From the IMG/VR virus record IMGVR_UViG_3300014913_000017, positions 1 to 52,300 of that record: 52,300 nt of DNA. One strand, 5' to 3'. The position numbers were made by a program, and so were the translations under genes. The notes below the pieces were generated by a model. That model made no database searches and was not told where the DNA came from. It saw only the letters and a list, made by a program, of their open reading frames with translations. Of this stretch, positions 1 to 52,300 are shown in pieces; position 1 is the first letter of the stretch; each line of letters begins with the position of its first letter. This stretch comes from a virus (lineage: Duplodnaviria > Caudoviricetes).

Positions 1-981
1 GTCAACACCGTGGGCAAGCCGTTCAATGAAGCGGAGGCGGACGTGTTGAAGTATTGGGACGATCGCCTCCCCGCTGAAAAAACGGACTGGGCCACGTTCC
101 TGAATGACAACAAGGATCTGGATCCCGGGAGGCGTGTAGATTTTGAAAAGCTGGCCCGCAAGTTTGTGAAGGACACGGGGAAGGGGACGGCCAAGGGAGG
201 GTGGGGTACACCCGAAACCGCCCACCGCTTTGTCAAGGGCACCACGGCGGTGAAGAAAAACGCCATGCCCACGATCGATGGGAAGCGGGCCGGGACTAAG
301 GCCATGCACCCAGTACAACTGGCGAATGGAAAAACCAAATACCCATCAGACTACAGGGAGGCCAACAAGATCCAGCGGGAGGTCAACTCATGGGTGGACA
401 TGGACACGATCGCGGAGCGTGGTGTCCAACGCGCCCGGGGTGACAAGCTGTTGGCCGAATCCTGGCACCCCAAAAACCAGCGGTTGACGCTGTGGTGGTC
501 CAAGCGGCAAGGGATCGGTGGATTCTATTCCGGAAGCCATGCCCGGCACCTGAGTGACACCACCATGTCCGCCAAGTGGCGCACCAAGCGGAGGCAATTC
601 CAGGCCATGAAGTCCATCAACGATCGGGCCCTGAAAGGGGAGGCCGGGTTCGATGCGTTCAAGTATGACGTGGCCCACGAGTGCGGACACGTGCTCCAGG
701 AAATGAACCCCAACGCCAACCACCTGGGCATGGCGATCATGAAGCGGAGGATCAAGGACACCGGGGCCAGGAAAGTGTGGAACCCCAACGGGCAATACTG
801 GCATTATCCGGACACCAGATCCGTGACCAATTACACCTCCGCCACTTACAACGGCTGGCCACCAGGCATTGAATATCCCTCGGAAGGCGTGGCCCAGTTT
901 TGGAAAAACCCCATGCAACTATTCGAGGCGGACCCGGAGCATTTCTTCTATATCACTTCACTGATGCGTGGGGGGATGTGA
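1..981 (+). CDS. 5'-truncated probable minor head/MuF-type protein with C-terminal zincin metallopeptidase (toxin-like) domain
   Basis: Frame open from base 1. HEXXH motif (VAHECGH), downstream Glu (IEYPSEG) and C-terminal DPEHFFYI. Lies directly upstream of scaffold/protease/capsid genes, the usual MuF position. The MuF domain itself is outside the window. Confidence 0.6.
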   Translation, partial: VNTVGKPFNEAEADVLKYWDDRLPAEKTDWATFLNDNKDLDPGRRVDFEKLARKFVKDTGKGTAKGGWGTPETAHRFVKGTTAVKKNAMPTIDGKRAGTKAMHPVQLANGKTKYPSDYREANKIQREVNSWVDMDTIAERGVQRARGDKLLAESWHPKNQRLTLWWSKRQGIGGFYSGSHARHLSDTTMSAKWRTKRRQFQAMKSINDRALKGEAGFDAFKYDVAHECGHVLQEMNPNANHLGMAIMKRRIKDTGARKVWNPNGQYWHYPDTRSVTNYTSATYNGWPPGIEYPSEGVAQFWKNPMQLFEADPEHFFYITSLMRGGM

Positions 982-1331
982 TGGCGATTGTTTCCACTGG
1001 CTGGTTGACCTTGGACGGCAAGGATCGATTGAAGGTCACGCTTTCAGATCGTGGCAAGCTGTCATTCAGTGGGGACGGTCCATCCGACTGGGCCAACGTG
1101 GTGCTGGAGGAGTATGGGGATTTCATGGTGTACGCCAATGGCGGTTCCACCCACCTGTTGCCCGTGACCCCGGCCACGTTCCCTGATTTTCTCAACAAGG
1201 TGGCCACCCTCGCATGGCGCAACCTGGAGGTGGATTGGAAATGGCGGGTGGAGGAGGGGGACGTGCGGCCGGACATCGGATCCCCGTCCAACCTGGAGGG
1301 GGAAATCCCCGATCGGTCCGGATGGTACTGA
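981..1331 (+). CDS. small hypothetical protein, candidate immunity partner of the upstream metallopeptidase
   Basis: ATG at 981 overlaps the upstream stop (TGATG coupling). 116 aa starting MAIVSTGWLT. Immunity role inferred from context only. Confidence 0.55.
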   Translation: MAIVSTGWLTLDGKDRLKVTLSDRGKLSFSGDGPSDWANVVLEEYGDFMVYANGGSTHLLPVTPATFPDFLNKVATLAWRNLEVDWKWRVEEGDVRPDIGSPSNLEGEIPDRSGWY

Positions 1332-1341
1332 GGCCCGCACG

Positions 1342-1371
1342 TTGACACGCGGGGAGGGCGCGTGATAGTTT
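1342..1371 (+). promoter_or_regulatory. sigma70-type promoter TTGACA-N18-TAGTTT with TGn extended -10
   Basis: Perfect -35 in an intergenic gap, followed by SD GGAGGT before ATG 1412. Same architecture recurs at 10714, 15220 and 16227. Confidence 0.6.
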
Positions 1372-1411
1372 TCGAGCATTCATACACAGGTACATCCACG
1401 GAGGTGGCAAA

Positions 1412-2326
1412 ATGACCACGGAACAGGATCAGGGACAGGAACCCACGGCCCCGGAGGGAACGCCCACGGAACCCGCCACGGAGCCCACGGCCCCGGACGC
1501 CACGCCTCCGGAGGGTGATGCCACGGACGTGGACAAGGGCAAGCCCCCGTTCCCCCCGCCCAAGCCCAAGCCGGGTGAGGAGGAGGAGGACATGAGCAAG
1601 GCCGCCGGGAAGGTGGAGGCCGGGCTCAAGTCGATCGCCCAACGCGCCAACGCGGCGCTGGCCCAGATCAAGGACGGCAAGGTACCGCCCTCCGTCATGG
1701 CCATGGTCATGGGGATCGCGGCGGACGCCAAGGCGCTGGCCGGGAAGGCCGACACCACTAAGGCGGAACAGGAGTTCAACGCGGACCAGTTCAACGCCTG
1801 GGTTCAGGCGGAAACGGCCGCGATCATGGCGGAGCCGGACGATCTCATGAAGGCCCTCCGCACCCAGTCCCTGGGTGAGTCCGTCCAGGAATTCCGCAAG
1901 GCGGTGTCCAGCCTGGAGGACAAGGTGGCGGGCACCGTCAAGGTCAAGGTGTTCATGGATCCCATGAGGGGCGCGGCGGAACCCACGCCTCCCAAAACCG
2001 TGAAGTTCCCCGGGACGCCCGGCAAGCCCAAGGGCGTCATGAAGGGTGAGGACCAGGACGGTGGCGATCCGGCCCCGGACGCGGAACCCCCGGCCACGGA
2101 CGATCCCCCCGCGGAGCCCCCCGCGGAGCCCGTCACCAAGGGTGACCCGGAGCCCATGGACGACGGCATGGACGACGGGGACTGGCCCATGGACATGGGC
2201 ACCCCGCCCACCAAGGTGGGGAAGGCCGCGGACGCCGCACAGGTGGACGTGGTGAACCGGAGGCCCGGAATGATCGGGGACATGAACACGGCGGAAGACA
2301 CCCTCGACAGCACCCCGGACAAGTAA
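1412..2326 (+). CDS. acidic, Pro-rich scaffold-like head protein 1
   Basis: Good SD, low-complexity acidic ends, helical core. Shares VTKGD...DWPMDM with the 6177..7769 protein. Confidence 0.6.
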   Translation: MTTEQDQGQEPTAPEGTPTEPATEPTAPDATPPEGDATDVDKGKPPFPPPKPKPGEEEEDMSKAAGKVEAGLKSIAQRANAALAQIKDGKVPPSVMAMVMGIAADAKALAGKADTTKAEQEFNADQFNAWVQAETAAIMAEPDDLMKALRTQSLGESVQEFRKAVSSLEDKVAGTVKVKVFMDPMRGAAEPTPPKTVKFPGTPGKPKGVMKGEDQDGGDPAPDAEPPATDDPPAEPPAEPVTKGDPEPMDDGMDDGDWPMDMGTPPTKVGKAADAAQVDVVNRRPGMIGDMNTAEDTLDSTPDK

Positions 2327-2389
2327 CCCAGTTAAGCGGCCACCGTTGCATGGTCACACCTGGCGGTGGCCCGCCAGGAGGCCAAGGCA

Positions 2390-5300
2390 ATGCCCGCTGA
2401 TCACGCACCCACCCACGGAATTTTCCTCCCATCCAAGCTGATCAAGATCCTGGCGGAAGGCCGGGGCCTGGTCCTGTTGTCCCCGGAGGATCGGATGTAC
2501 GATCCGGCCACCACGTACCTGGCGGTGGACACTGGATCGGTGGTGGGCACCATCACCCCAGGCGTGGGAACGTCCATGCCTGTGGCGGAAGCTGTGAAGC
2601 AATCCCACGGGTACAAGCCCGGGGGCATGGCCAAGCGTTGGCCGGACGCGGAATCACTCACGGTGTGGCCCGTCGAGTTTTCCCCGCTGGTGGACCGTGT
2701 GCCCCTGGCCGTCCTGGGGTCCATGGAATACGGGGAGGTGTTCAAGGTGAGCCTGGACGCCCCCGTGGTGACCATGGGCGCGGAGGCCGTCGAGGCGGTC
2801 CGGGAGGCCAAGCGTGGGGCCCGCGCCTGGGCCCAGGGCGTGGCCGGATTCCTGGCGGACGTGGAGGGCCACGTGGGCCCCGGGACAGGTGCCCTCCTGG
2901 GCGCAATGCCCCGCGCCAGCCAGGGCCTCCAGGATGCCCTGAAATCGATCGCAGTCCAGGGGGGTACAAGGGCCCCCGTTTCCGATTTCGCGGGCATGGT
3001 GGACAAGCTGGGCCCCATGGTGGACAAGCTGGCCCAAGCCCTCCCGGAAGGTGACCTCCGGGACGCCATGGAAGCCCGGGCCAGCTACCTGGACGCCCTG
3101 GCCGTGGCTGTCCGGTATGCCAAGGCCAGCCTCCCCGCGTTGAAGCTGCCGGATCCGCTGTGGGTGGTGAAGCGGTTGGGCGCGGACAAGGAGGCCGGGT
3201 TCCTGAGTGAACAGCCCCAGGCCAGCCGTGTGGACCGTGACCAGTACCTGGTCAATGATGTGCTGGCCAAGGAGGGCACCGTGTACGGGCGTCCATTCGC
3301 ATGGGCGATCGTTCGCACGGGTGAGCCCCTCCAGGTGGACCACGCGGACCTGGACCGCCTCCCCGTGGACAAGTCCACGCGGGCAGAGTGGCGGGACCGC
3401 ACGGGGAACAACGCCTGGCACATCCCGATCAAGCTGGTGCGGGAACTGGATCCCCCGGTGGAACTGCGGGACGCACCTCCCGGGGATCGGTTTGCTTCCG
3501 GGCTGGACCTGGTGGCGGAAGCTGTCACCAAGGTGGACCTCCCCGATCCCACGGACCTCCGCACGTTGAAGCCCGCCGCCCTCCAGGCTGTACATGATGA
3601 ACTGGTGGCGGAATGGGAGGCGCGGTACCAGGGATCCGATCAGGTGCAAGGCCGGGAGGATCTGGTCAACGCGATCCTGTTCACTCGCCAGGAATACGAT
3701 CGGCGCGGGATGGACGCCCCCCAGGTTCCCGGTGAACTGGACACGGAACTGGGCGCACTGATCGGGGTGAAGCAAGCCCAGGCGGTGGAGGACACCACGG
3801 GCACCAGGCCCCCGATCACGCTGGCCCAGGTGCTGGACGGAATGAAGAAATCGATCACCCTCCGCCGTGGGGTGGTCACGGTCACGGGCCCGGTGTGCGG
3901 ACAGGGTGCCACACGCAATGACGTGGACCTGGTGATCCAGGGCCCCATGGACGGCGGGCTCCGCAAGGCGTTGGAATCGAGGCTGGGCGGATCCTTCCCG
4001 GCAACGATCAGTCCCCGGCTGAGTTTCCAGCATGACCCGGAACTGATCGGACCGTTCACCGATCACGTGGAGGCATTTGACCTGGTGCTGGCCCCGCGTG
4101 ATCACCATGACGTGGTGGAACTGCGGGCGGTGGAAAAGGCGGGTGATCCCCTCCTGGATATGCCTGCGAAACGTGGACCACGGCAAGCGGTCCTCCAGTA
4201 CCACTGGCGTGGGAAAACCCTCCACGCGGACCTCCGCATGAAGGTGGGATCGGATTTCCTGGTGGGCTGGACCCTGATGCTACAGAAACCAGGGATCCCC
4301 CAACCGGACACGATCGCCCAGGCCAAGGAAATGGCGGGGACGTTCAACCCGGACGGCGGGAAGTACAACAAGGACATGGTGGCACCGGAGGCCGTCCAGG
4401 CCGTCCCGAAAAAGCGGCAACCCGTCGAGTGGTTGCACATGGAAGGTGAAGCGATCGAACCTGGGGAGGTGGGCGCAACCACCAACCTCCCGGGCTTCAT
4501 TGTCGAGATCCCCGGCGGTCCCGATTTCGCGGAACTGGGAATCCAGGGCCCCGCGTTCCATGAATACTTTTTGACGGGTGGATCGAAGCTGATCGGGAGG
4601 CTCATGTTCCGGCAGTTGCCCGGCCGTGATGGTGGGGATCCATTCTGGCGGGCGATCGTTTCCAAGGAACACCTCCCCTCCGTCCTGGATCGGCGGGCGG
4701 TGCGGACAAAGGCCATGCCCCCGGATGGGTACTCATGGATCCCCACGTCCCTGGAACGGGTGACGCCCAAGGAGTTCAGGTACTGGGAACACAAGGGGGA
4801 GGAGGCGCGGAAGATCCGGGACGCCCTGGTGGCTGATCGTTTCTTCACCAAGGACAACGTGAAGATCGTCAACGGGCAGTTTGCCCGCGTCGATTCCACG
4901 CGCAAGTACACGCTGTTTGTGCCGGACGGCATGGACGCGGGCGCGGTGGTGAAGCCCGCACCCAAGTGGGACTGGGTGCTGTCACACCAGGTGTGGAAAG
5001 GCCAACAGGGAACCACGCGGGAGGTGTGGCGTTTCGGCCTGGTGAGACACACCCAGCCGATCCAGTTTGAACTGACCACGGATCCCGTGGCCACGCCTTC
5101 CGTGCCCGCGGTCATGAAACGGTTGAAGGGGAGGGCCCTGTGGGATCTGAACGGTGAAGTGGAACGGGGCCGTGAGTACGGCGGGGACGTGTTCAACGAT
5201 ACCGCCTCCACGCCTTCCCTGATCACCCAGGTGGACAAGGGCACCGCCACGATCCTGGAGGAGGCACCAGGCCGGATCCTGTTGCGCCTCCGTGGTGACA

Positions 5301-6172
5301 GTGTGCGGGGCGTGTTCGCACTCGACGCGGAGGAGGAGGGATCCTCCCAGTGGATGTTGACCAGGACGGAAGGCCAACAGCCCCAGGTGGAAAAGGAGGA
5401 ACCCGTCGAGGAGGAGGCCAAGCCGGAACCGCGCCAGATCGCGGTCAAGGTGGTGGACGGCATGGACCTGGTGGTGGGCCCAGTCAAGGATCCAACCACG
5501 TGGAGGGACGTGATCAAGGTGGGGGAGGATCACTGGGTGACAGTTGGATCCGTTGGCGCGGACACCGGGGCCAAGCCTGGTGACGTGATCGTGATCGATG
5601 CGGACGCGGTGGGATATGAACGGGACGCGGTGGGCAAGCAACGCCTCCAGTGTGGTGGATCGATCGCCACCGCTGGCGCGTCCGTTCCCTTCACCACGGA
5701 ACAGGTGCTGGACCTCCTGGAGGGCGGTGAATTCAACAAGTACGTTGACACTGTGATCGGCAACCTGTTAAAAATCGTAAAGGCCGAACAGGACGCCACG
5801 GCCGATCGTTGCTTTGTTTTCGGGGAGGTTCTAGTCCCCAACATTGGAACCACGGAAGGCGAGGACAGCCAGGGTGACACGTACACGGTGCATGATGTCG
5901 AGGAGGCGTGTTATTCGTTCATGCGTCACGGCCACCGCCACGGCCTCATGCACTCGCAATTCATTGACGGCAAGGTCACCCTCCTGGAAAACTACCTGGC
6001 ACCCATGGACATGACGTTGAAAGATCAGGACGGAGACGAACGCACCATCCCCAGGGGAACCTGGCTGATGAAATGCGAGATCATCGATCCCGATCTGAAA
6101 CAGGCCGTGCGGTCCGGGGACCTGACAGGGTTCAGCGTGGGTGGATCTGGCGTCCGCACCCGGGTAAGGTAA
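2390..6172 (+). CDS. multidomain polyprotein with C-terminal XkdF-like (peptidase S78_2) prohead protease and N-terminal ASCH-like x2, nucleotidyltransferase-like and LigD-phosphoesterase-like x2 cargo domains
   Basis: C-terminus FVFGEVLVP..DSQGD..VEEACYSFM..GLMH..GTWLM..GDLTGFSVGG matches XkdF-type proteases. Internal VTVTGPVCGQGATRNDVDLVI (NTase-like) and VLQYHWRGKTLHADLRM (LigD PE-like). SD AGGAGG favours ATG 2390 over GTG 2366. Confidence 0.75.
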   Translation: MPADHAPTHGIFLPSKLIKILAEGRGLVLLSPEDRMYDPATTYLAVDTGSVVGTITPGVGTSMPVAEAVKQSHGYKPGGMAKRWPDAESLTVWPVEFSPLVDRVPLAVLGSMEYGEVFKVSLDAPVVTMGAEAVEAVREAKRGARAWAQGVAGFLADVEGHVGPGTGALLGAMPRASQGLQDALKSIAVQGGTRAPVSDFAGMVDKLGPMVDKLAQALPEGDLRDAMEARASYLDALAVAVRYAKASLPALKLPDPLWVVKRLGADKEAGFLSEQPQASRVDRDQYLVNDVLAKEGTVYGRPFAWAIVRTGEPLQVDHADLDRLPVDKSTRAEWRDRTGNNAWHIPIKLVRELDPPVELRDAPPGDRFASGLDLVAEAVTKVDLPDPTDLRTLKPAALQAVHDELVAEWEARYQGSDQVQGREDLVNAILFTRQEYDRRGMDAPQVPGELDTELGALIGVKQAQAVEDTTGTRPPITLAQVLDGMKKSITLRRGVVTVTGPVCGQGATRNDVDLVIQGPMDGGLRKALESRLGGSFPATISPRLSFQHDPELIGPFTDHVEAFDLVLAPRDHHDVVELRAVEKAGDPLLDMPAKRGPRQAVLQYHWRGKTLHADLRMKVGSDFLVGWTLMLQKPGIPQPDTIAQAKEMAGTFNPDGGKYNKDMVAPEAVQAVPKKRQPVEWLHMEGEAIEPGEVGATTNLPGFIVEIPGGPDFAELGIQGPAFHEYFLTGGSKLIGRLMFRQLPGRDGGDPFWRAIVSKEHLPSVLDRRAVRTKAMPPDGYSWIPTSLERVTPKEFRYWEHKGEEARKIRDALVADRFFTKDNVKIVNGQFARVDSTRKYTLFVPDGMDAGAVVKPAPKWDWVLSHQVWKGQQGTTREVWRFGLVRHTQPIQFELTTDPVATPSVPAVMKRLKGRALWDLNGEVERGREYGGDVFNDTASTPSLITQVDKGTATILEEAPGRILLRLRGDSVRGVFALDAEEEGSSQWMLTRTEGQQPQVEKEEPVEEEAKPEPRQIAVKVVDGMDLVVGPVKDPTTWRDVIKVGEDHWVTVGSVGADTGAKPGDVIVIDADAVGYERDAVGKQRLQCGGSIATAGASVPFTTEQVLDLLEGGEFNKYVDTVIGNLLKIVKAEQDATADRCFVFGEVLVPNIGTTEGEDSQGDTYTVHDVEEACYSFMRHGHRHGLMHSQFIDGKVTLLENYLAPMDMTLKDQDGDERTIPRGTWLMKCEIIDPDLKQAVRSGDLTGFSVGGSGVRTRVR

Positions 6173-6176
6173 GACC

Positions 6177-7769
6177 ATGAGCGCAACAGGCTTGAAGATC
6201 ACCAAGGGCAAGGACGGAACGTATCGCCTGACCTCCATGGACATCGGGGAGGTGAGCCTTGTTGATCGTGCCGCCAACAAACGGCGGTTCATTTTCGCCA
6301 AGCGGGAGGACACCATGAGCGGTGCAGAGTTGAAGGAAACCCAGGACGGATCCCTGGTGCTGGAAAAGGATCAGGGAACGGACACGGACACGGATCCCAC
6401 CGGGACGGATGACACGGGGGACGTGGCCAAGGGGATCGATCTGTCCGCGGCGAAAAAGGCGGAACTGGCCCCGCTGTCCCACAAGGTGGTGGAGGCCGCC
6501 TTGCACTTCCACAACCAGGTGGCGAGTGCCAAGGAGGTCAAGGAGGGTGCCGCGGTTCCCCAGTCACTGGTGGACGAGGGCAAGGCGTTGAAGGCGGCCC
6601 AGGGTGAACTGGACCGGGCCCTGTTCGGCACGGCGGAAGGTGAGGAGGCCACGGCCAGCGATACCGCGGGGGACGCGGACGTGGAGGACGGTGGTGCCGG
6701 ATCTGCCCCCCCGGCACAGCCGGACAAGGCCAAGGCCACCAAGGCGTTGACCACGGAGGAACGCAACAAGCTGCCGGACGCTGATTTCGCATTGCCCAAG
6801 GAACGGAAGTACCCGATCCCGGACATCAGCCATGCCCGCAACGCCCTGGCCCGTGTGGCCCAGTCCGGGACGGAAGCGGAACAGGCCCAGGTCCGCGCCG
6901 CGGTGGAACGCAAGTACCCGGAACTGAAAAAGGCGGACGGGGACACGGACGCCACGGCGGAAGGTGACACCCCGGACACGGACGCCACCCCGGACACGGA
7001 CGTGGACAAGGCCACCTCCACGCACCAGGCCCTCCTGGATGAAAAGGTGGCGGCCCTGGAAAAGATCCTGGGTGAAATCGTGGGCAAGGTGTCCACCATG
7101 GATCCGGAGGAACTGCGGGCCCGCATGAGCCAGGCGCGTGACATCATGTGGCACATGGAGGAGGCGGTGGACGTGGTGAGCGTGGGCAAGTGCGTGGACG
7201 CCCTGACGGACGCGGACCTGGAGGCCATGGCTTCCGGTGAACTGCCGGACACGCTGGCCAAGGTGGGGCGCAAGATGAGCGGCCGGAACCTGTCCAACTT
7301 CAACGGGGCCCTGGGCACCATCCGTGGCGAGTTGGAAAAGCTGTTCCAACTGTACCGGGCCCTCCTACCCCCGGAGCAACAAGGCAAGGCGGACGCCCTC
7401 CACAAGCGGCTGATCGAAGACATGGGCCTCCCGGAGGTCCCCGCGGACAACGCGGGCGGATCGTTCACGTGGCCGGAATCCCCGGCGGGAACGCTGCCTG
7501 ATGCTGCGGAGCCTGGCCCGGCCAAGGATGAACTGGCCCGGCTGGAAAAGCTGGCCAAGGTCAAGGAGGCGGAGGCCAAGGAACTGCGGGGCAAGCTGGC
7601 CAAGGCGGAAGCGGAAGCGGCCACGGTGCCTCCCCCGTCGAGTGGCCAGGCGGACGGCCCCCAGGCGGGCACCGTCACCAAGGGTGACAGCGGCGGTGAT
7701 GACGACTGGCCCATGGACATGAACATGAGCGAATACCGCCGGAAGGTTGCCTCCGGGGAAACAACCTGA
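6177..7769 (+). CDS. scaffold-like head protein 2 with N-terminal protease segment (EVSLVDRAAN) and DUF6582-like domain
   Basis: N-terminal RLTSMDIGEVSLVDRAANKRRF. ERNKLPDADFALPKERKYPIPDISHARNALAR resembles DUF6582. KVGRKMSGRNL motif, coiled coil and C-terminal DWPMDM. Immediately precedes the capsid gene. Confidence 0.7.
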   Translation: MSATGLKITKGKDGTYRLTSMDIGEVSLVDRAANKRRFIFAKREDTMSGAELKETQDGSLVLEKDQGTDTDTDPTGTDDTGDVAKGIDLSAAKKAELAPLSHKVVEAALHFHNQVASAKEVKEGAAVPQSLVDEGKALKAAQGELDRALFGTAEGEEATASDTAGDADVEDGGAGSAPPAQPDKAKATKALTTEERNKLPDADFALPKERKYPIPDISHARNALARVAQSGTEAEQAQVRAAVERKYPELKKADGDTDATAEGDTPDTDATPDTDVDKATSTHQALLDEKVAALEKILGEIVGKVSTMDPEELRARMSQARDIMWHMEEAVDVVSVGKCVDALTDADLEAMASGELPDTLAKVGRKMSGRNLSNFNGALGTIRGELEKLFQLYRALLPPEQQGKADALHKRLIEDMGLPEVPADNAGGSFTWPESPAGTLPDAAEPGPAKDELARLEKLAKVKEAEAKELRGKLAKAEAEAATVPPPSSGQADGPQAGTVTKGDSGGDDDWPMDMNMSEYRRKVASGETT

Positions 7770-7892
7770 TAAAAGGATCGAGAGCACCAACCGAAATGGC
7801 CACCAGGGCCACCAGTTAAACCGCAGAAAACCTGCCCTGGGTAGAACACGCAAGCATGGAATGTGTGACGTGAGTAACCAGGGAGGAACCCA

Positions 7893-8822
7893 ATGACAAA
7901 CGCGGAAGTGATCCGCAAGGCGGACATGGTGCTGAACGATCTCCTGACGGGAGGTGGTTTGCTGCAACCCGAACAGGCGCGGCGTTTCATGAGGCTGGCG
8001 ATCGATCGATCGGTCCTGCTGCCCATGACCTCCGTGATCCCCATGAAGCGGCCCAGCCTCCTGATCGACAAGATCAGGTTCGGGTCCAGGATCCTCCGTG
8101 CGGGCACGGAAGCCCAGGCCCTCCCCGTGGGTGAGAGGTCCAAGCCGGATCTGTCCCAGGTCCAACTGGACACCCACCTGATGCGGGCGGAGGTCCGGCT
8201 GTCCAGTGAGGTGTTGGAGGACAACATCGAACAGGCCAACTTCAAGGACACCCTGATCCAACTGATCGCGGAACGGGTGGCCCTGGACGTGGAGGATCTG
8301 CTGATCAACGGGGACACCGGATCGGCGGATCCCTTCTACGCCCAGTTCAACGGGCTCCTCCAGGCCATTTCCACGTACATCTATGACCACGGCGGCCTCC
8401 CGTACAGCAAGGTGGTCACCAAGTCCATGTTGAAGCTCATGCCCACGGAATTCCTCCAGGACCGTGCGGCCATGCGCGTGTTCTACTCACAGGACCAGGA
8501 CACGGACTACCGCGATCTGATCGCGGAGCGGGCCACCAACCTGGGTGATGACACGTTCAAGGGCAACCGCCCGATCGTCACCTACGGTGTCCCCCACGTG
8601 CCCGTGTCCAAGTTCCCGGAGACACTGGCCCCCGGCACCAGGTCCAACGCGGTGCTGGTGGATCCCAAGAACCTCCAGACCGGATGGTGGCGGCAGATCC
8701 AGATCGAAACCGCCAAGGACATCAGCGCGGGCGTCCTGATCATCGTGGTCACCCTCCGGATGGGATTCGTCCTGGCGGAGGAAACGGCGGCGGTCAAGGC
8801 GATCAACATCGACGTGGCCTAG
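7893..8822 (+). CDS. major capsid protein (HK97 fold)
   Basis: GGLLQPEQARRF, LSSEVLEDNIEQANF, VALDVEDLLINGDT and C-terminal EETAAVKA are typical of phage MCPs. SD GGAGG. Confidence 0.9.
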   Translation: MTNAEVIRKADMVLNDLLTGGGLLQPEQARRFMRLAIDRSVLLPMTSVIPMKRPSLLIDKIRFGSRILRAGTEAQALPVGERSKPDLSQVQLDTHLMRAEVRLSSEVLEDNIEQANFKDTLIQLIAERVALDVEDLLINGDTGSADPFYAQFNGLLQAISTYIYDHGGLPYSKVVTKSMLKLMPTEFLQDRAAMRVFYSQDQDTDYRDLIAERATNLGDDTFKGNRPIVTYGVPHVPVSKFPETLAPGTRSNAVLVDPKNLQTGWWRQIQIETAKDISAGVLIIVVTLRMGFVLAEETAAVKAINIDVA

Positions 8823-8829
8823 TACCTGA

Positions 8830-8843
8830 TCCCCGCAAGGGGA
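8830..8843 (+). terminator. GCAA-tetraloop hairpin after the capsid gene (stabiliser or weak terminator)
   Basis: TCCCC-GCAA-GGGGA just after the MCP stop, with no U-tract. Confidence 0.35.
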
Positions 8844-8881
8844 ACAGGACGGGTTCCACTCTGAACTAGAGGAGGATCGAC

Positions 8882-9208
8882 ATGGCGATCAGTGCGGCAA
8901 ATGCGGGACGGATGGGGAAGCAACCCTCCGCTCCCACATTCGTGGATTTCGTGGACGTGACCTGTGACAACGTATACCCCGGCGGAGGGTGGGATCTGGA
9001 CCTCACGGACTATCTCCCCCACGGGGCAACCGTGATGGAGGTCCACGCACCTCCGCACGTGGCCACCGGGTACGTGCCCGTGTACGACAGGACCAACAGC
9101 AAGCTGGTGATCCTGGAGTCCGGCGGTGCCACCAACCCGCTGGTGGACCTCACCACGGCGGCGGCCATGGACGGGGAAGTGGTCCGGCTCACGGTCCTGT
9201 CCTACTAG
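8882..9208 (+). CDS. putative head decoration/accessory virion protein
   Basis: SD GAGGAGG, 108 aa, beta-rich, directly after the MCP. Confidence 0.55.
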   Translation: MAISAANAGRMGKQPSAPTFVDFVDVTCDNVYPGGGWDLDLTDYLPHGATVMEVHAPPHVATGYVPVYDRTNSKLVILESGGATNPLVDLTTAAAMDGEVVRLTVLSY

Positions 9209-9270
9209 GACACCATCCGGCAATCCCGGCGGGGGCCTGTTGCCTCCGCCCCAGTTAAGGAGGCCCCCTC

Positions 9271-9870
9271 ATGAGCAATCAAGAAACCAGGCACGTGCGG
9301 TTGAAGCCGCGCGATCCACGGGCAGGGTATGTCATGAAGGCATACGCTGTGAACGTCGGGCGGAAGCTGCCCGCACGTTTCGACGCGGGCAAGTGGTACG
9401 AGGTGCCCGCGGTCATGGCCAAGTACCTGGCCACCGTCCACGAGAAACCCGGCAACAAGCTGACCCCCCTGGCCTTCGACGTGTGCAAGGACAAGGTGGA
9501 GGCGCGGGAACTGATCCGCCGGGAGGAGGCGGCCAAGCGGGCGGGCAAGAAACCGGAGGACGCGGTGGACATGGCCGCGATCTTGACCACGGGTGATCTT
9601 GCCCCGGTGAAGCCCGCGGCGATCATGGACACGGACACGGACACGGACCCCGATCTGGATCTCACGGATCCGGACCTGGGGGACGTGGACACGGAGGAGG
9701 AGGAACCGGAACCACCGCCTCCGCCCGCCCGTACCCGCAAGCGGAAGCCCAAGCCCAAGCCCAAGGCCAAACCCACCAAGCGGAAGGCCAAGGCCAAGGG
9801 GAAGGCCAAGGCCAAGCCGAAATCCAAGGGCAAGAAAAAGTCCAAGGCCCAGTCCACGCGGAAGCGATAG
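9271..9870 (+). CDS. hypothetical protein with acidic linker and Lys/Ala-rich basic tail
   Basis: SD AAGGAGG. DTDTDTD..EEEEPEPPPPP followed by KPKPKAKPTKRKAKAKGKAK. Confidence 0.7.
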   Translation: MSNQETRHVRLKPRDPRAGYVMKAYAVNVGRKLPARFDAGKWYEVPAVMAKYLATVHEKPGNKLTPLAFDVCKDKVEARELIRREEAAKRAGKKPEDAVDMAAILTTGDLAPVKPAAIMDTDTDTDPDLDLTDPDLGDVDTEEEEPEPPPPPARTRKRKPKPKPKAKPTKRKAKAKGKAKAKPKSKGKKKSKAQSTRKR

Positions 9871-9879
9871 CGCAACACC

Positions 9880-10155
9880 GTGACCACGGACGATCCCCAG
9901 GCTGAATTCCACACCAGTGATCTATCCATTGCCGCGTGGTTGCGTGTGAATGGATTGGAATTGCTGGGGTGTGGATTGAAGGACGGGAGGCGTGGCCGTC
10001 ACTGGTACAAATTCGCGGACCCGGACGGGAAGGCCCAGGACATGGCCAACGGATTTGCCAATTCTCAAATGGCTGAATATGACGCCATGGTCCGCCGCCT
10101 GAAATCCCTGGTGTACGCCACCAAGCAAGTGCCTCCCCGCAGTCCGATCAGGTGA
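9880..10155 (+). CDS. DUF5659-like small protein
   Basis: FHTSDLSIAAWLRVNGLEL...WYKF pattern resembles DUF5659 phage proteins. Confidence 0.55.
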   Translation: MTTDDPQAEFHTSDLSIAAWLRVNGLELLGCGLKDGRRGRHWYKFADPDGKAQDMANGFANSQMAEYDAMVRRLKSLVYATKQVPPRSPIR

Positions 10156-10191
10156 CGTGCAATGCACCCGTGCCCAGTGTAAGCTGGGATC

Positions 10192-10737
10192 ATGGGTGGT
10201 GGTTCATGGGGCGTTGGGGATGTTGAGGTGTTGGCCCAGCACCTGGGCAGAATCCCGGTGGATGATCTGGCGCACAGGCTGGGCCGTGAGCCCCCGGAAG
10301 TGAGGGCCAAGGCCCTGGCCCTGGTCCTGGAAAGCAAGCCCTCCACGTGCCCCCTGGGCCCTATCACGCCTGAATTAATCGAATCCCTCCGCCCCGTCAC
10401 ATGGGGTGAGTGTGAAAAAGGACCACGGCCGTGTCCGTGGGTTGGTTGTCGGTATCACCTGGTGTGGGAATCAATCCGCCGGACCATGAAGGTGACCCCC
10501 CGGAAGTTTCCCAGCTTGGACGATCGGGAGGTGGTCAACCACGTGGCCATGATGGAGGACACGTGTGCCCTGGATCTGGTCATGGCCAGGGGCCCGTACA
10601 CGTTGCATGAGATCGGGGAAATGTGGGGGATCACCCGTGAGCGTGTGCGCCAGGTGGAGGTCATGGCAAAGCGATCTTACAGGCGGGAGGCCCTCCGGTT
10701 GGGGCGTCCATGGTTGCTTGATCTGATTGGCCTGTGA
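10192..10737 (+). CDS. sigma70 region-4-like HTH protein with Cys/His cluster
   Basis: YTLHEIGEMWGITRERVRQVE (sigma r4 HTH), GPRPCPWVGCRYHL and TCALD. TAAGCT 6 nt before the ATG and no SD suggest a leaderless transcript. Confidence 0.75.
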   Translation: MGGGSWGVGDVEVLAQHLGRIPVDDLAHRLGREPPEVRAKALALVLESKPSTCPLGPITPELIESLRPVTWGECEKGPRPCPWVGCRYHLVWESIRRTMKVTPRKFPSLDDREVVNHVAMMEDTCALDLVMARGPYTLHEIGEMWGITRERVRQVEVMAKRSYRREALRLGRPWLLDLIGL

Positions 10738-10743
10738 TAGTTT
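10714..10743 (+). promoter_or_regulatory. putative promoter TTGCTT-N18-TAGTTT
   Basis: Carries the same GTGATAGTTT element as the 1342 promoter, upstream of the fibre gene. Confidence 0.4.
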
Positions 10744-10772
10744 GATCCGCAACGCGCCACGGAGGTGATCCC

Positions 10773-12173
10773 ATGTCAAGCCCGTACCCCATCAATCACC
10801 CAGTGACCGGGGCATGGTCCAAGGTGTTGGACAAGATCGATCTGTTCCGGTACGGCCACCTGATCGCGGACGGCACGGACATGGAGGTGGCGTGGTCCGG
10901 TGCCCCAGCCCCGGCGGACATTGCATACCTGGACGCTGGAGGACGCCTCCTGTACGGCCTGGTGGGATACAAGGAACTGTGGGTGAGAGGCGCGGGCGGA
11001 ACGGGAACGGGGACGTTGGGCGGTGAGCTGATCACGGTCCCACCTGGAATGCAAGGCCCGTTGGGGATCTTCGATTCCCTGGTTTACCGTGGCCATGAGT
11101 TGATCGATTACATCGGATCGGCTGGCACCAACCTGATCCTGGTGGACGCGGGGGGCCTGGGGGATTTCACATCGATCCAGGCTGCTATCACTTCCGCCAC
11201 TGCCGGGGATACCGTGCTGGTGAACCCGGGCACGTACACGGAAAACGTGATCCAGAAACGTGGCGTTGCGATCCGTGGACGTGGGGCCATGTTCGGCCCG
11301 CGCATGGACACGGTGATCACGTCCGCCTCTGGTGATACCCTCCAGGTGCCACACCGTGATTGCTGTATCAATGGGATCAGCATCCAGTCCACCAGCCCGA
11401 ACCCGGCGGACGCGGCCCTCCGCATCATTGACGACGGGCTGGGGGTTGGCCTGGAAACGTTCATTATCAATTTTCACGCTGGATCCATGAGCGGGGCCCA
11501 GGCCCAGGCGGTCCACTGTGACGCCCTCCCTCCAAACGAAAATGCCATTTTCATCTATGCCGGGATCGACGCGGACGCCTCCGCACCGATCGCAGTCGAG
11601 ATCGACGCGGCATTTTTGGTGTGGTTCCTGGGTGGCATGGGTGGCAACGGTGCCCAGGTTGGCGTGAAGCTGAACCCGGGCGCTGGATTCATGGCGGGCG
11701 CGGAGGCTGGGATCAACGCGGACCTGGTGGCCGGGCGGGCCATTGAAATGGATGGTGGTTTTTTCCTGGGGCTCAACTGCACCATTGACGGGTTCAACGG
11801 GGTGCGAGGTCAGAACGGATCCACGATCGTGCTGTCCAACGCCAAGGCGTTTGGCGGTTTCGCGGGGACACCTCTTGATACTGACGTGACCTCCTTCACC
11901 CTGTTAGGTGCCTCCGCCCTGGAGGGGTTTGGTGCGCCAGCCTGGCAAGGGTTCAGCGTCCTGGGCCCCACGGCCAGAATGTTTGGAGGCGTGGAGGGTG
12001 CGGGCACCACGGCCGGACCGGATCAGCGTCCCACGGCCACAGGGTCCAACCCTCCGGTGGGGTTCCAATACTGGGCACTGGATCTGGCCCCAGGCGGTGG
12101 TCCCGGTGTTGGGAGCCTCCTGATGTGGAACGGGGTTGGATGGATCGACATGACAGGGGCCGTGATTCCGTAA
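10773..12173 (+). CDS. fibre/spike protein with right-handed beta-helix (pectin-lyase-like)
   Basis: GDFTSIQAAITSATAGDTVLVNPGTYTENV beta-helix cap motif, Gly-rich rungs, C-terminal LLMWNGVGW module. Confidence 0.75.
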   Translation: MSSPYPINHPVTGAWSKVLDKIDLFRYGHLIADGTDMEVAWSGAPAPADIAYLDAGGRLLYGLVGYKELWVRGAGGTGTGTLGGELITVPPGMQGPLGIFDSLVYRGHELIDYIGSAGTNLILVDAGGLGDFTSIQAAITSATAGDTVLVNPGTYTENVIQKRGVAIRGRGAMFGPRMDTVITSASGDTLQVPHRDCCINGISIQSTSPNPADAALRIIDDGLGVGLETFIINFHAGSMSGAQAQAVHCDALPPNENAIFIYAGIDADASAPIAVEIDAAFLVWFLGGMGGNGAQVGVKLNPGAGFMAGAEAGINADLVAGRAIEMDGGFFLGLNCTIDGFNGVRGQNGSTIVLSNAKAFGGFAGTPLDTDVTSFTLLGASALEGFGAPAWQGFSVLGPTARMFGGVEGAGTTAGPDQRPTATGSNPPVGFQYWALDLAPGGGPGVGSLLMWNGVGWIDMTGAVIP

Positions 12174-12186
12174 GGAGGAGGATCTC

Positions 12187-12384
12187 ATGTTCAACAACGT
12201 GCCAAACGTGAAGCGGTTGATCAGGGAACACCACCAGCCGACAAGCTACACCAGCAAGTCCAAGTTCCCGAAAACGCCCACCGCCACACTGGTGGTTCAT
12301 TGCCAGGCGGACGATCGCCTGTACGTGGGCAACGGCAAGAAATGGATCCCGTTGAACACGGGGCCGGATGCACCTGGCAAGTGA
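12187..12384 (+). CDS. small fibre-module protein
   Basis: SD AAGGAGGAGG, DRLYVGNGKKW motif. Confidence 0.65.
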   Translation: MFNNVPNVKRLIREHHQPTSYTSKSKFPKTPTATLVVHCQADDRLYVGNGKKWIPLNTGPDAPGK

Positions 12385-12429
12385 TCCCCACCAGGCCAGG
12401 ATTGAAGTAAAGCAAACAGGAGGCGATCG

Positions 12430-12648
12430 ATGTTGAACCAGGATCCCCGTCAAGGGATGATCGAGGCCGTGGAGGCTGAACTGCGGAAGCGGTTGAAGGC
12501 GGACAAGGTGGCGGACGTGGACATGATCAAGGATCTGCCGGACCCCAAGGCCAAGGGCGTGAAGCCTTGCAAGGAGGACGGCAAGCTGTACGTTTCGGAC
12601 GGCAAGCGGTGGAAGCCGATCCAGATCGATCCGGGGGTGCCCCAATGA
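12430..12648 (+). CDS. small fibre-module protein, paralog of the preceding gene
   Basis: SD AGGAGG, GKLYVSDGKRW motif. Confidence 0.65.
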   Translation: MLNQDPRQGMIEAVEAELRKRLKADKVADVDMIKDLPDPKAKGVKPCKEDGKLYVSDGKRWKPIQIDPGVPQ

Positions 12649-14318
12649 GTGCGCCCTTTGTAGCTGATCGGATCCAGCTTGGCGATCGGATCGCCATGGC
12701 TTCCGGGATCCCCAAGCTGTACGTGGACGGGGACACCGGGAATGATTCAAACGACGGCACCTCCTGGGCGGAGGCCAAGCTCACCATGGAGGCCGCCTTC
12801 GACCTGGTACCAGGGACCGGGTGGTGTGATCTGTACGTGAAGGGATACGGGGCCAGCAAGCTGGAGCCCGCCCGCACATACTGGCCGTTCGGTGGATACC
12901 GTGGACACCTCCGGATCATCGGGTGTGATGACTGGGAGGTGGTGGCCACGGGACAGATCACTGGGTACAGCCTCATGAGCGGGAGACAATCCTGGGATGA
13001 ATACACGATCGCCTGGGATGGTGGATACGTTGCGGACGACGTGACGGACCGCAAGCTGTGGGTGGAATTCGAGGATGACACCGCGGCCACGTTCCTCCGC
13101 AAGATCATGGCCCTGAACACGGCCACCGGGAATTACGAAATACCCAACCAGTGGGGGTTCCCCGCGATCACCACGCCCCTCCCGATCCGCCTGGTGCGTC
13201 CGCGCACACAGATCCACCCCACCTCATACATGAGGGTGGGATCATCTAGTGCCCCGGAACTGGGATCGGTTGCCATGGCCTCCGTGGAATTCAAGCCCTC
13301 CGGGATGAATGGGGCCTGGGGTGTTGGGACTGCCGCGGTATACGTGGACGCCACCTCCCATGGCCGTGCGTTTGGCTTGCAACAGGACGGTGTGTTGGGT
13401 GGGATGAATATCACCGCCGTGGGCATGGGCACCGGGTACGAGTACCTGTATTTTCAAGCCTCCTCCCTGGTGGACACGCCCATGGAGGGGAAGCTGTCCA
13501 ACTATTACCTCCCGGGTTCCCACCTGGAAATGGACGGGACCGGGAGTGCCCTGTGTACCTTGACCGGGGGCCCGCTTGGAAATCGGGTTTTCTGGTCCAC
13601 GTATGACGGCGGACGTTTCGAGGTGTGGAACGGCACCCAGGTGATCCCCTTCCACTTCCGCGGTGGTGGTGACCTGGCCCACTGGAACGTGTACACGCGG
13701 TCCACCTCCTCACTGGCGTATTGCTTGGTGGACGGTGATCTGGTGGTGGGTGAGGATTCGTTCATGCTGGTGGGGAACACGATCGAGGCTGGCGGGATCG
13801 ATGTCCGCGGCGGTGAACTGCGATCGAGCGGTGGCGGGATCGACACTGTGATCTTGTCGAGGTCCGCACCCACGGATCAGGTGTGCGTGAAGGCGGAACG
13901 CGGATCCCGGATCAACTTCATTCGGTTTGAAGGTGGCTGGGATCTGGCGACACCAGGCATACCGCTGCCCGCGGTTGAACTGGCCGGGGACGTGGCGGAA
14001 CTGGACATTGACCTGGACAACATGGATCGCGGTGATGGCCCGGTCACGTTGGTGAAGGACGGGGCCCGCGCCCAACTGTTGGAGGTCAAGGGTGACAACA
14101 CCAACGCGGGAGGCGGTGGCACTTGTGTGGGCCTCCAGATCGAGGATCCCGCATTCGTGGAGGTGGACGTTTCGGAAGCCACGGCCACTGGCGCGGACGG
14201 GGACGTGAAGGTGGGATCGCTTGCTGCCCAGGTGTGGCCCGGTGCAGGGAACCGCGTCAATGATGTGAGCAACCCACCCGCCAACACGGACCACCTGGCG
14301 CAACTGAAAACGATCTAA
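12645..14318 (+). CDS. fibre/spike protein with beta-helix (DUF1565-like N-terminus)
   Basis: ATGA-coupled start MSAPFVADRIQLG. LYVDGDTGNDSNDGTSWAEAKLTMEAA motif. Confidence 0.7.
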   Translation: MSAPFVADRIQLGDRIAMASGIPKLYVDGDTGNDSNDGTSWAEAKLTMEAAFDLVPGTGWCDLYVKGYGASKLEPARTYWPFGGYRGHLRIIGCDDWEVVATGQITGYSLMSGRQSWDEYTIAWDGGYVADDVTDRKLWVEFEDDTAATFLRKIMALNTATGNYEIPNQWGFPAITTPLPIRLVRPRTQIHPTSYMRVGSSSAPELGSVAMASVEFKPSGMNGAWGVGTAAVYVDATSHGRAFGLQQDGVLGGMNITAVGMGTGYEYLYFQASSLVDTPMEGKLSNYYLPGSHLEMDGTGSALCTLTGGPLGNRVFWSTYDGGRFEVWNGTQVIPFHFRGGGDLAHWNVYTRSTSSLAYCLVDGDLVVGEDSFMLVGNTIEAGGIDVRGGELRSSGGGIDTVILSRSAPTDQVCVKAERGSRINFIRFEGGWDLATPGIPLPAVELAGDVAELDIDLDNMDRGDGPVTLVKDGARAQLLEVKGDNTNAGGGGTCVGLQIEDPAFVEVDVSEATATGADGDVKVGSLAAQVWPGAGNRVNDVSNPPANTDHLAQLKTI

Positions 14319-14331
14319 ACGGAAGGCTGTC

Positions 14332-15216
14332 ATGGCTGGTGAATTCATCACTGACGGGATTGTGATCGGCGCGGGTATCGCCACCAAGGGTGGTGTGAAT
14401 CTGGAAACGGAAGGCCACGCGGCCAAGCATGAAAGCGGAGGCGCGGATCAGGTTGACGTTGGCGGACTGTCCGGCGCGTTGGCCGATCCCCAGGTGCCCA
14501 CCCTCCACGCTGGTGAACACCAGACTGGAGGCGGTGATGAAATCGACGTGTCCGGCCTGGTGGGAACGCTGGCCGATCCGCAACCGCCTGGTGGCGCGGC
14601 GGGTGGCGATCTTGGCGGGACATTCCCGGATCCCTCCGTGGAACAGTTGAAGGGAGGCCAGTCCGTCCTGACGGCGGAGGGGCATTATCAATATCTAACC
14701 CCGGTGTGGGATGACATCACCGTGTCCGGGATGGATGTCAATTCCTCCACACGGCCACCCCTCCAGGTGTACCGTGGTGGATTGCGGGCCCGTCACTGGA
14801 ACGTGAACGATGAGGGCCAGTCAAATTTTCATTTCCGCCACAGGTACAAGCCCGGATCGGATTCACACGTCCACATACACGGGAAGCTGAGAACGGGCAC
14901 CGTGGGTGTGGCGGCCTTGATCCAGTTTGAACTGGAATATGGATTGGGACAGCGTGGCCAGGTGGACGACGCCCCGGTGATCGTCACCAAGGAATTTGAC
15001 GTTGGGAACCTCGCACAGTTCACGGAGGTGATCCTGTTTTTCGATGCAATCGCAATGCCGGGGTTCAACGAATCTTGCAACATGATGTGGCGGATCAAGC
15101 GGATCGCGGCGAGTGGGAACGAATACGGGGATCTGTTGTGCATCCCGGAAATTGATTGCCATTACCAGATCGAAAAAGAGGGGACACGCACCCAGGTTCC
15201 AGGGTCCGGTCCATAA
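14332..15216 (+). CDS. fibre protein with HxxxHxxGGxD repeats and globular C-terminal domain
   Basis: Two 30-aa-period repeats and a GGAAGGDLGGTFPDPSV motif seen in phage fibres. Confidence 0.7.
   Translation: MAGEFITDGIVIGAGIATKGGVNLETEGHAAKHESGGADQVDVGGLSGALADPQVPTLHAGEHQTGGGDEIDVSGLVGTLADPQPPGGAAGGDLGGTFPDPSVEQLKGGQSVLTAEGHYQYLTPVWDDITVSGMDVNSSTRPPLQVYRGGLRARHWNVNDEGQSNFHFRHRYKPGSDSHVHIHGKLRTGTVGVAALIQFELEYGLGQRGQVDDAPVIVTKEFDVGNLAQFTEVILFFDAIAMPGFNESCNMMWRIKRIAASGNEYGDLLCIPEIDCHYQIEKEGTRTQVPGSGP
14416..14583 (+). repeat. two degenerate 90-nt-period coding repeats
   Basis: HAAKHESGGADQVDVGGLSGALADPQ versus HAGEHQTGGGDEIDVSGLVGTLADPQ. Confidence 0.85.
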
Positions 15217-15219
15217 ACC

Positions 15220-15249
15220 TTGACTGATCACCCCCGGCCTGGATAGTAT
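15220..15249 (+). promoter_or_regulatory. putative promoter TTGACT-N18-TAGTAT
   Basis: Intergenic. GGATAGTATG is identical to the element at 16248-16257. Confidence 0.55.
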
Positions 15250-15279
15250 GGGGGCGCACTCACAACAGGAGGCACTGAC

Positions 15280-15807
15280 ATGGCCGATCCTTTCAAGGTA
15301 GATGATCTAGAAGTCACCAACAACGTGGACTGCACGGACGTGGTGGCCACGGGTGACGTGGGCGGGGATTCCGGCACGTTCACCACTTCCGCCACCGTTG
15401 GCGGTGTGGGCGTGGCCCTCCGCGCCACGGAACTGGACCAGGCCACTGGGGCCCTGGGCGCACCGTTCACCTCCAGTGGAGGTGGTGCATGGGAGGCGGC
15501 CTTCACGGTTCCGATCACGCTGTCCCTGGACGGCGGGATCCTGGCCGTGGCCTCCTTCGACGCGGAAGCCGCCGCCGCTGCCGCGGTCATGGCGGAGTTC
15601 CGGCTCACGATCGACGGCAACGCGGGTGGCGAGATCGGCGCGGACCTCCTGGCCACCCAGGACGCGATCCCCGGATCGGCCAACCACATGGAGGCCGGGC
15701 TCACGGCCGGGGCGATCAACGCGGTCCTGGAGGTCAAGGATGATGGGGTCACAGCCGTGACCGTAAGCCGGGCCACGATCAGCGCGATCGGCCTGGTGCA
15801 GAAGTAA
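15280..15807 (+). CDS. putative virion fibre/decoration protein
   Basis: SD AGGAGG, beta-rich. N-terminus MADPFKVDDLEV resembles the two preceding fibre genes. Confidence 0.6.
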   Translation: MADPFKVDDLEVTNNVDCTDVVATGDVGGDSGTFTTSATVGGVGVALRATELDQATGALGAPFTSSGGGAWEAAFTVPITLSLDGGILAVASFDAEAAAAAAVMAEFRLTIDGNAGGEIGADLLATQDAIPGSANHMEAGLTAGAINAVLEVKDDGVTAVTVSRATISAIGLVQK

Positions 15808-15828
15808 GCCACGGAAGGAGGCTAGAAC

Positions 15829-16185
15829 ATGGCAGGTGGAAAGCTGTATCCCGACGAGGCCCTCCCGGAGGGTTACTTCGCAGGTCAAAAGCACATCACG
15901 CGGGAGCCCGATGACTACCCCGATCTGTGGGAACTGCTCAACAGCGTCCGCGGTGGTGGTGGAACCCGCCAGGGTTCGGGCACCGTGGTGAGCCCGGGCA
16001 CCTCGATCGCGGTCACGTTCCCGACCGCCTTCCCGGCGGGCTCCACGGTCCGCGTGGTGGCCACGGCGGAGGGGCAGAACGTGAACGTGTACCCCACCGC
16101 GATCACCGTCACGGGTTGCACCCTGAACATTTCGGGGGCCCTGGGCGTGGACTGTGTGGTGGCGTACACCGCGTTTGCGGAATAG
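15829..16185 (+). CDS. putative virion protein with small beta-sandwich C-terminus
   Basis: SD AAGGAGG. SIAVTFPTAFPAG..VVATA..ITVTGCTL resembles fibre-tip domains. Confidence 0.6.
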   Translation: MAGGKLYPDEALPEGYFAGQKHITREPDDYPDLWELLNSVRGGGGTRQGSGTVVSPGTSIAVTFPTAFPAGSTVRVVATAEGQNVNVYPTAITVTGCTLNISGALGVDCVVAYTAFAE

Positions 16186-16226
16186 CCCGCCAGGCCCACA
16201 CCCCACCGTTCATTTCCCACCGTGAA

Positions 16227-16256
16227 TTGACGCCCGCCCTCCCGGCGGGATAGTAT
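16227..16256 (+). promoter_or_regulatory. putative promoter TTGACG-N18-TAGTAT
   Basis: Intergenic, upstream of the neck/tail operon, same spacing as sister sites. Confidence 0.55.
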
Positions 16257-16274
16257 GACCTCCGGAGGTTGATT

Positions 16275-17063
16275 ATGCCCTATTGCGTCCGCGATATGCT
16301 CCGGGACAACAGCGGGTTGGGTGAGGGACTGCCGGATCCACCGCCTGGTGGTGACGGTCCCACGGACGATCGCCTGGATGCCATGATCGCCTTGGCCTCC
16401 CAACTGATCGACAGGTGGACGGGATGGTGGTTTGAGCCACGGGATCAAACGTACTTGCTGGACGGCCCAGGGGATTCGAGATCGCTTTACTTCCCGGCCC
16501 CGATCGTGTCCATCACCTCCGTGGAAAAATTGGACAGTGCGGGCGTGGTCACCTACACGTATGACACCGGCGATTACGTGGTGTACAACCGACACCTCCA
16601 GGGGAACCTCCCGGACGATCGGCGCAACCCCCGGATCGAGTACCAACAGGAGGGCCCGCTGTCCCTGGATGCAATCGTGTACCAGGAACGTGTGATCGGC
16701 GGTGGTCCAACCTGGATGGCATGGCCACGTGGCCAGCAAAATATCAAGGTGGTGGGGAGGTTCGGGTACACGGACCCGGACCCCCTGGGCGTGGATCCGG
16801 AAGGCGTGACCCCGGAAGCGATCAAACGGCTGTGCCGCCTGATCACGTTGCGGATCGTGTGGCCCGCATACAGCCACGGGGATCTGAATGAAGACGGCGG
16901 ACGGATCACGGATGAAAAGACCAGGGACCAGTCCTGGAAAAAGGCGTGGCCGTGGACTGAAAAGCTGGCCGGGTCCACGGGTATCGGAATGTGGACGGGT
17001 GACCCTGAGATCGATCAGTTGCTCATGACCTATCAGCGGCCCATGGGGATCGCGTCGATCTGA
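16275..17063 (+). CDS. head-tail adaptor (gp6/gp15-like)
   Basis: YCVRDMLR..MIALASQLIDRWTGWWF..LDGPG..PIVSITSV..NIKVVGRFGY..TPEAIKR, a typical adaptor pattern. Confidence 0.75.
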   Translation: MPYCVRDMLRDNSGLGEGLPDPPPGGDGPTDDRLDAMIALASQLIDRWTGWWFEPRDQTYLLDGPGDSRSLYFPAPIVSITSVEKLDSAGVVTYTYDTGDYVVYNRHLQGNLPDDRRNPRIEYQQEGPLSLDAIVYQERVIGGGPTWMAWPRGQQNIKVVGRFGYTDPDPLGVDPEGVTPEAIKRLCRLITLRIVWPAYSHGDLNEDGGRITDEKTRDQSWKKAWPWTEKLAGSTGIGMWTGDPEIDQLLMTYQRPMGIASI

Positions 17064-17569
17064 TGTGGGTACCACTTCACAACCCGGTACTGGTGATCGT
17101 GGATGCGGTGGACGCTGCGGCCACACGGGCATTCGATCCGCCTGGTGAAGATCCCGGCGGATTCGATGATCTACTAAAGCAGCCCAGCGCATACCGGGAT
17201 CCCGTGAGCGGTGAACGGCGGGACGCGGTGCAGACTGTTGAACGTCAGTTCCTTGCCCAGATTGAAATGGACCTGGAGGCGATCAAGCGCATGACGGCCT
17301 CCGGGGACATCCCGGATTTTGACATGGTGCTGGTGGCCCACGTGCGCGACCTCACCAGGCGTGGGTACGTGAACGCGGACGGTTCATGCACGATCCAGAT
17401 CGGTGATCGTGTCCGTGAGTTTCAGCACCCCAGGCGGGCGGAGGTCATGGACCGATTCGACGGCAACCACACCGTGTGGATCGATGAGGTCCGATCCGCG
17501 TCCTGGGGGTTCAGTGGGAGGCGTGACCTGTTCCTGTTTTTCTGCACTAAGAAAACGGAACCGATCTGA
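17063..17569 (+). CDS. head closure/stopper protein
   Basis: Coupled to the adaptor. GFDDLLKQP..AQIE..IQIGDRV pattern and position. Confidence 0.55.
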   Translation: MWVPLHNPVLVIVDAVDAAATRAFDPPGEDPGGFDDLLKQPSAYRDPVSGERRDAVQTVERQFLAQIEMDLEAIKRMTASGDIPDFDMVLVAHVRDLTRRGYVNADGSCTIQIGDRVREFQHPRRAEVMDRFDGNHTVWIDEVRSASWGFSGRRDLFLFFCTKKTEPI

Positions 17570-18225
17570 TGGCTGGCAAGTCCGGCATGGGCCTGGACCC
17601 GTTGGTCATGCGGGCGGTTCTAGCTGCCCTCGATCCAGTGTCGAAGACCAAAGCCTTGCGGAAGGCGATCCGCCGGGAGGCCCAGTCCCTCCGTTCCATC
17701 ATGGTGCAGTCATTCCGCGTTCAGAAAGGTGGCGGGAAAAAGCGGTGGGCCAGGTTGTCTAAGGCCACGATCGCGTTGCGCCGATCAGAGGAAATGAAAC
17801 AAAAGGGCGGGCGCGTGAAGGGCACCAAGGCCCTGGTGGCCACGGGCCAGGAACGCAAGGCGATCCAGGTTATCCAGGTTATCCCGGGACGTGGTGACAC
17901 CTGGGAGGAACTGTTCATAGGGATCCCGCGTGGCACCAGGCGCAAGGCCGGGGGGTCCATGATCAACATTGCGCTGATCCATGAATTCGGCGCGGTGATC
18001 AAGCCCAGCCAGAAACAGATCGCGTGGTTTTGGGGTGCGATCAGCAAGAGCAACACGCCCCAGGCCCGGGCCATGATCGCGGAACAGAAACAGCGCGGGA
18101 AAAAGCGGGGCACCTCACTGTGGATCATCCCACCGCGTCCCATGATCGGACCGTCCACGGAGGTGTGGGGGGACGGCCTCGACGCACGGATCGATAAACA
18201 CCTCCAGACCATGGTGGGAGGATGA
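17569..18225 (+). CDS. neck/virion morphogenesis protein (Mu gpG-like)
   Basis: WARLSKATI..KALVATGQ..NIALIHEFGAVI..IPPRPMI. Confidence 0.75.
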   Translation: MAGKSGMGLDPLVMRAVLAALDPVSKTKALRKAIRREAQSLRSIMVQSFRVQKGGGKKRWARLSKATIALRRSEEMKQKGGRVKGTKALVATGQERKAIQVIQVIPGRGDTWEELFIGIPRGTRRKAGGSMINIALIHEFGAVIKPSQKQIAWFWGAISKSNTPQARAMIAEQKQRGKKRGTSLWIIPPRPMIGPSTEVWGDGLDARIDKHLQTMVGG

Positions 18226-18226
18226 C

Positions 18227-19195
18227 ATGGCGATACCAACGATCACCAGCGTGACGCCTTCAACCTTGGTGAGCACCACCAGGGCACAGGTGATCATCAC
18301 GGGTACCAACTTCAACCTGTGGCCCGGGATCCCATTCGCCAACGCTGGCGTGGCTGTCATGTTTGTTTTTGACGGGGAGGAATTCCTGGCCGATCACATC
18401 GGGGTGATCAGTGACACGGAAATCCGTTGCACCGCGTTTCACTACATGGGCGATCACAAGGCAAGTCCGTACACCGGGGACGTTCGAGTGTACAACCTCC
18501 AGGCGGACGGATCGCCCGTGCCTGGTGAGGTGGCCACCCTGGTGGATGCGGTCACGTACAAGCCCGACGATCACCTCCCCGGGGACGGTGCCCAGTGGGG
18601 GTTCACGGTCCGCGTGTTGCGTGAGTACCTCCGCCTGTTGAAGATCACCCTCCGGGACATCCCGATCGGGATCGCCACCCACACGGACTACCACCCGGAA
18701 GGTGTGATCGTTCACTTCGACATTGACCTCCCCGCACTGGGGATCGCGGACATCGGGGCGGACATCCAGCCCCACACGCCCTATGACCCGGACCGGGATC
18801 GGACGGAAGGGGAGGAGGAGGAATACCTCCCCACCCAGTACCTGTGGCTCCGCATGAGCCTCCTCCCGCTGTCAGAAAATGCGGACGAAACCCTGTCACT
18901 TACTGAAACGGTCATGAGGTTTGGCCAGCGTGTGCGACAGGTCCACGTCCGCAAGGGTCCGGGGTCAACGGACAGGCTCACCCTCCGCCACTACCTTGAC
19001 CCCGCTCCAGAGTTTGTGTTTAATGCGGGAGTGGGAACGTCCCAGGCGGCGTTCACTGTGAGGCTGGGCCCAGTGCCAATAGAAACGCCAGAAATCACCG
19101 ATCGACTGTTCCCGCTGGAGGAGGCCCTGGTACACGCCTGGGCCAATGTCGATCTGACGGGCCCCGAACGTGAAACGACGATCCTTGAACCGTGA
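18227..19195 (+). CDS. IPT/TIG-domain protein, probable tail terminator/completion protein
   Basis: PTITSVTPS..VIITGTNF..ISDTEIRC Ig-like IPT motif. Lies between neck and sheath genes. Confidence 0.55.
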   Translation: MAIPTITSVTPSTLVSTTRAQVIITGTNFNLWPGIPFANAGVAVMFVFDGEEFLADHIGVISDTEIRCTAFHYMGDHKASPYTGDVRVYNLQADGSPVPGEVATLVDAVTYKPDDHLPGDGAQWGFTVRVLREYLRLLKITLRDIPIGIATHTDYHPEGVIVHFDIDLPALGIADIGADIQPHTPYDPDRDRTEGEEEEYLPTQYLWLRMSLLPLSENADETLSLTETVMRFGQRVRQVHVRKGPGSTDRLTLRHYLDPAPEFVFNAGVGTSQAAFTVRLGPVPIETPEITDRLFPLEEALVHAWANVDLTGPERETTILEP

Positions 19196-19207
19196 GCGGA
19201 GGCACTG

Positions 19208-19651
19208 ATGTACACACAAGTTAAGATCCGCAACCTCACCACGGGCCCTCTGGCAATCATGAACACATGGGGGCCCCAGGTGGAACGGCGCGTGGCGCGG
19301 ACGCAATGGAAAAAGGGACAGGACGGCCTGGTGAAAAAGCACGTGCTGGACGTGCGCCAGGTTCCAACGGCCTTCAACCTGCCCGCTGGTGAGGAGGTCA
19401 CCCTCCCCCGGGCCGCGGCCAACTCGGATCAGATCGTGGGCCTCCACCGCAACAACATGATCAGCGTGTCCCCTGTGAAGCCCAAGGACGCCCCCCAGGC
19501 CCCCGCGGAAGTGGAAACGGCCAAGGACACCTCCCAGGCCCCGGAAGGCCAGGAGGAGGCGGGTGATGGCCCACAGGACAGCACGGAAAAAGACCACCGC
19601 CAGGGCAACGGCCGTGGCAAGGGAAAAGGCAAGGGCAGGTCCGGGAAGTAG
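19208..19651 (+). CDS. hypothetical protein preceding the sheath gene, with GKGKGKG tail
   Basis: SD GGAGG, fits the operon. Confidence 0.65.
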   Translation: MYTQVKIRNLTTGPLAIMNTWGPQVERRVARTQWKKGQDGLVKKHVLDVRQVPTAFNLPAGEEVTLPRAAANSDQIVGLHRNNMISVSPVKPKDAPQAPAEVETAKDTSQAPEGQEEAGDGPQDSTEKDHRQGNGRGKGKGKGRSGK

Positions 19652-19678
19652 GACGGACACCAACACCGGGAGGACGGC

Positions 19679-21883
19679 ATGAGTGCAACGCAAGGCGCGT
19701 CACGGACGATCATCGAAAGGCTCCCACCAAGCCTGAAAAGCCTGGTGGGCGTGGCGACCTCCACGATCCACCTCACTGGTGTGGCCTTCAAGGGCCCGGT
19801 GGGCCAGGTCACGGGCCCTTACGGCGCGTGGTCCGGGTTCAAAAAGGTGTACGGTGGACTGATCACCACGTCATACCTCCCCGTGACGGTGTGGGGGATC
19901 ATGCGGGCCCCGCGTGGGCTCAAACGGGTGTATATCACCCGGGTGACGCACTTCACCGATCCGGATGACAGGACCACCACCACGGCGGTGGCTGGCACCC
20001 TGAACCTGGCGGGCAACACCACCAACCCCACCCAGGGCGCGGTCACGTCCGGCAATGCCGGAACGTTCAACCTGGAAAGCGGGCAAACCCTGGACATCCA
20101 CTGTGACGAGGACGTGGGTGGACCGGACACGGCCACGTTCACCGGGACGGTGGCCCTCCTTCCGGGTGCCCCGTGGGTGGGCCCCATGCTCCCGGCGGAT
20201 CAACTGACGTTTTTCACGGACGCGGATCCGGATCCACAGGTGGTGGTGTTCGCGGGTGGTGAAACCCTCCAGCAAACCGCGGACCTGATCAACGGTACCG
20301 TGTCCGGGATCACGGCCACGGTGGTGGGCCCGGTGATCGACCTGACCTCCAACACGGAGGGCACGGACGGCCGGGTACAGATCAGCGCGGAGGCTCCCCC
20401 CGGTGTGGCCGCCAAGATCGGTCATGTGGTTGGCCCGGCCGCCGTGGGTGGTGGCAACGTGGCCAATATCGATGCGGTGACATTCGCGGAGGCAAAGTCG
20501 ATCATCGAAGCGGCCGTCGTCAACCCGGTCTCGGGTGTGCTGGTCACGGAGGAACTGACGGGCGAGATCACGATCACCTCCCAGCGCGTGGGTGGTGGCG
20601 TGGGTTCCAGCGTCCAGATCGAAGTGGGCTCCACGGCGGTGGGCTTCAACTTCGACAACCTCCTCCACCAGGGCACCGCGGCCAGCGTTGCCACGGTGGT
20701 GGTGATCGATGCCAAGTACCCGGGTGATCACACGCTCACGATCGATGTGGAGGATCCCACGGATGGGGATGCCACCCACTACAAGATCAAAGTGTACCAG
20801 GCCGGGGAACTGGTGGAGACGTGGGACGACCTCCCGGCGGACAGCGGGGCGGACACGATCGTGAATGACGCGGACGTGGGCTCCACGTGGATCACGCTCA
20901 CGGACCAGGGCGTGGGGTTCCGCCCCACCAACGTGACGGCCCAGGCCGTGGCGGGTGGTTCCACCGGACTGGTGGGCCTGGTGGATGCGGATTTCATCGG
21001 GGACGCGGGGATCAGGTCCACGCGCCTGTGGCCGGACTACATCGCCCTCCGTGCCGTGCCGGGCTGGGCCACCGCGGTGGTGCAACCGGACCTGGTGAAC
21101 TGGTGCGAGGAAACCAACAGCTTTGCCGTCCTGGGCGGGGCGTTCGGTTTCACGGTGGATGGTGTCCGCACATACGTGAAGACCACGGCGGGGCTCAAGG
21201 GCCTTTCGGAATACGGCGCGTTCTACTGGCCGAACGTGAAGATCGCCAACCCGGATACGGACGTGTACGGGGATGACACGGAAATCCTGGTGAACGCGGA
21301 GGGCGCGGTCCTGGCCTCGATCATCGTTCAGGATTCCAAGCCCGGCGGCGTCCATGAGGCCGCGGGCGGACTGGAAAACGGGAGGCTGTGGGGCGTCACG
21401 GACGTGGAAACGGAGGCGGTGTACGATGAGGTGGAACGGGACAAGCTGTACCCGGACCGGATCAACATCATTCACCATGACGCCACCGGGGAGCCGTTCT
21501 ACATCGACGGGTCACGGACCCTGGCCAGCGGTGGACCGTTCCCCTCCATCGGGGAATCCCGCGGTGTGATCTACATCACGGAAACGGTCCGGCAATTCGT
21601 GGACCCCAAGCGCCACCAAAACATCACCCTCCGCCTCCTGGCGGAAGTGCGGAACGCGATCGAACTGTTCCTCCGCAAGGAGGCCAAGCTGGGCGCGTTT
21701 TTCACGGCGGACCCGGCCCAAGCCTTTTACGTGGACACCAGCGAAAACGTGAACCCGCCAAGCGAGCGGGCCAAGCACGTGCTCCACGTGGTGCTGGGGC
21801 TCAACAAGGCGGAACCCGCGGAGTGGATCGTCCTGGAGGTCACCAAGGACACCCGCGCACTGTTTGAGGAACTGGGCCTGTAG
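19679..21883 (+). CDS. contractile tail sheath protein with large inserted domains
   Basis: GVAFKGPVG, FKKVYGG, YGAFYWPNVK, ERDKLYPDRINII, IDGSRTL, AFYVD..NPP, EPAEWIVL sheath motifs. Confidence 0.92.
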   Translation: MSATQGASRTIIERLPPSLKSLVGVATSTIHLTGVAFKGPVGQVTGPYGAWSGFKKVYGGLITTSYLPVTVWGIMRAPRGLKRVYITRVTHFTDPDDRTTTTAVAGTLNLAGNTTNPTQGAVTSGNAGTFNLESGQTLDIHCDEDVGGPDTATFTGTVALLPGAPWVGPMLPADQLTFFTDADPDPQVVVFAGGETLQQTADLINGTVSGITATVVGPVIDLTSNTEGTDGRVQISAEAPPGVAAKIGHVVGPAAVGGGNVANIDAVTFAEAKSIIEAAVVNPVSGVLVTEELTGEITITSQRVGGGVGSSVQIEVGSTAVGFNFDNLLHQGTAASVATVVVIDAKYPGDHTLTIDVEDPTDGDATHYKIKVYQAGELVETWDDLPADSGADTIVNDADVGSTWITLTDQGVGFRPTNVTAQAVAGGSTGLVGLVDADFIGDAGIRSTRLWPDYIALRAVPGWATAVVQPDLVNWCEETNSFAVLGGAFGFTVDGVRTYVKTTAGLKGLSEYGAFYWPNVKIANPDTDVYGDDTEILVNAEGAVLASIIVQDSKPGGVHEAAGGLENGRLWGVTDVETEAVYDEVERDKLYPDRINIIHHDATGEPFYIDGSRTLASGGPFPSIGESRGVIYITETVRQFVDPKRHQNITLRLLAEVRNAIELFLRKEAKLGAFFTADPAQAFYVDTSENVNPPSERAKHVLHVVLGLNKAEPAEWIVLEVTKDTRALFEELGL

Positions 21884-21905
21884 ATAGAGCCCAAGGAGGA
21901 TCATC

Positions 21906-22370
21906 ATGGACGTGAGAGGACGCCCGGCCAACTTCTATGACAAGGCGCGGTTCCTGGTCGAAATCGACCTGATGCAATACGCGGGCTTTCAGTCCGTGTC
22001 CGATGTGTCAAGCGCGTTCGCGGCCAAGCTGTACCACGACGGGGCCTCCCCCACGCCTTTCAAAAAGGCGGGCAAGGAGGATTACCCCAACGTCACGCTG
22101 GAACAGGGCGCGAGTGAAGATCGGGACATGGAGGACTGGTGGAACCTGGTCAAGTCCAGTGTCCGCGGGTACGGCGTGATCCCGGACCTGTACAAGCGCA
22201 ACGTGACGATCGTTCAGATCGATGAAACCGGGGACCGCAAGCGGGAGATCGTCCTGTTCGGCGCGTACCCGGTCAACATGGTGATGGGTTCATGGGATGC
22301 CACGGACCAGGAGGGATTTGTGATCAAGTCCCTGGAACTGGCATACGATGAACTGGAGGTCATCAGCTAG
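21906..22370 (+). CDS. tail tube protein (T4 gp19-like)
   Basis: RFLVEID..AGFQSVS..YPNVTLEQG..KRNVTIVQ..LFGAYP..IKSLELAYD. Confidence 0.88.
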   Translation: MDVRGRPANFYDKARFLVEIDLMQYAGFQSVSDVSSAFAAKLYHDGASPTPFKKAGKEDYPNVTLEQGASEDRDMEDWWNLVKSSVRGYGVIPDLYKRNVTIVQIDETGDRKREIVLFGAYPVNMVMGSWDATDQEGFVIKSLELAYDELEVIS

Positions 22371-22487
22371 TCCCTCCCCTTTCCGCCCCGCCTCGATCGT
22401 GGCGGTGCCTGGGCCCCCTATAAGCGGGATTGCCACTGGCACCACACACAACAACACCAGGCCAGTTAATTTCCAAGGAGGAAAACC

Positions 22488-23201
22488 ATGGCGATCACCG
22501 TGACGTGTCCAAGTGGATTGAAGGGCGAAATCAGAAAGCCCAAGGTCCGCGATATTTCCGAACTGCGGAAGGGTGGAAACTCGATCCGCGCATACACCAA
22601 GCTGTTGCGATCGTGCTGGGAACGCACCCTGGAAAAAGGGGTGTACAACTGGGAAGGCGATCCCAACAACGTGCCATGGTCGGAAGTGTTGAGCGGGGAT
22701 CGGTTCTACATCCTCCTCCAGATCCGCGTGGCCCTGTTCGGTCCCGTGTACAAGTTCAACGTGACGTGTGGGACGTGCGGATCCAGGTTTGCCTGGGAGG
22801 TGAACGTGGAGGAGGACATCGAAGTCAAGCCCCTGTCCGATGCGGCCAAGGAAATCCTGGCCGGACAGGATAAACTGTTTTCCTGCACCCTGATCGACGG
22901 CCGGGAGGTGCAGTTCAGGGCGGGCACCGGACGCATGGAAGCGGCGATCGACGGTCAAGAGGATCCGATCATCAAGTTTGTTCTACCGCGGATCCACAGC
23001 CTGGACGGACAGGCCCAGCCCAAGCAAATCAAGGAGGCCCTCCTGGACATGGATCAGGATGTGTTTGATCACCTCCAGGCGGAACTGGCCGCGAGTGAAT
23101 GCGGGCCGGACATTGCGATCCTGGCGCGGTGCAACTGTAACGCCACGTCGAGGATTGACCTCCCTTTCGACCGAACGTTTTTTTACCCTCGATCAGGGTA
23201 G
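22488..23201 (+). CDS. tail assembly chaperone / T4 gp26-like hub assembly protein
   Basis: VTCPSG, GDRFYILLQIR, CGTC and CNCN..LPFDRTFFYP pattern. Lies between tube and tape measure. Confidence 0.65.
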   Translation: MAITVTCPSGLKGEIRKPKVRDISELRKGGNSIRAYTKLLRSCWERTLEKGVYNWEGDPNNVPWSEVLSGDRFYILLQIRVALFGPVYKFNVTCGTCGSRFAWEVNVEEDIEVKPLSDAAKEILAGQDKLFSCTLIDGREVQFRAGTGRMEAAIDGQEDPIIKFVLPRIHSLDGQAQPKQIKEALLDMDQDVFDHLQAELAASECGPDIAILARCNCNATSRIDLPFDRTFFYPRSG

Positions 23202-23212
23202 CCCTGGAGGAA

Positions 23213-23413
23213 ATGTTGCCGCTGCCCACATCTGAAATGCTGGAGCAACAGATCGCGGAGGTCTGCTACCAGTACCCCCAGGTGGGTGGTGTCAATATAG
23301 ATGTGCGGACGTGCCAGGATCTTGGGCTGGATGAACTGTACCGATACGCCAAACACCAGGCGCGGATCCGGCGGGAACTGGTGGACGCAATGAAACGGAA
23401 GGCGCGGGGATAA
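23213..23413 (+). CDS. small chaperone extension, probable -1 frameshift partner of 22488..23201
   Basis: Lies in the -1 frame, which is open back to the T7 run at 23178-23184. Directly precedes the tape measure gene. Confidence 0.55.
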   Translation: MLPLPTSEMLEQQIAEVCYQYPQVGGVNIDVRTCQDLGLDELYRYAKHQARIRRELVDAMKRKARG

Positions 23414-23414
23414 C

Positions 23415-25757
23415 ATGGCGGCAGGATTCGGCACCACCGTGAAGTTTTCGGCAACCGCTGAGAACAATGTCAGTGGCCCCATGGACAAGGCCAGCGGATC
23501 CTTGAAGGGTGCTGGCCAGGCGGCTGCGGGTGCTGGCACGTCCCTGTCATCCCTGGGATCGTTGGGCCAGGTGTTGCCCGGTATCATGGGCCCCGCTGCC
23601 GCGTCCATGGGTGCGCTGTCCGCCGCGCTGGGACCGATTGCGATCGGTATCGGACTGATCGTTGGTGCGATCGGTGGCTTCAACATGATCGTGGATGAGG
23701 CCAACCGGGTGATGTCGATTTCAATTGACACGTTCGGCCTGTTTGAAAAGAAACTGGCGGAGGTCCAGACGATCCTGGGCGTCACCAGGAAAGCCATGGA
23801 AGGGGTGACGGACGCTGCCCTGGGCTTTGGTGCCACCTATGGCAAGAGCGCGGCGGAGGAACTGGAGGCGTTTTACGCGACGGCCTCCGCCGGGTTCGCG
23901 GACGCTGCCCAGGCGTCCATGGTCATGGACACGGCCAACAAGCTGGCGGTGGCTGGCGTCACGGACATGAACAGTTCCGTGGACCTCCTCACCACCGTAC
24001 TGAACGGGTTTGGAATTGCTGCGGAGGGTGCGGGCGGTGTCAGTGATGCACTGTTCACCGCGGTGCGGGCTGGAAAAACCACGGTGGGTGAACTGGCCGC
24101 GGCATTCGGCAACGTGGTTCCCTCCGCTTCCGCTGCGGGGGCCACGCTGGAGGACACCCTGTCCGCCATGGCGGCCTTGACCTTGGCCGGGCAGTCCACC
24201 GCGGAGGCGTCCACGGCCCTGGCCCGTGCCTTCGACGTGTTGATCAAACAGCCTCCCCAGGTGCTGGCGGAATTCAAAAAGTTTGGAATCGAGGCGGAGG
24301 ATCTGAACGTCAAGGAACGTGGCCTCCTTCCGGTGATCGAATCCATCAGCCAGGGATTCAAGGGCAATGAGGATGCACTAGCCCAGGCGATCCCCCAGAT
24401 CCGCGCCTTCAAGGCGATCATGCCCCTGGCCGGAAAGCAAATGGAGGCGTTTGTCGGGACACTCGACGCCATGGACGACAAGCTGGGCGCAACCGATCAA
24501 GCCTTCAACACGATCGCCAATACGCTGTCATTCCAGCGGGACCGCTGGAACAGCATGATGGAAGGAATAAAAACGAGGCTGGGCCAGGTGTTTGCCCCCG
24601 CGATTAAAACCGCCCTGGACATCCTGAATGACCTCCTGGGGGTGATCGAGAAACTACCAGCGCCGATCAAAAATACGATCTTTGCAATGGCCGGGATCGG
24701 GTTCGCTTTGCCATCCGTGCTGGGTAAGCTGGGGTCACTGATCTGGACACTCACCAAGCTGGCGGCCGTGGCGTTGGTGGTGGGCAACCTGGTGATCGTT
24801 TTCCAGGGTGCCCTGGCCGGAATGATCCCAGCCCTGGGTGGAATCATTGGACGGGTGATCAAGTTCGCTGTGGCCTGGCGGAAAAACCTGGACAACATCC
24901 AGGACCGTGTAAAGCGGTGGGCCACCAACATCAAACTGATCCTCCGTGGCCTGGGTGAAGCAATCGCAAACGAGGGGATGATCAGCGGACCGCTGGCCAA
25001 GGAACTGGAGGAGGCTGGCGTGGTGTCCTGGGTGGCCAAGCTGTTTGTGGCCTTCGATCGATTGAAGCTGTTTATGGAATCATTCTGGGAGGGGTTCAGC
25101 ACGGCGGTGATCGCTGGCGCGGAATCAATCGGGGAAGCGTTCCCGGAGATCCAGGCGCTGATCGATTTGATCAAGGCGGGCGGGGAGGACGCGGAAGGTT
25201 TCGCCAAGGCCCTGGACCCGGAGGGGATCAAGAAATTCGCAACGGAAACGGGCAAGGCCCTTGGCGAGATCGTCCGGTTCCTGGCGGACGGTGGCCGGGC
25301 GTGGAAGGAAAACCAGGAAACGATCGAGGCTGTGGTTGAAGCCTTGAAGCTCATGGGGGAAGTGATCAAGGCCCTCCTCCCTGTTGCCCAGGCACTGTGG
25401 AAGGTGATCGGACCGATCCTCCAGTTCGGCGCGGATATGCTGGGGCCCCTCCTCGGCGGTGGACCTCCGCCCCAGGTGAAGCCCGCGGGCACGGAGGGCG
25501 GTGTACCCATCGAAGAGGAACCCGCGTCCGCTGGTGAGATCACGGGGTCCATACTGAACGCCGCGATCCCCTCCCTCCTTCAAACCGGGGTGACCGCCGT
25601 TTCACCAGGTGCTGGCCTTGCGTTGCAAGGGCTGGGGGTTGGGAAGCAAGCGATCGAGATCCACACCACCCTGGAGGTGGACAAGGAAAAGCTGGCCTCC
25701 AAGGTGCAACAGGTTGAAGTGGAAACTGGGGAGGAACAGTTTGAGGCTGCGGGGTGA
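23415..25757 (+). CDS. tail tape measure protein (TP901/PhageMin_Tail-like core)
   Basis: FEKKLAEVQTI, YATASAG, AVRAGKTTVGELA, hydrophobic central segments, Ala/Gly-rich helices. Confidence 0.92.
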   Translation: MAAGFGTTVKFSATAENNVSGPMDKASGSLKGAGQAAAGAGTSLSSLGSLGQVLPGIMGPAAASMGALSAALGPIAIGIGLIVGAIGGFNMIVDEANRVMSISIDTFGLFEKKLAEVQTILGVTRKAMEGVTDAALGFGATYGKSAAEELEAFYATASAGFADAAQASMVMDTANKLAVAGVTDMNSSVDLLTTVLNGFGIAAEGAGGVSDALFTAVRAGKTTVGELAAAFGNVVPSASAAGATLEDTLSAMAALTLAGQSTAEASTALARAFDVLIKQPPQVLAEFKKFGIEAEDLNVKERGLLPVIESISQGFKGNEDALAQAIPQIRAFKAIMPLAGKQMEAFVGTLDAMDDKLGATDQAFNTIANTLSFQRDRWNSMMEGIKTRLGQVFAPAIKTALDILNDLLGVIEKLPAPIKNTIFAMAGIGFALPSVLGKLGSLIWTLTKLAAVALVVGNLVIVFQGALAGMIPALGGIIGRVIKFAVAWRKNLDNIQDRVKRWATNIKLILRGLGEAIANEGMISGPLAKELEEAGVVSWVAKLFVAFDRLKLFMESFWEGFSTAVIAGAESIGEAFPEIQALIDLIKAGGEDAEGFAKALDPEGIKKFATETGKALGEIVRFLADGGRAWKENQETIEAVVEALKLMGEVIKALLPVAQALWKVIGPILQFGADMLGPLLGGGPPPQVKPAGTEGGVPIEEEPASAGEITGSILNAAIPSLLQTGVTAVSPGAGLALQGLGVGKQAIEIHTTLEVDKEKLASKVQQVEVETGEEQFEAAG

Positions 25758-25760
25758 TAC

Positions 25761-26294
25761 ATGGGCGTTGATCTAGCGGTATCCACTGGTGAGGTGATCA
25801 GGTCAGAGTTGGCCCACGCCATGCTGATCAACCAGTCCACTGGTGAGATCCAGGAATTCATGATCAACCCGCGGGAACTGCGGGCCACGCTGGCGGTGAA
25901 GTGGCGATCACCCGCGCCGATCATGGTGGCCCCCGCCGGGCCGCTGAACTATGCCAGCACGTCCCCCAAGGAATACACGATCCGCGCCTGGGTGGACGCG
26001 GAACTGTTCCCCGATCGTGACATCATGGACTGGCTGTCCTTTCTTGAATCCATGTGCTACCCGGTGCGGAGCGGATCGGTGATCTCGGATCCCCCCACCG
26101 TCCTGTTTGTGTGGCCTGGGATCCTTGCCATGTCATGCAAGATCGCCCGCATTCAGGAACGCTTTGAAGACTTCCGCACGGACCTCCACCCCAAGTCATT
26201 TTCCACTGACGTGGTGTTGCGTGAGTACGGGGACACCATCAGGTTCAGCGGGGAGGAACGGGACCGCATGGTGATCACGGAGGGGATCGGATGA
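25761..26294 (+). CDS. tube initiator / CIS tube-like protein
   Basis: EFMINPREL..PPTVLFVWPG..ERFEDF..VVLREY. Confidence 0.7.
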   Translation: MGVDLAVSTGEVIRSELAHAMLINQSTGEIQEFMINPRELRATLAVKWRSPAPIMVAPAGPLNYASTSPKEYTIRAWVDAELFPDRDIMDWLSFLESMCYPVRSGSVISDPPTVLFVWPGILAMSCKIARIQERFEDFRTDLHPKSFSTDVVLREYGDTIRFSGEERDRMVITEGIG

Positions 26295-26620
26295 AACGCC
26301 CGGAGGATTATTCCCGGTGGAACGGGTTGACCTGGATCCGTGAAGTGATCACCAGCACGGTGGATCACCTGTGGAGGCCGTGGCGTTCCAACCTGTATGT
26401 GATGGAGGAGGACATCGATCCGATCGTGACGGTGCGCTGTGGTGCCACTGACACCCTGTGGTCCCTGGCGGCCCAGCATTACGCGGCAGTGGATCGCCCT
26501 GAACAGTTGTGGTGGCTGATCGCGGAGGTCAATGACCTGGTGGATCCCACCGTGAGCCTGAACGGGAAAACGATCGTGGTGCCCCCGCTGTCCATCCTGG
26601 AGGATCAGGCTGTGGCATGA
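26291..26620 (+). CDS. LysM/tail-X-like baseplate protein
   Basis: DTLWSLAAQHY..LWWLIAEVNDLVDP..GKTIVVP. Confidence 0.8.
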   Translation: MKRPEDYSRWNGLTWIREVITSTVDHLWRPWRSNLYVMEEDIDPIVTVRCGATDTLWSLAAQHYAAVDRPEQLWWLIAEVNDLVDPTVSLNGKTIVVPPLSILEDQAVA

Positions 26621-27966
26621 GGCCGATCGTCAATATAGATTTCAAGGACGCGGACCTGAACGCCCGGTTTATCCCGCGCCTGGAGGGGTTCAAGTTCCTG
26701 GACCGGGACAACCGGGCGGACAAGGTGGAACTGGAATTTGATAATGACGATCAGGCCCTCACTGAATTTTACCCGCCGGGCCTGGTGGTGACGTTTTCCT
26801 GGGGGTACGCGGGACGCATGGCGCAACCTCGCACCATGAAGATCCGCAAGATGAAAGGCGCGGGCACGGGCACGTTGAAGGCGGAGGGCTTTTCCAAGGA
26901 ATTCGATCTGGACCGGGTGCAGCAAACGCGGGCGTTTGAAAATGTCACGTATGTGGATGTGGCGATCACCATCGCACAGGAACACGGATATCCGCTGGAA
27001 CTGATCAACGTGCCGGACCAGGAGGAGGTGATCCTCCCGGTGTACGAATTGATCAACCAGACCGCGGAGACTGATGCGGCGTTCCTGCGGAGGCTGGCCA
27101 ATGATCTTCCACAGTTTGTTTTCTGGATGTCTGAATCCCAATTCTATTTCAATGAACCCGGGTACAAGAAAAAGCCCAGGCGCGTGATCGAGTACAGGGA
27201 GGGTTCCCTCCTCGGAAACGTCACTGGACTGGACAGCGATCTGAACCTGATCCGCAACCCGGTGAAGGTGACGAAAAAGGCCCACGATCCCAAGGCCAAA
27301 AAGACAAAGGAGGCCACGGCTGGATCGCAAGAGGAGGGCCCGGTGCTGGGGCCCTTTGAACCTGGCCTGTACGAAAAGGGCCAGGAGGTGGGAACGCTGT
27401 ACGATCCGAAAACTGGCACCACCACCACCACGTACCAAAAGGGGAATGAGATCGTGTACTACCAGGGCGGCCTCCCCGTGCTGGTGGACGTGGTTGGAAA
27501 CCAGGACCAGGAGGAGGTGGCCCCCACTTCCGAAACCGATCAGGCTGGTGTCCAGCAAGAGGCCAACCAGCAGATCAAGAAAAAGAAATCCAAGCGGATC
27601 AAGTACACCCTGAAAATGGAACCCGGGGATCCATACCTCCAGGCCAAGGAGGTGGTGGAACTGCGGGGGGCTTCCATCCTGTCCGGCCCAGCGTATGCCA
27701 AGGAGGTGACGCACACGATCAAGGCCGGGTCATACATCCAGGAGGCCAAAATGTGGAAGGGGTACCTGGGCAAGAAACCGAAAAAGTCCACGGCCGCCCA
27801 GGAAAGCCAGGAGGCTGGTGGTGAGGTCAACCCCGGGGGGGAGGCCCAGGGGGAAACGTCCCTGTTCATCGATCCCGTTGACGGGTACACCCACGTGGGA
27901 TTCATCCAGCCTGGTGAGGCTGGGATCCTTCCCGAAACCACGGGCAACCAGTATGGTGGATCCTGA
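26617..27966 (+). CDS. baseplate hub (late control D / gp27-like)
   Basis: ADKVELEFDN, FSWGY, NQTAETDAAFLRRLA, GDPYLQAK..VTHTI. Confidence 0.85.
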   Translation: MRPIVNIDFKDADLNARFIPRLEGFKFLDRDNRADKVELEFDNDDQALTEFYPPGLVVTFSWGYAGRMAQPRTMKIRKMKGAGTGTLKAEGFSKEFDLDRVQQTRAFENVTYVDVAITIAQEHGYPLELINVPDQEEVILPVYELINQTAETDAAFLRRLANDLPQFVFWMSESQFYFNEPGYKKKPRRVIEYREGSLLGNVTGLDSDLNLIRNPVKVTKKAHDPKAKKTKEATAGSQEEGPVLGPFEPGLYEKGQEVGTLYDPKTGTTTTTYQKGNEIVYYQGGLPVLVDVVGNQDQEEVAPTSETDQAGVQQEANQQIKKKKSKRIKYTLKMEPGDPYLQAKEVVELRGASILSGPAYAKEVTHTIKAGSYIQEAKMWKGYLGKKPKKSTAAQESQEAGGEVNPGGEAQGETSLFIDPVDGYTHVGFIQPGEAGILPETTGNQYGGS

Positions 27967-28502
27967 TGCCCAGTCTGATGGACATGGACCCCCGCCTCCG
28001 GTTCCTGGGAATCTGGCCCGGCACGGTGGTTGAAAACGACGACCCGGAAAATTTACACCGGATCCGGTTCAGTGTGCCCGGGCTGGTAGAAAAAAGCCCC
28101 TGGGCGTTCCCCGCTGGCCTGGTGGCGGACACGGAGGAGGGGCTGTGGTCCGTCCCCAACGTGGGCATGAACGTGTGGTGTACCTGGGCGGCCGGGGATC
28201 CCAAGCGTCCCATTTATTTGCCGGGCCCCTGGGGGACCGGAGACGCCCCACAGGACGATAAAAACCTCCGGGGGGTACGTTGGGATGACTACCAGTTGAT
28301 CGTGGACCAGGACGCCCACACGGCCGTCCTGGAGGACCGCGTCCTGGGGATCCAGGTGAAGCTGGAACGGTCGGGTGGAAAGCTCACCCTCCACGGTCCG
28401 GCGGAGGTGGTCATCAGTTCCATTGGCACCGTGCGGATCACGGGGTCCGGCTGTGAAATCCTGGGCCGTCCGGTGGTGCCAGGCGCGGGGCCGATCAGGT
28501 GA
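27966..28502 (+). CDS. baseplate spike (gpV / gp5 OB-fold)
   Basis: GTVVENDDPENLHRIRFSVP..WAFP..VPNVGMNVW..GDPKRPIY. Confidence 0.88.
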   Translation: MPSLMDMDPRLRFLGIWPGTVVENDDPENLHRIRFSVPGLVEKSPWAFPAGLVADTEEGLWSVPNVGMNVWCTWAAGDPKRPIYLPGPWGTGDAPQDDKNLRGVRWDDYQLIVDQDAHTAVLEDRVLGIQVKLERSGGKLTLHGPAEVVISSIGTVRITGSGCEILGRPVVPGAGPIR

Positions 28503-29203
28503 GCAACGGAACGCCATTGCCGTGCGTCCAGTACGGGGATCCTCCTCCCAGCCATTCGATCACGTTCCCGGGTGGGATCGTTCTACAAAGCCCGCCGATC
28601 TTCCGGCCCCACGATCGCCTGGTGGAACTGGAGGGGCTGTTCGCCGCGCTGTCCCCGGCCATGGCTGGAATGGGCCCTGTGTTCACCATCATTGAAGTGG
28701 TGGGCGCGATCGTGGACATGGTGAAAGCCATTGCCACCTTGAACCCTGTTGAGATCGCCAACGCTGCGGTGGCCTTTGCCCAGGCTGTGGACAAGCTGTT
28801 GGGGATTATTCCCCAGGTGTCCCTCCCGCTTTTCATTTTCGGCCTCCTCAACTTGGTGGTGGATCTGCTCGCCACGCTGATCGATTTCCTCCAGGGTATC
28901 CAACAGCAACAGGCCCAGATCGACGCCATGAAGGAGTACGCCCAGGAGCACGGGATCGAACGGATGTACCAGGACGCCCTGTGCCTGGAGGAAAACATCC
29001 AGGTTCAATTGGAATACTTCAACAACGGCATGGGTGCCCTGGCCGCGTTCATAGTGATCATTGAAGCCCTGGGATCAATCGCTGGTCTGGACATATCGAT
29101 CGACGCGGACACGGGGGGCGGGGATACATCGGACACCCTTGACCGCCTGGCCTCCATTGTGGATACCATCACCTTGATACTGGAGGCGATCCCAATCTCA
29201 TGA
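28499..29203 (+). CDS. alpha-helical hydrophobic baseplate-region protein
   Basis: GTGA-coupled to the spike gene, long amphipathic helices. Confidence 0.65.
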   Translation: MSNGTPLPCVQYGDPPPSHSITFPGGIVLQSPPIFRPHDRLVELEGLFAALSPAMAGMGPVFTIIEVVGAIVDMVKAIATLNPVEIANAAVAFAQAVDKLLGIIPQVSLPLFIFGLLNLVVDLLATLIDFLQGIQQQQAQIDAMKEYAQEHGIERMYQDALCLEENIQVQLEYFNNGMGALAAFIVIIEALGSIAGLDISIDADTGGGDTSDTLDRLASIVDTITLILEAIPIS

Positions 29204-29592
29204 GCGTGAACGGCACCAAGGTTCCCATGGAACGCACGGCCAACGGCTGGCGCACCCTGGAGGGGGACACGTTCCTGGAAAACGTGATCCAGTTTTTCAT
29301 GCTGGTGAGGTCCAGCGAAAACGGGACCACGGGGGAATGTCCCTGGGATAAGAAGTACGGGACGCCATGGGACATGATGCGGCACCGCAATATCAAGGCG
29401 GGCATGGTGGAGCGGTACGTGTCCACCACGCTGTCCAGGTTCAAGGCGTATGCCGGGGACCACTTGCGGTTCACGGTGGTGGAAAGGTTCGCGCCCGCGG
29501 CCACCAACACCGTGTGGCTCCGCTGGTGGTGGCGGAATTTGCAGACTGGCAAAGTGACGGAGGAGGCAACCAGTGTCGAGTTTGCCGAATGA
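29200..29592 (+). CDS. baseplate wedge / sheath initiator (gpW/gp25-like)
   Basis: GECPWDKKYGT corresponds to the GExxxxPxxG motif. Lies before the J-like gene. Confidence 0.6.
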   Translation: MSVNGTKVPMERTANGWRTLEGDTFLENVIQFFMLVRSSENGTTGECPWDKKYGTPWDMMRHRNIKAGMVERYVSTTLSRFKAYAGDHLRFTVVERFAPAATNTVWLRWWWRNLQTGKVTEEATSVEFAE

Positions 29593-31114
29593 TTTTGATA
29601 TCCTGAGATCCTTCGATTATGTCGATCGGGATCTGGACACGATATACCTCCGCCTCCTGGACCTGGTGACCTCCAACTGGCCCACCTGGGGACGCATCAA
29701 AGCAAGCTGGGACAATTACCTGTTGGGGCTCATGGCTCACAACAGTGACGTGGTTCACTTCTACCGGGACAACCGCCTCCGGGAATCATTCCTGGCCACC
29801 GCCAAGCTCCGTGAGTCCGTGATCAACCTGGGTGCGTGGGTGGACTATGAATTGTTCGGGCCACAGCCAGCCACGGTGGATCTGGAATTCTCGATCCCGC
29901 TGATCGCTGCGGCGGACGTGACGATCCCGGCGGGGACGGTATCGAAAACCACGGGGCGGTTGCGCCTGGATTTCCAGTTGCAAGCGGACGTGGTGATCGC
30001 GGCCGGGTTGCTCACGGCCACGGGCACCGCGGAAAACTCGACGGCCCGCACGGAAACGCGGGTGAGTGATGGGACGGCGGATCAGCGGTTCCTCCTCACA
30101 TACAAAAATTACATTGACGGATCCATGGGGATCACCGCTGCAAATGGGGCGTACACGGAGGTGGACACGTTCCTGTCAAGTGGCCCCACGGATCGACACT
30201 ACACACTGACCACGGACACACAGGGCCGTCCGATCGTCCAGTTCGGGGACGGCTCACTGGGTGAGGTTCCACAGGGCACGATCACCAGCGGGTATGACAC
30301 GGGCGGAGGGATCATTGGCCAGGTGGAAGCTGGCACCGTGACCTCCCTCCAGGGATCGTTCACGGACGGCCTGGGCAACCCGGTGGACGTGAGCGTTACC
30401 AACCCGGCGGAGGCGATCGGCGGTAGTGACATGGAATCGATCGCCCATGCGAAAAAGGCGATCCCCGCCAGCCTGGGCAACGTCCGCACCACAGTGAGTT
30501 GGGAGGATTTCAAAAACAACGCGGAACTGGTGCCGGGTGTGGCACGTGCCGTGATCATGACCGCGGATCAGGACGCATCGATCCCGGAAAACACGGGGCG
30601 GTTGTACATCGCCGCGGAGGGCACCCAGTACGCCAGCGGGTACACGCCCCCGGCGGAGCCCACATCGGGCCTGGTGGCGGACGTGCAAACCATGATCGAG
30701 ATCACCAGGCCCCACACGATCACGTTCACACCCACGTACTTGCCCGTGGTGTTCCTGGACATTGACCACCTGGCCACGGTGTATTTCGAGGAGGGCTTTG
30801 ATCCCACGGCCGTGGTGGCCACCATGGAAACCAACCTGGAAAACTGGTACGCGTCCCTGGATGACACGGGGGCACAACAGGACAATGCCCGATTCGGATT
30901 CGAGTACACGGACGCGGACGGATCCGCCACCGGGGAATTGCCCTGGTCCGATGTGTTCAACGTGCTGCGGGACACGGAAGGGGTGCGGAAGATCGATCCG
31001 TCCGGTGGGCTGTACCTGAACGGCCTTTCCGCTGGTGTGCAACTGGGAACGGTCCAGTACCCGCGCCTCCGATCCCTGACGGTGATCAATGGTGACACGG
31101 GGGCCACAGTCTAG
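29573..31114 (+). CDS. baseplate J / gp6-like wedge protein
   Basis: DYVDRD, ESFLATA, IVQFGDGSLG, GGSDMES, RTTVSWEDF..VPGVARA. Confidence 0.9.
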   Translation: MSSLPNDFDILRSFDYVDRDLDTIYLRLLDLVTSNWPTWGRIKASWDNYLLGLMAHNSDVVHFYRDNRLRESFLATAKLRESVINLGAWVDYELFGPQPATVDLEFSIPLIAAADVTIPAGTVSKTTGRLRLDFQLQADVVIAAGLLTATGTAENSTARTETRVSDGTADQRFLLTYKNYIDGSMGITAANGAYTEVDTFLSSGPTDRHYTLTTDTQGRPIVQFGDGSLGEVPQGTITSGYDTGGGIIGQVEAGTVTSLQGSFTDGLGNPVDVSVTNPAEAIGGSDMESIAHAKKAIPASLGNVRTTVSWEDFKNNAELVPGVARAVIMTADQDASIPENTGRLYIAAEGTQYASGYTPPAEPTSGLVADVQTMIEITRPHTITFTPTYLPVVFLDIDHLATVYFEEGFDPTAVVATMETNLENWYASLDDTGAQQDNARFGFEYTDADGSATGELPWSDVFNVLRDTEGVRKIDPSGGLYLNGLSAGVQLGTVQYPRLRSLTVINGDTGATV

Positions 31115-32565
31115 TGGCGATCCTGAATCCCAGTTTTGAGATCGCGGAACCGAACGCCAACCCCGGGGAGGCGGAGGACTGGACGCACGGGCAGAGTGGC
31201 GCGATCGGGAAGCGGTGGGCCGGGTACCAGGCGCACGATACCGATCCCGTTTTCTATGCCGTCGAGCAATACCACGGAGGGTGGGGCAATGACGGCGCGT
31301 TTATCTGGGGATTCATAGCGGGGTCCACGGTGGCCCAGTCCCCGGAAACTTTCGAGGATTGGATCACGTCTGGTGTGGATATGCCCTGGGAAACGGAACT
31401 GGATCCCGCGGACAGGTTCAACGCTTTCTATGATATCTGGGCGGGCGCGTTCCCCGGGTTTGCACAGGCGGAGGCTTTTGAATCCCTGTGGGACAACGAT
31501 CGATCCTGGATCACCGGGGTGCCCACATACGATTTCCACCTCCGCCAGTTCCAGGACGGGGGGGCCCCCACCTACACTGATCCGGGAACGGGGTTGCCAT
31601 CCTATGTGATCGGATCCGGTGATCGGATCCGGGTGGTGCTCACCAGGTGGCTGGGAATGTTCCCCTCCACCTTTGCCCCCAACATGGTGTTGACCCCAGG
31701 CACGTACAACGTGGCGGACATGGTGACGCACCTCCAGGCCGTGACGGATGCGGCCTTGACCGCTGCGGGTGGGGCATTTGCGCCTGGGGATATTCTGTGG
31801 ACGGAGGCACCTGGTGGCGGTGTCCGCGTGAGTGTGGACAAATCCCTGTATTGGATGAACACTACGGAGCCCACGTCCGGTGTGACCGCGTGGGGATCGT
31901 TGCTGTTCACGATCGATCCGCGTGGCACTCAATTTCACCCGGGGGATTTCACGGACGTGGCCACGCTGGCCCTGTACACCCCGGGCCTGGCGTATGAACT
32001 GTTCGATCTCTACTGGGACAACGATTTTGACGAGGTGCTGTTCGATCTGCGGGACTGGATTGACGGGCATGACGCGGTGTACCCACTCACGATCACGGGC
32101 GGTGTCAATGATGTGTTCTGGATCTACTGGGACAACCTGGCGGGCCAGTCCACCATGTTGCAATGTACGATCAATCCGAACACGTACCCCAACGCCGCTG
32201 CCCTGGCCGCTGATATGCAAATCCAGATCACCGCGGCCTTGATCGCCGCGCCAGTGGTGCCACCCATGGGCGGTGGTGAGATCAGCGCGATAGCAAACCC
32301 CACCGGACAGATCCGACTGATCAACCACGGGTCCGCGGCCCCGCCTGGTTATCAAATGTGGCTGGCCACCCCGATCGGTGTCAGTGATGCGTGGCCGGAT
32401 CTCGGATACGATCTGCAATTCTGGCTGGCACCTGGTGTGTGGGATTTCAAAACGCGGAGGCTTCCCGATTTCCTGGCGTTGACTGCGGCCATGTATGATG
32501 TGGTGCCAGGGCCCCCGGAGCCTTACGAGAATTTCGAAGACAATTGGACCAGCGTGTTGCCATGA
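31114..32565 (+). CDS. baseplate/tail-associated structural protein
   Basis: NPSFE start, repeated E-x-F-E-x-x-W motifs, two PGTY/PNTY modules. Coupled to baseplate J. Confidence 0.6.
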   Translation: MAILNPSFEIAEPNANPGEAEDWTHGQSGAIGKRWAGYQAHDTDPVFYAVEQYHGGWGNDGAFIWGFIAGSTVAQSPETFEDWITSGVDMPWETELDPADRFNAFYDIWAGAFPGFAQAEAFESLWDNDRSWITGVPTYDFHLRQFQDGGAPTYTDPGTGLPSYVIGSGDRIRVVLTRWLGMFPSTFAPNMVLTPGTYNVADMVTHLQAVTDAALTAAGGAFAPGDILWTEAPGGGVRVSVDKSLYWMNTTEPTSGVTAWGSLLFTIDPRGTQFHPGDFTDVATLALYTPGLAYELFDLYWDNDFDEVLFDLRDWIDGHDAVYPLTITGGVNDVFWIYWDNLAGQSTMLQCTINPNTYPNAAALAADMQIQITAALIAAPVVPPMGGGEISAIANPTGQIRLINHGSAAPPGYQMWLATPIGVSDAWPDLGYDLQFWLAPGVWDFKTRRLPDFLALTAAMYDVVPGPPEPYENFEDNWTSVLP

Positions 32566-32567
32566 TG

Positions 32568-33128
32568 TCACTTCACCCAGGCGTACCGCTTCCCCGTCCT
32601 GATGTTGCTGATCAGTGTTGCGGACACGCCATACTTGCGGGCCAGGGCGCATTGTGTGATTCCGGTATCCAGCGCGGCGCGAATGTTTCGCACCTTGGTG
32701 GGGCTGAGTTTTTTACAAAAGCCCCGGTGGTTCCGCTTGGGGGCACGGGGATTCCACAGTCCGTGGCGGATCGCGTGGTCAGTGTTTTCCTGGTACGTGA
32801 CCACCTCCAGGTTGGAGGGGTGGTTGTTGGTTTTGATTCCATTCACGTGGTTGATCGTCATGCCGTCCGGGAATTCGAGGCCGTGAGCCACCATCCACAC
32901 GGCACGGTGAACCATGCACCTGTACCGGATCCCGTCGAGGGTGAAACCAAAACGGTGATACCCTTTCACAAGCTCAAAACGACAGGGACGCCAGGGGACG
33001 GCCTCCGGGCCTCCCTTGCCTCCCCTGTATCTGCGATAGTAGATAGAACACGTGCCCGCATTGAAGCGGAGGAGCCCGCGGTCAATGGCCGTGTGGATCG
33101 TTTTCAGGGTTGCCCGGGCATATCTCAT
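32568..33128 (-). mobile_element. free-standing HNH homing endonuclease (HNH_3 with C-terminal HTH), antisense insertion
   Basis: VHRAVW..INHVNGIKTNNHPSNLEVVTYQENTDHA and KLSPTKVRNIR..LARKYGVSATLISNI. The only convincing minus-strand gene. Confidence 0.88.
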
Positions 33129-33169
33129 GGCCGGAAAAGTACCATAACAGAAACCGGAGGACAATAGCT

Positions 33170-33913
33170 ATGGCCGAGATCGATTGGACTGAGGCTGACG
33201 ACGGGTTGGCGGTTGCCTCCCTCCTGGGTGGCGTGACTGCGGGTGAGGCACCTCCACCTGGTGGTGGAACGTTTGTGTATGGGTTCCGTTCCGCGTCCGC
33301 TGTGACGGGAGCCAGGGCCCTGGCCACCAACCAGGCGGATTATTATCCAATCACCACCCCGGCCTCCGCTGGTGGTGGTTCGATCAGCGGTGCGATCAAG
33401 CGTGGGTTGTCCACGGTCACCACCGGGTTTGCCCCGCTGTTTTTCATCGGGGCCCAGGCGAGTGGCCCCCCGCCTCCGTCCGTCCTGGATAACGCTTACA
33501 TTCTGGGACTGGAGGACAATGAGCCCCACCGGGTGGTGTTGCGGAAGGGAAGGATCACGGATGGTGTGCCCGCGGCCACCGCGGAAAACTCACTGATGCG
33601 ATCCATGACCACGGAATCCATTGATACCTGGTGGCACATCATGTTGGACATGATCGTGAACCTGTCCGGGGACGTGGTGCTCCGCGTGTTCCGAAACGAC
33701 CTCACCACAAACCTGGTCACCAACCCGGTGTGGGAGGATCTGGAAATGGAAGGGGCCAACGATGGGATCAACGGATTCATTGACGACGCCCTGGCGGCGA
33801 ACAGTGGATCCCTCCCCTACGTTTCCGGGTATCTGGGTTTCGCGGGACAGGTGAGTGAGCAAGCCCGCCGGATGTACTTCGATCAAATCGTGACCGCCAG
33901 GCAACTGCCCTAG
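33170..33913 (+). CDS. tail/baseplate protein, possible beta-sandwich (lectin-like)
   Basis: SD GGAGG then MAEIDW. WWHIMLD..GYLGF..YFDQI pattern. Confidence 0.6.
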   Translation: MAEIDWTEADDGLAVASLLGGVTAGEAPPPGGGTFVYGFRSASAVTGARALATNQADYYPITTPASAGGGSISGAIKRGLSTVTTGFAPLFFIGAQASGPPPPSVLDNAYILGLEDNEPHRVVLRKGRITDGVPAATAENSLMRSMTTESIDTWWHIMLDMIVNLSGDVVLRVFRNDLTTNLVTNPVWEDLEMEGANDGINGFIDDALAANSGSLPYVSGYLGFAGQVSEQARRMYFDQIVTARQLP

Positions 33914-33925
33914 TAGGAGGACCGG

Positions 33926-34306
33926 GTGCCCGAATTCACGGATCTGGATCGGTGGGTTGGTATCAGCCAGGGAAGGCTGGATCGATCGTATGCGGAGGCG
34001 GGTTCCTACCTGTACGCGATCACGGATGAAAACCAGCACCCCGTGGACGTGACGATCCCGGGCGCGTACACGGAAGTGATCCAGAATGTGGACGTTACAG
34101 CGATTAGTGGGATCCTGTTCCGGTTGCGGTACGTGGCCAGCCCGGATTCCAACTGGCGAGTGGAGGCCAACATTGCCGGGTTCGGGGCGTTCACGTTGGA
34201 CGTGCCCATGGGTGATCCTGATCAGGATTGGAGGCCGATCGTGATCCCGTGTGGCAAGCTGGTGGGGGTGGTTGCTGTGGCGATCACCGCTCAGGCGATA
34301 CCATGA
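33926..34306 (+). CDS. hypothetical tail-region protein
   Basis: SD AGGAGG, GTG start, ATGA coupling to the next gene. Confidence 0.6.
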   Translation: MPEFTDLDRWVGISQGRLDRSYAEAGSYLYAITDENQHPVDVTIPGAYTEVIQNVDVTAISGILFRLRYVASPDSNWRVEANIAGFGAFTLDVPMGDPDQDWRPIVIPCGKLVGVVAVAITAQAIP

Positions 34307-35721
34307 CGATCCGCATACCGCCAGCGATCTGGATCGATCACTTCGACCCGTTTAGCGGGGCACAGATCGTGGTGGCCAACCAGGTGCCCGCGATCAATGA
34401 CGTTCACGTGTCACCCCTGGCACGGATCGATCTGGACGTGCTGGACCTGGGCCCGAATCCCAACCAGCCCAACCTGGTGCAAGTGTGGATCCGCGGGATC
34501 CTGGCGTATGACGGGGTGGGGTTCCAGCCACCGTGGCACCTGGGATCCACTCTCAACAAGATCGCATCACCCGGCTCCGCGGTGAATGATATCTGGCGTT
34601 TCAGTTTCTACCACGGCGGGGGCTTCCCATTCACCTCCGGTGAAGTGGTGCCCGTGCGAGTGGAGGCGGATTCCACCGGGGCATACAACACCGCGGTGGA
34701 TTACACGTTCACGGCGGCGGACACGGTGGCCCCGCTGGTTGACAGCGTGGAAGCCACGGGCCCCAGGTACGTGGTGGTAACGTTCAATGAAGGCGTGGAT
34801 CCGGACACGGTGATCCCGGCCAACTTCACCCTGTCCAGCACGGACCCCCCGTACTACCTGGCCGCGATCGAGTCCGTGGAGGAACTGTTCCCGTATCAGT
34901 ACCGCTTGAAGTTTGATCAGGAATTGAGCAACGGGCGGGAATACGATCTGGCGATCGAGAATGTCCAGGATCTTGCGGTGCCACCCAACACGATCGCGCC
35001 CGTGGTGGTGCCGTTCACCTCCGCAGTCTACCCAGCCCCGGACGATCGGCGGTGGGATCTGTGGTCCATGGTTCCGGCACGTGTGCGGTGGGCGGATCGA
35101 AAGCTCACGGGCGGAAGCCCGGGACACACCCAGCGGTTTATCCAGGTGCTCCAGGAGGTGGTGGACCTGTGGCTGTTGGACGTGGACACCGATCAGTACA
35201 TCATGGATATTGACCGGGCCCCGGAGGGTGCCATTGACCTCCTCCTCCGTTTTTTCCGCAACCCGTTTCCCTTTGTCCTGACGGACAATCAAAAGCGGAA
35301 GCTGGCCCGGATGCTGTTCACGATCAATGCCAGCAAACACGCCCAGGGAATCATTGACGTGGTGTTTTTCTTCATGGGGATCGTGATCACGATCACCCCG
35401 CTGGGGTACGGTGGCGGAGGGTGGCGACTGGCCACCGCTGGCCTCCCCGCGTGGAGGCTTCCCACGTATGGCAAGCTGGGGGTCACCACGCGCCTCCTGG
35501 GCACCGGGCCTGGTGAGGCGTGGCCCTATACTTTCATTGTGGACGTACCCGTGGCACTATCAGACGATCAACGCCAGCAACTGGTGAAGATCATCGAAGT
35601 GATGAAAGCGGCGCATGAACATTACATCATACATGAACCCACACCACCGCCTCCCGCCACCTGGTTGCTGGGCGTGAGTGGGTACACGGAACTGGGAATC
35701 ACCACCAGGTTGGGAACGTAG
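34303..35721 (+). CDS. baseplate wedge protein (P2 gpI-like C-terminus) with Ig-like domains
   Basis: DTVAPLV..VVVTFNEGVD..YDLAIENVQDLA (Big-like). DIDRAPEGAIDLLL..MKAAHEHY (gpI-like). Confidence 0.7.
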   Translation: MTIRIPPAIWIDHFDPFSGAQIVVANQVPAINDVHVSPLARIDLDVLDLGPNPNQPNLVQVWIRGILAYDGVGFQPPWHLGSTLNKIASPGSAVNDIWRFSFYHGGGFPFTSGEVVPVRVEADSTGAYNTAVDYTFTAADTVAPLVDSVEATGPRYVVVTFNEGVDPDTVIPANFTLSSTDPPYYLAAIESVEELFPYQYRLKFDQELSNGREYDLAIENVQDLAVPPNTIAPVVVPFTSAVYPAPDDRRWDLWSMVPARVRWADRKLTGGSPGHTQRFIQVLQEVVDLWLLDVDTDQYIMDIDRAPEGAIDLLLRFFRNPFPFVLTDNQKRKLARMLFTINASKHAQGIIDVVFFFMGIVITITPLGYGGGGWRLATAGLPAWRLPTYGKLGVTTRLLGTGPGEAWPYTFIVDVPVALSDDQRQQLVKIIEVMKAAHEHYIIHEPTPPPPATWLLGVSGYTELGITTRLGT

Positions 35722-35733
35722 GAGGCAACGGCC

Positions 35734-37485
35734 ATGGCCGATCGGCATGATTATTATTTCGGGGAAGTGGTCACGGAATCGGAACTGGACGAGGGTTTTG
35801 ATTTCCAGGAACAGGCGGACTGGGATCAAAACACGGACATGGGCTTGACCGGGATCGCGTTCCCCCAGTACCAGCCAGTGGCCCCGTGGCCCAACAGTGA
35901 AAACCTGGGGGACGTGAACCCCTCATGGACGCCCAGGGAAGACGGCCCTCCATCCACGGACATGATCGTGGATACCGGGTATGGGTACGACAAGGACGGC
36001 AAGCGGTTGGCCGTCGATCCTTCCACGTCCGTGGTGGTGGACTGTTCCCAGGATTACCTGGGCGTGTCCAACGCGGTGGCCGTGGGCAATGAGCGGTGGA
36101 TCGGCCTGTTCCTGAAATTCAACCGCGCCCTGTCCGATCCTCGCACGGATGACAACGGCCTTACGGTGTGGTTCCTCCAGGAGGAAAGTTACACGATCGA
36201 GGTTCACCAGGGCCCGGAGGAACTGGCCCCGGCCGTCACCAGGCCCGCGCTGTTGTCGGATGGGATCCTCCTGTGCGACGTGATCTACACCAACGGCACC
36301 CCGGCCGCTGGGATCATGGATGCGGATCGGGATTTCTCGCGCACGGAGTACCTGGTCAACCTGGATATGTCCGCGTTCATGGGCGCGATCCCCAGCCCCA
36401 TGAACGGGCGGATCATCGGGCGCAACCTGGCGGAGGCTTTCTGGAATGCGTTTTTCCTGGTGGGGATTTTCGCCAATAACACGTACATCCCCCTGGCCGG
36501 GTCCAACCAGATCACGGGTGAGTTGACCCCGGCGGTTTCTTGCACGGACGATCTGGGGAAGGTCGGCCAGCAATGGAAAAAGCTGTACGCCCAGGCCACA
36601 CAGGTGGCACCCAGCACCGTGAGCGGTGCCAGTTCATTCAGGCCGGATCAGGACTGGGATCCCATTTTCGGCCACAGCTATGCCGGGCACGTCAACCAGT
36701 CGATCGACGCCTTGATCGGCGCGGCCGCCACCTCATGGGTGGACCTGGAGGGAAGGCACGGCCGGGCGTACCTGGATGAATGGGAGGATTTCCTCACACA
36801 CGATATATCCCTCCTGAAATTCGGGGCGGTGCCCCCGGCACCTGGTGGGATCAACAACACCGATCGGTACACGGTCAACAACCTGGGGGCCACCCCTGGA
36901 ACGTGGGCATTCAACGCGGCCCCATTCGTTGACGGTGGGTTTGTGAAGTTGACCGCCGCCGCCCCGGGTGATGCGGTGAGCGTGAACGGATCGATCTTCC
37001 CGGCGCGGGCTGGCGTGTCGCAACAGCCGTGGAGGATCGAGCACGGTTTCTGGATCGAGAATTTCGATTCTGTGGGATCGCTGATCAGGTTCGGGGCCAT
37101 GGACAGCGGCGGCGGGATCTACGAGGTGATCTACGATCCCGGCGGTGTGATTCTCGCCGCACCATCGCCCAACATTTGGATCCGGTACGCGGACGCCCTG
37201 GGCGGTGGCCCATTCGAGTTTGATACCGGGTTCATGGTGCTGTTCGGGCTGAATATCTGGGGTGTGGAGATCGGCCGTGACAGCAACACCGGGGACATGA
37301 TCATGTCCTTCTATGGCGGGCGTGGTGTTTTGTGGCAACTGAACCTGACGACCCTGGGCGTGTACGGCAACCTGGCCACCTTCATGGTGGACGTGTTCGC
37401 ATACGTGGGCGCGGGCGGTGGCGCGGTCAATCCGTGTATTGTGAACTGGGACTGGCACCACACCCAGGCACACAGGCAATTCTAG
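35734..37485 (+). CDS. tail fibre / receptor-binding protein
   Basis: DYYFGEVVTESELD..GYGYDKDGKR..ILLCDV N-terminal baseplate anchor. DDLGKVGQQWKKLY fibre motif. Confidence 0.7.
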   Translation: MADRHDYYFGEVVTESELDEGFDFQEQADWDQNTDMGLTGIAFPQYQPVAPWPNSENLGDVNPSWTPREDGPPSTDMIVDTGYGYDKDGKRLAVDPSTSVVVDCSQDYLGVSNAVAVGNERWIGLFLKFNRALSDPRTDDNGLTVWFLQEESYTIEVHQGPEELAPAVTRPALLSDGILLCDVIYTNGTPAAGIMDADRDFSRTEYLVNLDMSAFMGAIPSPMNGRIIGRNLAEAFWNAFFLVGIFANNTYIPLAGSNQITGELTPAVSCTDDLGKVGQQWKKLYAQATQVAPSTVSGASSFRPDQDWDPIFGHSYAGHVNQSIDALIGAAATSWVDLEGRHGRAYLDEWEDFLTHDISLLKFGAVPPAPGGINNTDRYTVNNLGATPGTWAFNAAPFVDGGFVKLTAAAPGDAVSVNGSIFPARAGVSQQPWRIEHGFWIENFDSVGSLIRFGAMDSGGGIYEVIYDPGGVILAAPSPNIWIRYADALGGGPFEFDTGFMVLFGLNIWGVEIGRDSNTGDMIMSFYGGRGVLWQLNLTTLGVYGNLATFMVDVFAYVGAGGGAVNPCIVNWDWHHTQAHRQF

Positions 37486-37507
37486 GAAAATTCAAGGAGG
37501 CAATCCC

Positions 37508-37861
37508 ATGTTATTCACTGAACAGCGGCTGGAAAAGTTCCTCCGGGACAACCCGGATCACTTGCTCACGATCACGGCCACCACGGTGGACGGGGAGGTC
37601 CAGGTCACGGCAACGGTGGCCGGGGAGGGTGACGGCAAGGTGGTGGAGGTGGCCAAGATCGCGGAGGCCGTGAAGCTGGAGGAGGTGCCGTGCAAGCTGG
37701 CGGAGGATTTCCGCGCCAAGTTGCTGGTGGCGTCCAAGGTGGAGGACAGGTCCAAGCTCCCCACCTCACAGCGCACCGCCATGGGCACCGGGATCCCCGG
37801 GATCGCGGAGGCCAGGATTGATGGGAACGCGATCCGGGAAGCGTTGCCCAAGCTGGGCTGA
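37508..37861 (+). CDS. hypothetical protein (possible fibre chaperone)
   Basis: SD AAGGAGG, follows the tail fibre gene. Confidence 0.55.
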   Translation: MLFTEQRLEKFLRDNPDHLLTITATTVDGEVQVTATVAGEGDGKVVEVAKIAEAVKLEEVPCKLAEDFRAKLLVASKVEDRSKLPTSQRTAMGTGIPGIAEARIDGNAIREALPKLG

Positions 37862-37871
37862 TCCGCGTTCC

Positions 37872-37901
37872 TTGACCCGTCCCGGCACCGTGGGGGATAC
37901 T
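37872..37901 (+). promoter_or_regulatory. putative promoter TTGACC-N18-GATACT for the membrane/lysis genes
   Basis: Intergenic -35/-10-like pair. Confidence 0.4.
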
Positions 37902-37926
37902 GTGATCATGTGCGGAGGTTGTCCCC

Positions 37927-38199
37927 GTGGAGTTTCAGTGGTTGGAATTTGGGATCGGCGCTGGGTTGTTTCTGATCGCTGTGGTCACCACCTTGGTAGG
38001 TGTGGGCTGGCGCATTCGAGGCATGGAGGCCAGGTTGCGTGAGGAGTCCAGGGAAAACGCGGAACAGGAGGCGTTCCGGGCCATGAAAAAGCACCTCGAC
38101 GCGGAACACACCAAGGACAGTGAAGGGCGGACGCTGCGGGAACGGATTGGGCTGGTGGAGGCAACGTGCAAACAACGGCACCCACAAATTGGAGGCTGA
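37927..38199 (+). CDS. single-TM membrane protein with coiled coil (holin/antiholin-like)
   Basis: FGIGAGLFLIAVVTTLVGVGW TM segment, LRERIGLVEA coil. Confidence 0.55.
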   Translation: MEFQWLEFGIGAGLFLIAVVTTLVGVGWRIRGMEARLREESRENAEQEAFRAMKKHLDAEHTKDSEGRTLRERIGLVEATCKQRHPQIGG

Positions 38200-38201
38200 A
38201 C

Positions 38202-38387
38202 GTGGACACGCAACACAGACCGAACACGGACACAATGACACGCACCAAAGAAATGATCCGGAGGGTGGGGAACAGTAAGGCGGCCAAGGAGGTGCGGAGG
38301 GCTGTGCCACCGTGGGGCGTCATTGTGATCGCGGCGGTGATCATGGGCCTGGCGGTGGCGTGTCTGGCTTCTGCTTTCAACGGCTGA
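38202..38387 (+). CDS. small C-terminal TM protein
   Basis: SD GGAGG then GTG. PPWGVIVIAAVIMGLAVACLA. Confidence 0.5.
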   Translation: MDTQHRPNTDTMTRTKEMIRRVGNSKAAKEVRRAVPPWGVIVIAAVIMGLAVACLASAFNG

Positions 38388-38413
38388 TCGAAATTCACAC
38401 AAGGAGGTATAAC

Positions 38414-38956
38414 ATGACAGGATGGAATGAGATTTTAGGACATCAGCGGTCATGGGCCGTGGTCATTGGCCTGGTGTTCCAGGTGCTGGTGATGATCGGT
38501 TGCCTCACCATGGACAACCCGAACGTGGCGTACATCCTGCACCACGCCCCGGTGATCCTCGCGGCGCTGTGGGGCGCGTTGGTGTTGGGCAAGTCGTATG
38601 AGGATCGGATCACGGGTGGCACCACTTCCGCGTTGCACGTGTGGAGGTCACCCGGCAAGGAGGGCGGGTGGTCCTATGCCCTCACCAGGTTGCTGTCCGA
38701 TGAATCATTCATCACCACCCTCTTGGGATCCGTGCTGGCGATTGTTGCACTCGTCGCACCACTGTGGCCTGGGCTAGAATCCATGCGTGAATTGTTCACC
38801 AATCTGGCCTATACCGTGGCCGCATTGTGCGGGCTGTTGACCGGAGGACTAAAATACACCGCGGCACATTCTGATGGCCGTTTGTCCGCACTTCCACCAG
38901 CCCCACCGGATACCGATCCAGTCCCGGCCCCGGAACCCGACGAGGACACGGAATAG
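38414..38956 (+). CDS. four-TM holin-like membrane protein with internal duplication
   Basis: SD AAGGAGGT, two 2-TM halves, acidic Pro-rich tail, last gene of the late operon. Confidence 0.6.
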   Translation: MTGWNEILGHQRSWAVVIGLVFQVLVMIGCLTMDNPNVAYILHHAPVILAALWGALVLGKSYEDRITGGTTSALHVWRSPGKEGGWSYALTRLLSDESFITTLLGSVLAIVALVAPLWPGLESMRELFTNLAYTVAALCGLLTGGLKYTAAHSDGRLSALPPAPPDTDPVPAPEPDEDTE

Positions 38957-39019
38957 CCTACCTGGGCCAAATGGCCCCGATTCACGACTGATTTTCACCA
39001 ACAATTAACACCTAACATT

Positions 39020-39050
39020 CGGGCGCTTGTGGAATTGCCCGCCATTTTTT
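39020..39050 (+). terminator. possible intrinsic terminator ending the late operon
   Basis: CGGGCG..TGCCCG stem followed by CCATTTTTT in an AT-rich gap. Confidence 0.4.
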
Positions 39051-39174
39051 GTTGTGTATTGGGTGTTAACTGTGTATACATAGGGGTATGAATAATGGAA
39101 ACAGTAACGACGGGCGCACGGGATACGCGGGAAGCGTTCCCAGCGTCCATGCGAATGCCACCAAGGAGGGCACG

Positions 39175-39423
39175 ATGACAACCTATGCATTCCCCACAAT
39201 CATTGGCGGATTAATCAAGGGGACGATCACAAGCAAGCGTGGCGGGATCGTGGTCCAGGTGATTAGTTTCACCAACCAGTACGATCAGACCGCGTACCTG
39301 TGCCGGGTGGTGAGGGATTACCGCGGCCTGCGTTATGGCGGCCGCGAATTCACAGCGGGCCCCGGTGCGGATCTTGCCTCCACCGTCGAGGTTGCCCACA
39401 AGATTATCAACGGAACCTGGTAG
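39175..39423 (+). CDS. early hypothetical protein
   Basis: SD AAGGAGG before ATG 39175. The frame also has an upstream ATG at 39088. Confidence 0.55.
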   Translation: MTTYAFPTIIGGLIKGTITSKRGGIVVQVISFTNQYDQTAYLCRVVRDYRGLRYGGREFTAGPGADLASTVEVAHKIINGTW

Positions 39424-39433
39424 GAGGGACATC

Positions 39434-39606
39434 ATGAGCAAGAGCAACGCACAGATCAAAGCGGCAGAGCGTTTCGACAACGCTACCGCGATCCTCCACA
39501 AGCGTACCGGATCCTGGACAACGCTTGCCGCGAATGGATCCGCGAAAACCATCCCGACATTGCATCCGGATTCGACGGCCTCCCATTCACGGAGGTGGCG
39601 GTATGA
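39434..39606 (+). pseudogene. small early gene with an apparent 1-nt frameshift
   Basis: SD plus ATG gives MSKSNAQ..ILHK. The -1 frame continues AYRILDNACREWIRENHPDI..EVAV* and ends in an ATGA overlap with the next gene. Confidence 0.45.
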
Positions 39607-39824
39607 TCTGGCGGCGCAATCCCGTGACGCGGAATTGGCTGGGTCTTCCGGAAGATCAGAACGTCCACAGCTATCTGGCGATCCCGGAGGGACGTTCCCG
39701 CCACCCCATGGTGTGGGACCTGTACAAATATATGAATGCTGGTGGTGGTGTCGATCGCCTGGGCACGTTCCCCACCCTCCGTGAGTGCAAGGCCAAGGCG
39801 GAGGAACTGGAGGCACAGGTATGA
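39603..39824 (+). CDS. early hypothetical protein
   Basis: SD GGAGGT. LGTFPTLRECKAKAEE motif common in small phage proteins. Confidence 0.6.
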   Translation: MIWRRNPVTRNWLGLPEDQNVHSYLAIPEGRSRHPMVWDLYKYMNAGGGVDRLGTFPTLRECKAKAEELEAQV

Positions 39825-39949
39825 ACACCAGCCCTGGAATGGTTGACCGTGGCGGGATCGTGTTCCGCCCCAGGGCCCGGGCTCACATGAGCCCCGCAAC
39901 AACCACAGCCCGGTTGAATGGCCGGGCCCAGTTAAGGGAAGGCAATACA

Positions 39950-40141
39950 ATGATCAAGATCAAATGCACGTGTGGTGTGATCCACACATTCCTGATCAAG
40001 TACAAGGGCCAGGACGTGGCCACCGCGTGTGACTGCGGACGCACGATCGCGGTGGACACCAGCCCCACCAGGCGCACCCCCAAGGCGGTGGTGTTCAACA
40101 AGGCGGACACGGGCCTGATCCCGGTCCGGGAGGTGGCGTGA
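39950..40141 (+). CDS. small Zn-ribbon protein (may start at 39821)
   Basis: IKCTCG...ACDCGR. Confidence 0.55.
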   Translation: MIKIKCTCGVIHTFLIKYKGQDVATACDCGRTIAVDTSPTRRTPKAVVFNKADTGLIPVREVA

Positions 40142-40506
40142 TGGAGGCCAAGGAAAGGCGGATCAAGCTGAGTGCCACGGCCAAGCGGGAAGTGCCGGAC
40201 CTGATGCGCAATGAGGCCACCAGGCTGGCGGACTGGGAGGCGGACAAGGTGTTGGCCGTGTGCCGGAAGATCGAGCGGTGCGAGTCCCCGCGGATCGGGC
40301 TCACGTTCGATGAACTGTACACGCTGGACCTGGTGATCCACTGGTGCGCCAAGGTGGACCCGGCGGGCAAGGAGGACCGGGCGATCAGCACCCTGGCACG
40401 GGACGCACACACGGCCCTCCGGGCGTGTTGCAAGGAGGGGACATGGGAGCCCCTCCCCCAGTACGCGGGCACCTGTGACCCCATCCAGGCCCAGGGAGGT
40501 GAATGA
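40138..40506 (+). CDS. hypothetical protein
   Basis: Overlap-coupled, SD GGAGGT. Confidence 0.6.
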   Translation: MMEAKERRIKLSATAKREVPDLMRNEATRLADWEADKVLAVCRKIERCESPRIGLTFDELYTLDLVIHWCAKVDPAGKEDRAISTLARDAHTALRACCKEGTWEPLPQYAGTCDPIQAQGGE

Positions 40507-41822
40507 TGGGGCGGGACATCCTGGATCCGGTGTGGCCCTGGGAGGAGGTCCGGCGGACCATGATCGGGATGGTGATCACGGCCCAGGTGGAATTCAAGGA
40601 GGACGGGACGCTGGCGATCCAGGGCCCGGGCTGGAGGGCCCTCCTGGACGCCAGGGACGCCCCCCAGTCCGCGGACCCCTTGACGGGGCCCAGGGCCAAG
40701 GCCCAGGACGGGAAGGCCCCCAGCGGGCCTCCTGTGAAGCCTGGGGACTGGTACCGCCGCCACCCCGCGTGGCCGATCGTCCACCTGTGTGCGGACACGG
40801 ACCCGGAGGGGGGCGCGGTGGGGCATTCCTGTTGCGGGAAACCGATCCACCGGGACGCCCAGGTGGACACCGGGACCGATTCCAAGCGGTGCCCCTCCTG
40901 TGAATCCCACGCGGACCGGGTGGGCCAGCCCGGGTTCCACAAGGAGGGCCCGCGCCTTCCCACGCGCCAGGACGCCCAGGACGCCACACAGGGCCCGGAA
41001 GGTTCCGGGGGTGTTGGTACACGTCCGGAGGCCGTCGAGGCCCCCAGCGCGGACGTGGTGCCCCAGGACGTGTGCCTGGTGCAGACCCGGGCCCGGCGGG
41101 GCCTCCGGGTCACCCATGCCATGAGGGTGGGGCGGAGGCACACGCTGTGTGGGCACCACCTCCAACCCGTCCCCCCCAAGGCCCCGGCGGGGTCCGCCCT
41201 GAACTGCCCGGGGTGCATGGAGGCCCTGGGTGTGGCCACGGTTCCCACGGACGTGCCCAGGGATATCCAGATCACGGAGGTGTCCCTGGTGAATCCGTCC
41301 CGTGGTGGCCACGGTCCCATGGTCGAAAGGGACGGCACGGAGCCCGTGGTGATCGAGGAGGAGGACCGGGGCCCCGGGTACGCGATCCCGGCGGAGCCTG
41401 TCCTGGGATCCGTGGTGTACGGTGAAACCGGAAACAGGGTGACACGGAATCACATCACGGTGGACGGTGTGCGGACGCTGTGCGGCTGGGAGGGCGGTGT
41501 GTATCATGTGCGGTCCAAGTGGTCCCCCCACAGCCTGTGTGTGCGGTGCTGTAATGCCATGGGATCCCGTGGCGTGAAGTTGCACGGGGACGGGAAGCTG
41601 TGGACGGTGGAGGCACTCGCCAAGTGGATGATCGAGGAGGGCACGGACCAGGTGGCGGTGGAACGCCACGGGCCCTATTCCCACGGGATCGAGGAGGCCA
41701 CCACCAGCGGGGTGGGGGACTGGTCACTGGGCGGACTGATCCACCTCCGGTGGTACACGGATCGAGAGGTCCAGGACGTGATCGACGCTGCCCGCAAGCT
41801 GGCCCAAGGAGGTGCAAAGTGA
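40503..41822 (+). CDS. mosaic hypothetical protein with three Cys/His zinc-finger-like motifs
   Basis: SCCG..CPSC; H..HTLCG..CPGC; H..TLCG..CVRC. Confidence 0.55.
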   Translation: MMGRDILDPVWPWEEVRRTMIGMVITAQVEFKEDGTLAIQGPGWRALLDARDAPQSADPLTGPRAKAQDGKAPSGPPVKPGDWYRRHPAWPIVHLCADTDPEGGAVGHSCCGKPIHRDAQVDTGTDSKRCPSCESHADRVGQPGFHKEGPRLPTRQDAQDATQGPEGSGGVGTRPEAVEAPSADVVPQDVCLVQTRARRGLRVTHAMRVGRRHTLCGHHLQPVPPKAPAGSALNCPGCMEALGVATVPTDVPRDIQITEVSLVNPSRGGHGPMVERDGTEPVVIEEEDRGPGYAIPAEPVLGSVVYGETGNRVTRNHITVDGVRTLCGWEGGVYHVRSKWSPHSLCVRCCNAMGSRGVKLHGDGKLWTVEALAKWMIEEGTDQVAVERHGPYSHGIEEATTSGVGDWSLGGLIHLRWYTDREVQDVIDAARKLAQGGAK

Positions 41823-42685
41823 AACAGGCATACATCACCAAGGGCATCGCCCCGGCCTCCCTCGAATTGCTCGATCACGCCAACGCGATCCTGGCGGAGT
41901 ACGGTGTCCGGATGACTGTGCGCCAAACGTATTACCAGCTTGTTGCCCGTGACCTGATCCCCAATTCGGTCAAGTCGTACCGCCGGGTGGTGCGTGTCCT
42001 CCGTGACGGTCGGTTGACCGGCCTCCTCGACTGGGACCACATCGAAGATCGCCTCCGCCTCCCGCACATCCCCACCACGTGGGACAGCATCGGGCAGATC
42101 GTGGACGCGGCCCGGGATCAGTTCCGCAAGGACAGGTGGGCCGGGCAACTGTTCAACGTGGAGGTGTGGCTGGAAAAGGATGCCCTGGCGGGGATCGTGG
42201 GTGACGCCACCAGGCGGTGGCAAGTGCCCCTCCAGGTCAACCGCGGGTATTCCTCGATCACGGCCATGCGTGAGGCGGCCCTCCGCCTTCGGCGCAAGCA
42301 AGGCAACACCTCCAAGGACCACGTGGTGATCGGGTACCTGGGTGATCATGATCCCAGCGGGGAGGACATGGTGCGGGACATCCGGGATCGCCTGGCCACG
42401 TTCGGAGCGGACGTGACCGTGATCAAGCTGGCGATCCTGGGGTCCGATATCGAGCGGTACGATCTGCCGCCACAGCCGGTGAAGGCCACGGACAGCCGGG
42501 CGGACGCATTCCGCCAGGCGCACGGGGAGGATTGTGTGGAACTGGACGCCCTCCGCCCCGATGAACTGGACCGCCGGGTGGATACATTCATTCGGGAACA
42601 CCTGGACATGGAACTGTGGGACGAGGTGATCGAGGAGGAGGATCGCCAGCGTGAAGCGGTACACGTGGATCTGGAGGATGTGTGA
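41819..42685 (+). CDS. Topo VI-A/Spo11-like winged-helix + Toprim protein
   Basis: TVRQTYYQLV, VEVWLEKDAL, VNRGYSS, YLGDHDPSG, ELDAL motifs. Confidence 0.8.
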   Translation: MKQAYITKGIAPASLELLDHANAILAEYGVRMTVRQTYYQLVARDLIPNSVKSYRRVVRVLRDGRLTGLLDWDHIEDRLRLPHIPTTWDSIGQIVDAARDQFRKDRWAGQLFNVEVWLEKDALAGIVGDATRRWQVPLQVNRGYSSITAMREAALRLRRKQGNTSKDHVVIGYLGDHDPSGEDMVRDIRDRLATFGADVTVIKLAILGSDIERYDLPPQPVKATDSRADAFRQAHGEDCVELDALRPDELDRRVDTFIREHLDMELWDEVIEEEDRQREAVHVDLEDV

Positions 42686-42945
42686 TGCGGATCGACCTTC
42701 GCAACTATCACCCGATCAGTCCGTTCCAGCATTTCATGGAGGCGGCCATGAGGCTGTCCGCCACGCACGGGGACGGATTCCGTAACAGCGATCCGGTATG
42801 CCATGCCGTCAACCTGGCCTGGGATTTCTGGCGCACTGGTGATCGGTCACTCATGCGGGCCGCGTGGTCCACGCTGCGGCGCGTGGAGGTGGCGTGGCGA
42901 TCCGGGACGATCCGCGGCGCGGTATGGGATCATGTTCACCACTGA
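42682..42945 (+). CDS. hypothetical protein
   Basis: Overlap-coupled with SD GGAGG. Confidence 0.45.
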   Translation: MMRIDLRNYHPISPFQHFMEAAMRLSATHGDGFRNSDPVCHAVNLAWDFWRTGDRSLMRAAWSTLRRVEVAWRSGTIRGAVWDHVHH

Positions 42946-43213
42946 CGTTGACTGGCTGGTGAACGCCACACCGGAGGAGGTGCAAGTCCTCCAAGTGGCG
43001 ATCCTGATCACCCTTGGATGTACCCCGCGGGCATGGAAGGCAACCCGCAATCCTGTGGAGGTGTACGAATCCGGACGCCTCGCAAACGATGAAAAACGGT
43101 TGGTGGAAATTCTAATCAGCCACGCCACCAGGTGCAATTTAGATCCACGTGATCTCCCGGAGCCAATCCTGCCCAGCACCCTCCGCCGGATCGTCCTTGC
43201 GCGGCGCAAGTGA
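42932..43213 (+). CDS. hypothetical protein
   Basis: MFTTDVDWL..., fills the operon up to the intergenic gap. Confidence 0.45.
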   Translation: MFTTDVDWLVNATPEEVQVLQVAILITLGCTPRAWKATRNPVEVYESGRLANDEKRLVEILISHATRCNLDPRDLPEPILPSTLRRIVLARRK

Positions 43214-43395
43214 GCCACGCGGGCCCAAAATCGGGCCGTCCTGTCCAGAAAAATGCACAACTTTTATCACCTAGAAAAACGCGCACTTACAGGCTGGCAC
43301 GCATTTGGCTGTTGTATTAACTGTGTAAGGTGTGCTAAGTCTTGGCCATGATGATGAATCACACAGCAAACGCCAACGCCAACAAGGAGGGCACC

Positions 43396-43770
43396 ATGGC
43401 ACGCAAGAGCAACAACCGGATCGTGGCCGCTGAAATTTGCCTGTATGGAACCACCAGGCACGGGGCCGGGTACATCGCCGCGGTTCACCACAAGGACGGT
43501 TCCCAGTCCATGCACGGGGATGGATCGATCCGGGAGGGACGCACCTTCACGGACGCCCTGATCCTCGCCCGCATGGATCTGGTGGATGCGGGATGCAAGC
43601 CCAACACCAGGCTGGCCGTTCACATGGATCGCCCGAACGGCACGCCCATGGTGGCACGCCTCACGGTGGGCACGGTGCGGTACGCTGGTGACCTCCGCTG
43701 GACGGTGGCGGAGCCCGCGGTGGTGATCACGGCCGATCAAGTCGAGGCCATGGCGGAGGTGACCCCATGA
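43396..43770 (+). CDS. early hypothetical protein
   Basis: SD AAGGAGG. Leader nearly identical to that at 39151-39177. Confidence 0.6.
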   Translation: MARKSNNRIVAAEICLYGTTRHGAGYIAAVHHKDGSQSMHGDGSIREGRTFTDALILARMDLVDAGCKPNTRLAVHMDRPNGTPMVARLTVGTVRYAGDLRWTVAEPAVVITADQVEAMAEVTP

Positions 43771-44024
43771 GCGCGGCAACCGACACCACCACCTTGAACC
43801 CCGCGGACCTCTTCACCGTCCTGTGCGCCCTCGATTCCCACAGGGAGATCATGATGGAACGCGGGACGGATGCACTGGCCCACGGGGACATGGCAACGGC
43901 CAGGCGGTACGCGGAGCGGTGCAAGGAGGCCAACGATCTGGAGGGCCGCCTCACGTCCGGCCTCCACGTCCGTGTCCTCCACGGCCTCCAGGATCGCGTC
44001 AACCGCGCCATGGAGGGGAAGTGA
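43767..44024 (+). CDS. hypothetical protein
   Basis: ATGA-coupled, SD GGAGGT. Confidence 0.6.
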   Translation: MSAATDTTTLNPADLFTVLCALDSHREIMMERGTDALAHGDMATARRYAERCKEANDLEGRLTSGLHVRVLHGLQDRVNRAMEGK

Positions 44025-44905
44025 TGACCACCACAACAGCAACCACCATGATCGCCTTCGTGCTGGCGATCATCACTGGACACGTTGACCCGGCCACGCC
44101 TCGCACCTCCACGGTGCGCCTGGTGTACCGCCGGGACGATCGCAAGGCGGAGGCGGATCGTCGTCGCGCCGCCCGCATGGCGTACAAGGAGGCCAAGGAC
44201 AAGCTGGCCTCCGTGCGCCGCCAGGCATCCAAGGCCAGCGGGGAGGACCGTGAGGCCCTCCAGCGGAAGGCCGATCGCATGGAGCCCAAGGTGGCGGACC
44301 TCCGCGCCAGGTGGAAGGAACTGGTGGCGCGGGACAAGGCCAGCCGGGTGCCCGCCAAGGATCGCAAGCGCGGGCCGTGTGCCGGTGCGGTTCCCACCCC
44401 GGAGGGATTCGAGATCGTCCTCCGCCCGCGGGATTTCTATCACCAGACCATTGACCCGAACTGGACCCCCCCGCCGTCACAGCGCACGGCCGTGGGCAAG
44501 TACGTGTTTCCCACGTTCCATGAGGAGGCCCCAGCCCGCGTGGAGGCTTTCATCCGGATCCGCGTTCCCGGCAACGGGGTGAGCGATCAGGAACTGGCCA
44601 CCATGGTGGGAGACTACTTCGATCAGGAGGATTCCAGGGTGTACTGGGGCCGGGTGCGCGTGCTGTTGATCGAGCGGGACACCAGGCCGTACAAGCGGGA
44701 TCAGGCCACGGTGAAGATCAGCACGGACCACAGGAGGATCCGTGGGATGATCCATCCGTCCGATCAGGTGTACAGGGGGCCGTACAAGGGAGGAAATGGC
44801 GGGGGCGGGGCCCCAGCGGCCAACCAGGGCTCCCGCGCCGCCGCACGAGCAACAACCGATCTGAATGTATCCCAGGACGTGGATCACGTCAACGGAGGTG
44901 AGTGA
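44024..44905 (+). CDS. hypothetical coiled-coil protein
   Basis: SD GGAGG, basic coiled coil followed by a globular domain. Confidence 0.6.
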   Translation: MTTTTATTMIAFVLAIITGHVDPATPRTSTVRLVYRRDDRKAEADRRRAARMAYKEAKDKLASVRRQASKASGEDREALQRKADRMEPKVADLRARWKELVARDKASRVPAKDRKRGPCAGAVPTPEGFEIVLRPRDFYHQTIDPNWTPPPSQRTAVGKYVFPTFHEEAPARVEAFIRIRVPGNGVSDQELATMVGDYFDQEDSRVYWGRVRVLLIERDTRPYKRDQATVKISTDHRRIRGMIHPSDQVYRGPYKGGNGGGGAPAANQGSRAAARATTDLNVSQDVDHVNGGE

Positions 44906-47484
44906 TGACGATCAAGGCCAAGCGATCGGGCAAGTGCCCCACGTGCAAGAAGGCGATCAGCGCGGGCGATCCAATCACCAAGTGCAACGGCCGGTGGGTG
45001 TGCGAGGAATGCGCCTCCAAGGCGGAGCCCACGGGCCCCAGGCCAACGGATCTGGAGGTTGCCCTCGCCAAGCAAACGCTGGATCAGGTGGTGGCCAACA
45101 TGATCATGCGCGGTGCCCCCGATCATTACGATGATCAGGGATTCAACAAGCCGGACCACGGGCCCGGAAAGCGGTGGAACGATCGCACGCACCGTGGCCG
45201 GAACTGGCCCTCCTCATGGGTCAAGATGGGTGACCGCCTCCACAAGTACCGCCGCCAGATCACGGAAATGGACCTGTGGGACAAGCTCACGGAGGCCCGG
45301 GAGGTGCTGGGACGTTTCGCGGAGTGGGATGACAGGGACCGCCACGGCCACCAGGATGCCCCACAGGGCGCGGGGGCCTCGACGGGCACCAGCACACGGG
45401 CCGGGACCGGAACGGACGCTGTGGCCCCTCCTGGGCCCCTGGTACCCCCGGGCCTGTTGCCCACGCTGGAGGACGCCTGGGGTGATCACTGGATCGCGGT
45501 CCGTTTCCCGTATGACGCGGACCTGGTGGCCAAGGTCAAGGCCCTCCCCAAGCGGAGGTGGGACAAGGCCAAGCGGGCGTGGCTGGTGCCCCTGGGCCTG
45601 GGTGGCCGGGCGGGTGAGATCCTCCGGGCCAAGTCCGATCCCCTCCTCGACGCAATCGCGGATTCAATTTTCGATCTGCCGGGCGTGGCCCATGCCGTGA
45701 AGGAAACGGAGGCGGCCCTGGGGCTGTCCCGTGCGGTCAACGGGGACGCTGCGGGCAAGGAGGGCGCGGCCGTGGTCAAGGACGTGGAGGCGTCACTCGC
45801 ACCGCACCTCCCCGCCGGGCTGGAACTGTACCCGTTCCAGGCGGTGGGTGTGGGGTTCATGGCCACCAACAAGGGCCGGGCGATCGTGGCTGATGAAATG
45901 GGCACGGGGAAAACGATCCAGGCACTGGCGTTCCTGATCCATGAGGTGGCCCAAGGTCGCAACCCGTTTCCGTGCGTGGTGGTGTGCCCGGCCGTGGTCA
46001 AGCTGAACTGGGAACGGGAGGCCAACAAGTGGCTGTCAAAGCTGGACGGGATCCAGGTCCACGTGTGCAACGGCAACAAGCCCGCACCGGAGGGCACTGA
46101 CCTGGCGATCATCAATTTCGATCTGATGTCCAGGCGAGTGAAGATCGAGGAAACCAAGGAGGGACGGCGCAAGGTGATCACGGTCAAGGAGGTGGTGGGA
46201 CTGCCCGCGAAACCAGCCACGGTGATCGTGGATGAAAGCCACAAGATCAAAAACCCCAAGGCCAAGCGCACCAAGGCCACCACCCAGTACAGCAACCTGG
46301 CGGACAATCGCCTGTTCCTGTCCGGCACCCCGATGTTGAACAGGCCGATCGAATTGTTCCCCACGCTGTCCTGTGTTCGCCCGGAGGAGTGGCGTTCATT
46401 CTGGGCCTTTGCCAAGCGGTACGCGGGCGCATACCGCGGGCGGTTTGGTTGGGACATGAGCGGGGCTTCCAACCTGGAGGAACTGCGGAACCGCCTCCAC
46501 CCCATCATGTTGAGGCGGAAAAAGGAGGACGTCCTGACGGAACTGCCTCCCAAGCGGAGGGCCAGGCTCACGTTGGAACTGTCCAACCGTGGCGAGTACA
46601 ACCGGGCGGAACGTGACCTGATCAACTGGCTGAAAGAAACCACCAAGGCCATGACGCTGGCGGAGGCGGAGGAGGCCGGGCTCACGGGTGAGGCCGCGGA
46701 CAAGGAGGCAAGCCGGAAGGCCAACGCCAAGGCCAGCGCCGCCAAGCGGGCGGAGCACCTGGTCCGCATGAACGCCCTCCGCAAGCTGGCGGGCGTGGGC
46801 AAGGTCAAGGCCGCGGTGAAGTGGATCGGGGATCTGTGGGAAGCGGACGGGGAACGCAAGCTGATCGTGTGGGCTCACCACAAGGACGTGGTGGCGGAAG
46901 TGATCAGCCAGGTACATGAACAGTTCCCGGAGGTGGGGATCGTGAGCCTCACAGGTGACACCACCCAGGCCAGGCGGCAGGAGGTGATCGATTCGTTCCA
47001 GGAGGATCCGGAGGTCAAGCTGTACGTGGGAACCACCACCGCGGGCGGGATCGGGATCACGCTCACGGCGGCCAGTGATTGCCTGTTCCTGGAACGTGAG
47101 TGGGTGCCGGGTGATGAGGAACAGGCGGAAGATCGCGCCCACCGGATCGGCCAGGCCGGGCCGTCCGTCACGTGTTGGTACGCGGACGCGGAGGGCACCA
47201 TCGATCACGATTTCGCGGAACTGGTGGAAGGCAAGCGGGTGATCGCGGGCCAGGTGATCGACGGCAACAAGCCCGTGGTGGCCAAGTCCCGGCTGGGTGA
47301 GATCACCAGGCTGTTGGCGGAACGCCACGGAATGGATCCGCTGGAGGTGGGTGCGGTCCTGGCGGGCCGTTCCAAGGGTGCGGACCTGGTGGCGGAGGCC
47401 AAGCGGGAGGAGGAGGGAATCGAGGAGGAGGAATACGTGGCCAACTGTGACGCGGATCAACAGCGCCGCCTGGGTGCGGAATGA
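44902..47484 (+). CDS. SNF2-family helicase with HARP domain (SMARCAL1-like annealing helicase)
   Basis: ADEMGTGKT, VIVDESH, LSGTPMLNR, MLRRKK, GITLTAA, QAEDRAHRIGQ. HARP-like RFPYDADLVAKVKALPKRRWD. N-terminal CPTC..CEEC. Confidence 0.92.
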   Translation: MMTIKAKRSGKCPTCKKAISAGDPITKCNGRWVCEECASKAEPTGPRPTDLEVALAKQTLDQVVANMIMRGAPDHYDDQGFNKPDHGPGKRWNDRTHRGRNWPSSWVKMGDRLHKYRRQITEMDLWDKLTEAREVLGRFAEWDDRDRHGHQDAPQGAGASTGTSTRAGTGTDAVAPPGPLVPPGLLPTLEDAWGDHWIAVRFPYDADLVAKVKALPKRRWDKAKRAWLVPLGLGGRAGEILRAKSDPLLDAIADSIFDLPGVAHAVKETEAALGLSRAVNGDAAGKEGAAVVKDVEASLAPHLPAGLELYPFQAVGVGFMATNKGRAIVADEMGTGKTIQALAFLIHEVAQGRNPFPCVVVCPAVVKLNWEREANKWLSKLDGIQVHVCNGNKPAPEGTDLAIINFDLMSRRVKIEETKEGRRKVITVKEVVGLPAKPATVIVDESHKIKNPKAKRTKATTQYSNLADNRLFLSGTPMLNRPIELFPTLSCVRPEEWRSFWAFAKRYAGAYRGRFGWDMSGASNLEELRNRLHPIMLRRKKEDVLTELPPKRRARLTLELSNRGEYNRAERDLINWLKETTKAMTLAEAEEAGLTGEAADKEASRKANAKASAAKRAEHLVRMNALRKLAGVGKVKAAVKWIGDLWEADGERKLIVWAHHKDVVAEVISQVHEQFPEVGIVSLTGDTTQARRQEVIDSFQEDPEVKLYVGTTTAGGIGITLTAASDCLFLEREWVPGDEEQAEDRAHRIGQAGPSVTCWYADAEGTIDHDFAELVEGKRVIAGQVIDGNKPVVAKSRLGEITRLLAERHGMDPLEVGAVLAGRSKGADLVAEAKREEEGIEEEEYVANCDADQQRRLGAE

Positions 47485-47813
47485 TGGACCGGAAGCTGGA
47501 CAAGGCCGGGGCCCATTGCAAGGTGGGGGTGTGGTACCTGGTGATCAGCGTGTACCGCTGGGACCGTGAGCCCGGGGAGGAACCCGTGGAGGTGATCGTC
47601 CGCCGGGCCCGCAACCTACAGGACGCCAGGCCGGGCCGTGGGCGCGTTGCCCAGGTGATGCGGGCCCAGGGGTACACCTGTGAGTTTGCGGACCCTGGGG
47701 GCCACGCTGGGTGGCCGTACAGGGTCAAGGCGTTCATGGCCAAGCGTCCGGTGCCCGGATCCCCCCTGGGACGGGTGGGCACCCTGTGGTCATACGCTGC
47801 GGGGAGGGCTTGA
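47481..47813 (+). CDS. hypothetical protein
   Basis: ATGA-coupled to the helicase gene. Confidence 0.5.
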   Translation: MMDRKLDKAGAHCKVGVWYLVISVYRWDREPGEEPVEVIVRRARNLQDARPGRGRVAQVMRAQGYTCEFADPGGHAGWPYRVKAFMAKRPVPGSPLGRVGTLWSYAAGRA

Positions 47814-47919
47814 TTGGTACCGCGTGGGGCTTGGGCCTTGCACACCCCAGGCCCCGCGTGTTAATGCTGTACGCTGTGATAACCAGGGCCCACGCTGTGG
47901 TCCAGGAGGTGAATGTCGC

Positions 47920-48171
47920 ATGGTGCGTGTAAACGTGGAGGAAAAGTTGGGCCTGGATCCGATCGAGTCGAGGCGGGTTCAGGGCCGGGAGGTTTGTGAC
48001 GTGAAGGAGGCGGCACGTGTGCTGTCCGTGTCCCGCGTCACGATCCACCAGTACCTGGGCAACGGCAAGCTGGAGTTCCTTGTCATGCCCGGATCCGGAT
48101 TCAGAAAACCGCTGGTGCGTTCCGTGCGGGCGCTGTTGCGGGAAGTAGCAAAGCACAACACGAGCAACTAG
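47920..48171 (+). CDS. HTH_17/excisionase-like DNA-binding protein
   Basis: SD AGGAGGT. DVKEAARVLSVSRVTIHQYLGNGKL. Confidence 0.75.
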   Translation: MVRVNVEEKLGLDPIESRRVQGREVCDVKEAARVLSVSRVTIHQYLGNGKLEFLVMPGSGFRKPLVRSVRALLREVAKHNTSN

Positions 48172-48191
48172 GAAACAGGAGGGCAACAACC

Positions 48192-49418
48192 ATGGCCGAA
48201 AAGAGGGGACGCCTCCCCATCGAACGTGTACTAACCAATTCCATGCGGAACCTGTGGACCACGTGCCACCGGAGGTTTTATTACCGCCGGGTGGAAGGGC
48301 TGGAACGAATCATCCAGGCCCGCGCCTTGTCCGTGGGCAAGCTGTGGCACTATGGACTGGCCGCGCATTACCTGGGGATCCAGGCCGCCCAGAATGTGGG
48401 CCCCAACCAGGATCCCGGGGATCTCGGATACCCGGAGCCCCATGACGCGGTGGACCAGTTCCTGGCCGCGTACCTGGTGGAACTGGAGGAACTGCCGGAC
48501 CAGGACATGGCCCAGGGTGCCATGGAGGACGCCCGGAAAAACGGGGCCCTGGTCCATGACCTCCTGGAGGCGTACCTGGACCACTGGGACGGGTGGGACC
48601 AGTGGGAAATCCTGGCCGTGGAAACACCGCTGGAAATGCGGCTGTTGACGCCCAAGGGCACCAGGTCACACTGGCGGTTTGCCGGGATCCCTGACGTGGT
48701 GGTGAGGGACAGATCGGACGGACGGATCAAGATCGTGGATCACAAGTCCACCAGCACCATGTCCCGCGAACAGTTCCAGGCGGAACTGGAACTGGATCCC
48801 CAGTCCCGCGGGTACTGTTTGCTGTGGTCCACCCTGAACAATGGGGAGGAGGCTGATTTCGTTTTCGACGTTCAGCGCACCAAGATCCCCAAGCTGCCCG
48901 CCACCACCGTGTGCCCCAAGTGCAACGGCAAGATCAAAAAGGATCCCGCCTTCAACAACCCGGAGTGCCCGGTGTGCAATGGCACCAACGTGAAGGGGAT
49001 CACCGCTCGCAAGAATCTGGACACCACCCCCCAGGCATACCGGGAGGTGTTGGCCAAGTACCCGCACCTGGACCCGGAGGATCCTCAGTACGTGGAGGCA
49101 CTCATGCGACTGGAGGCCCGGGCCGATTGCTGGGCGTATCGTTTCGAGCTTTCCTACACGGCGGAGGAACTGGCGGACTACCACCGGGAGGCGTATGAGG
49201 TCACGCGGGAAATGTCGGAGGCCGGGTACTGGACCCGGAACCTTTCCGCGTGTTTCGCACCTGGGCGCGTGTGCGCGTTCCGCTACCTGTGCCTGTCGGA
49301 AGGCAACAGCGCGAAACAGTCGGAAGCCCGGGCCATGTTCCGCAAGGTGGACGGCACGGTGTCCCCGGATCTCCGGACCGTCGAGGACGCGATCAACTCT
49401 GACATGATCCCCTTTTAG
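48192..49418 (+). CDS. PD-(D/E)XK exonuclease (RecB/Cas4-like) with Zn-ribbon insertion
   Basis: TCHRRFYY, VGKLWH, LAVE, GIPDVV..IVDHKS, Q...Y, C-terminal Cys cluster, internal CPKC..CPVC. Confidence 0.85.
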   Translation: MAEKRGRLPIERVLTNSMRNLWTTCHRRFYYRRVEGLERIIQARALSVGKLWHYGLAAHYLGIQAAQNVGPNQDPGDLGYPEPHDAVDQFLAAYLVELEELPDQDMAQGAMEDARKNGALVHDLLEAYLDHWDGWDQWEILAVETPLEMRLLTPKGTRSHWRFAGIPDVVVRDRSDGRIKIVDHKSTSTMSREQFQAELELDPQSRGYCLLWSTLNNGEEADFVFDVQRTKIPKLPATTVCPKCNGKIKKDPAFNNPECPVCNGTNVKGITARKNLDTTPQAYREVLAKYPHLDPEDPQYVEALMRLEARADCWAYRFELSYTAEELADYHREAYEVTREMSEAGYWTRNLSACFAPGRVCAFRYLCLSEGNSAKQSEARAMFRKVDGTVSPDLRTVEDAINSDMIPF

Positions 49419-49433
49419 CAGGAGGCAACAACC

Positions 49434-50453
49434 ATGGGATTCACACCAGACATTCAACAGGCCAGCGCGGCCAAACTCGAAACCGTCAACGTACTGATCA
49501 CCGGGTTTTCCGGGGGAGGAAAAACCACCCTGGGGGCCACCATGTCCAACCCGCTGATCATCGCACTGGAGGAACAGGGGGTGGTGTCGATCAAGACGAT
49601 CGCACCGGAGGCCAACGTGATCGTGGTCAACGGCCTGGATGACAAGGGCAACCCGATCATTGATCCCCGCACCCAGGTTCCGGTCACGCCCTGGGATCAC
49701 CTGTTCATGGTGTGGGGCTGGGTGAAAACGCAGATCACCGCGGGAACGTTTCCGTACAACGGGATCGTGTTGGATTCCCTCCAGGATTCCATGGACGCCC
49801 TGATCAAGAAACTGTTGGGCCCGCGCAAGGGTGGACCGGAAGACGCCCCCCCTGCCCTCACCATGCAAGAGTGGGGCACGGTGGGCAACCGGGCGCTGGA
49901 CATGATCCGGTTCCTGAAAGCCCTCCCCGTGGACGTGGCCGTGATCACCAAGGCGGAGGAGGTGATGGACGGGGAGGAATTGAAGGTGAGGCCGGGCGCA
50001 CCTGGACGCATGACACCGGACGCCCTCCCGTATCTGTTCAACCTGGTGCTGTATTGCTACAAGGCGATCAACCAGGACGGCGGCCGCCCGGAGTACCTGG
50101 TCCTGACGGACGGCCACAGCAAGTTCAGCACCAAGGGTCACCCGGCCCTCCGTCCCATCGAATCCCAAAACCTGGCGGACATGATCGATCGCATGAAGGG
50201 TGGCGCGGGTGCCGGACTGATCGCGCCCGCGGAGGCCCTGGGTGATGGTGCGGTCACGCTTCCCGATCAGCCCGCCCGCGTGGAACGTCCAGGGGCCAAG
50301 GACGCCAGGGAGGCCAAGGAGGAAAAGCGTGGACGTGGACGTGGGGGCGGTGGGAAAAAGGGAACAGGGAAGCCCCCAGCCCCTCCTGTGACTGGCAAGG
50401 GGAAGGGCAAGGGGAACGGCAACGGCAAGGGCAAAGGCAAGGGAGGCAAGTAG
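49434..50453 (+). CDS. Sak4-like AAA ATPase / single-strand annealing protein
   Basis: Walker A GFSGGGKT, Walker B IVLDSL, QEWG. Lies between exonuclease and SSB. Confidence 0.85.
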   Translation: MGFTPDIQQASAAKLETVNVLITGFSGGGKTTLGATMSNPLIIALEEQGVVSIKTIAPEANVIVVNGLDDKGNPIIDPRTQVPVTPWDHLFMVWGWVKTQITAGTFPYNGIVLDSLQDSMDALIKKLLGPRKGGPEDAPPALTMQEWGTVGNRALDMIRFLKALPVDVAVITKAEEVMDGEELKVRPGAPGRMTPDALPYLFNLVLYCYKAINQDGGRPEYLVLTDGHSKFSTKGHPALRPIESQNLADMIDRMKGGAGAGLIAPAEALGDGAVTLPDQPARVERPGAKDAREAKEEKRGRGRGGGGKKGTGKPPAPPVTGKGKGKGNGNGKGKGKGGK

Positions 50454-50454
50454 C

Positions 50455-51180
50455 ATGATCGATCACAGTGATGACAACGGGGGCGGGGATTACTATCCAG
50501 AGGAGGATCCGTTCGATCCCTCCGATCCAAAGTACCAGCCCCGTGGTGGTTCACGTGGTGGCGGTGGTGGTGGCTCACGGTATGATGTGCCTCCGCCCGC
50601 GTCCCGGTACCCCGTGGTGATCGACCGCTGGGAAATGTCGGAAGAGCCCGGCGGTTCCGGATACCATTTCATCAACATGGCCATGTCCATCCAAATGGAA
50701 GGCAACTGGCACAGATTTTTCATTTGGGAGATCCTGTCCTATTCGCCCAAGTCGGAGGCCAGGTGGGCGGCCCTGTTCAACGCCCTGGGGTGGACGCCAG
50801 CCCACGGCCCGTTCAACCGCACCGATCCCAACGTGCTGGCCCAGTGGTTTGATTCCGGGATCATTTTCTGGGTGCAGACAAAGATCGAAACCTATCGTGG
50901 AAAGCGGAAGGCCAAGATCGCGTACTACATCCCGCGGGAAGAACAGCCACCCATGGGCGCGGACGGACATCCCCAGGGCCAGCCCCAGGACAACCGCCCG
51001 GCCGGGAGGCCCATGAGCCAGGACGGCCACACCCAGGGGGACGGCCAGGAGGATTACCCACCGCCACAGCAAGATCCCAGCGGGATCCAGGATCCGTTCA
51101 GTTCCGATTTCGAGGGCGGCGGGGGATCGGGATCTGGAACAGGTGGTGAGCCTGACGACGACGATTCCATGCCATTCTGA
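50455..51180 (+). CDS. DUF669-like single-stranded DNA-binding protein
   Basis: PPASRYPVVI..SGYHFI..KIETYRGK OB pattern, acidic tail DDDDSMPF. Confidence 0.75.
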   Translation: MIDHSDDNGGGDYYPEEDPFDPSDPKYQPRGGSRGGGGGGSRYDVPPPASRYPVVIDRWEMSEEPGGSGYHFINMAMSIQMEGNWHRFFIWEILSYSPKSEARWAALFNALGWTPAHGPFNRTDPNVLAQWFDSGIIFWVQTKIETYRGKRKAKIAYYIPREEQPPMGADGHPQGQPQDNRPAGRPMSQDGHTQGDGQEDYPPPQQDPSGIQDPFSSDFEGGGGSGSGTGGEPDDDDSMPF

Positions 51181-51195
51181 TCGGTGGGTGACGGC

Positions 51196-51618
51196 ATGAA
51201 TGCAACCAAGGTGTGCAAGTGGTGTGGGAAGTGCAAGTCCCTGGGTGATTTCTACAAACACCCCGGAATGAAGGACGGCCACCTGAACAAATGCAAGGCG
51301 TGTGTGATCGAGTATGCCAGGGCGGATCGCCAGGCACGGCTGGAGGTTCACCGCGCCAGGGATCGTGAGCGATACAGGACACCGCACAGGCGGGCCCAGT
51401 TGGTGGCCTGTGTGAAAAAACACCGGAGGTGCAACCCGGACAAGGCCAGGGCGCGTTCCGCTGTGAGCCGTGCGATCAGGGAGGGCAAGCTGGAGCGGAA
51501 GCCTTGCGAGGTGTGCGGATACACCAAGGTGGAGGGCCACCATGATGATTATGCCAGGCCCTTGGAGGTGCGGTGGCTATGCCGCCCACACCACCGCCAA
51601 GTCCACAGGGAGGCGTGA
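51196..51618 (+). CDS. Zn-finger/HNH-like protein
   Basis: CKWC..CKAC and PCEVCG..EGHHDDYARPLEVRWLCRPHH. Confidence 0.75.
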   Translation: MNATKVCKWCGKCKSLGDFYKHPGMKDGHLNKCKACVIEYARADRQARLEVHRARDRERYRTPHRRAQLVACVKKHRRCNPDKARARSAVSRAIREGKLERKPCEVCGYTKVEGHHDDYARPLEVRWLCRPHHRQVHREA

Positions 51619-51621
51619 ACC

Positions 51622-52300
51622 GTGGCTAGATACAGGAGGGTGTCCGTCCGTGTGTGGGGGGATCAGTTTTTCCAGGGGCTGAGTGATGGGGCCAAGCTGG
51701 TGTGGTTCTATTTGCTCACGTCCCCGCAAACGTCCCCGTGTGGGATCTTCACGTTCAGTCCGGACAGGGGGGCGCGTGACCTAAAACTAACAGCGGAACA
51801 AATGCGGGAACGGTTCCGGGAACTAATGATCCACGCCCCGGAAACCACGCTGAAATGGGACCGCGATCACCTGGTGGTTTGGCTTCCGAAATTCCTGGAA
51901 CACAACACGCCAAACAACCCCAACGCGATCGTGTCCTGGGTGCCGTACATCGAAGGGCTCCCGGAGGAATGCCCATTGATTCCAGAGTGGTATCAGACAA
52001 CGGAACAGATACTGAAACCGTTGCGGGGTTCAATCGTTAATCAGTTCCGCCGTTTGTTCCGGCAACGAATGGCGGAACCCAAACCCCCAAGATCAAGAGC
52101 AATAACAAGATCAAGATCCGGAGGGGATCAGGGAGGAGGATCAGGAGGGGATCCGGATCTGCCCAGTCACCCGCCAGCGGGTGCCGGGGCCCAGCCACCT
52201 CCCGCCGGGATTGCCCAGGAAAAGATCGCCAAGGGGAAGCTGGCTGGCAAGGTGCGGTTCACTGGGCGTGGGGATCTACGGTACGACTGGGTGGACCACA
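51622..52300 (+). CDS. 3'-truncated phage replication initiator (absent from the ORF track)
   Basis: SD GGAGG and GTG. MARYRRVSVRVWGDQFFQGLSDGAKLVWFYLLTSPQTSPCGIF is a typical replisome-organiser wHTH N-terminus. Frame runs off the window. Confidence 0.75.
   Translation, partial: MARYRRVSVRVWGDQFFQGLSDGAKLVWFYLLTSPQTSPCGIFTFSPDRGARDLKLTAEQMRERFRELMIHAPETTLKWDRDHLVVWLPKFLEHNTPNNPNAIVSWVPYIEGLPEECPLIPEWYQTTEQILKPLRGSIVNQFRRLFRQRMAEPKPPRSRAITRSRSGGDQGGGSGGDPDLPSHPPAGAGAQPPPAGIAQEKIAKGKLAGKVRFTGRGDLRYDWVDH

Follow-up and report, generated by a model that had tools for sequence, protein, structure and literature searches.

A prohead protease fused to a chain of putative DNA end-processing domains in a phage head module

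The prohead protease of the phage represented by IMG/VR record IMGVR_UViG_3300014913_000017 forms the tail of a 1260-aa polyvalent head protein, in which it is preceded by a chain of domains that appears to derive from DNA end-processing enzymes (Table 1). The stretch that we analysed, hereafter the window, comprises positions 1 to 52,300 of this record (52,300 nucleotides). Our favoured reading, held with moderate confidence, is that this is a head-morphogenesis protein whose protease and end-processing chain would be packaged together, the chain then being cleaved off and ejected with the DNA. An initial annotation had read the protein as a long series of domains from nucleic-acid enzymes joined to a prohead protease, and a Pfam match for the protease together with profile-level homologies for the other domains bears this out. 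Overall, its observations were partly confirmed and its interpretation partly supported; five of its six domain calls hold with profiles made from relatives.

Table 1. Features of the polyprotein and neighbouring head genes in the window
Feature	Residues (aa)	Position (nt)	Strand	Basis
Whole gene, 1260-aa polyvalent head protein		2390..6172, stop codon included	+	ORF list, translation
ASCH-like domain 1	1-130	2390..2779	+	profile match to 2DP9/1WK2
Ala-rich spacer	131-245	2780..3124	+	between ASCH-like domains
ASCH-like domain 2, paralogue of domain 1	246-385	3125..3544	+	hhalign
Conserved spacer before NTase	386-470	3545..3799	+	local jackhmmer
Minimal Pol-beta-type nucleotidyltransferase (NTase)	471-590	3800..4159	+	motif, profile, hhalign
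PE1, putative LigD-type 3'-phosphoesterase	591-750	4160..4639	+	hhalign, profile
Conserved connector	751-855	4640..4954	+	alignment A8, 43 sequences
PE2, second PE-fold domain	856-1000	4955..5389	+	profile, hhalign
Post-ligase beta domain	1017-1100	5438..5689	+	family position
XkdF-type prohead serine protease	1137-1256	5798..6157	+	Pfam PF14550, PHROG
MuF-like head protein, C-terminal part, HExxH motif, upstream		1..981	+	L006 homologue
Scaffold-like gene, directly downstream of polyprotein		6177..7769	+	DUF6582, phrog_16160
HK97-fold major capsid protein gene		7893..8822	+	Phage_capsid 3.3e-8, phrog_1623 1.1e-90

The polyprotein is encoded by a single plus-strand ORF (2366/2390-6172). Its likely start is the ATG at 2390, with an AGGAGG ribosome-binding site at 2376-2381; the database holds an identical 1260-aa protein, and a 76% relative starts at the same residue. 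All motifs quoted in the initial annotation were found at the positions given, namely VTVTG (3875-3889) and NDVDLVI (3917-3937) in the NTase, the LigD-phosphoesterase-like QYHWRGKTLHADLR (4196-4237), and QVDKGTATILE (5228-5260), LRGDSVRGVFAL (5288-5323) and WMLTR (5351-5365) in PE2. The curated-family match of the window protein is confined to its C-terminus: searched with their own sequence, the N-terminal 1130 aa had no Pfam or NCBIfam match even at E<=10 and no PDB match by phmmer. Most domain calls rest on family profiles, not on the window sequence alone. Ten mismatched control comparisons by hhalign all gave <=0.7%; thus, the positive hhalign scores given below are not an artefact of the method.

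The C-terminus is the phage's own prohead protease and its only recognisable head protease. Peptidase_S78_2 (PF14550) matched this region with E 6.1e-18 (65.5 bits, cut-off 24), in agreement with the earlier view that the last ~130 aa resemble an XkdF/S78 protease, and its PHROG matches are head-maturation-protease families. PF14550 has no other match in the window, and in 5/5 complete relatives the single match likewise falls within the polyprotein ORF; searches of the window and of four complete relatives turned up neither a Peptidase_S78 nor a ClpP protease. D1159, H1188, S1249 and W1225 are present in 129/129 relatives, the first three being candidate catalytic residues. The gene order is portal, MuF-like, polyprotein/protease, scaffold, capsid. 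The MuF-like protein has the HExxH sequence HECGH in the alignment, and its full-length 822-aa homologue in locus L006 follows the portal gene (Phage_Mu_F E 1.7e-4, below cut-off). The protease lies in the same ORF as the polyprotein in 62 of 80 related viral loci. Among these 62, 59 have a scaffold-like homologue no more than 400 nt to either side of the polyprotein gene, 57 a major capsid protein homologue <=2.5 kb downstream, and 56 both at these distances; in 49 loci the module is preceded by a portal gene.

Within the cargo, PE1 gave an hhalign score of 92.5% (E 5e-7, 109 columns) against 25 canonical LigD PE domains. Pfam LigD_N matched 10/47 members (best E 0.002), and the best PDB match of the PE1 profile, 3P4H, aligned via the catalytic motif with a weak E of 0.35. 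Residues Q603, H605, H612, D614 and R616 are present in the window and align to Gln7, His9, His15, Asp17 and Arg19 of CkoPE, for which Mn-binding and phosphate-binding roles are described in PMC3082917. The LigD-like reading of QYHWRGKTLHADLR was right at profile level, with H605, H612, D614 and R616 aligning to solved PEs, and PE1 retains their Mn-binding His-His-Asp and phosphate-binding Arg. Across 181 cluster representatives, each of the five residues is kept in 160-177 (H605 in 169, H612 in 172, D614 in 174, R616 in 177). PE1 also carries a ~45-aa insert, and it has Gln677 where canonical PEs have a phosphate-binding His; changing that His to Ala inactivates CkoPE (PMC3082917). Only 26/181 relatives have His at this position.

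PE1 is followed by a connector in which W753, P763, M776-P777-P778, G780, S782, P785, W799 and R810 are invariant (43 sequences), and for which the PDB gave no match (best E 0.23). The PE2 profile matched the PE structures 3P43 (6.1e-8), 3P4H (3.3e-6), 3N9B (0.073) and 2LJ6 (0.084), and hhalign scored it at 97.3% (E 2.7e-11) against canonical PE and 89.6% against PE1. The degenerate second PE-like block suspected earlier is therefore a PE homologue. The alignment showed no conserved His or Asp in its active-site columns, and PE2 is probably a catalytically dead duplicate of the fold.

The Pol-beta-type motif was confirmed as homology by hhalign to 17 NTP_transf_2 domains (84.3%, E 7.2e-6) and by a profile match to ASFV Pol X across the motif (E 0.012). 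Its residues in the window are G500-P501, D511, D513 and D564; among 145 relatives, G500 is kept in 140, D511 in 138, D513 in 134 and D564 in 121. At position 501, 73 have G and 62 have S, giving G-G or G-S in 135/145, and the window alone has P.

Family comparison shows that the window polyprotein has undergone a deletion of a ligase adenylation domain. In relatives, the post-ligase domain directly follows this ligase domain, and the two occur in 123 and 121 of 182 family proteins, respectively. A possible OB-like remnant had been proposed here; the conserved domain is real, but an OB fold was not detectable (hhalign to ligase OB 0.7%), and the domain has only weak AbrB-like similarities.

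At the N-terminus, a 13-member profile of ASCH-like domain 1 matched 2DP9/1WK2 over positions 6-121 (E 1.1e-9); PMC6803910 counts 2DP9 among the ASCH domains. Pfam ASCH matched 2/13 members (best E 0.079), the window sequence being without a match. Domain 2 had no PDB match of its own and was linked to domain 1 by hhalign of their alignments (A5 vs A6, 93%, E 3.5e-7, 107 columns). Both ASCH/PUA-like blocks of the initial annotation are thereby upheld as homologues, and the GxKxxExR motif is absent from both as read from the window sequence. The Ala-rich spacer between them had no family match, only four close relatives by phmmer, and poor conservation (77, 42, 23 and 22% identity to P0003, P0004, P0005 and P0006). 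The spacer before the NTase occurs in 109/182 family proteins without a family assignment, and our guess is a helical fold.

The family is large (858 clusters, almost all from uncultivated viruses), and its usual architecture is nucleotidyltransferase-PE-PE'-ligase-protease, to which a Dam methylase is often added. Variable N-terminal cargo, which the initial annotation had proposed surveying in homologues, was indeed seen: by precomputed Pfam assignments, the polyprotein of 42 of 65 relatives includes a PF01068 domain (ATP-dependent DNA ligase), that of 33 a Dam methylase, that of 4 an AdoMet decarboxylase and that of 2 a 2H domain. The idea of an end-repair kit is strengthened by the fused ligases, whose profile matches solved DNA ligases at 1e-16.

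The NTase-PE-PE'-ligase-protease arrangement would be a functional analogue of bacterial LigD (NHEJ), able to add nucleotides, heal 3' ends and seal. In both, a single polypeptide joins a nucleotide-adding domain, an ATP-dependent ligase adenylation domain and a homologous PE whose Mn-binding His-His-Asp and phosphate-binding Arg are shared. However, LigD uses an AEP primase-polymerase, whereas the phage family has a ~120-aa Pol-X-like NTase. The family also differs in its duplicated PE with a seemingly inactive second copy, in the PE insert and the usual lack of the second phosphate-binding His, in a ligase C-terminal domain not recognisable as an OB fold, and in its fusion to a capsid protease within a head module; the window copy is also without the ligase domain. 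No Ku partner was found in five complete relatives.

No cultured phage yielded the LigD-like module in three tblastn queries of 50,697 phage records, which returned only the uncultured archaeal virus contig ANMV-1. Among GenBank phage/virus records, the module is present only in its protein AJP62006.1, which bears the annotation 'ATP-dependent DNA ligase' and is encoded next after the portal gene. The protein comprises an NTase-like region (aa 34-145), a ligase (aa 180-362) and a PE1-connector-PE2 part (aa 453-862), with a match to the window at 28% identity (E 2e-37); it differs in having the ligase between NTase and PE module and no fused protease. A stand-alone XkdF-type protease of the same family, the 'serine protease' of Stenotrophomonas phage DLP3, also lies upstream of scaffold and capsid genes, and the DLP3 capsid protein is ~40% identical to that of the window. 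In DLP3, however, the protease is a ~200-aa protein between portal and scaffold, with a separate 'ParB-like nuclease domain protein' gene between the protease and portal genes.

That polyvalent or effector proteins ending in a capsid protease are packaged into heads has been published before as a general idea. Iyer et al. 2017 (PMC5512222) described polyvalent proteins from phages and conjugative elements, and PMC9503650 deals with head-packaged effectors whose fusion partner is MuF, the portal or the capsid-processing peptidase; in these papers, the capsid-maturation-type peptidase is always C-terminal, and packaging and injection are the authors' inference. The window family resembles these proteins in being multi-domain, in its place among morphogenesis genes and in its C-terminal peptidase, and the variable N-terminal enzymes of its relatives fit the published pattern. 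The published cargo consists of ARTs, RNases, MTase-helicases and nucleotide-signal degraders, whereas the family described here would carry a DNA end-repair set. The passages searched in the two papers make no mention of LigD, of DNA ligase within polyvalent proteins, of XkdF or of ASCH, and LigD-like cargo on a capsid protease was not found in the literature searched.

From the fusion and the gene order, we infer packaging and ejection of the polyprotein. The protease end would carry the whole protein into the procapsid, and self-cleavage would free the cargo, which would remain with the packaged DNA and be ejected with it. It could then act on the incoming phage DNA, healing 3'-phosphate or ribonucleotide ends and adding nucleotides. 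Relatives would use their fused ligase for sealing, and the window phage a ligase of the host or an undetected one of its own.

A less probable alternative, still worth weighing, is that the enzymes act in the producer cell. The polyprotein would be made late and gather at assembling procapsids, where its end-processing domains and, in relatives, the ligase and methylase domains would repair nicks in phage DNA, trim it or modify it before or during packaging, the protease fusion serving only co-expression or localisation and the cargo being degraded or left outside after maturation. The gene is located in the late head module, and phage Dam methylases are well known to act ahead of packaging. 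In 5/5 ligase-bearing relatives, the sole PF01068 match falls within the polyprotein ORF, and the window and three complete relatives yielded no NAD-dependent ligase; the phage may therefore have no ligase besides the fused one, which would also be needed in replication and packaging. Against this, the ligase is dispensable: at least four groups of loci have lost it and retain the rest of the module, and one complete 118-kb genome has no PF01068 match anywhere. Moreover, PMC5512222 and PMC9503650 link head packaging to this layout, in which variable multi-enzyme proteins carry the protease at their C-terminus.

It is unlikely that the N-terminal region is mainly structural, an internal core or scaffold extension digested at maturation whose enzyme-like folds are relics, at least in the window phage. 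The window polyprotein is indeed a reduced, partly eroded family member, given the lost ligase, the unique G-P, the missing ASCH motif and the Gln at the phosphate-binding His, and the presumably dead PE duplicate also favours this view. With the ligase and the ASCH motif missing and G-P in the NTase motif, part of the window cargo may be inactive. However, the PE1 metal and phosphate residues and the three NTase carboxylates (121-138/145) are kept in diverged relatives, and NTase, PE1 and connector are conserved to the same degree as the protease (window vs P0003-P0006; identity to P0005 is 63% for PE1, 64% for the connector and 66% for the protease), unlike what mere filler would show.

Repair of RNA after ejection, such as anticodon-nuclease-cut tRNAs or 2',3'-cyclic phosphate ends, the target first proposed, is the least probable reading: LigD PE is reported to remove 3'-phosphates and resect 3'-ribonucleotides, the literature ties ASCH domains to RNA, and two relatives add a 2H RNA-end phosphoesterase, but the described PE substrates are DNA primer-templates (PMC3082917 and LigD literature), and the common partners, DNA-type ligases and Dam DNA methylases rather than RNA ligases, point to DNA as the target. 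Returning to the favoured reading of a packaged and ejected end-processing protein, our results suggest that some phages may carry repair tools inside their capsids.

The polyprotein is encoded in the head module, and its C-terminal end is the only prohead protease that can be recognised. The curated Pfam model of Peptidase_S78_2 (XkdF) matches its C-terminus at 65.5 bits (cut-off 24, E 6.1e-18) and reaches 70.7 bits in a six-frame search of the window. It is the sole curated family matched by the 1260-aa protein, and all eight PHROG matches to the polyprotein fall on aa 1121-1257. The candidate catalytic residues of the protease are D1159, H1188 and S1249, which the window shares with 129 of 129 relatives. 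Each of five complete relatives (90-118 kb) has a single XkdF match, within the polyprotein ORF, and searches for Peptidase_S78 and ClpP-type proteases were negative for both the window and four complete relatives. The place of the gene in the head module, with a scaffold-like gene starting at 6177 and the major capsid gene at 7893, agrees with membership in the XkdF prohead proteases. Of the two possible start codons, we took the ATG at 2390 because it is preceded by AGGAGG and because a database copy (1260 aa) and a relative at 76% identity begin with the same residues.

Features of the polyprotein and of its surroundings in the window
Feature	Nucleotides	Residues (aa)	Strand	Remarks
MuF-like protein, C-terminal part	1-981		+	5'-open; upstream of polyprotein
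HExxH motif (HECGH)	676-690			within MuF-like ORF
AGGAGG	2376-2381			ahead of ATG 2390
Polyprotein ORF	2366 (GTG) or 2390 (ATG) to 6172	1-1260	+	
PE1, phosphoesterase-fold domain		591-750		
Connector	4640-4954	751-855	+	
PE2, phosphoesterase-fold domain		856-1000		
Short acidic linker		1001-1016		at ligase position
Post-ligase (beta) domain		1017-1100		
XkdF protease		1137-1256		Peptidase_S78_2
Scaffold-like gene	6177-7769		+	DUF6582, phrog_16160; downstream of polyprotein
HK97-type major capsid gene	7893-8822		+	phrog_1623, 1.1e-90; downstream of scaffold-like gene
ORF with sigma-70 region-4 match	10192-10737		+	Pfam 9.4e-7
Tape-measure gene				farther downstream
Baseplate genes				farther downstream
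SNF2-family helicase	44902-47484		+	farther downstream
PD-(D/E)XK nuclease	48192-49418		+	farther downstream

The window, a linear virus record from IMG/VR, is 52,300 bases long at an estimated completeness of 48%, and all of its large genes lie on the + strand. Gene order was surveyed in 80 related viral loci. The protease is part of the same ORF in 62 of the 80, and among these 62 a scaffold-like gene lies within ±400 nt in 59, a capsid gene within 2.5 kb in 57, and both are so placed in 56. Among the 18 loci without the protease, a scaffold-like gene occupies those positions in one and a capsid gene in three. A portal gene is found upstream in 49 of the 80 loci. At L006, a locus from a close relative, a portal gene (802 aa) is followed by the gene of a MuF-like protein (822 aa), two small ORFs and the polyprotein gene; Phage_Mu_F matches the 822-aa protein at E 1.7e-4, under the cut-off. 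The corresponding MuF-like ORF of the window carries an HExxH motif, and this end of it may be the metallopeptidase part of a second polyvalent head protein. The scaffold-like gene has an N-terminal motif, …VSLVDRAANKR…, that recurs in the DLP3 ORF at the scaffold position and at the N-terminus of the PHROG 3017 'head maturation protease', and which may be a capsid-targeting or protease-docking peptide. The ORF with the sigma-70 match sits within the structural block, directly after the head genes, and the helicase and nuclease genes belong to a replication or recombination part of the window.

Taken alone, the residues ahead of the protease resemble nothing in the libraries searched. Pfam gave no match at E<=10 to nine segments covering the ~1130 N-terminal residues of the window sequence, this region matched nothing in NCBIfam or, by phmmer, in the PDB, and six-frame searches of the window with the LigD_N, ASCH and DNA_ligase_A_C models were negative. 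Sub-threshold leads came from the ESM Atlas, in the form of viral clusters named LigD_N (0.88 and 0.86) and NTP_transf_2 (0.84). The motifs from which the initial annotation had proposed domains in this region are all present where it placed them; because the N-terminal sequence by itself matches nothing, these domain calls could be tested only through relatives. Domain alignments were made from DNA references to the 80 related loci. Several of the assignments rest on profile-profile scores of 84-97%, and as a control ten deliberately mismatched profile pairs scored <=0.7% in hhalign.

Two domains proved to be homologues of the phosphoesterase (PE) domain of LigD, a bacterial non-homologous end-joining enzyme. 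As a reference (alignment A9) we used 25 canonical LigD PE domains, out of 30 fetched from genomes of one bacterial phylum. Against it, PE1 (A2, 47 sequences) scored 92.5% in hhalign (E 5e-7, 109 columns) and PE2 (A3, 36 sequences) scored 97.3% (E 2.7e-11); the two matched each other at 89.6% (E 1.9e-6). The PE2 profile also found solved PE structures (3P43, E 6.1e-8; 3P4H, 3.3e-6; 3N9B, 0.073; 2LJ6, 0.084). For PE1 the best PDB match was 3P4H, at E 0.35 only, in an alignment that passes through the catalytic motif. The Pfam LigD_N model matches 10 of the 47 PE1 members, weakly (best E 0.002), with other families recurring in <=2 members; the curated model (PF13298) has no match in the window at E<=10, and precomputed matches to it occur in 2 of 65 relatives. 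Profile comparison thus bears out the earlier suggestion of a LigD-type PE followed by a second PE-like block, the latter being a PE homologue that has no conserved catalytic His or Asp.

LigD-type PE domains are eight-stranded beta barrels that carry the active site on the outer face, and their activities are Mn-dependent 3'-phosphatase and 3'-diesterase. In the solved enzyme CkoPE, the Mn ligands are His9, His15 and Asp17, phosphate is bound by Arg19 and His51, Tyr55 holds water and Gln7 braces Arg19, as described in PMC3082917. The alignment equates Q603, H605, H612, D614 and R616 of PE1 with Gln7, His9, His15, Asp17 and Arg19, respectively, and these residues are kept in 160, 169, 172, 174 and 177 of 181 representatives. 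PE1 therefore has the Mn-binding His/His/Asp set and the phosphate-binding Arg, which PE2 lacks; there is no conserved His or Asp in the active-site columns of PE2. At the positions of His51 and Tyr55, hhalign places Q677 and W681, and the His51 column holds Q in 92, E in 40 and H in 26 of the 181 representatives. Because the first five residues are kept while the His51 column differs, PE1 is predicted to be a PE homologue with an intact metal site and an altered phosphate pocket. K674, W681, H724 and E725 are near-invariant in the family, and K674, H724 or E725 may stand in spatially for the missing His. The connector between PE1 and PE2 contains ten invariant residues (W753, P763, M776-P777-P778, G780, S782, P785, W799 and R810) and has no PDB relative by profile search.

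Pol-beta-type nucleotidyltransferases (NTases) share the motif hG[GS]-x9-13-DhD and a third carboxylate downstream. The window protein has G500-P501, D511-V-D513 and D564, and in alignment A4 (37 sequences) G500, D511, D513 and G553 (A4 column G84) are invariant. Among 145 representatives, G500 is kept in 140, D511 in 138, D513 in 134 and D564 in 121. At the second motif position P occurs in the window alone; 73 of 145 relatives have G and 62 have S. The initial annotation's Pol-beta-type call is matched by similarity to known NTases: in the PDB the profile came closest to repair polymerase X of ASFV (E 0.012, a 40-residue stretch about the G-S...D-x-D motif), and hhalign against 17 bacterial NTP_transf_2 domains gave 84.3% (E 7.2e-6, 53 columns). 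Pfam NTP_transf_2 matches 2 of the 37 alignment members and has no match in the window. We assign this domain, with moderate confidence, as a putative minimal Pol-beta-type transferase.

The two N-terminal blocks were supported as ASCH-like domains, as they had been called. An ASCH reference alignment built from genomes was dropped (7 partial matches in 61 genomes), and because this reference was too sparse the assignment uses a PDB profile match. The block-1 profile (A6, 13 sequences) matches TTHA0113 of Thermus (2DP9/1WK2) over its full length at E 1.1e-9. Block 2 (A5) has no PDB match of its own and matches block 1 at 93% in hhalign (E 3.5e-7). Pfam ASCH (PF04266) matches 2 of the 13 block-1 members (best E 0.079) and not the window. 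PMC6803910 counts TTHA0113 (2DP9) among the ASCH domains, shows its GxKxxExR motif and describes this motif as lining the conserved cavity of ASCH domains. As read from A5 and A6, GxKxxExR is absent from both copies of the window, which have E-G-R-G-L-V-L-L-S (block 1) and G-A-D-K-E-A-G-F-L-S (block 2) in its place; relatives mostly have G-x-K-T-x-x-x-K there.

A DNA ligase is part of most relatives and is missing from the window protein. A local profile found the ligase adenylation domain in 121 of 182 relatives, and each of five ligase-bearing relatives has a single PF01068 match, within the polyprotein. The window protein has a short acidic linker at that position, and the whole window is free of matches to PF01068, the domain with the motif I lysine. 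The 52.3 kb, about 48% of the genome, yielded neither type of ligase, and a ligase gene may lie in the remainder. PF01068 also had no match in five ligase-less relatives, one of them complete (118 kb), and an NAD-dependent ligase was absent from the four records searched (three complete relatives and the window). A Ku partner was not found in five complete relatives. The family consensus for ligase motif I is K-x-N-G-x-R, as against K-x-D-G-x-R in the solved DNA ligases aligned with it. Relatives have a homologue of the post-ligase domain (A7, 34 sequences) directly behind their ligase, and at least four groups of related loci, one of them represented in the complete 118-kb genome, have lost the ligase with this domain kept. 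Its reading as an OB-like remnant did not hold up: hhalign against 25 DNA_ligase_A_C domains gave 0.7%, no OB match was found in the PDB or Pfam, PF04679 has no match in the window, and weak AbrB-like or Ph1 similarities are all that the domain shows.

The polyprotein belongs to a large family with varied architectures. An exhaustive comparison of aa 1-1130 with 1.84 billion cluster representatives by phmmer gave 858 matches at E<=1e-3, 600 at 1e-10 and 164 at 1e-30. A word-indexed search with aa 470-1000 returned 65 proteins of 777-2087 aa, for which precomputed Pfam lists give the XkdF protease in 59, the PF01068 adenylation domain in 42, a Dam-type methylase (PF02086) in 33, AdoMet decarboxylase in four and a 2H phosphoesterase in two. 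Local iterated profiles over 182 fetched proteins found PE1 in 181 and PE2 in 180, two profiles that cross-hit, together with the connector in 177, NTase in 145, protease in 129, post-ligase domain in 123 and the ASCH-like domains in 70 and 51; all of these family counts describe the subsets that the searches returned. The commonest order is (ASCH-like)-spacer-NTase-PE1-connector-PE2-ligase-beta domain-protease, and a second, protease-free form runs NTase-ligase-beta domain-PE1-connector-PE2. The window protein reads ASCH-ASCH-spacer-NTase-PE1-connector-PE2-beta domain-protease. The sole GenBank record with the module is ANMV-1 AJP62006, which has the second form directly after a portal gene (E 2e-37 to the window); among 50,697 phage records, the module is absent from cultured phages.

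Identity of window domains to those of four related family proteins (%)
Domain	P0003	P0004	P0005	P0006
NTase	82	64	55	50
PE1	77	63	63	62
Connector	87	68	64	75
Protease	84	64	66	60
ASCH-like block 1	73	50	30	25
Post-ligase beta domain	54	48	40	34

Judged by identities to these four relatives, conservation of the NTase, PE1 and the connector equals that of the protease, and divergence is faster in ASCH-like block 1, the spacers and the beta domain. Some relatives have an N-terminal AdoMet decarboxylase, and one contains a LAGLIDADG_3 domain that is possibly an intein (set: P0026, P0042, P0049, P0053 and P0004). Two loci, L085 and L086, are diverged polyprotein copies (100% and 85% to P0013) at the ends of one 105,832-base MAG contig, which resembles a phage genome assigned to a bacterial MAG during binning, perhaps as a chimeric or concatemeric assembly.

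Prohead proteases become part of the procapsid, from whose interior they cleave the scaffold and shell proteins. Here, ahead of the protease, lie a predicted transferase and a conserved, apparently active phosphoesterase, to which most relatives add a DNA ligase and, in many cases, a DNA methylase. Fusion to the protease would take this cargo into the procapsid, self-cleavage would free it, and the cargo could then leave with the DNA and process nicks or ends in the genome as it enters. The domains have a precedent of joint action in LigD, whose polymerase adds ribonucleotides, whose PE takes off 3'-phosphates and shortens the ribonucleotide tract to a single residue, and whose ligase prefers a nick with a 3'-monoribonucleotide, as described in PMC8656161. 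Among relatives the N-terminal enzymes vary (Dam methylase, AdoMet decarboxylase, 2H), which agrees with a conflict-related cargo that acts early.

We tentatively propose, as a possible rather than a probable reading, that widespread uncultivated phages of ~90-120 kb pre-load their capsids with a full LigD-like machine (Pol-X-like transferase, 3'-phosphoesterase and ATP-dependent ligase) on the prohead protease, often with a Dam methylase or AdoMet decarboxylase. Ejected with the genome, it would mend or seal incoming DNA (restriction cuts, nicks and genome ends) before phage genes are expressed, a 'repair on arrival' counter-defence. The kit of the window is reduced: the ligase is missing, the transferase may be impaired, the ASCH-like barrels lack the cavity motif and the PE metal site is intact in the alignment. 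Without a ligase of its own, this derivative would heal ends and leave a host ligase to seal them. The main alternative, which we consider less likely, is that the enzymes work inside the cell that produces the phage, on DNA before it is packaged. The RNA or tRNA target that the initial annotation had suggested beside DNA is considered unlikely, as the partner domains among the 65 relatives, DNA ligase (42) and Dam methylase (33), point to DNA and not RNA.

The polyprotein resembles the polyvalent proteins described by Iyer et al. (2017) in its many unrelated domains (here at least seven), its virion-gene context and its C-terminal capsid-maturation peptidase, which is XkdF here and which may fall within their 'assemblin-like' class. 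The principle was thus already known (Iyer et al. 2017); the head proteases with LigD-like cargo form a large family that lacks annotation, of which the window contains a member without the ligase. The terms LigD, XkdF, ASCH and 'DNA ligase' do not occur in the available text of Iyer et al. (2017), whose supplementary architecture lists may hold related forms, and LigD does not occur in the available text of two later papers on polyvalent or head-packaged proteins. Literature searches for a LigD phosphoesterase with a phage virion, for Peptidase_S78_2 with a DNA ligase and for XkdF virion mass spectrometry found no report of the combination, and a search for proteomic data on virions of the family found none.

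On a sober reading, this analysis provides domain assignments for about 1100 residues that have no curated-library annotation. The 858 clusters at 50% identity make the family a large one, which in relatives holds the phage's only recognisable ligase together with its head protease; its absence from cultured phages points to a considerable gap in what is known of phage biology. If the cargo is delivered, phages would carry DNA-repair enzymes into the cell, beyond proteins that protect DNA or modify the host, and these would constitute a new class of counter-defence against nucleases; the LigD phosphoesterase superfamily would also gain a second biological setting and a natural active-site variant.

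Follow-up and report, generated by a model that had tools for sequence, protein, structure and literature searches.

A putative two-gene prohead protease of tailed phages, with the core on a cargo-like protein and a completing strand on the scaffold

Described prohead proteases and the locus compared with them

To our knowledge, prohead proteases have been treated as single-chain enzymes or as scaffold-fused enzymes. Two other kinds of arrangement are relevant here. In flavivirus NS2B-NS3 and hepatitis C virus (HCV) NS3-NS4A, a short cofactor strand from another polypeptide completes the protease barrel and tethers the enzyme, and in phages lambda (C/Nu3) and Mu (I/Z) an in-frame internal start yields a short scaffold nested in a longer, protease-related protein.

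Classical XkdF proteins (PF14550, PHROG 3017), such as the 'prohead protease' of Bacillus phage 0105phi7-2 and ORF34 of Lactococcus phage 50901, consist of one chain with the order module-core-scaffold: a strand module (..VS[YI]VDKAANKK.FF), a core with its His and a GxSxGG motif, and a scaffold part, encoded just 5' of the major capsid gene. Proteases of the HK97 gp4 type (PF04586), represented here by the relative L005, hold the core, the GFSxGG strand, a hairpin turn, an E[LV]SLVD..AN strand and a scaffold-like tail in one polypeptide. T4 gp21 (PDB 5JBL) and the herpesvirus assemblin, both single chains, share this fold, as judged on L005, which has core and module fused. The regulation of gp21 is described, as far as the consulted part of PMC9958956 goes, as self-cleavage of its own N-terminus with no second gene product. 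Finally, polyvalent proteins (Iyer et al. 2017, PMC5512222) are multi-domain proteins with an assemblin-like peptidase at the very C-terminus; the consulted part of that paper places the peptidase 'always at the C termini' and mentions neither a fold cut short nor a last strand supplied by the next gene.

The locus analysed here lies in a 52,300-nt stretch of tailed-phage DNA (the window; IMG/VR record IMGVR_UViG_3300014913_000017), a single metagenomic contig estimated to be 48% complete. It has the elements of classical XkdF proteins, namely the same core, His, GxSxGG motif, module and scaffold part next to the capsid gene, but the core closes a much larger, different protein and the module stands at the start of the scaffold gene. 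Compared with the HK97 gp4 type, the hairpin turn is interrupted by a stop codon and a new start. The likeness to NS2B-NS3 and NS3-NS4A is an analogy of mechanism only, as fold and viruses are unrelated. In the literature outside the supplementary architecture lists of Iyer et al. 2017/2021, we found no published description of such a split layout.

A protease core and a strand module on adjacent genes

ORF1 (P0001; 2366..6172, + strand) encodes a predicted polyvalent head/cargo protein with a truncated protease core at its C-terminus. It comprises 1268 aa from GTG 2366 or 1260 aa from ATG 2390; a clustered database protein of 1260 aa (P0014) is 100% identical to it and implies the ATG 2390 start. 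The core is of the XkdF type (Peptidase_S78_2) and spans aa 1145-1264 (5798..6157, +), where PF14550 scores 65.5 bits against a gathering cut-off of 24; the genome scan placed the same core at 5795-6157 with 70.7 bits. PF04586 (Peptidase_S78) gave no match to ORF1 or ORF2 at E 0.1. The putative catalytic residues are H1196 (codon 5951-5953) and S1257 (codon 6134-6136), and both columns are invariant in 66 cores and in 69 full proteins. The chain reads ...LTGFSVGGSGVRTRVR up to TAA 6170-6172, and its final 14 residues, GFSVGGSGVRTRVR (6128..6169, +), correspond to the serine strand, the first arm of the hairpin.

At the junction (6165..6172, +), an SD-like TAAGGT (6165-6170) overlaps this stop codon. 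ORF2 (long form P0002, 530 aa; 6177..7769, +) starts at ATG 6177, 4 nt past the ORF1 stop and in the +1 frame relative to ORF1, so that the stop/restart split of the preliminary description was reproduced in its coordinates, gap, frame change and TAAGGT. The ORF2 N-terminus is MSATGLKITKGKDGTYRLTSMDIGEVSLVDRAANKRRFIFAK and includes the strand ...YRLTSMDIGEVSLVDRAANKRRF. The strand module, or hook, occupies aa 14-39 (GTYRLTSMDIGEVSLVDRAANKRRFI; 6216..6293, +) as the presumed second hairpin arm, and its residues L18, V29, D30, A33 and K42 are invariant in 44 sequences. The rest of ORF2 is scaffold-like: the gene follows the protease core and precedes the major capsid gene (P0003; 7893..8822, +; phrog_1623, E 1.1e-90; PF05065), its relatives fall in phrog_13975, the C-terminal part of one relative matches the scaffold part of phrog_3017, and aa 194-235 (6756..6881, +) match DUF6582 (PF20223) with 28.3 bits at a cut-off of 27.3. 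The whole window contains one protease core and one strand module. The ORFs 5' of ORF1 (1-981 and 1412-2326) had no PHROGs match, and a portal gene was not located in the window.

Both proteins align to a single family profile, phrog_3017 (402 positions; head maturation protease): ORF1 aa 1136-1264 fall on positions 41-154 (E 1.2e-18) and ORF2 aa 16-47 on positions 3-34 (E 4.3e-6), a correspondence of sequence that is more than chance. The single-chain layout of that family was not found here, with the module on ORF2, the core on ORF1 and ORF1 devoid of a module. Among relatives, the module follows the core within one chain in the L005 protein (aa 146-160; weak, i-E 0.013) and in P0020 (aa 295-334; 5e-7), and precedes it in the classical XkdF proteins P0013 (aa 4-41; 6.8e-12) and P0012 (aa 2-40; 2.2e-10). 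By sequence comparison, the module is thus equivalent in three topologies: on a separate gene, after the core and before it. These relatives bear out two background statements of the preliminary description: in HK97-type proteases the ...E[LV]SLVD..AN strand comes after GFSxGG on one polypeptide (L005), and XkdF proteins carry the segment N-terminally. P0020 is compatible with the split being an intermediate of circular permutation.

The fused relative L005 allows the module to be placed in a fold. Its protein matches both PF04586 and PF14550, with aa 98-168 on PF04586 profile positions 83-155. In its AF2 model (pLDDT 73), strands 120-134 and 140-155 form a hairpin, in which E120-134 is the counterpart of the ORF1 serine strand and the module is the second arm. 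VIA-align superposed the model on T4 gp21 (5jbl_C) with Z 12.5 and rmsd 3.1 over 132 residues; the aligned range is 12..159, and the module therefore lies inside the conserved fold. The score against the HCMV protease was Z 7.0. Foldseek alone gave E 4e-3 for T4 gp21, which misses the E 0.001 line, and when the fused-family alignment was run as a profile against solved structures, only coiled-coil noise from the scaffold part came back.

For the pair itself, a complex prediction with the 140-aa core segment placed the ORF2 N-terminus against the serine-bearing strand, as completion of the protease in trans had led one to expect, with a score of 0.79 compared with 0.34 for the best of three controls. 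The mark for this score was reached by 58/80 solved complexes and 2/110 mismatched pairs, counts that hold only roughly because the analysis used its own alignments. At least 84% of contacts agreed between runs, and the partner pLDDT was at least 54. The predicted interface comprises core-segment residues 123-140 and hook residues 14-33 and 36-39, with the tightest pairs between core S129 and hook V26/S27. As a control, an unrelated chain 1 still reached 0.34, and the hook itself had a pLDDT of only 54-56; the hook looks generically sticky in such predictions. The high score may also reflect only likeness, because single-chain relatives of the fold have been solved (T4 gp21).

In our judgement, it is fairly probable that ORF1 and ORF2 together form an assemblin-fold (HK97/XkdF-type) prohead protease, the hook completing the fold and tethering the cargo-protease to the scaffold. 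ORF1 would be a large cargo protein whose last ~135 residues form the core with its His and Ser, and whose stop would fall at the end of the serine strand, in the turn of the β-hairpin. ORF2 would supply the missing arm (..YRLTSMDIGEVSLVDRAANKRRF), pairing with the serine strand by β-strand complementation. The completed fold would hook the cargo-protease onto a scaffold molecule, with which it would be carried into the procapsid. A catalytic role of the hook Glu (E25) is doubtful because classical XkdF proteins have H or F in place of the EVSLV Glu.

An alternative that we rate as unlikely, yet serious, is that the core is a complete, autonomous protease and the scaffold module does something else, acting as a pseudo-substrate or inhibitor that covers the active site until assembly, as a cleavage or recognition site, or as a capsid- or portal-binding element. 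The PF14550 model (126 positions) ends before the module, and ORF1 matches it almost fully (positions 9-124), so the core may fold and work alone; the residues invariant in 66 cores include D39, H68, E80 and S129 (core-segment numbering), which would suffice for a triad without the hook. T4 gp21, according to the part of PMC9958956 consulted, is inactive through its own N-terminal region in the catalytic centre, and an inhibitor would likewise touch the serine strand, where the predicted contacts fall. Against this, single-chain relatives have the module as an ordinary strand of the fold, within the range aligned to gp21, and it persists in three topologies, among them a natural fusion (L101), so a structural element accounts for it better than a substrate does.

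Conservation of the split among relatives

Closer relatives keep the split with a different junction and frame, which argues against an assembly error: the 4-nt gap recurs in L003 and L002 (capsid 94% identical), and L004 (capsid 71%) has an ATGA overlap and another frame relation. Two surveys extended this comparison. In IMG/VR, 80 loci were picked solely with the pattern L[TD]GFS[IV]GG[STA] and tblastn; the module HMM matched a separate downstream ORF in 77 of them, the same chain in none and nothing in three (L058, L077 and L080), counts that are partly circular because the HMM was built from 44 of those sequences. The second, independent set consisted of 80 loci from GTDB genomes, mostly Myxococcota prophages, and gave 77 separate modules, one in-frame fusion (L101; its sister L097 has the split) and two loci without room downstream. 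The split is thereby kept in 154/160 loci, as the preliminary description had asked of homologues. A phmmer search with the core returned 3456 matches, and among the best 150, 139 end no more than 20 aa from the GFSxGG motif. Judged from these sequences, the split is genuine, neither an assembly error nor a frameshift, and the two-gene layout is the rule in a large subfamily and no peculiarity of this contig.

The hook is harder to retrieve on its own. When 50,697 phage records were searched by tblastn for ORF2 aa 1-60, there was no match at E 0.01, the query being too short for a conclusion, and a word-indexed search with the same residues found just three close relatives. Pseudomonas phage Kassivere was considered as a cultured example and was not counted, the hook HMM reaching only i-E 0.13 at the downstream N-terminus. 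This phage has a 154-aa core-only gene and an ATGA-overlapping gene of 303 aa.

Spacing and frame also bear on how the two genes are expressed. Between the core ORF and the module ORF, all three frame relations occur (52/14/11 in the IMG/VR set), and the distance from the stop to the HMM match ranges from -274 to +2687 nt (median 18 nt; same set). The lower extreme is L069, whose core ORF extends over the next gene; in L088, L108 and L168 the module lies 1.3-2.7 kb downstream, so adjacency is not absolute. Start/stop overlaps (ATGA, GTGA, TTGA) are present in 51/80 and 72/80 loci of the two sets, which suggests that core and hook chains are synthesised next to each other and could already pair ahead of procapsid assembly.

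It is very improbable that programmed frameshifting or read-through joins ORF1 and ORF2 into a single-chain protease after all. Just 4 nt separate the two ORFs, their core-then-strand order is collinear with HK97-type proteases, and L101 is fused in frame; however, the three frame relations and the wide range of distances speak against recoding, and the start/stop overlaps are typical of coupled separate cistrons. At the junction in the window, both frames are closed within 8 nt (the ORF2 frame by TAA 6165-6167, the ORF1 frame by TAA 6170-6172), a slippery heptamer is absent, and a frame change could fit in two bases only. That the split reflects an indel from assembly or sequencing, or the decay of a pseudogene, is conceivable for one incomplete metagenomic contig but hardly credible given contigs from other samples with the same or different junctions and the 154 split loci. 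A contig from run X1 spanning 6049-6600 has 0 differences from the window, which is non-independent support because X1 may be the source sample; run X2 reaches only both ends of the stretch.

Cargo, a predicted short scaffold and significance

ORF1 carries more than the protease core. For aa 560-1010 (4043..5395, +), AF2 gave a model with mean pLDDT 84.6, and Foldseek matched it to the LigD 3'-phosphoesterase-like structures 3p43 and 3n9b (prob 1.00, E 1.3e-5 to 4e-4; TM (target) 0.60-0.79). A tblastn comparison with the 'ATP-dependent DNA ligase' of ANMV-1 gave 28% identity (E 7e-31); the Protein Atlas gave no match for aa 480-1010. With LigD-phosphoesterase-like fold(s) and the protease core as last domain, ORF1 has the polyvalent architecture and, from sequence and model, is a multi-domain polyvalent cargo protein predicted to be packaged in the virion. 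Partner domains among 69 scanned ORF1 relatives included DNA ligase (8), D12 methyltransferase (8), pyrophosphatase InPase (8) and Tad3 (2). The preliminary description had overlooked this cargo nature, the presence of the C-terminal core throughout the family, the spread of the layout as a norm and the conserved internal start of ORF2.

This internal start is predicted at an SD sequence, GGGAGG (6304-6309), located 5 nt ahead of the in-frame ATG 6315-6317 (M47; whole element 6304..6317, +), and would yield a hook-less short scaffold (6315..7769). Within the window itself, the evidence is the GGGAGG-5 nt-ATG arrangement by itself. Among distinct sequences, an in-frame ATG occurs 4-11 codons past the closing Lys in 53/66 and 46/51, with an SD-like tetramer ahead of it in 53/53 and 45/46; control ATGs have such a tetramer in 50/239 and 21/89 cases (21-24%). 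The Arg codon at the internal-start site is AGG in 29/51 and 42/51, compared with 22/608 and 23/524 elsewhere in the same ORFs. A hook-less short scaffold should thus be made besides the long form, and the majority of scaffold molecules may lack the hook. Unlike the longer proteins of lambda C/Nu3 and Mu I/Z, the ORF2 long form carries one protease strand module and not an enzyme.

On the two-gene reading, the probable role of the layout is to tether the enzyme, together with the cargo joined to it, to the scaffold. A more general lock-and-key loader, which we put forward only tentatively, would treat any enzyme ahead of the core (ligase-like, methyltransferase, pyrophosphatase or the anti-Thoeris protein Tad3) as cargo. 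Start/stop coupling would have the cargo made in step with a hook-bearing scaffold molecule, and strand complementation would draw it into the procapsid. The protease would be competent only there, since the sheet next to the catalytic Ser is completed by the hook, which perhaps also adds an acidic residue; it would then cut itself free, and the cargo would leave with the DNA. If so, having no active protease in the cytoplasm could blunt the host's sensing of phage protease activity, as by CBASS (PMC12991175, as far as the part consulted goes).

Current annotation hides the pair, with cores labelled 'DNA methyltransferase', 'terminase' or hypothetical and hook-bearing scaffolds placed in a family of unknown function (phrog_13975). 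Across a large group of phages and prophages, two genes would naturally share the parts of one fold. Should folding or activity depend on the hook, this would explain the C-terminal place of assemblin-like peptidases in polyvalent proteins, give a simple rule for the capsid loading of injected cargo enzymes, and offer a natural split-protein pair for engineering capsid cargo.

Gene junction and its conservation

The window, a 52.3-kb IMG/VR viral contig with a G+C content of ~63% and an estimated completeness of 48%, carries a head module and, after it, genes for the tail sheath and tape measure. The tail sheath-like (phrog_17610/15814) and tape-measure genes, at 19679-21883 and 23415-25757, mark the phage as myovirus-like; neither a portal nor a terminase was recognised in positions 1-2326. 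ORF1, the gene of a large cargo protein, occupies 2366..6172 (or begins at ATG 2390, as in its database copy P0014) and ends with ...LTGFSVGGSGVRTRVR-TAA (stop 6170-6172). The scaffold-like ORF2 starts in a different frame at ATG 6177, preceded by TAAGGT, and opens with MSATGLKITKGKDGTYRLTSMDIGEVSLVDRAANKRRFIFAKREDTM...; the major capsid gene follows, starting at 7893. The preliminary description had given this junction accurately, from the coordinates and the ORF1 end to the change of frame, and had proposed a protease split over two genes and completed in trans by the N-terminus of the scaffold. An XkdF-type core with the catalytic His and Ser lies at the C-terminus of ORF1, and a strand module, here termed the hook, at the N-terminus of ORF2 (aa 14-39).

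The 4-nt gap is kept in two near relatives (capsid identity 94%); in a relative with 71% capsid identity, GFSVGGTGTRQEAGA-TGA overlaps the ATG of MKRITKDTDGTYRLRDMDIEEVSMVDRAAN.. and the frame relation differs. We surveyed 80 IMG/VR loci, collected with the pattern L[TD]GFS[IV]GG[STA] and tblastn, so that selection was independent of the sequence after the motif. By regular expression, the strand motif turned up on a downstream ORF in 67/80 and on the same chain in 0/80. A hook HMM placed the module on a separate downstream ORF in 77/80, 44 N-termini of these same loci having been used to build it; no HMM match was obtained in L058, L077 and L080. The frame relations of the loci with a separate module numbered 52, 14 and 11, and the median distance from stop to HMM match was 18 nt. 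A second survey covered 80 bacterial-genome loci, mostly from Myxococcota, isolates of Myxococcus xanthus and Corallococcus among them; none of the 80 had contributed to the HMM. The module was again separate in 77/80; in two loci the space available was under 300 nt, and in the sole in-frame fusion, L101 (2792-3100), a repeat-rich stretch of ~50 aa containing PPQDSGLK[ST]QD twice links the core to the hook-scaffold. It reads as a natural fusion, although an assembly error in this MAG contig is possible; its near relative L097 shows the common split with overlapping ends.

Start/stop overlaps (ATGA, GTGA, TTGA) occurred in 51/80 IMG/VR and 72/80 bacterial-genome loci. At the window junction both frames are shut by TAA within 8 nt, no slippery site was found, and a contig of sequencing run X1, which may be the source sample, spans the junction without differences. 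The frame relations, overlaps and separate loci of the surveys rule out both a misassembly and a fixed recoding site, and the comparisons argue that the split is real and old.

Some loci depart from the common layout. In L069 (3462-4270), the core ORF extends by ~120 aa over the start of the hook gene, in a frame rich in G+C, and the match begins 274 nt before the stop; either the stop has been lost or sequencing introduced a frameshift. In L088, L108 and L168, core and hook genes do not adjoin: the latter is found 1.3-2.7 kb downstream, so that other genes are intercalated.

One protease fold on two chains

ORF1 aa 1145-1264 match Pfam PF14550 (XkdF, Peptidase_S78_2). The PHROG 3017 profile (head maturation protease) accommodates both pieces, its positions 3-34 aligning with ORF2 aa 16-47 and its positions 41-154 with ORF1 aa 1136-1264; the whole window holds a single core and a single strand module. 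The module is equivalent to a segment found in two other topologies. Classical XkdF proteins (Bacillus phage 0105phi7-2, Lactococcus phage 50901) carry it N-terminally as ..V[ST][FH]VS[IY]VDKAANKK.FFLTK, followed by core and scaffold, and the hook HMM matches these two N-termini at 6.8e-12 and 2.2e-10. In L005 (capsid identity 32%), a single 474-aa chain comprises the core, GFSIGGKIKRKSKQY, a turn, EYGVIDDYDLIELSLVDNPAN and a scaffold-like tail; it matches both PF14550 and PF04586 (HK97-type S78; aa 98-168 on profile positions 83-155), resembles at least 7999 database clusters, and is matched weakly by the hook HMM at aa 146-160 (0.013). The HMM also matches protein P0020 at aa 295-334 (5e-7), directly after its first core.

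Two protease cores share the 592-aa chain of P0020. Its own strand module and a DUF6582-like middle part come after the first core, and the second closes the protein, as in the split type; such a tandem would be expected en route to circular permutation. DUF6582 lies in ORF2 at aa 194-235 (window 6756-6881), whereas P0024 and P0114 have it on the core-bearing chain, ahead of the core; the domain shuffles between the two partner genes. Pseudomonas phage vB_PpuM-Kassivere (L006, 3003-4375) has a 154-aa core-only gene annotated ‘DNA methyltransferase’, a label of phrog_1530 that probably stems from methyltransferase-core fusions. An ATGA overlap joins it to a 303-aa hypothetical gene (phrog_4103) beginning ..KLTDISFEHEGAHVALVG..GAAN; the pair may be a diverged split, but the hook HMM reaches it only at i-E 0.13.

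In an AF2 model of the fused relative L005 (aa 1-190, 41-row alignment, pLDDT 73), long strands 120-134 and 140-155 pair as a hairpin, with the serine motif on the first arm and ELSLV on the second. The model aligns with T4 gp21 (5jbl_C; Z 12.5, rmsd 3.1, 132 residues, model range 12..159) and with HCMV protease (Z 7.0). The hairpin and the gp21 alignment range place the module inside the conserved fold, and the ORF1/ORF2 boundary of the window would accordingly fall in the hairpin turn of this model.

The pairing put forward in the preliminary description was modelled by complex prediction from a 66-row alignment of the core and one of 44 rows for ORF2 aa 1-60. It passed with a score of 0.79, against 0.34 for the best of three controls. 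The mark was reached by 58/80 solved complexes and 2/110 mismatched pairs, counts that apply only approximately here because the prediction was run on custom alignments. Contact agreement between runs was at least 84% and partner pLDDT at least 54. The predicted interface brings hook residues 14-33 and 36-39 into contact with core residues 23-27, 38, 41-45, 52-57, 62-68 and 123-140, the closest pairs being core S129 with hook V26 and S27. The prediction supports core-hook binding; the pass may reflect likeness, since single-chain relatives of the fold are solved, and the control score marks the hook as a generically sticky strand.

Core-bearing cargo proteins

A phmmer search with the 140-aa core against 1.84 billion representatives (E 0.001) returned 3456 matches. 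Among the best 150 of these, the chain stops no more than 20 aa from the GFSxGG motif in 139 and no more than 40 aa from it in 143, and seven carry a further C-terminal domain; a terminal core is the rule in the subfamily. An extra ~150-aa domain (..KREYKTDYGFIP....IHQIKALLNQEP..) separates core and stop in L016, L020, L024, P0043, P0117, P0122 and P0131, with the hook gene still downstream.

Among 69 core-bearing relatives of at least 250 aa, picked by rank up to 48,324 residues from the same best 150 matches, the Pfam partners were D12 methyltransferase, DNA ligase adenylation domain and InPase (eight each), AAA, Tad3 and DUF6582 (two each) and LigT-type domains (one). The predicted fold of ORF1 aa 560-1010 (window 4043-5395; pLDDT 84.6) is matched by LigD 3'-phosphoesterase structures 3p43 and 3n9b (prob 1.00); by eye, an HxHxDxR-like segment appears twice in this region, as QYHWRGKTLHADLRMKV and, less clearly, near aa 870. 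At aa ~490-530 (window ~3830-3960), reached by none of the family searches, ITLRRGVVTVTGPVCGQGATRNDVDLVIQGP resembles by eye a Pol-beta-type nucleotidyltransferase motif. The orthologue P0015 (1879 aa) has two additions that the window's ORF1 lacks: an intein (Hint_2 + LAGLIDADG_3), located where ORF1 has aa ~730, and the adenylation domain of an ATP-dependent DNA ligase, inserted at ORF1 aa ~1023-1030. ORF1 and its relatives fit the ‘polyvalent proteins’ of Iyer et al. 2017, whose passages on these proteins mention neither a truncated fold nor a strand on the next gene.

Internal start and proposed assembly

Directly after the hook, GGGAGG (6304-6309) lies 5 nt before an in-frame ATG at 6315 (Met47), a predicted internal start. 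An in-frame ATG 4-11 codons past the closing Lys is present in 53/66 distinct IMG/VR and 46/51 distinct genome sequences, with an SD-like tetramer upstream in 53/53 and 45/46, compared with 50/239 and 21/89 at other in-frame ATGs of the same ORFs. The Arg codon after the closing Lys is the otherwise rare AGG in 29/51 and 42/51 cases (22/608 and 23/524 elsewhere in the same ORFs), an enrichment that reflects selection on the nucleotide sequence itself. Together, the conserved ATG, its SD-like site and the AGG enrichment make a short, hook-less scaffold the likely major product of ORF2; the long form would be coupled to ORF1 via the start/stop overlap.

In T4-type enzymes, the third triad residue lies ~25 residues past the serine, as in SPN3US gp245 (H77/S153/D178) aligned to gp21 (PMC5694885). 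Hook Glu E25 would fall roughly at this position, where classical XkdF proteins have H or F; the core retains its own invariant D39 and E80, and E25 is a doubtful candidate for a catalytic residue.

The enzyme family and the polyvalent proteins are already known. No description of a two-gene prohead protease was found in the literature searched, and the split of the protease fold and the nested scaffold start appear undescribed. In the mechanism that we propose, the hook-bearing long scaffold is synthesised next to the cargo-protease. This does not imply that procapsid assembly strictly gates the enzyme, as envisaged in the preliminary description, because coupled synthesis would permit cytoplasmic pairing. 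The hook would zip onto the serine strand, completing the sheet with a gain of activity and fastening the cargo-protease to the scaffold. Around this pair, capsid protein and bulk short scaffold would assemble into the procapsid; the protease would then process scaffold, capsid and its own cargo, which would thereby be released.
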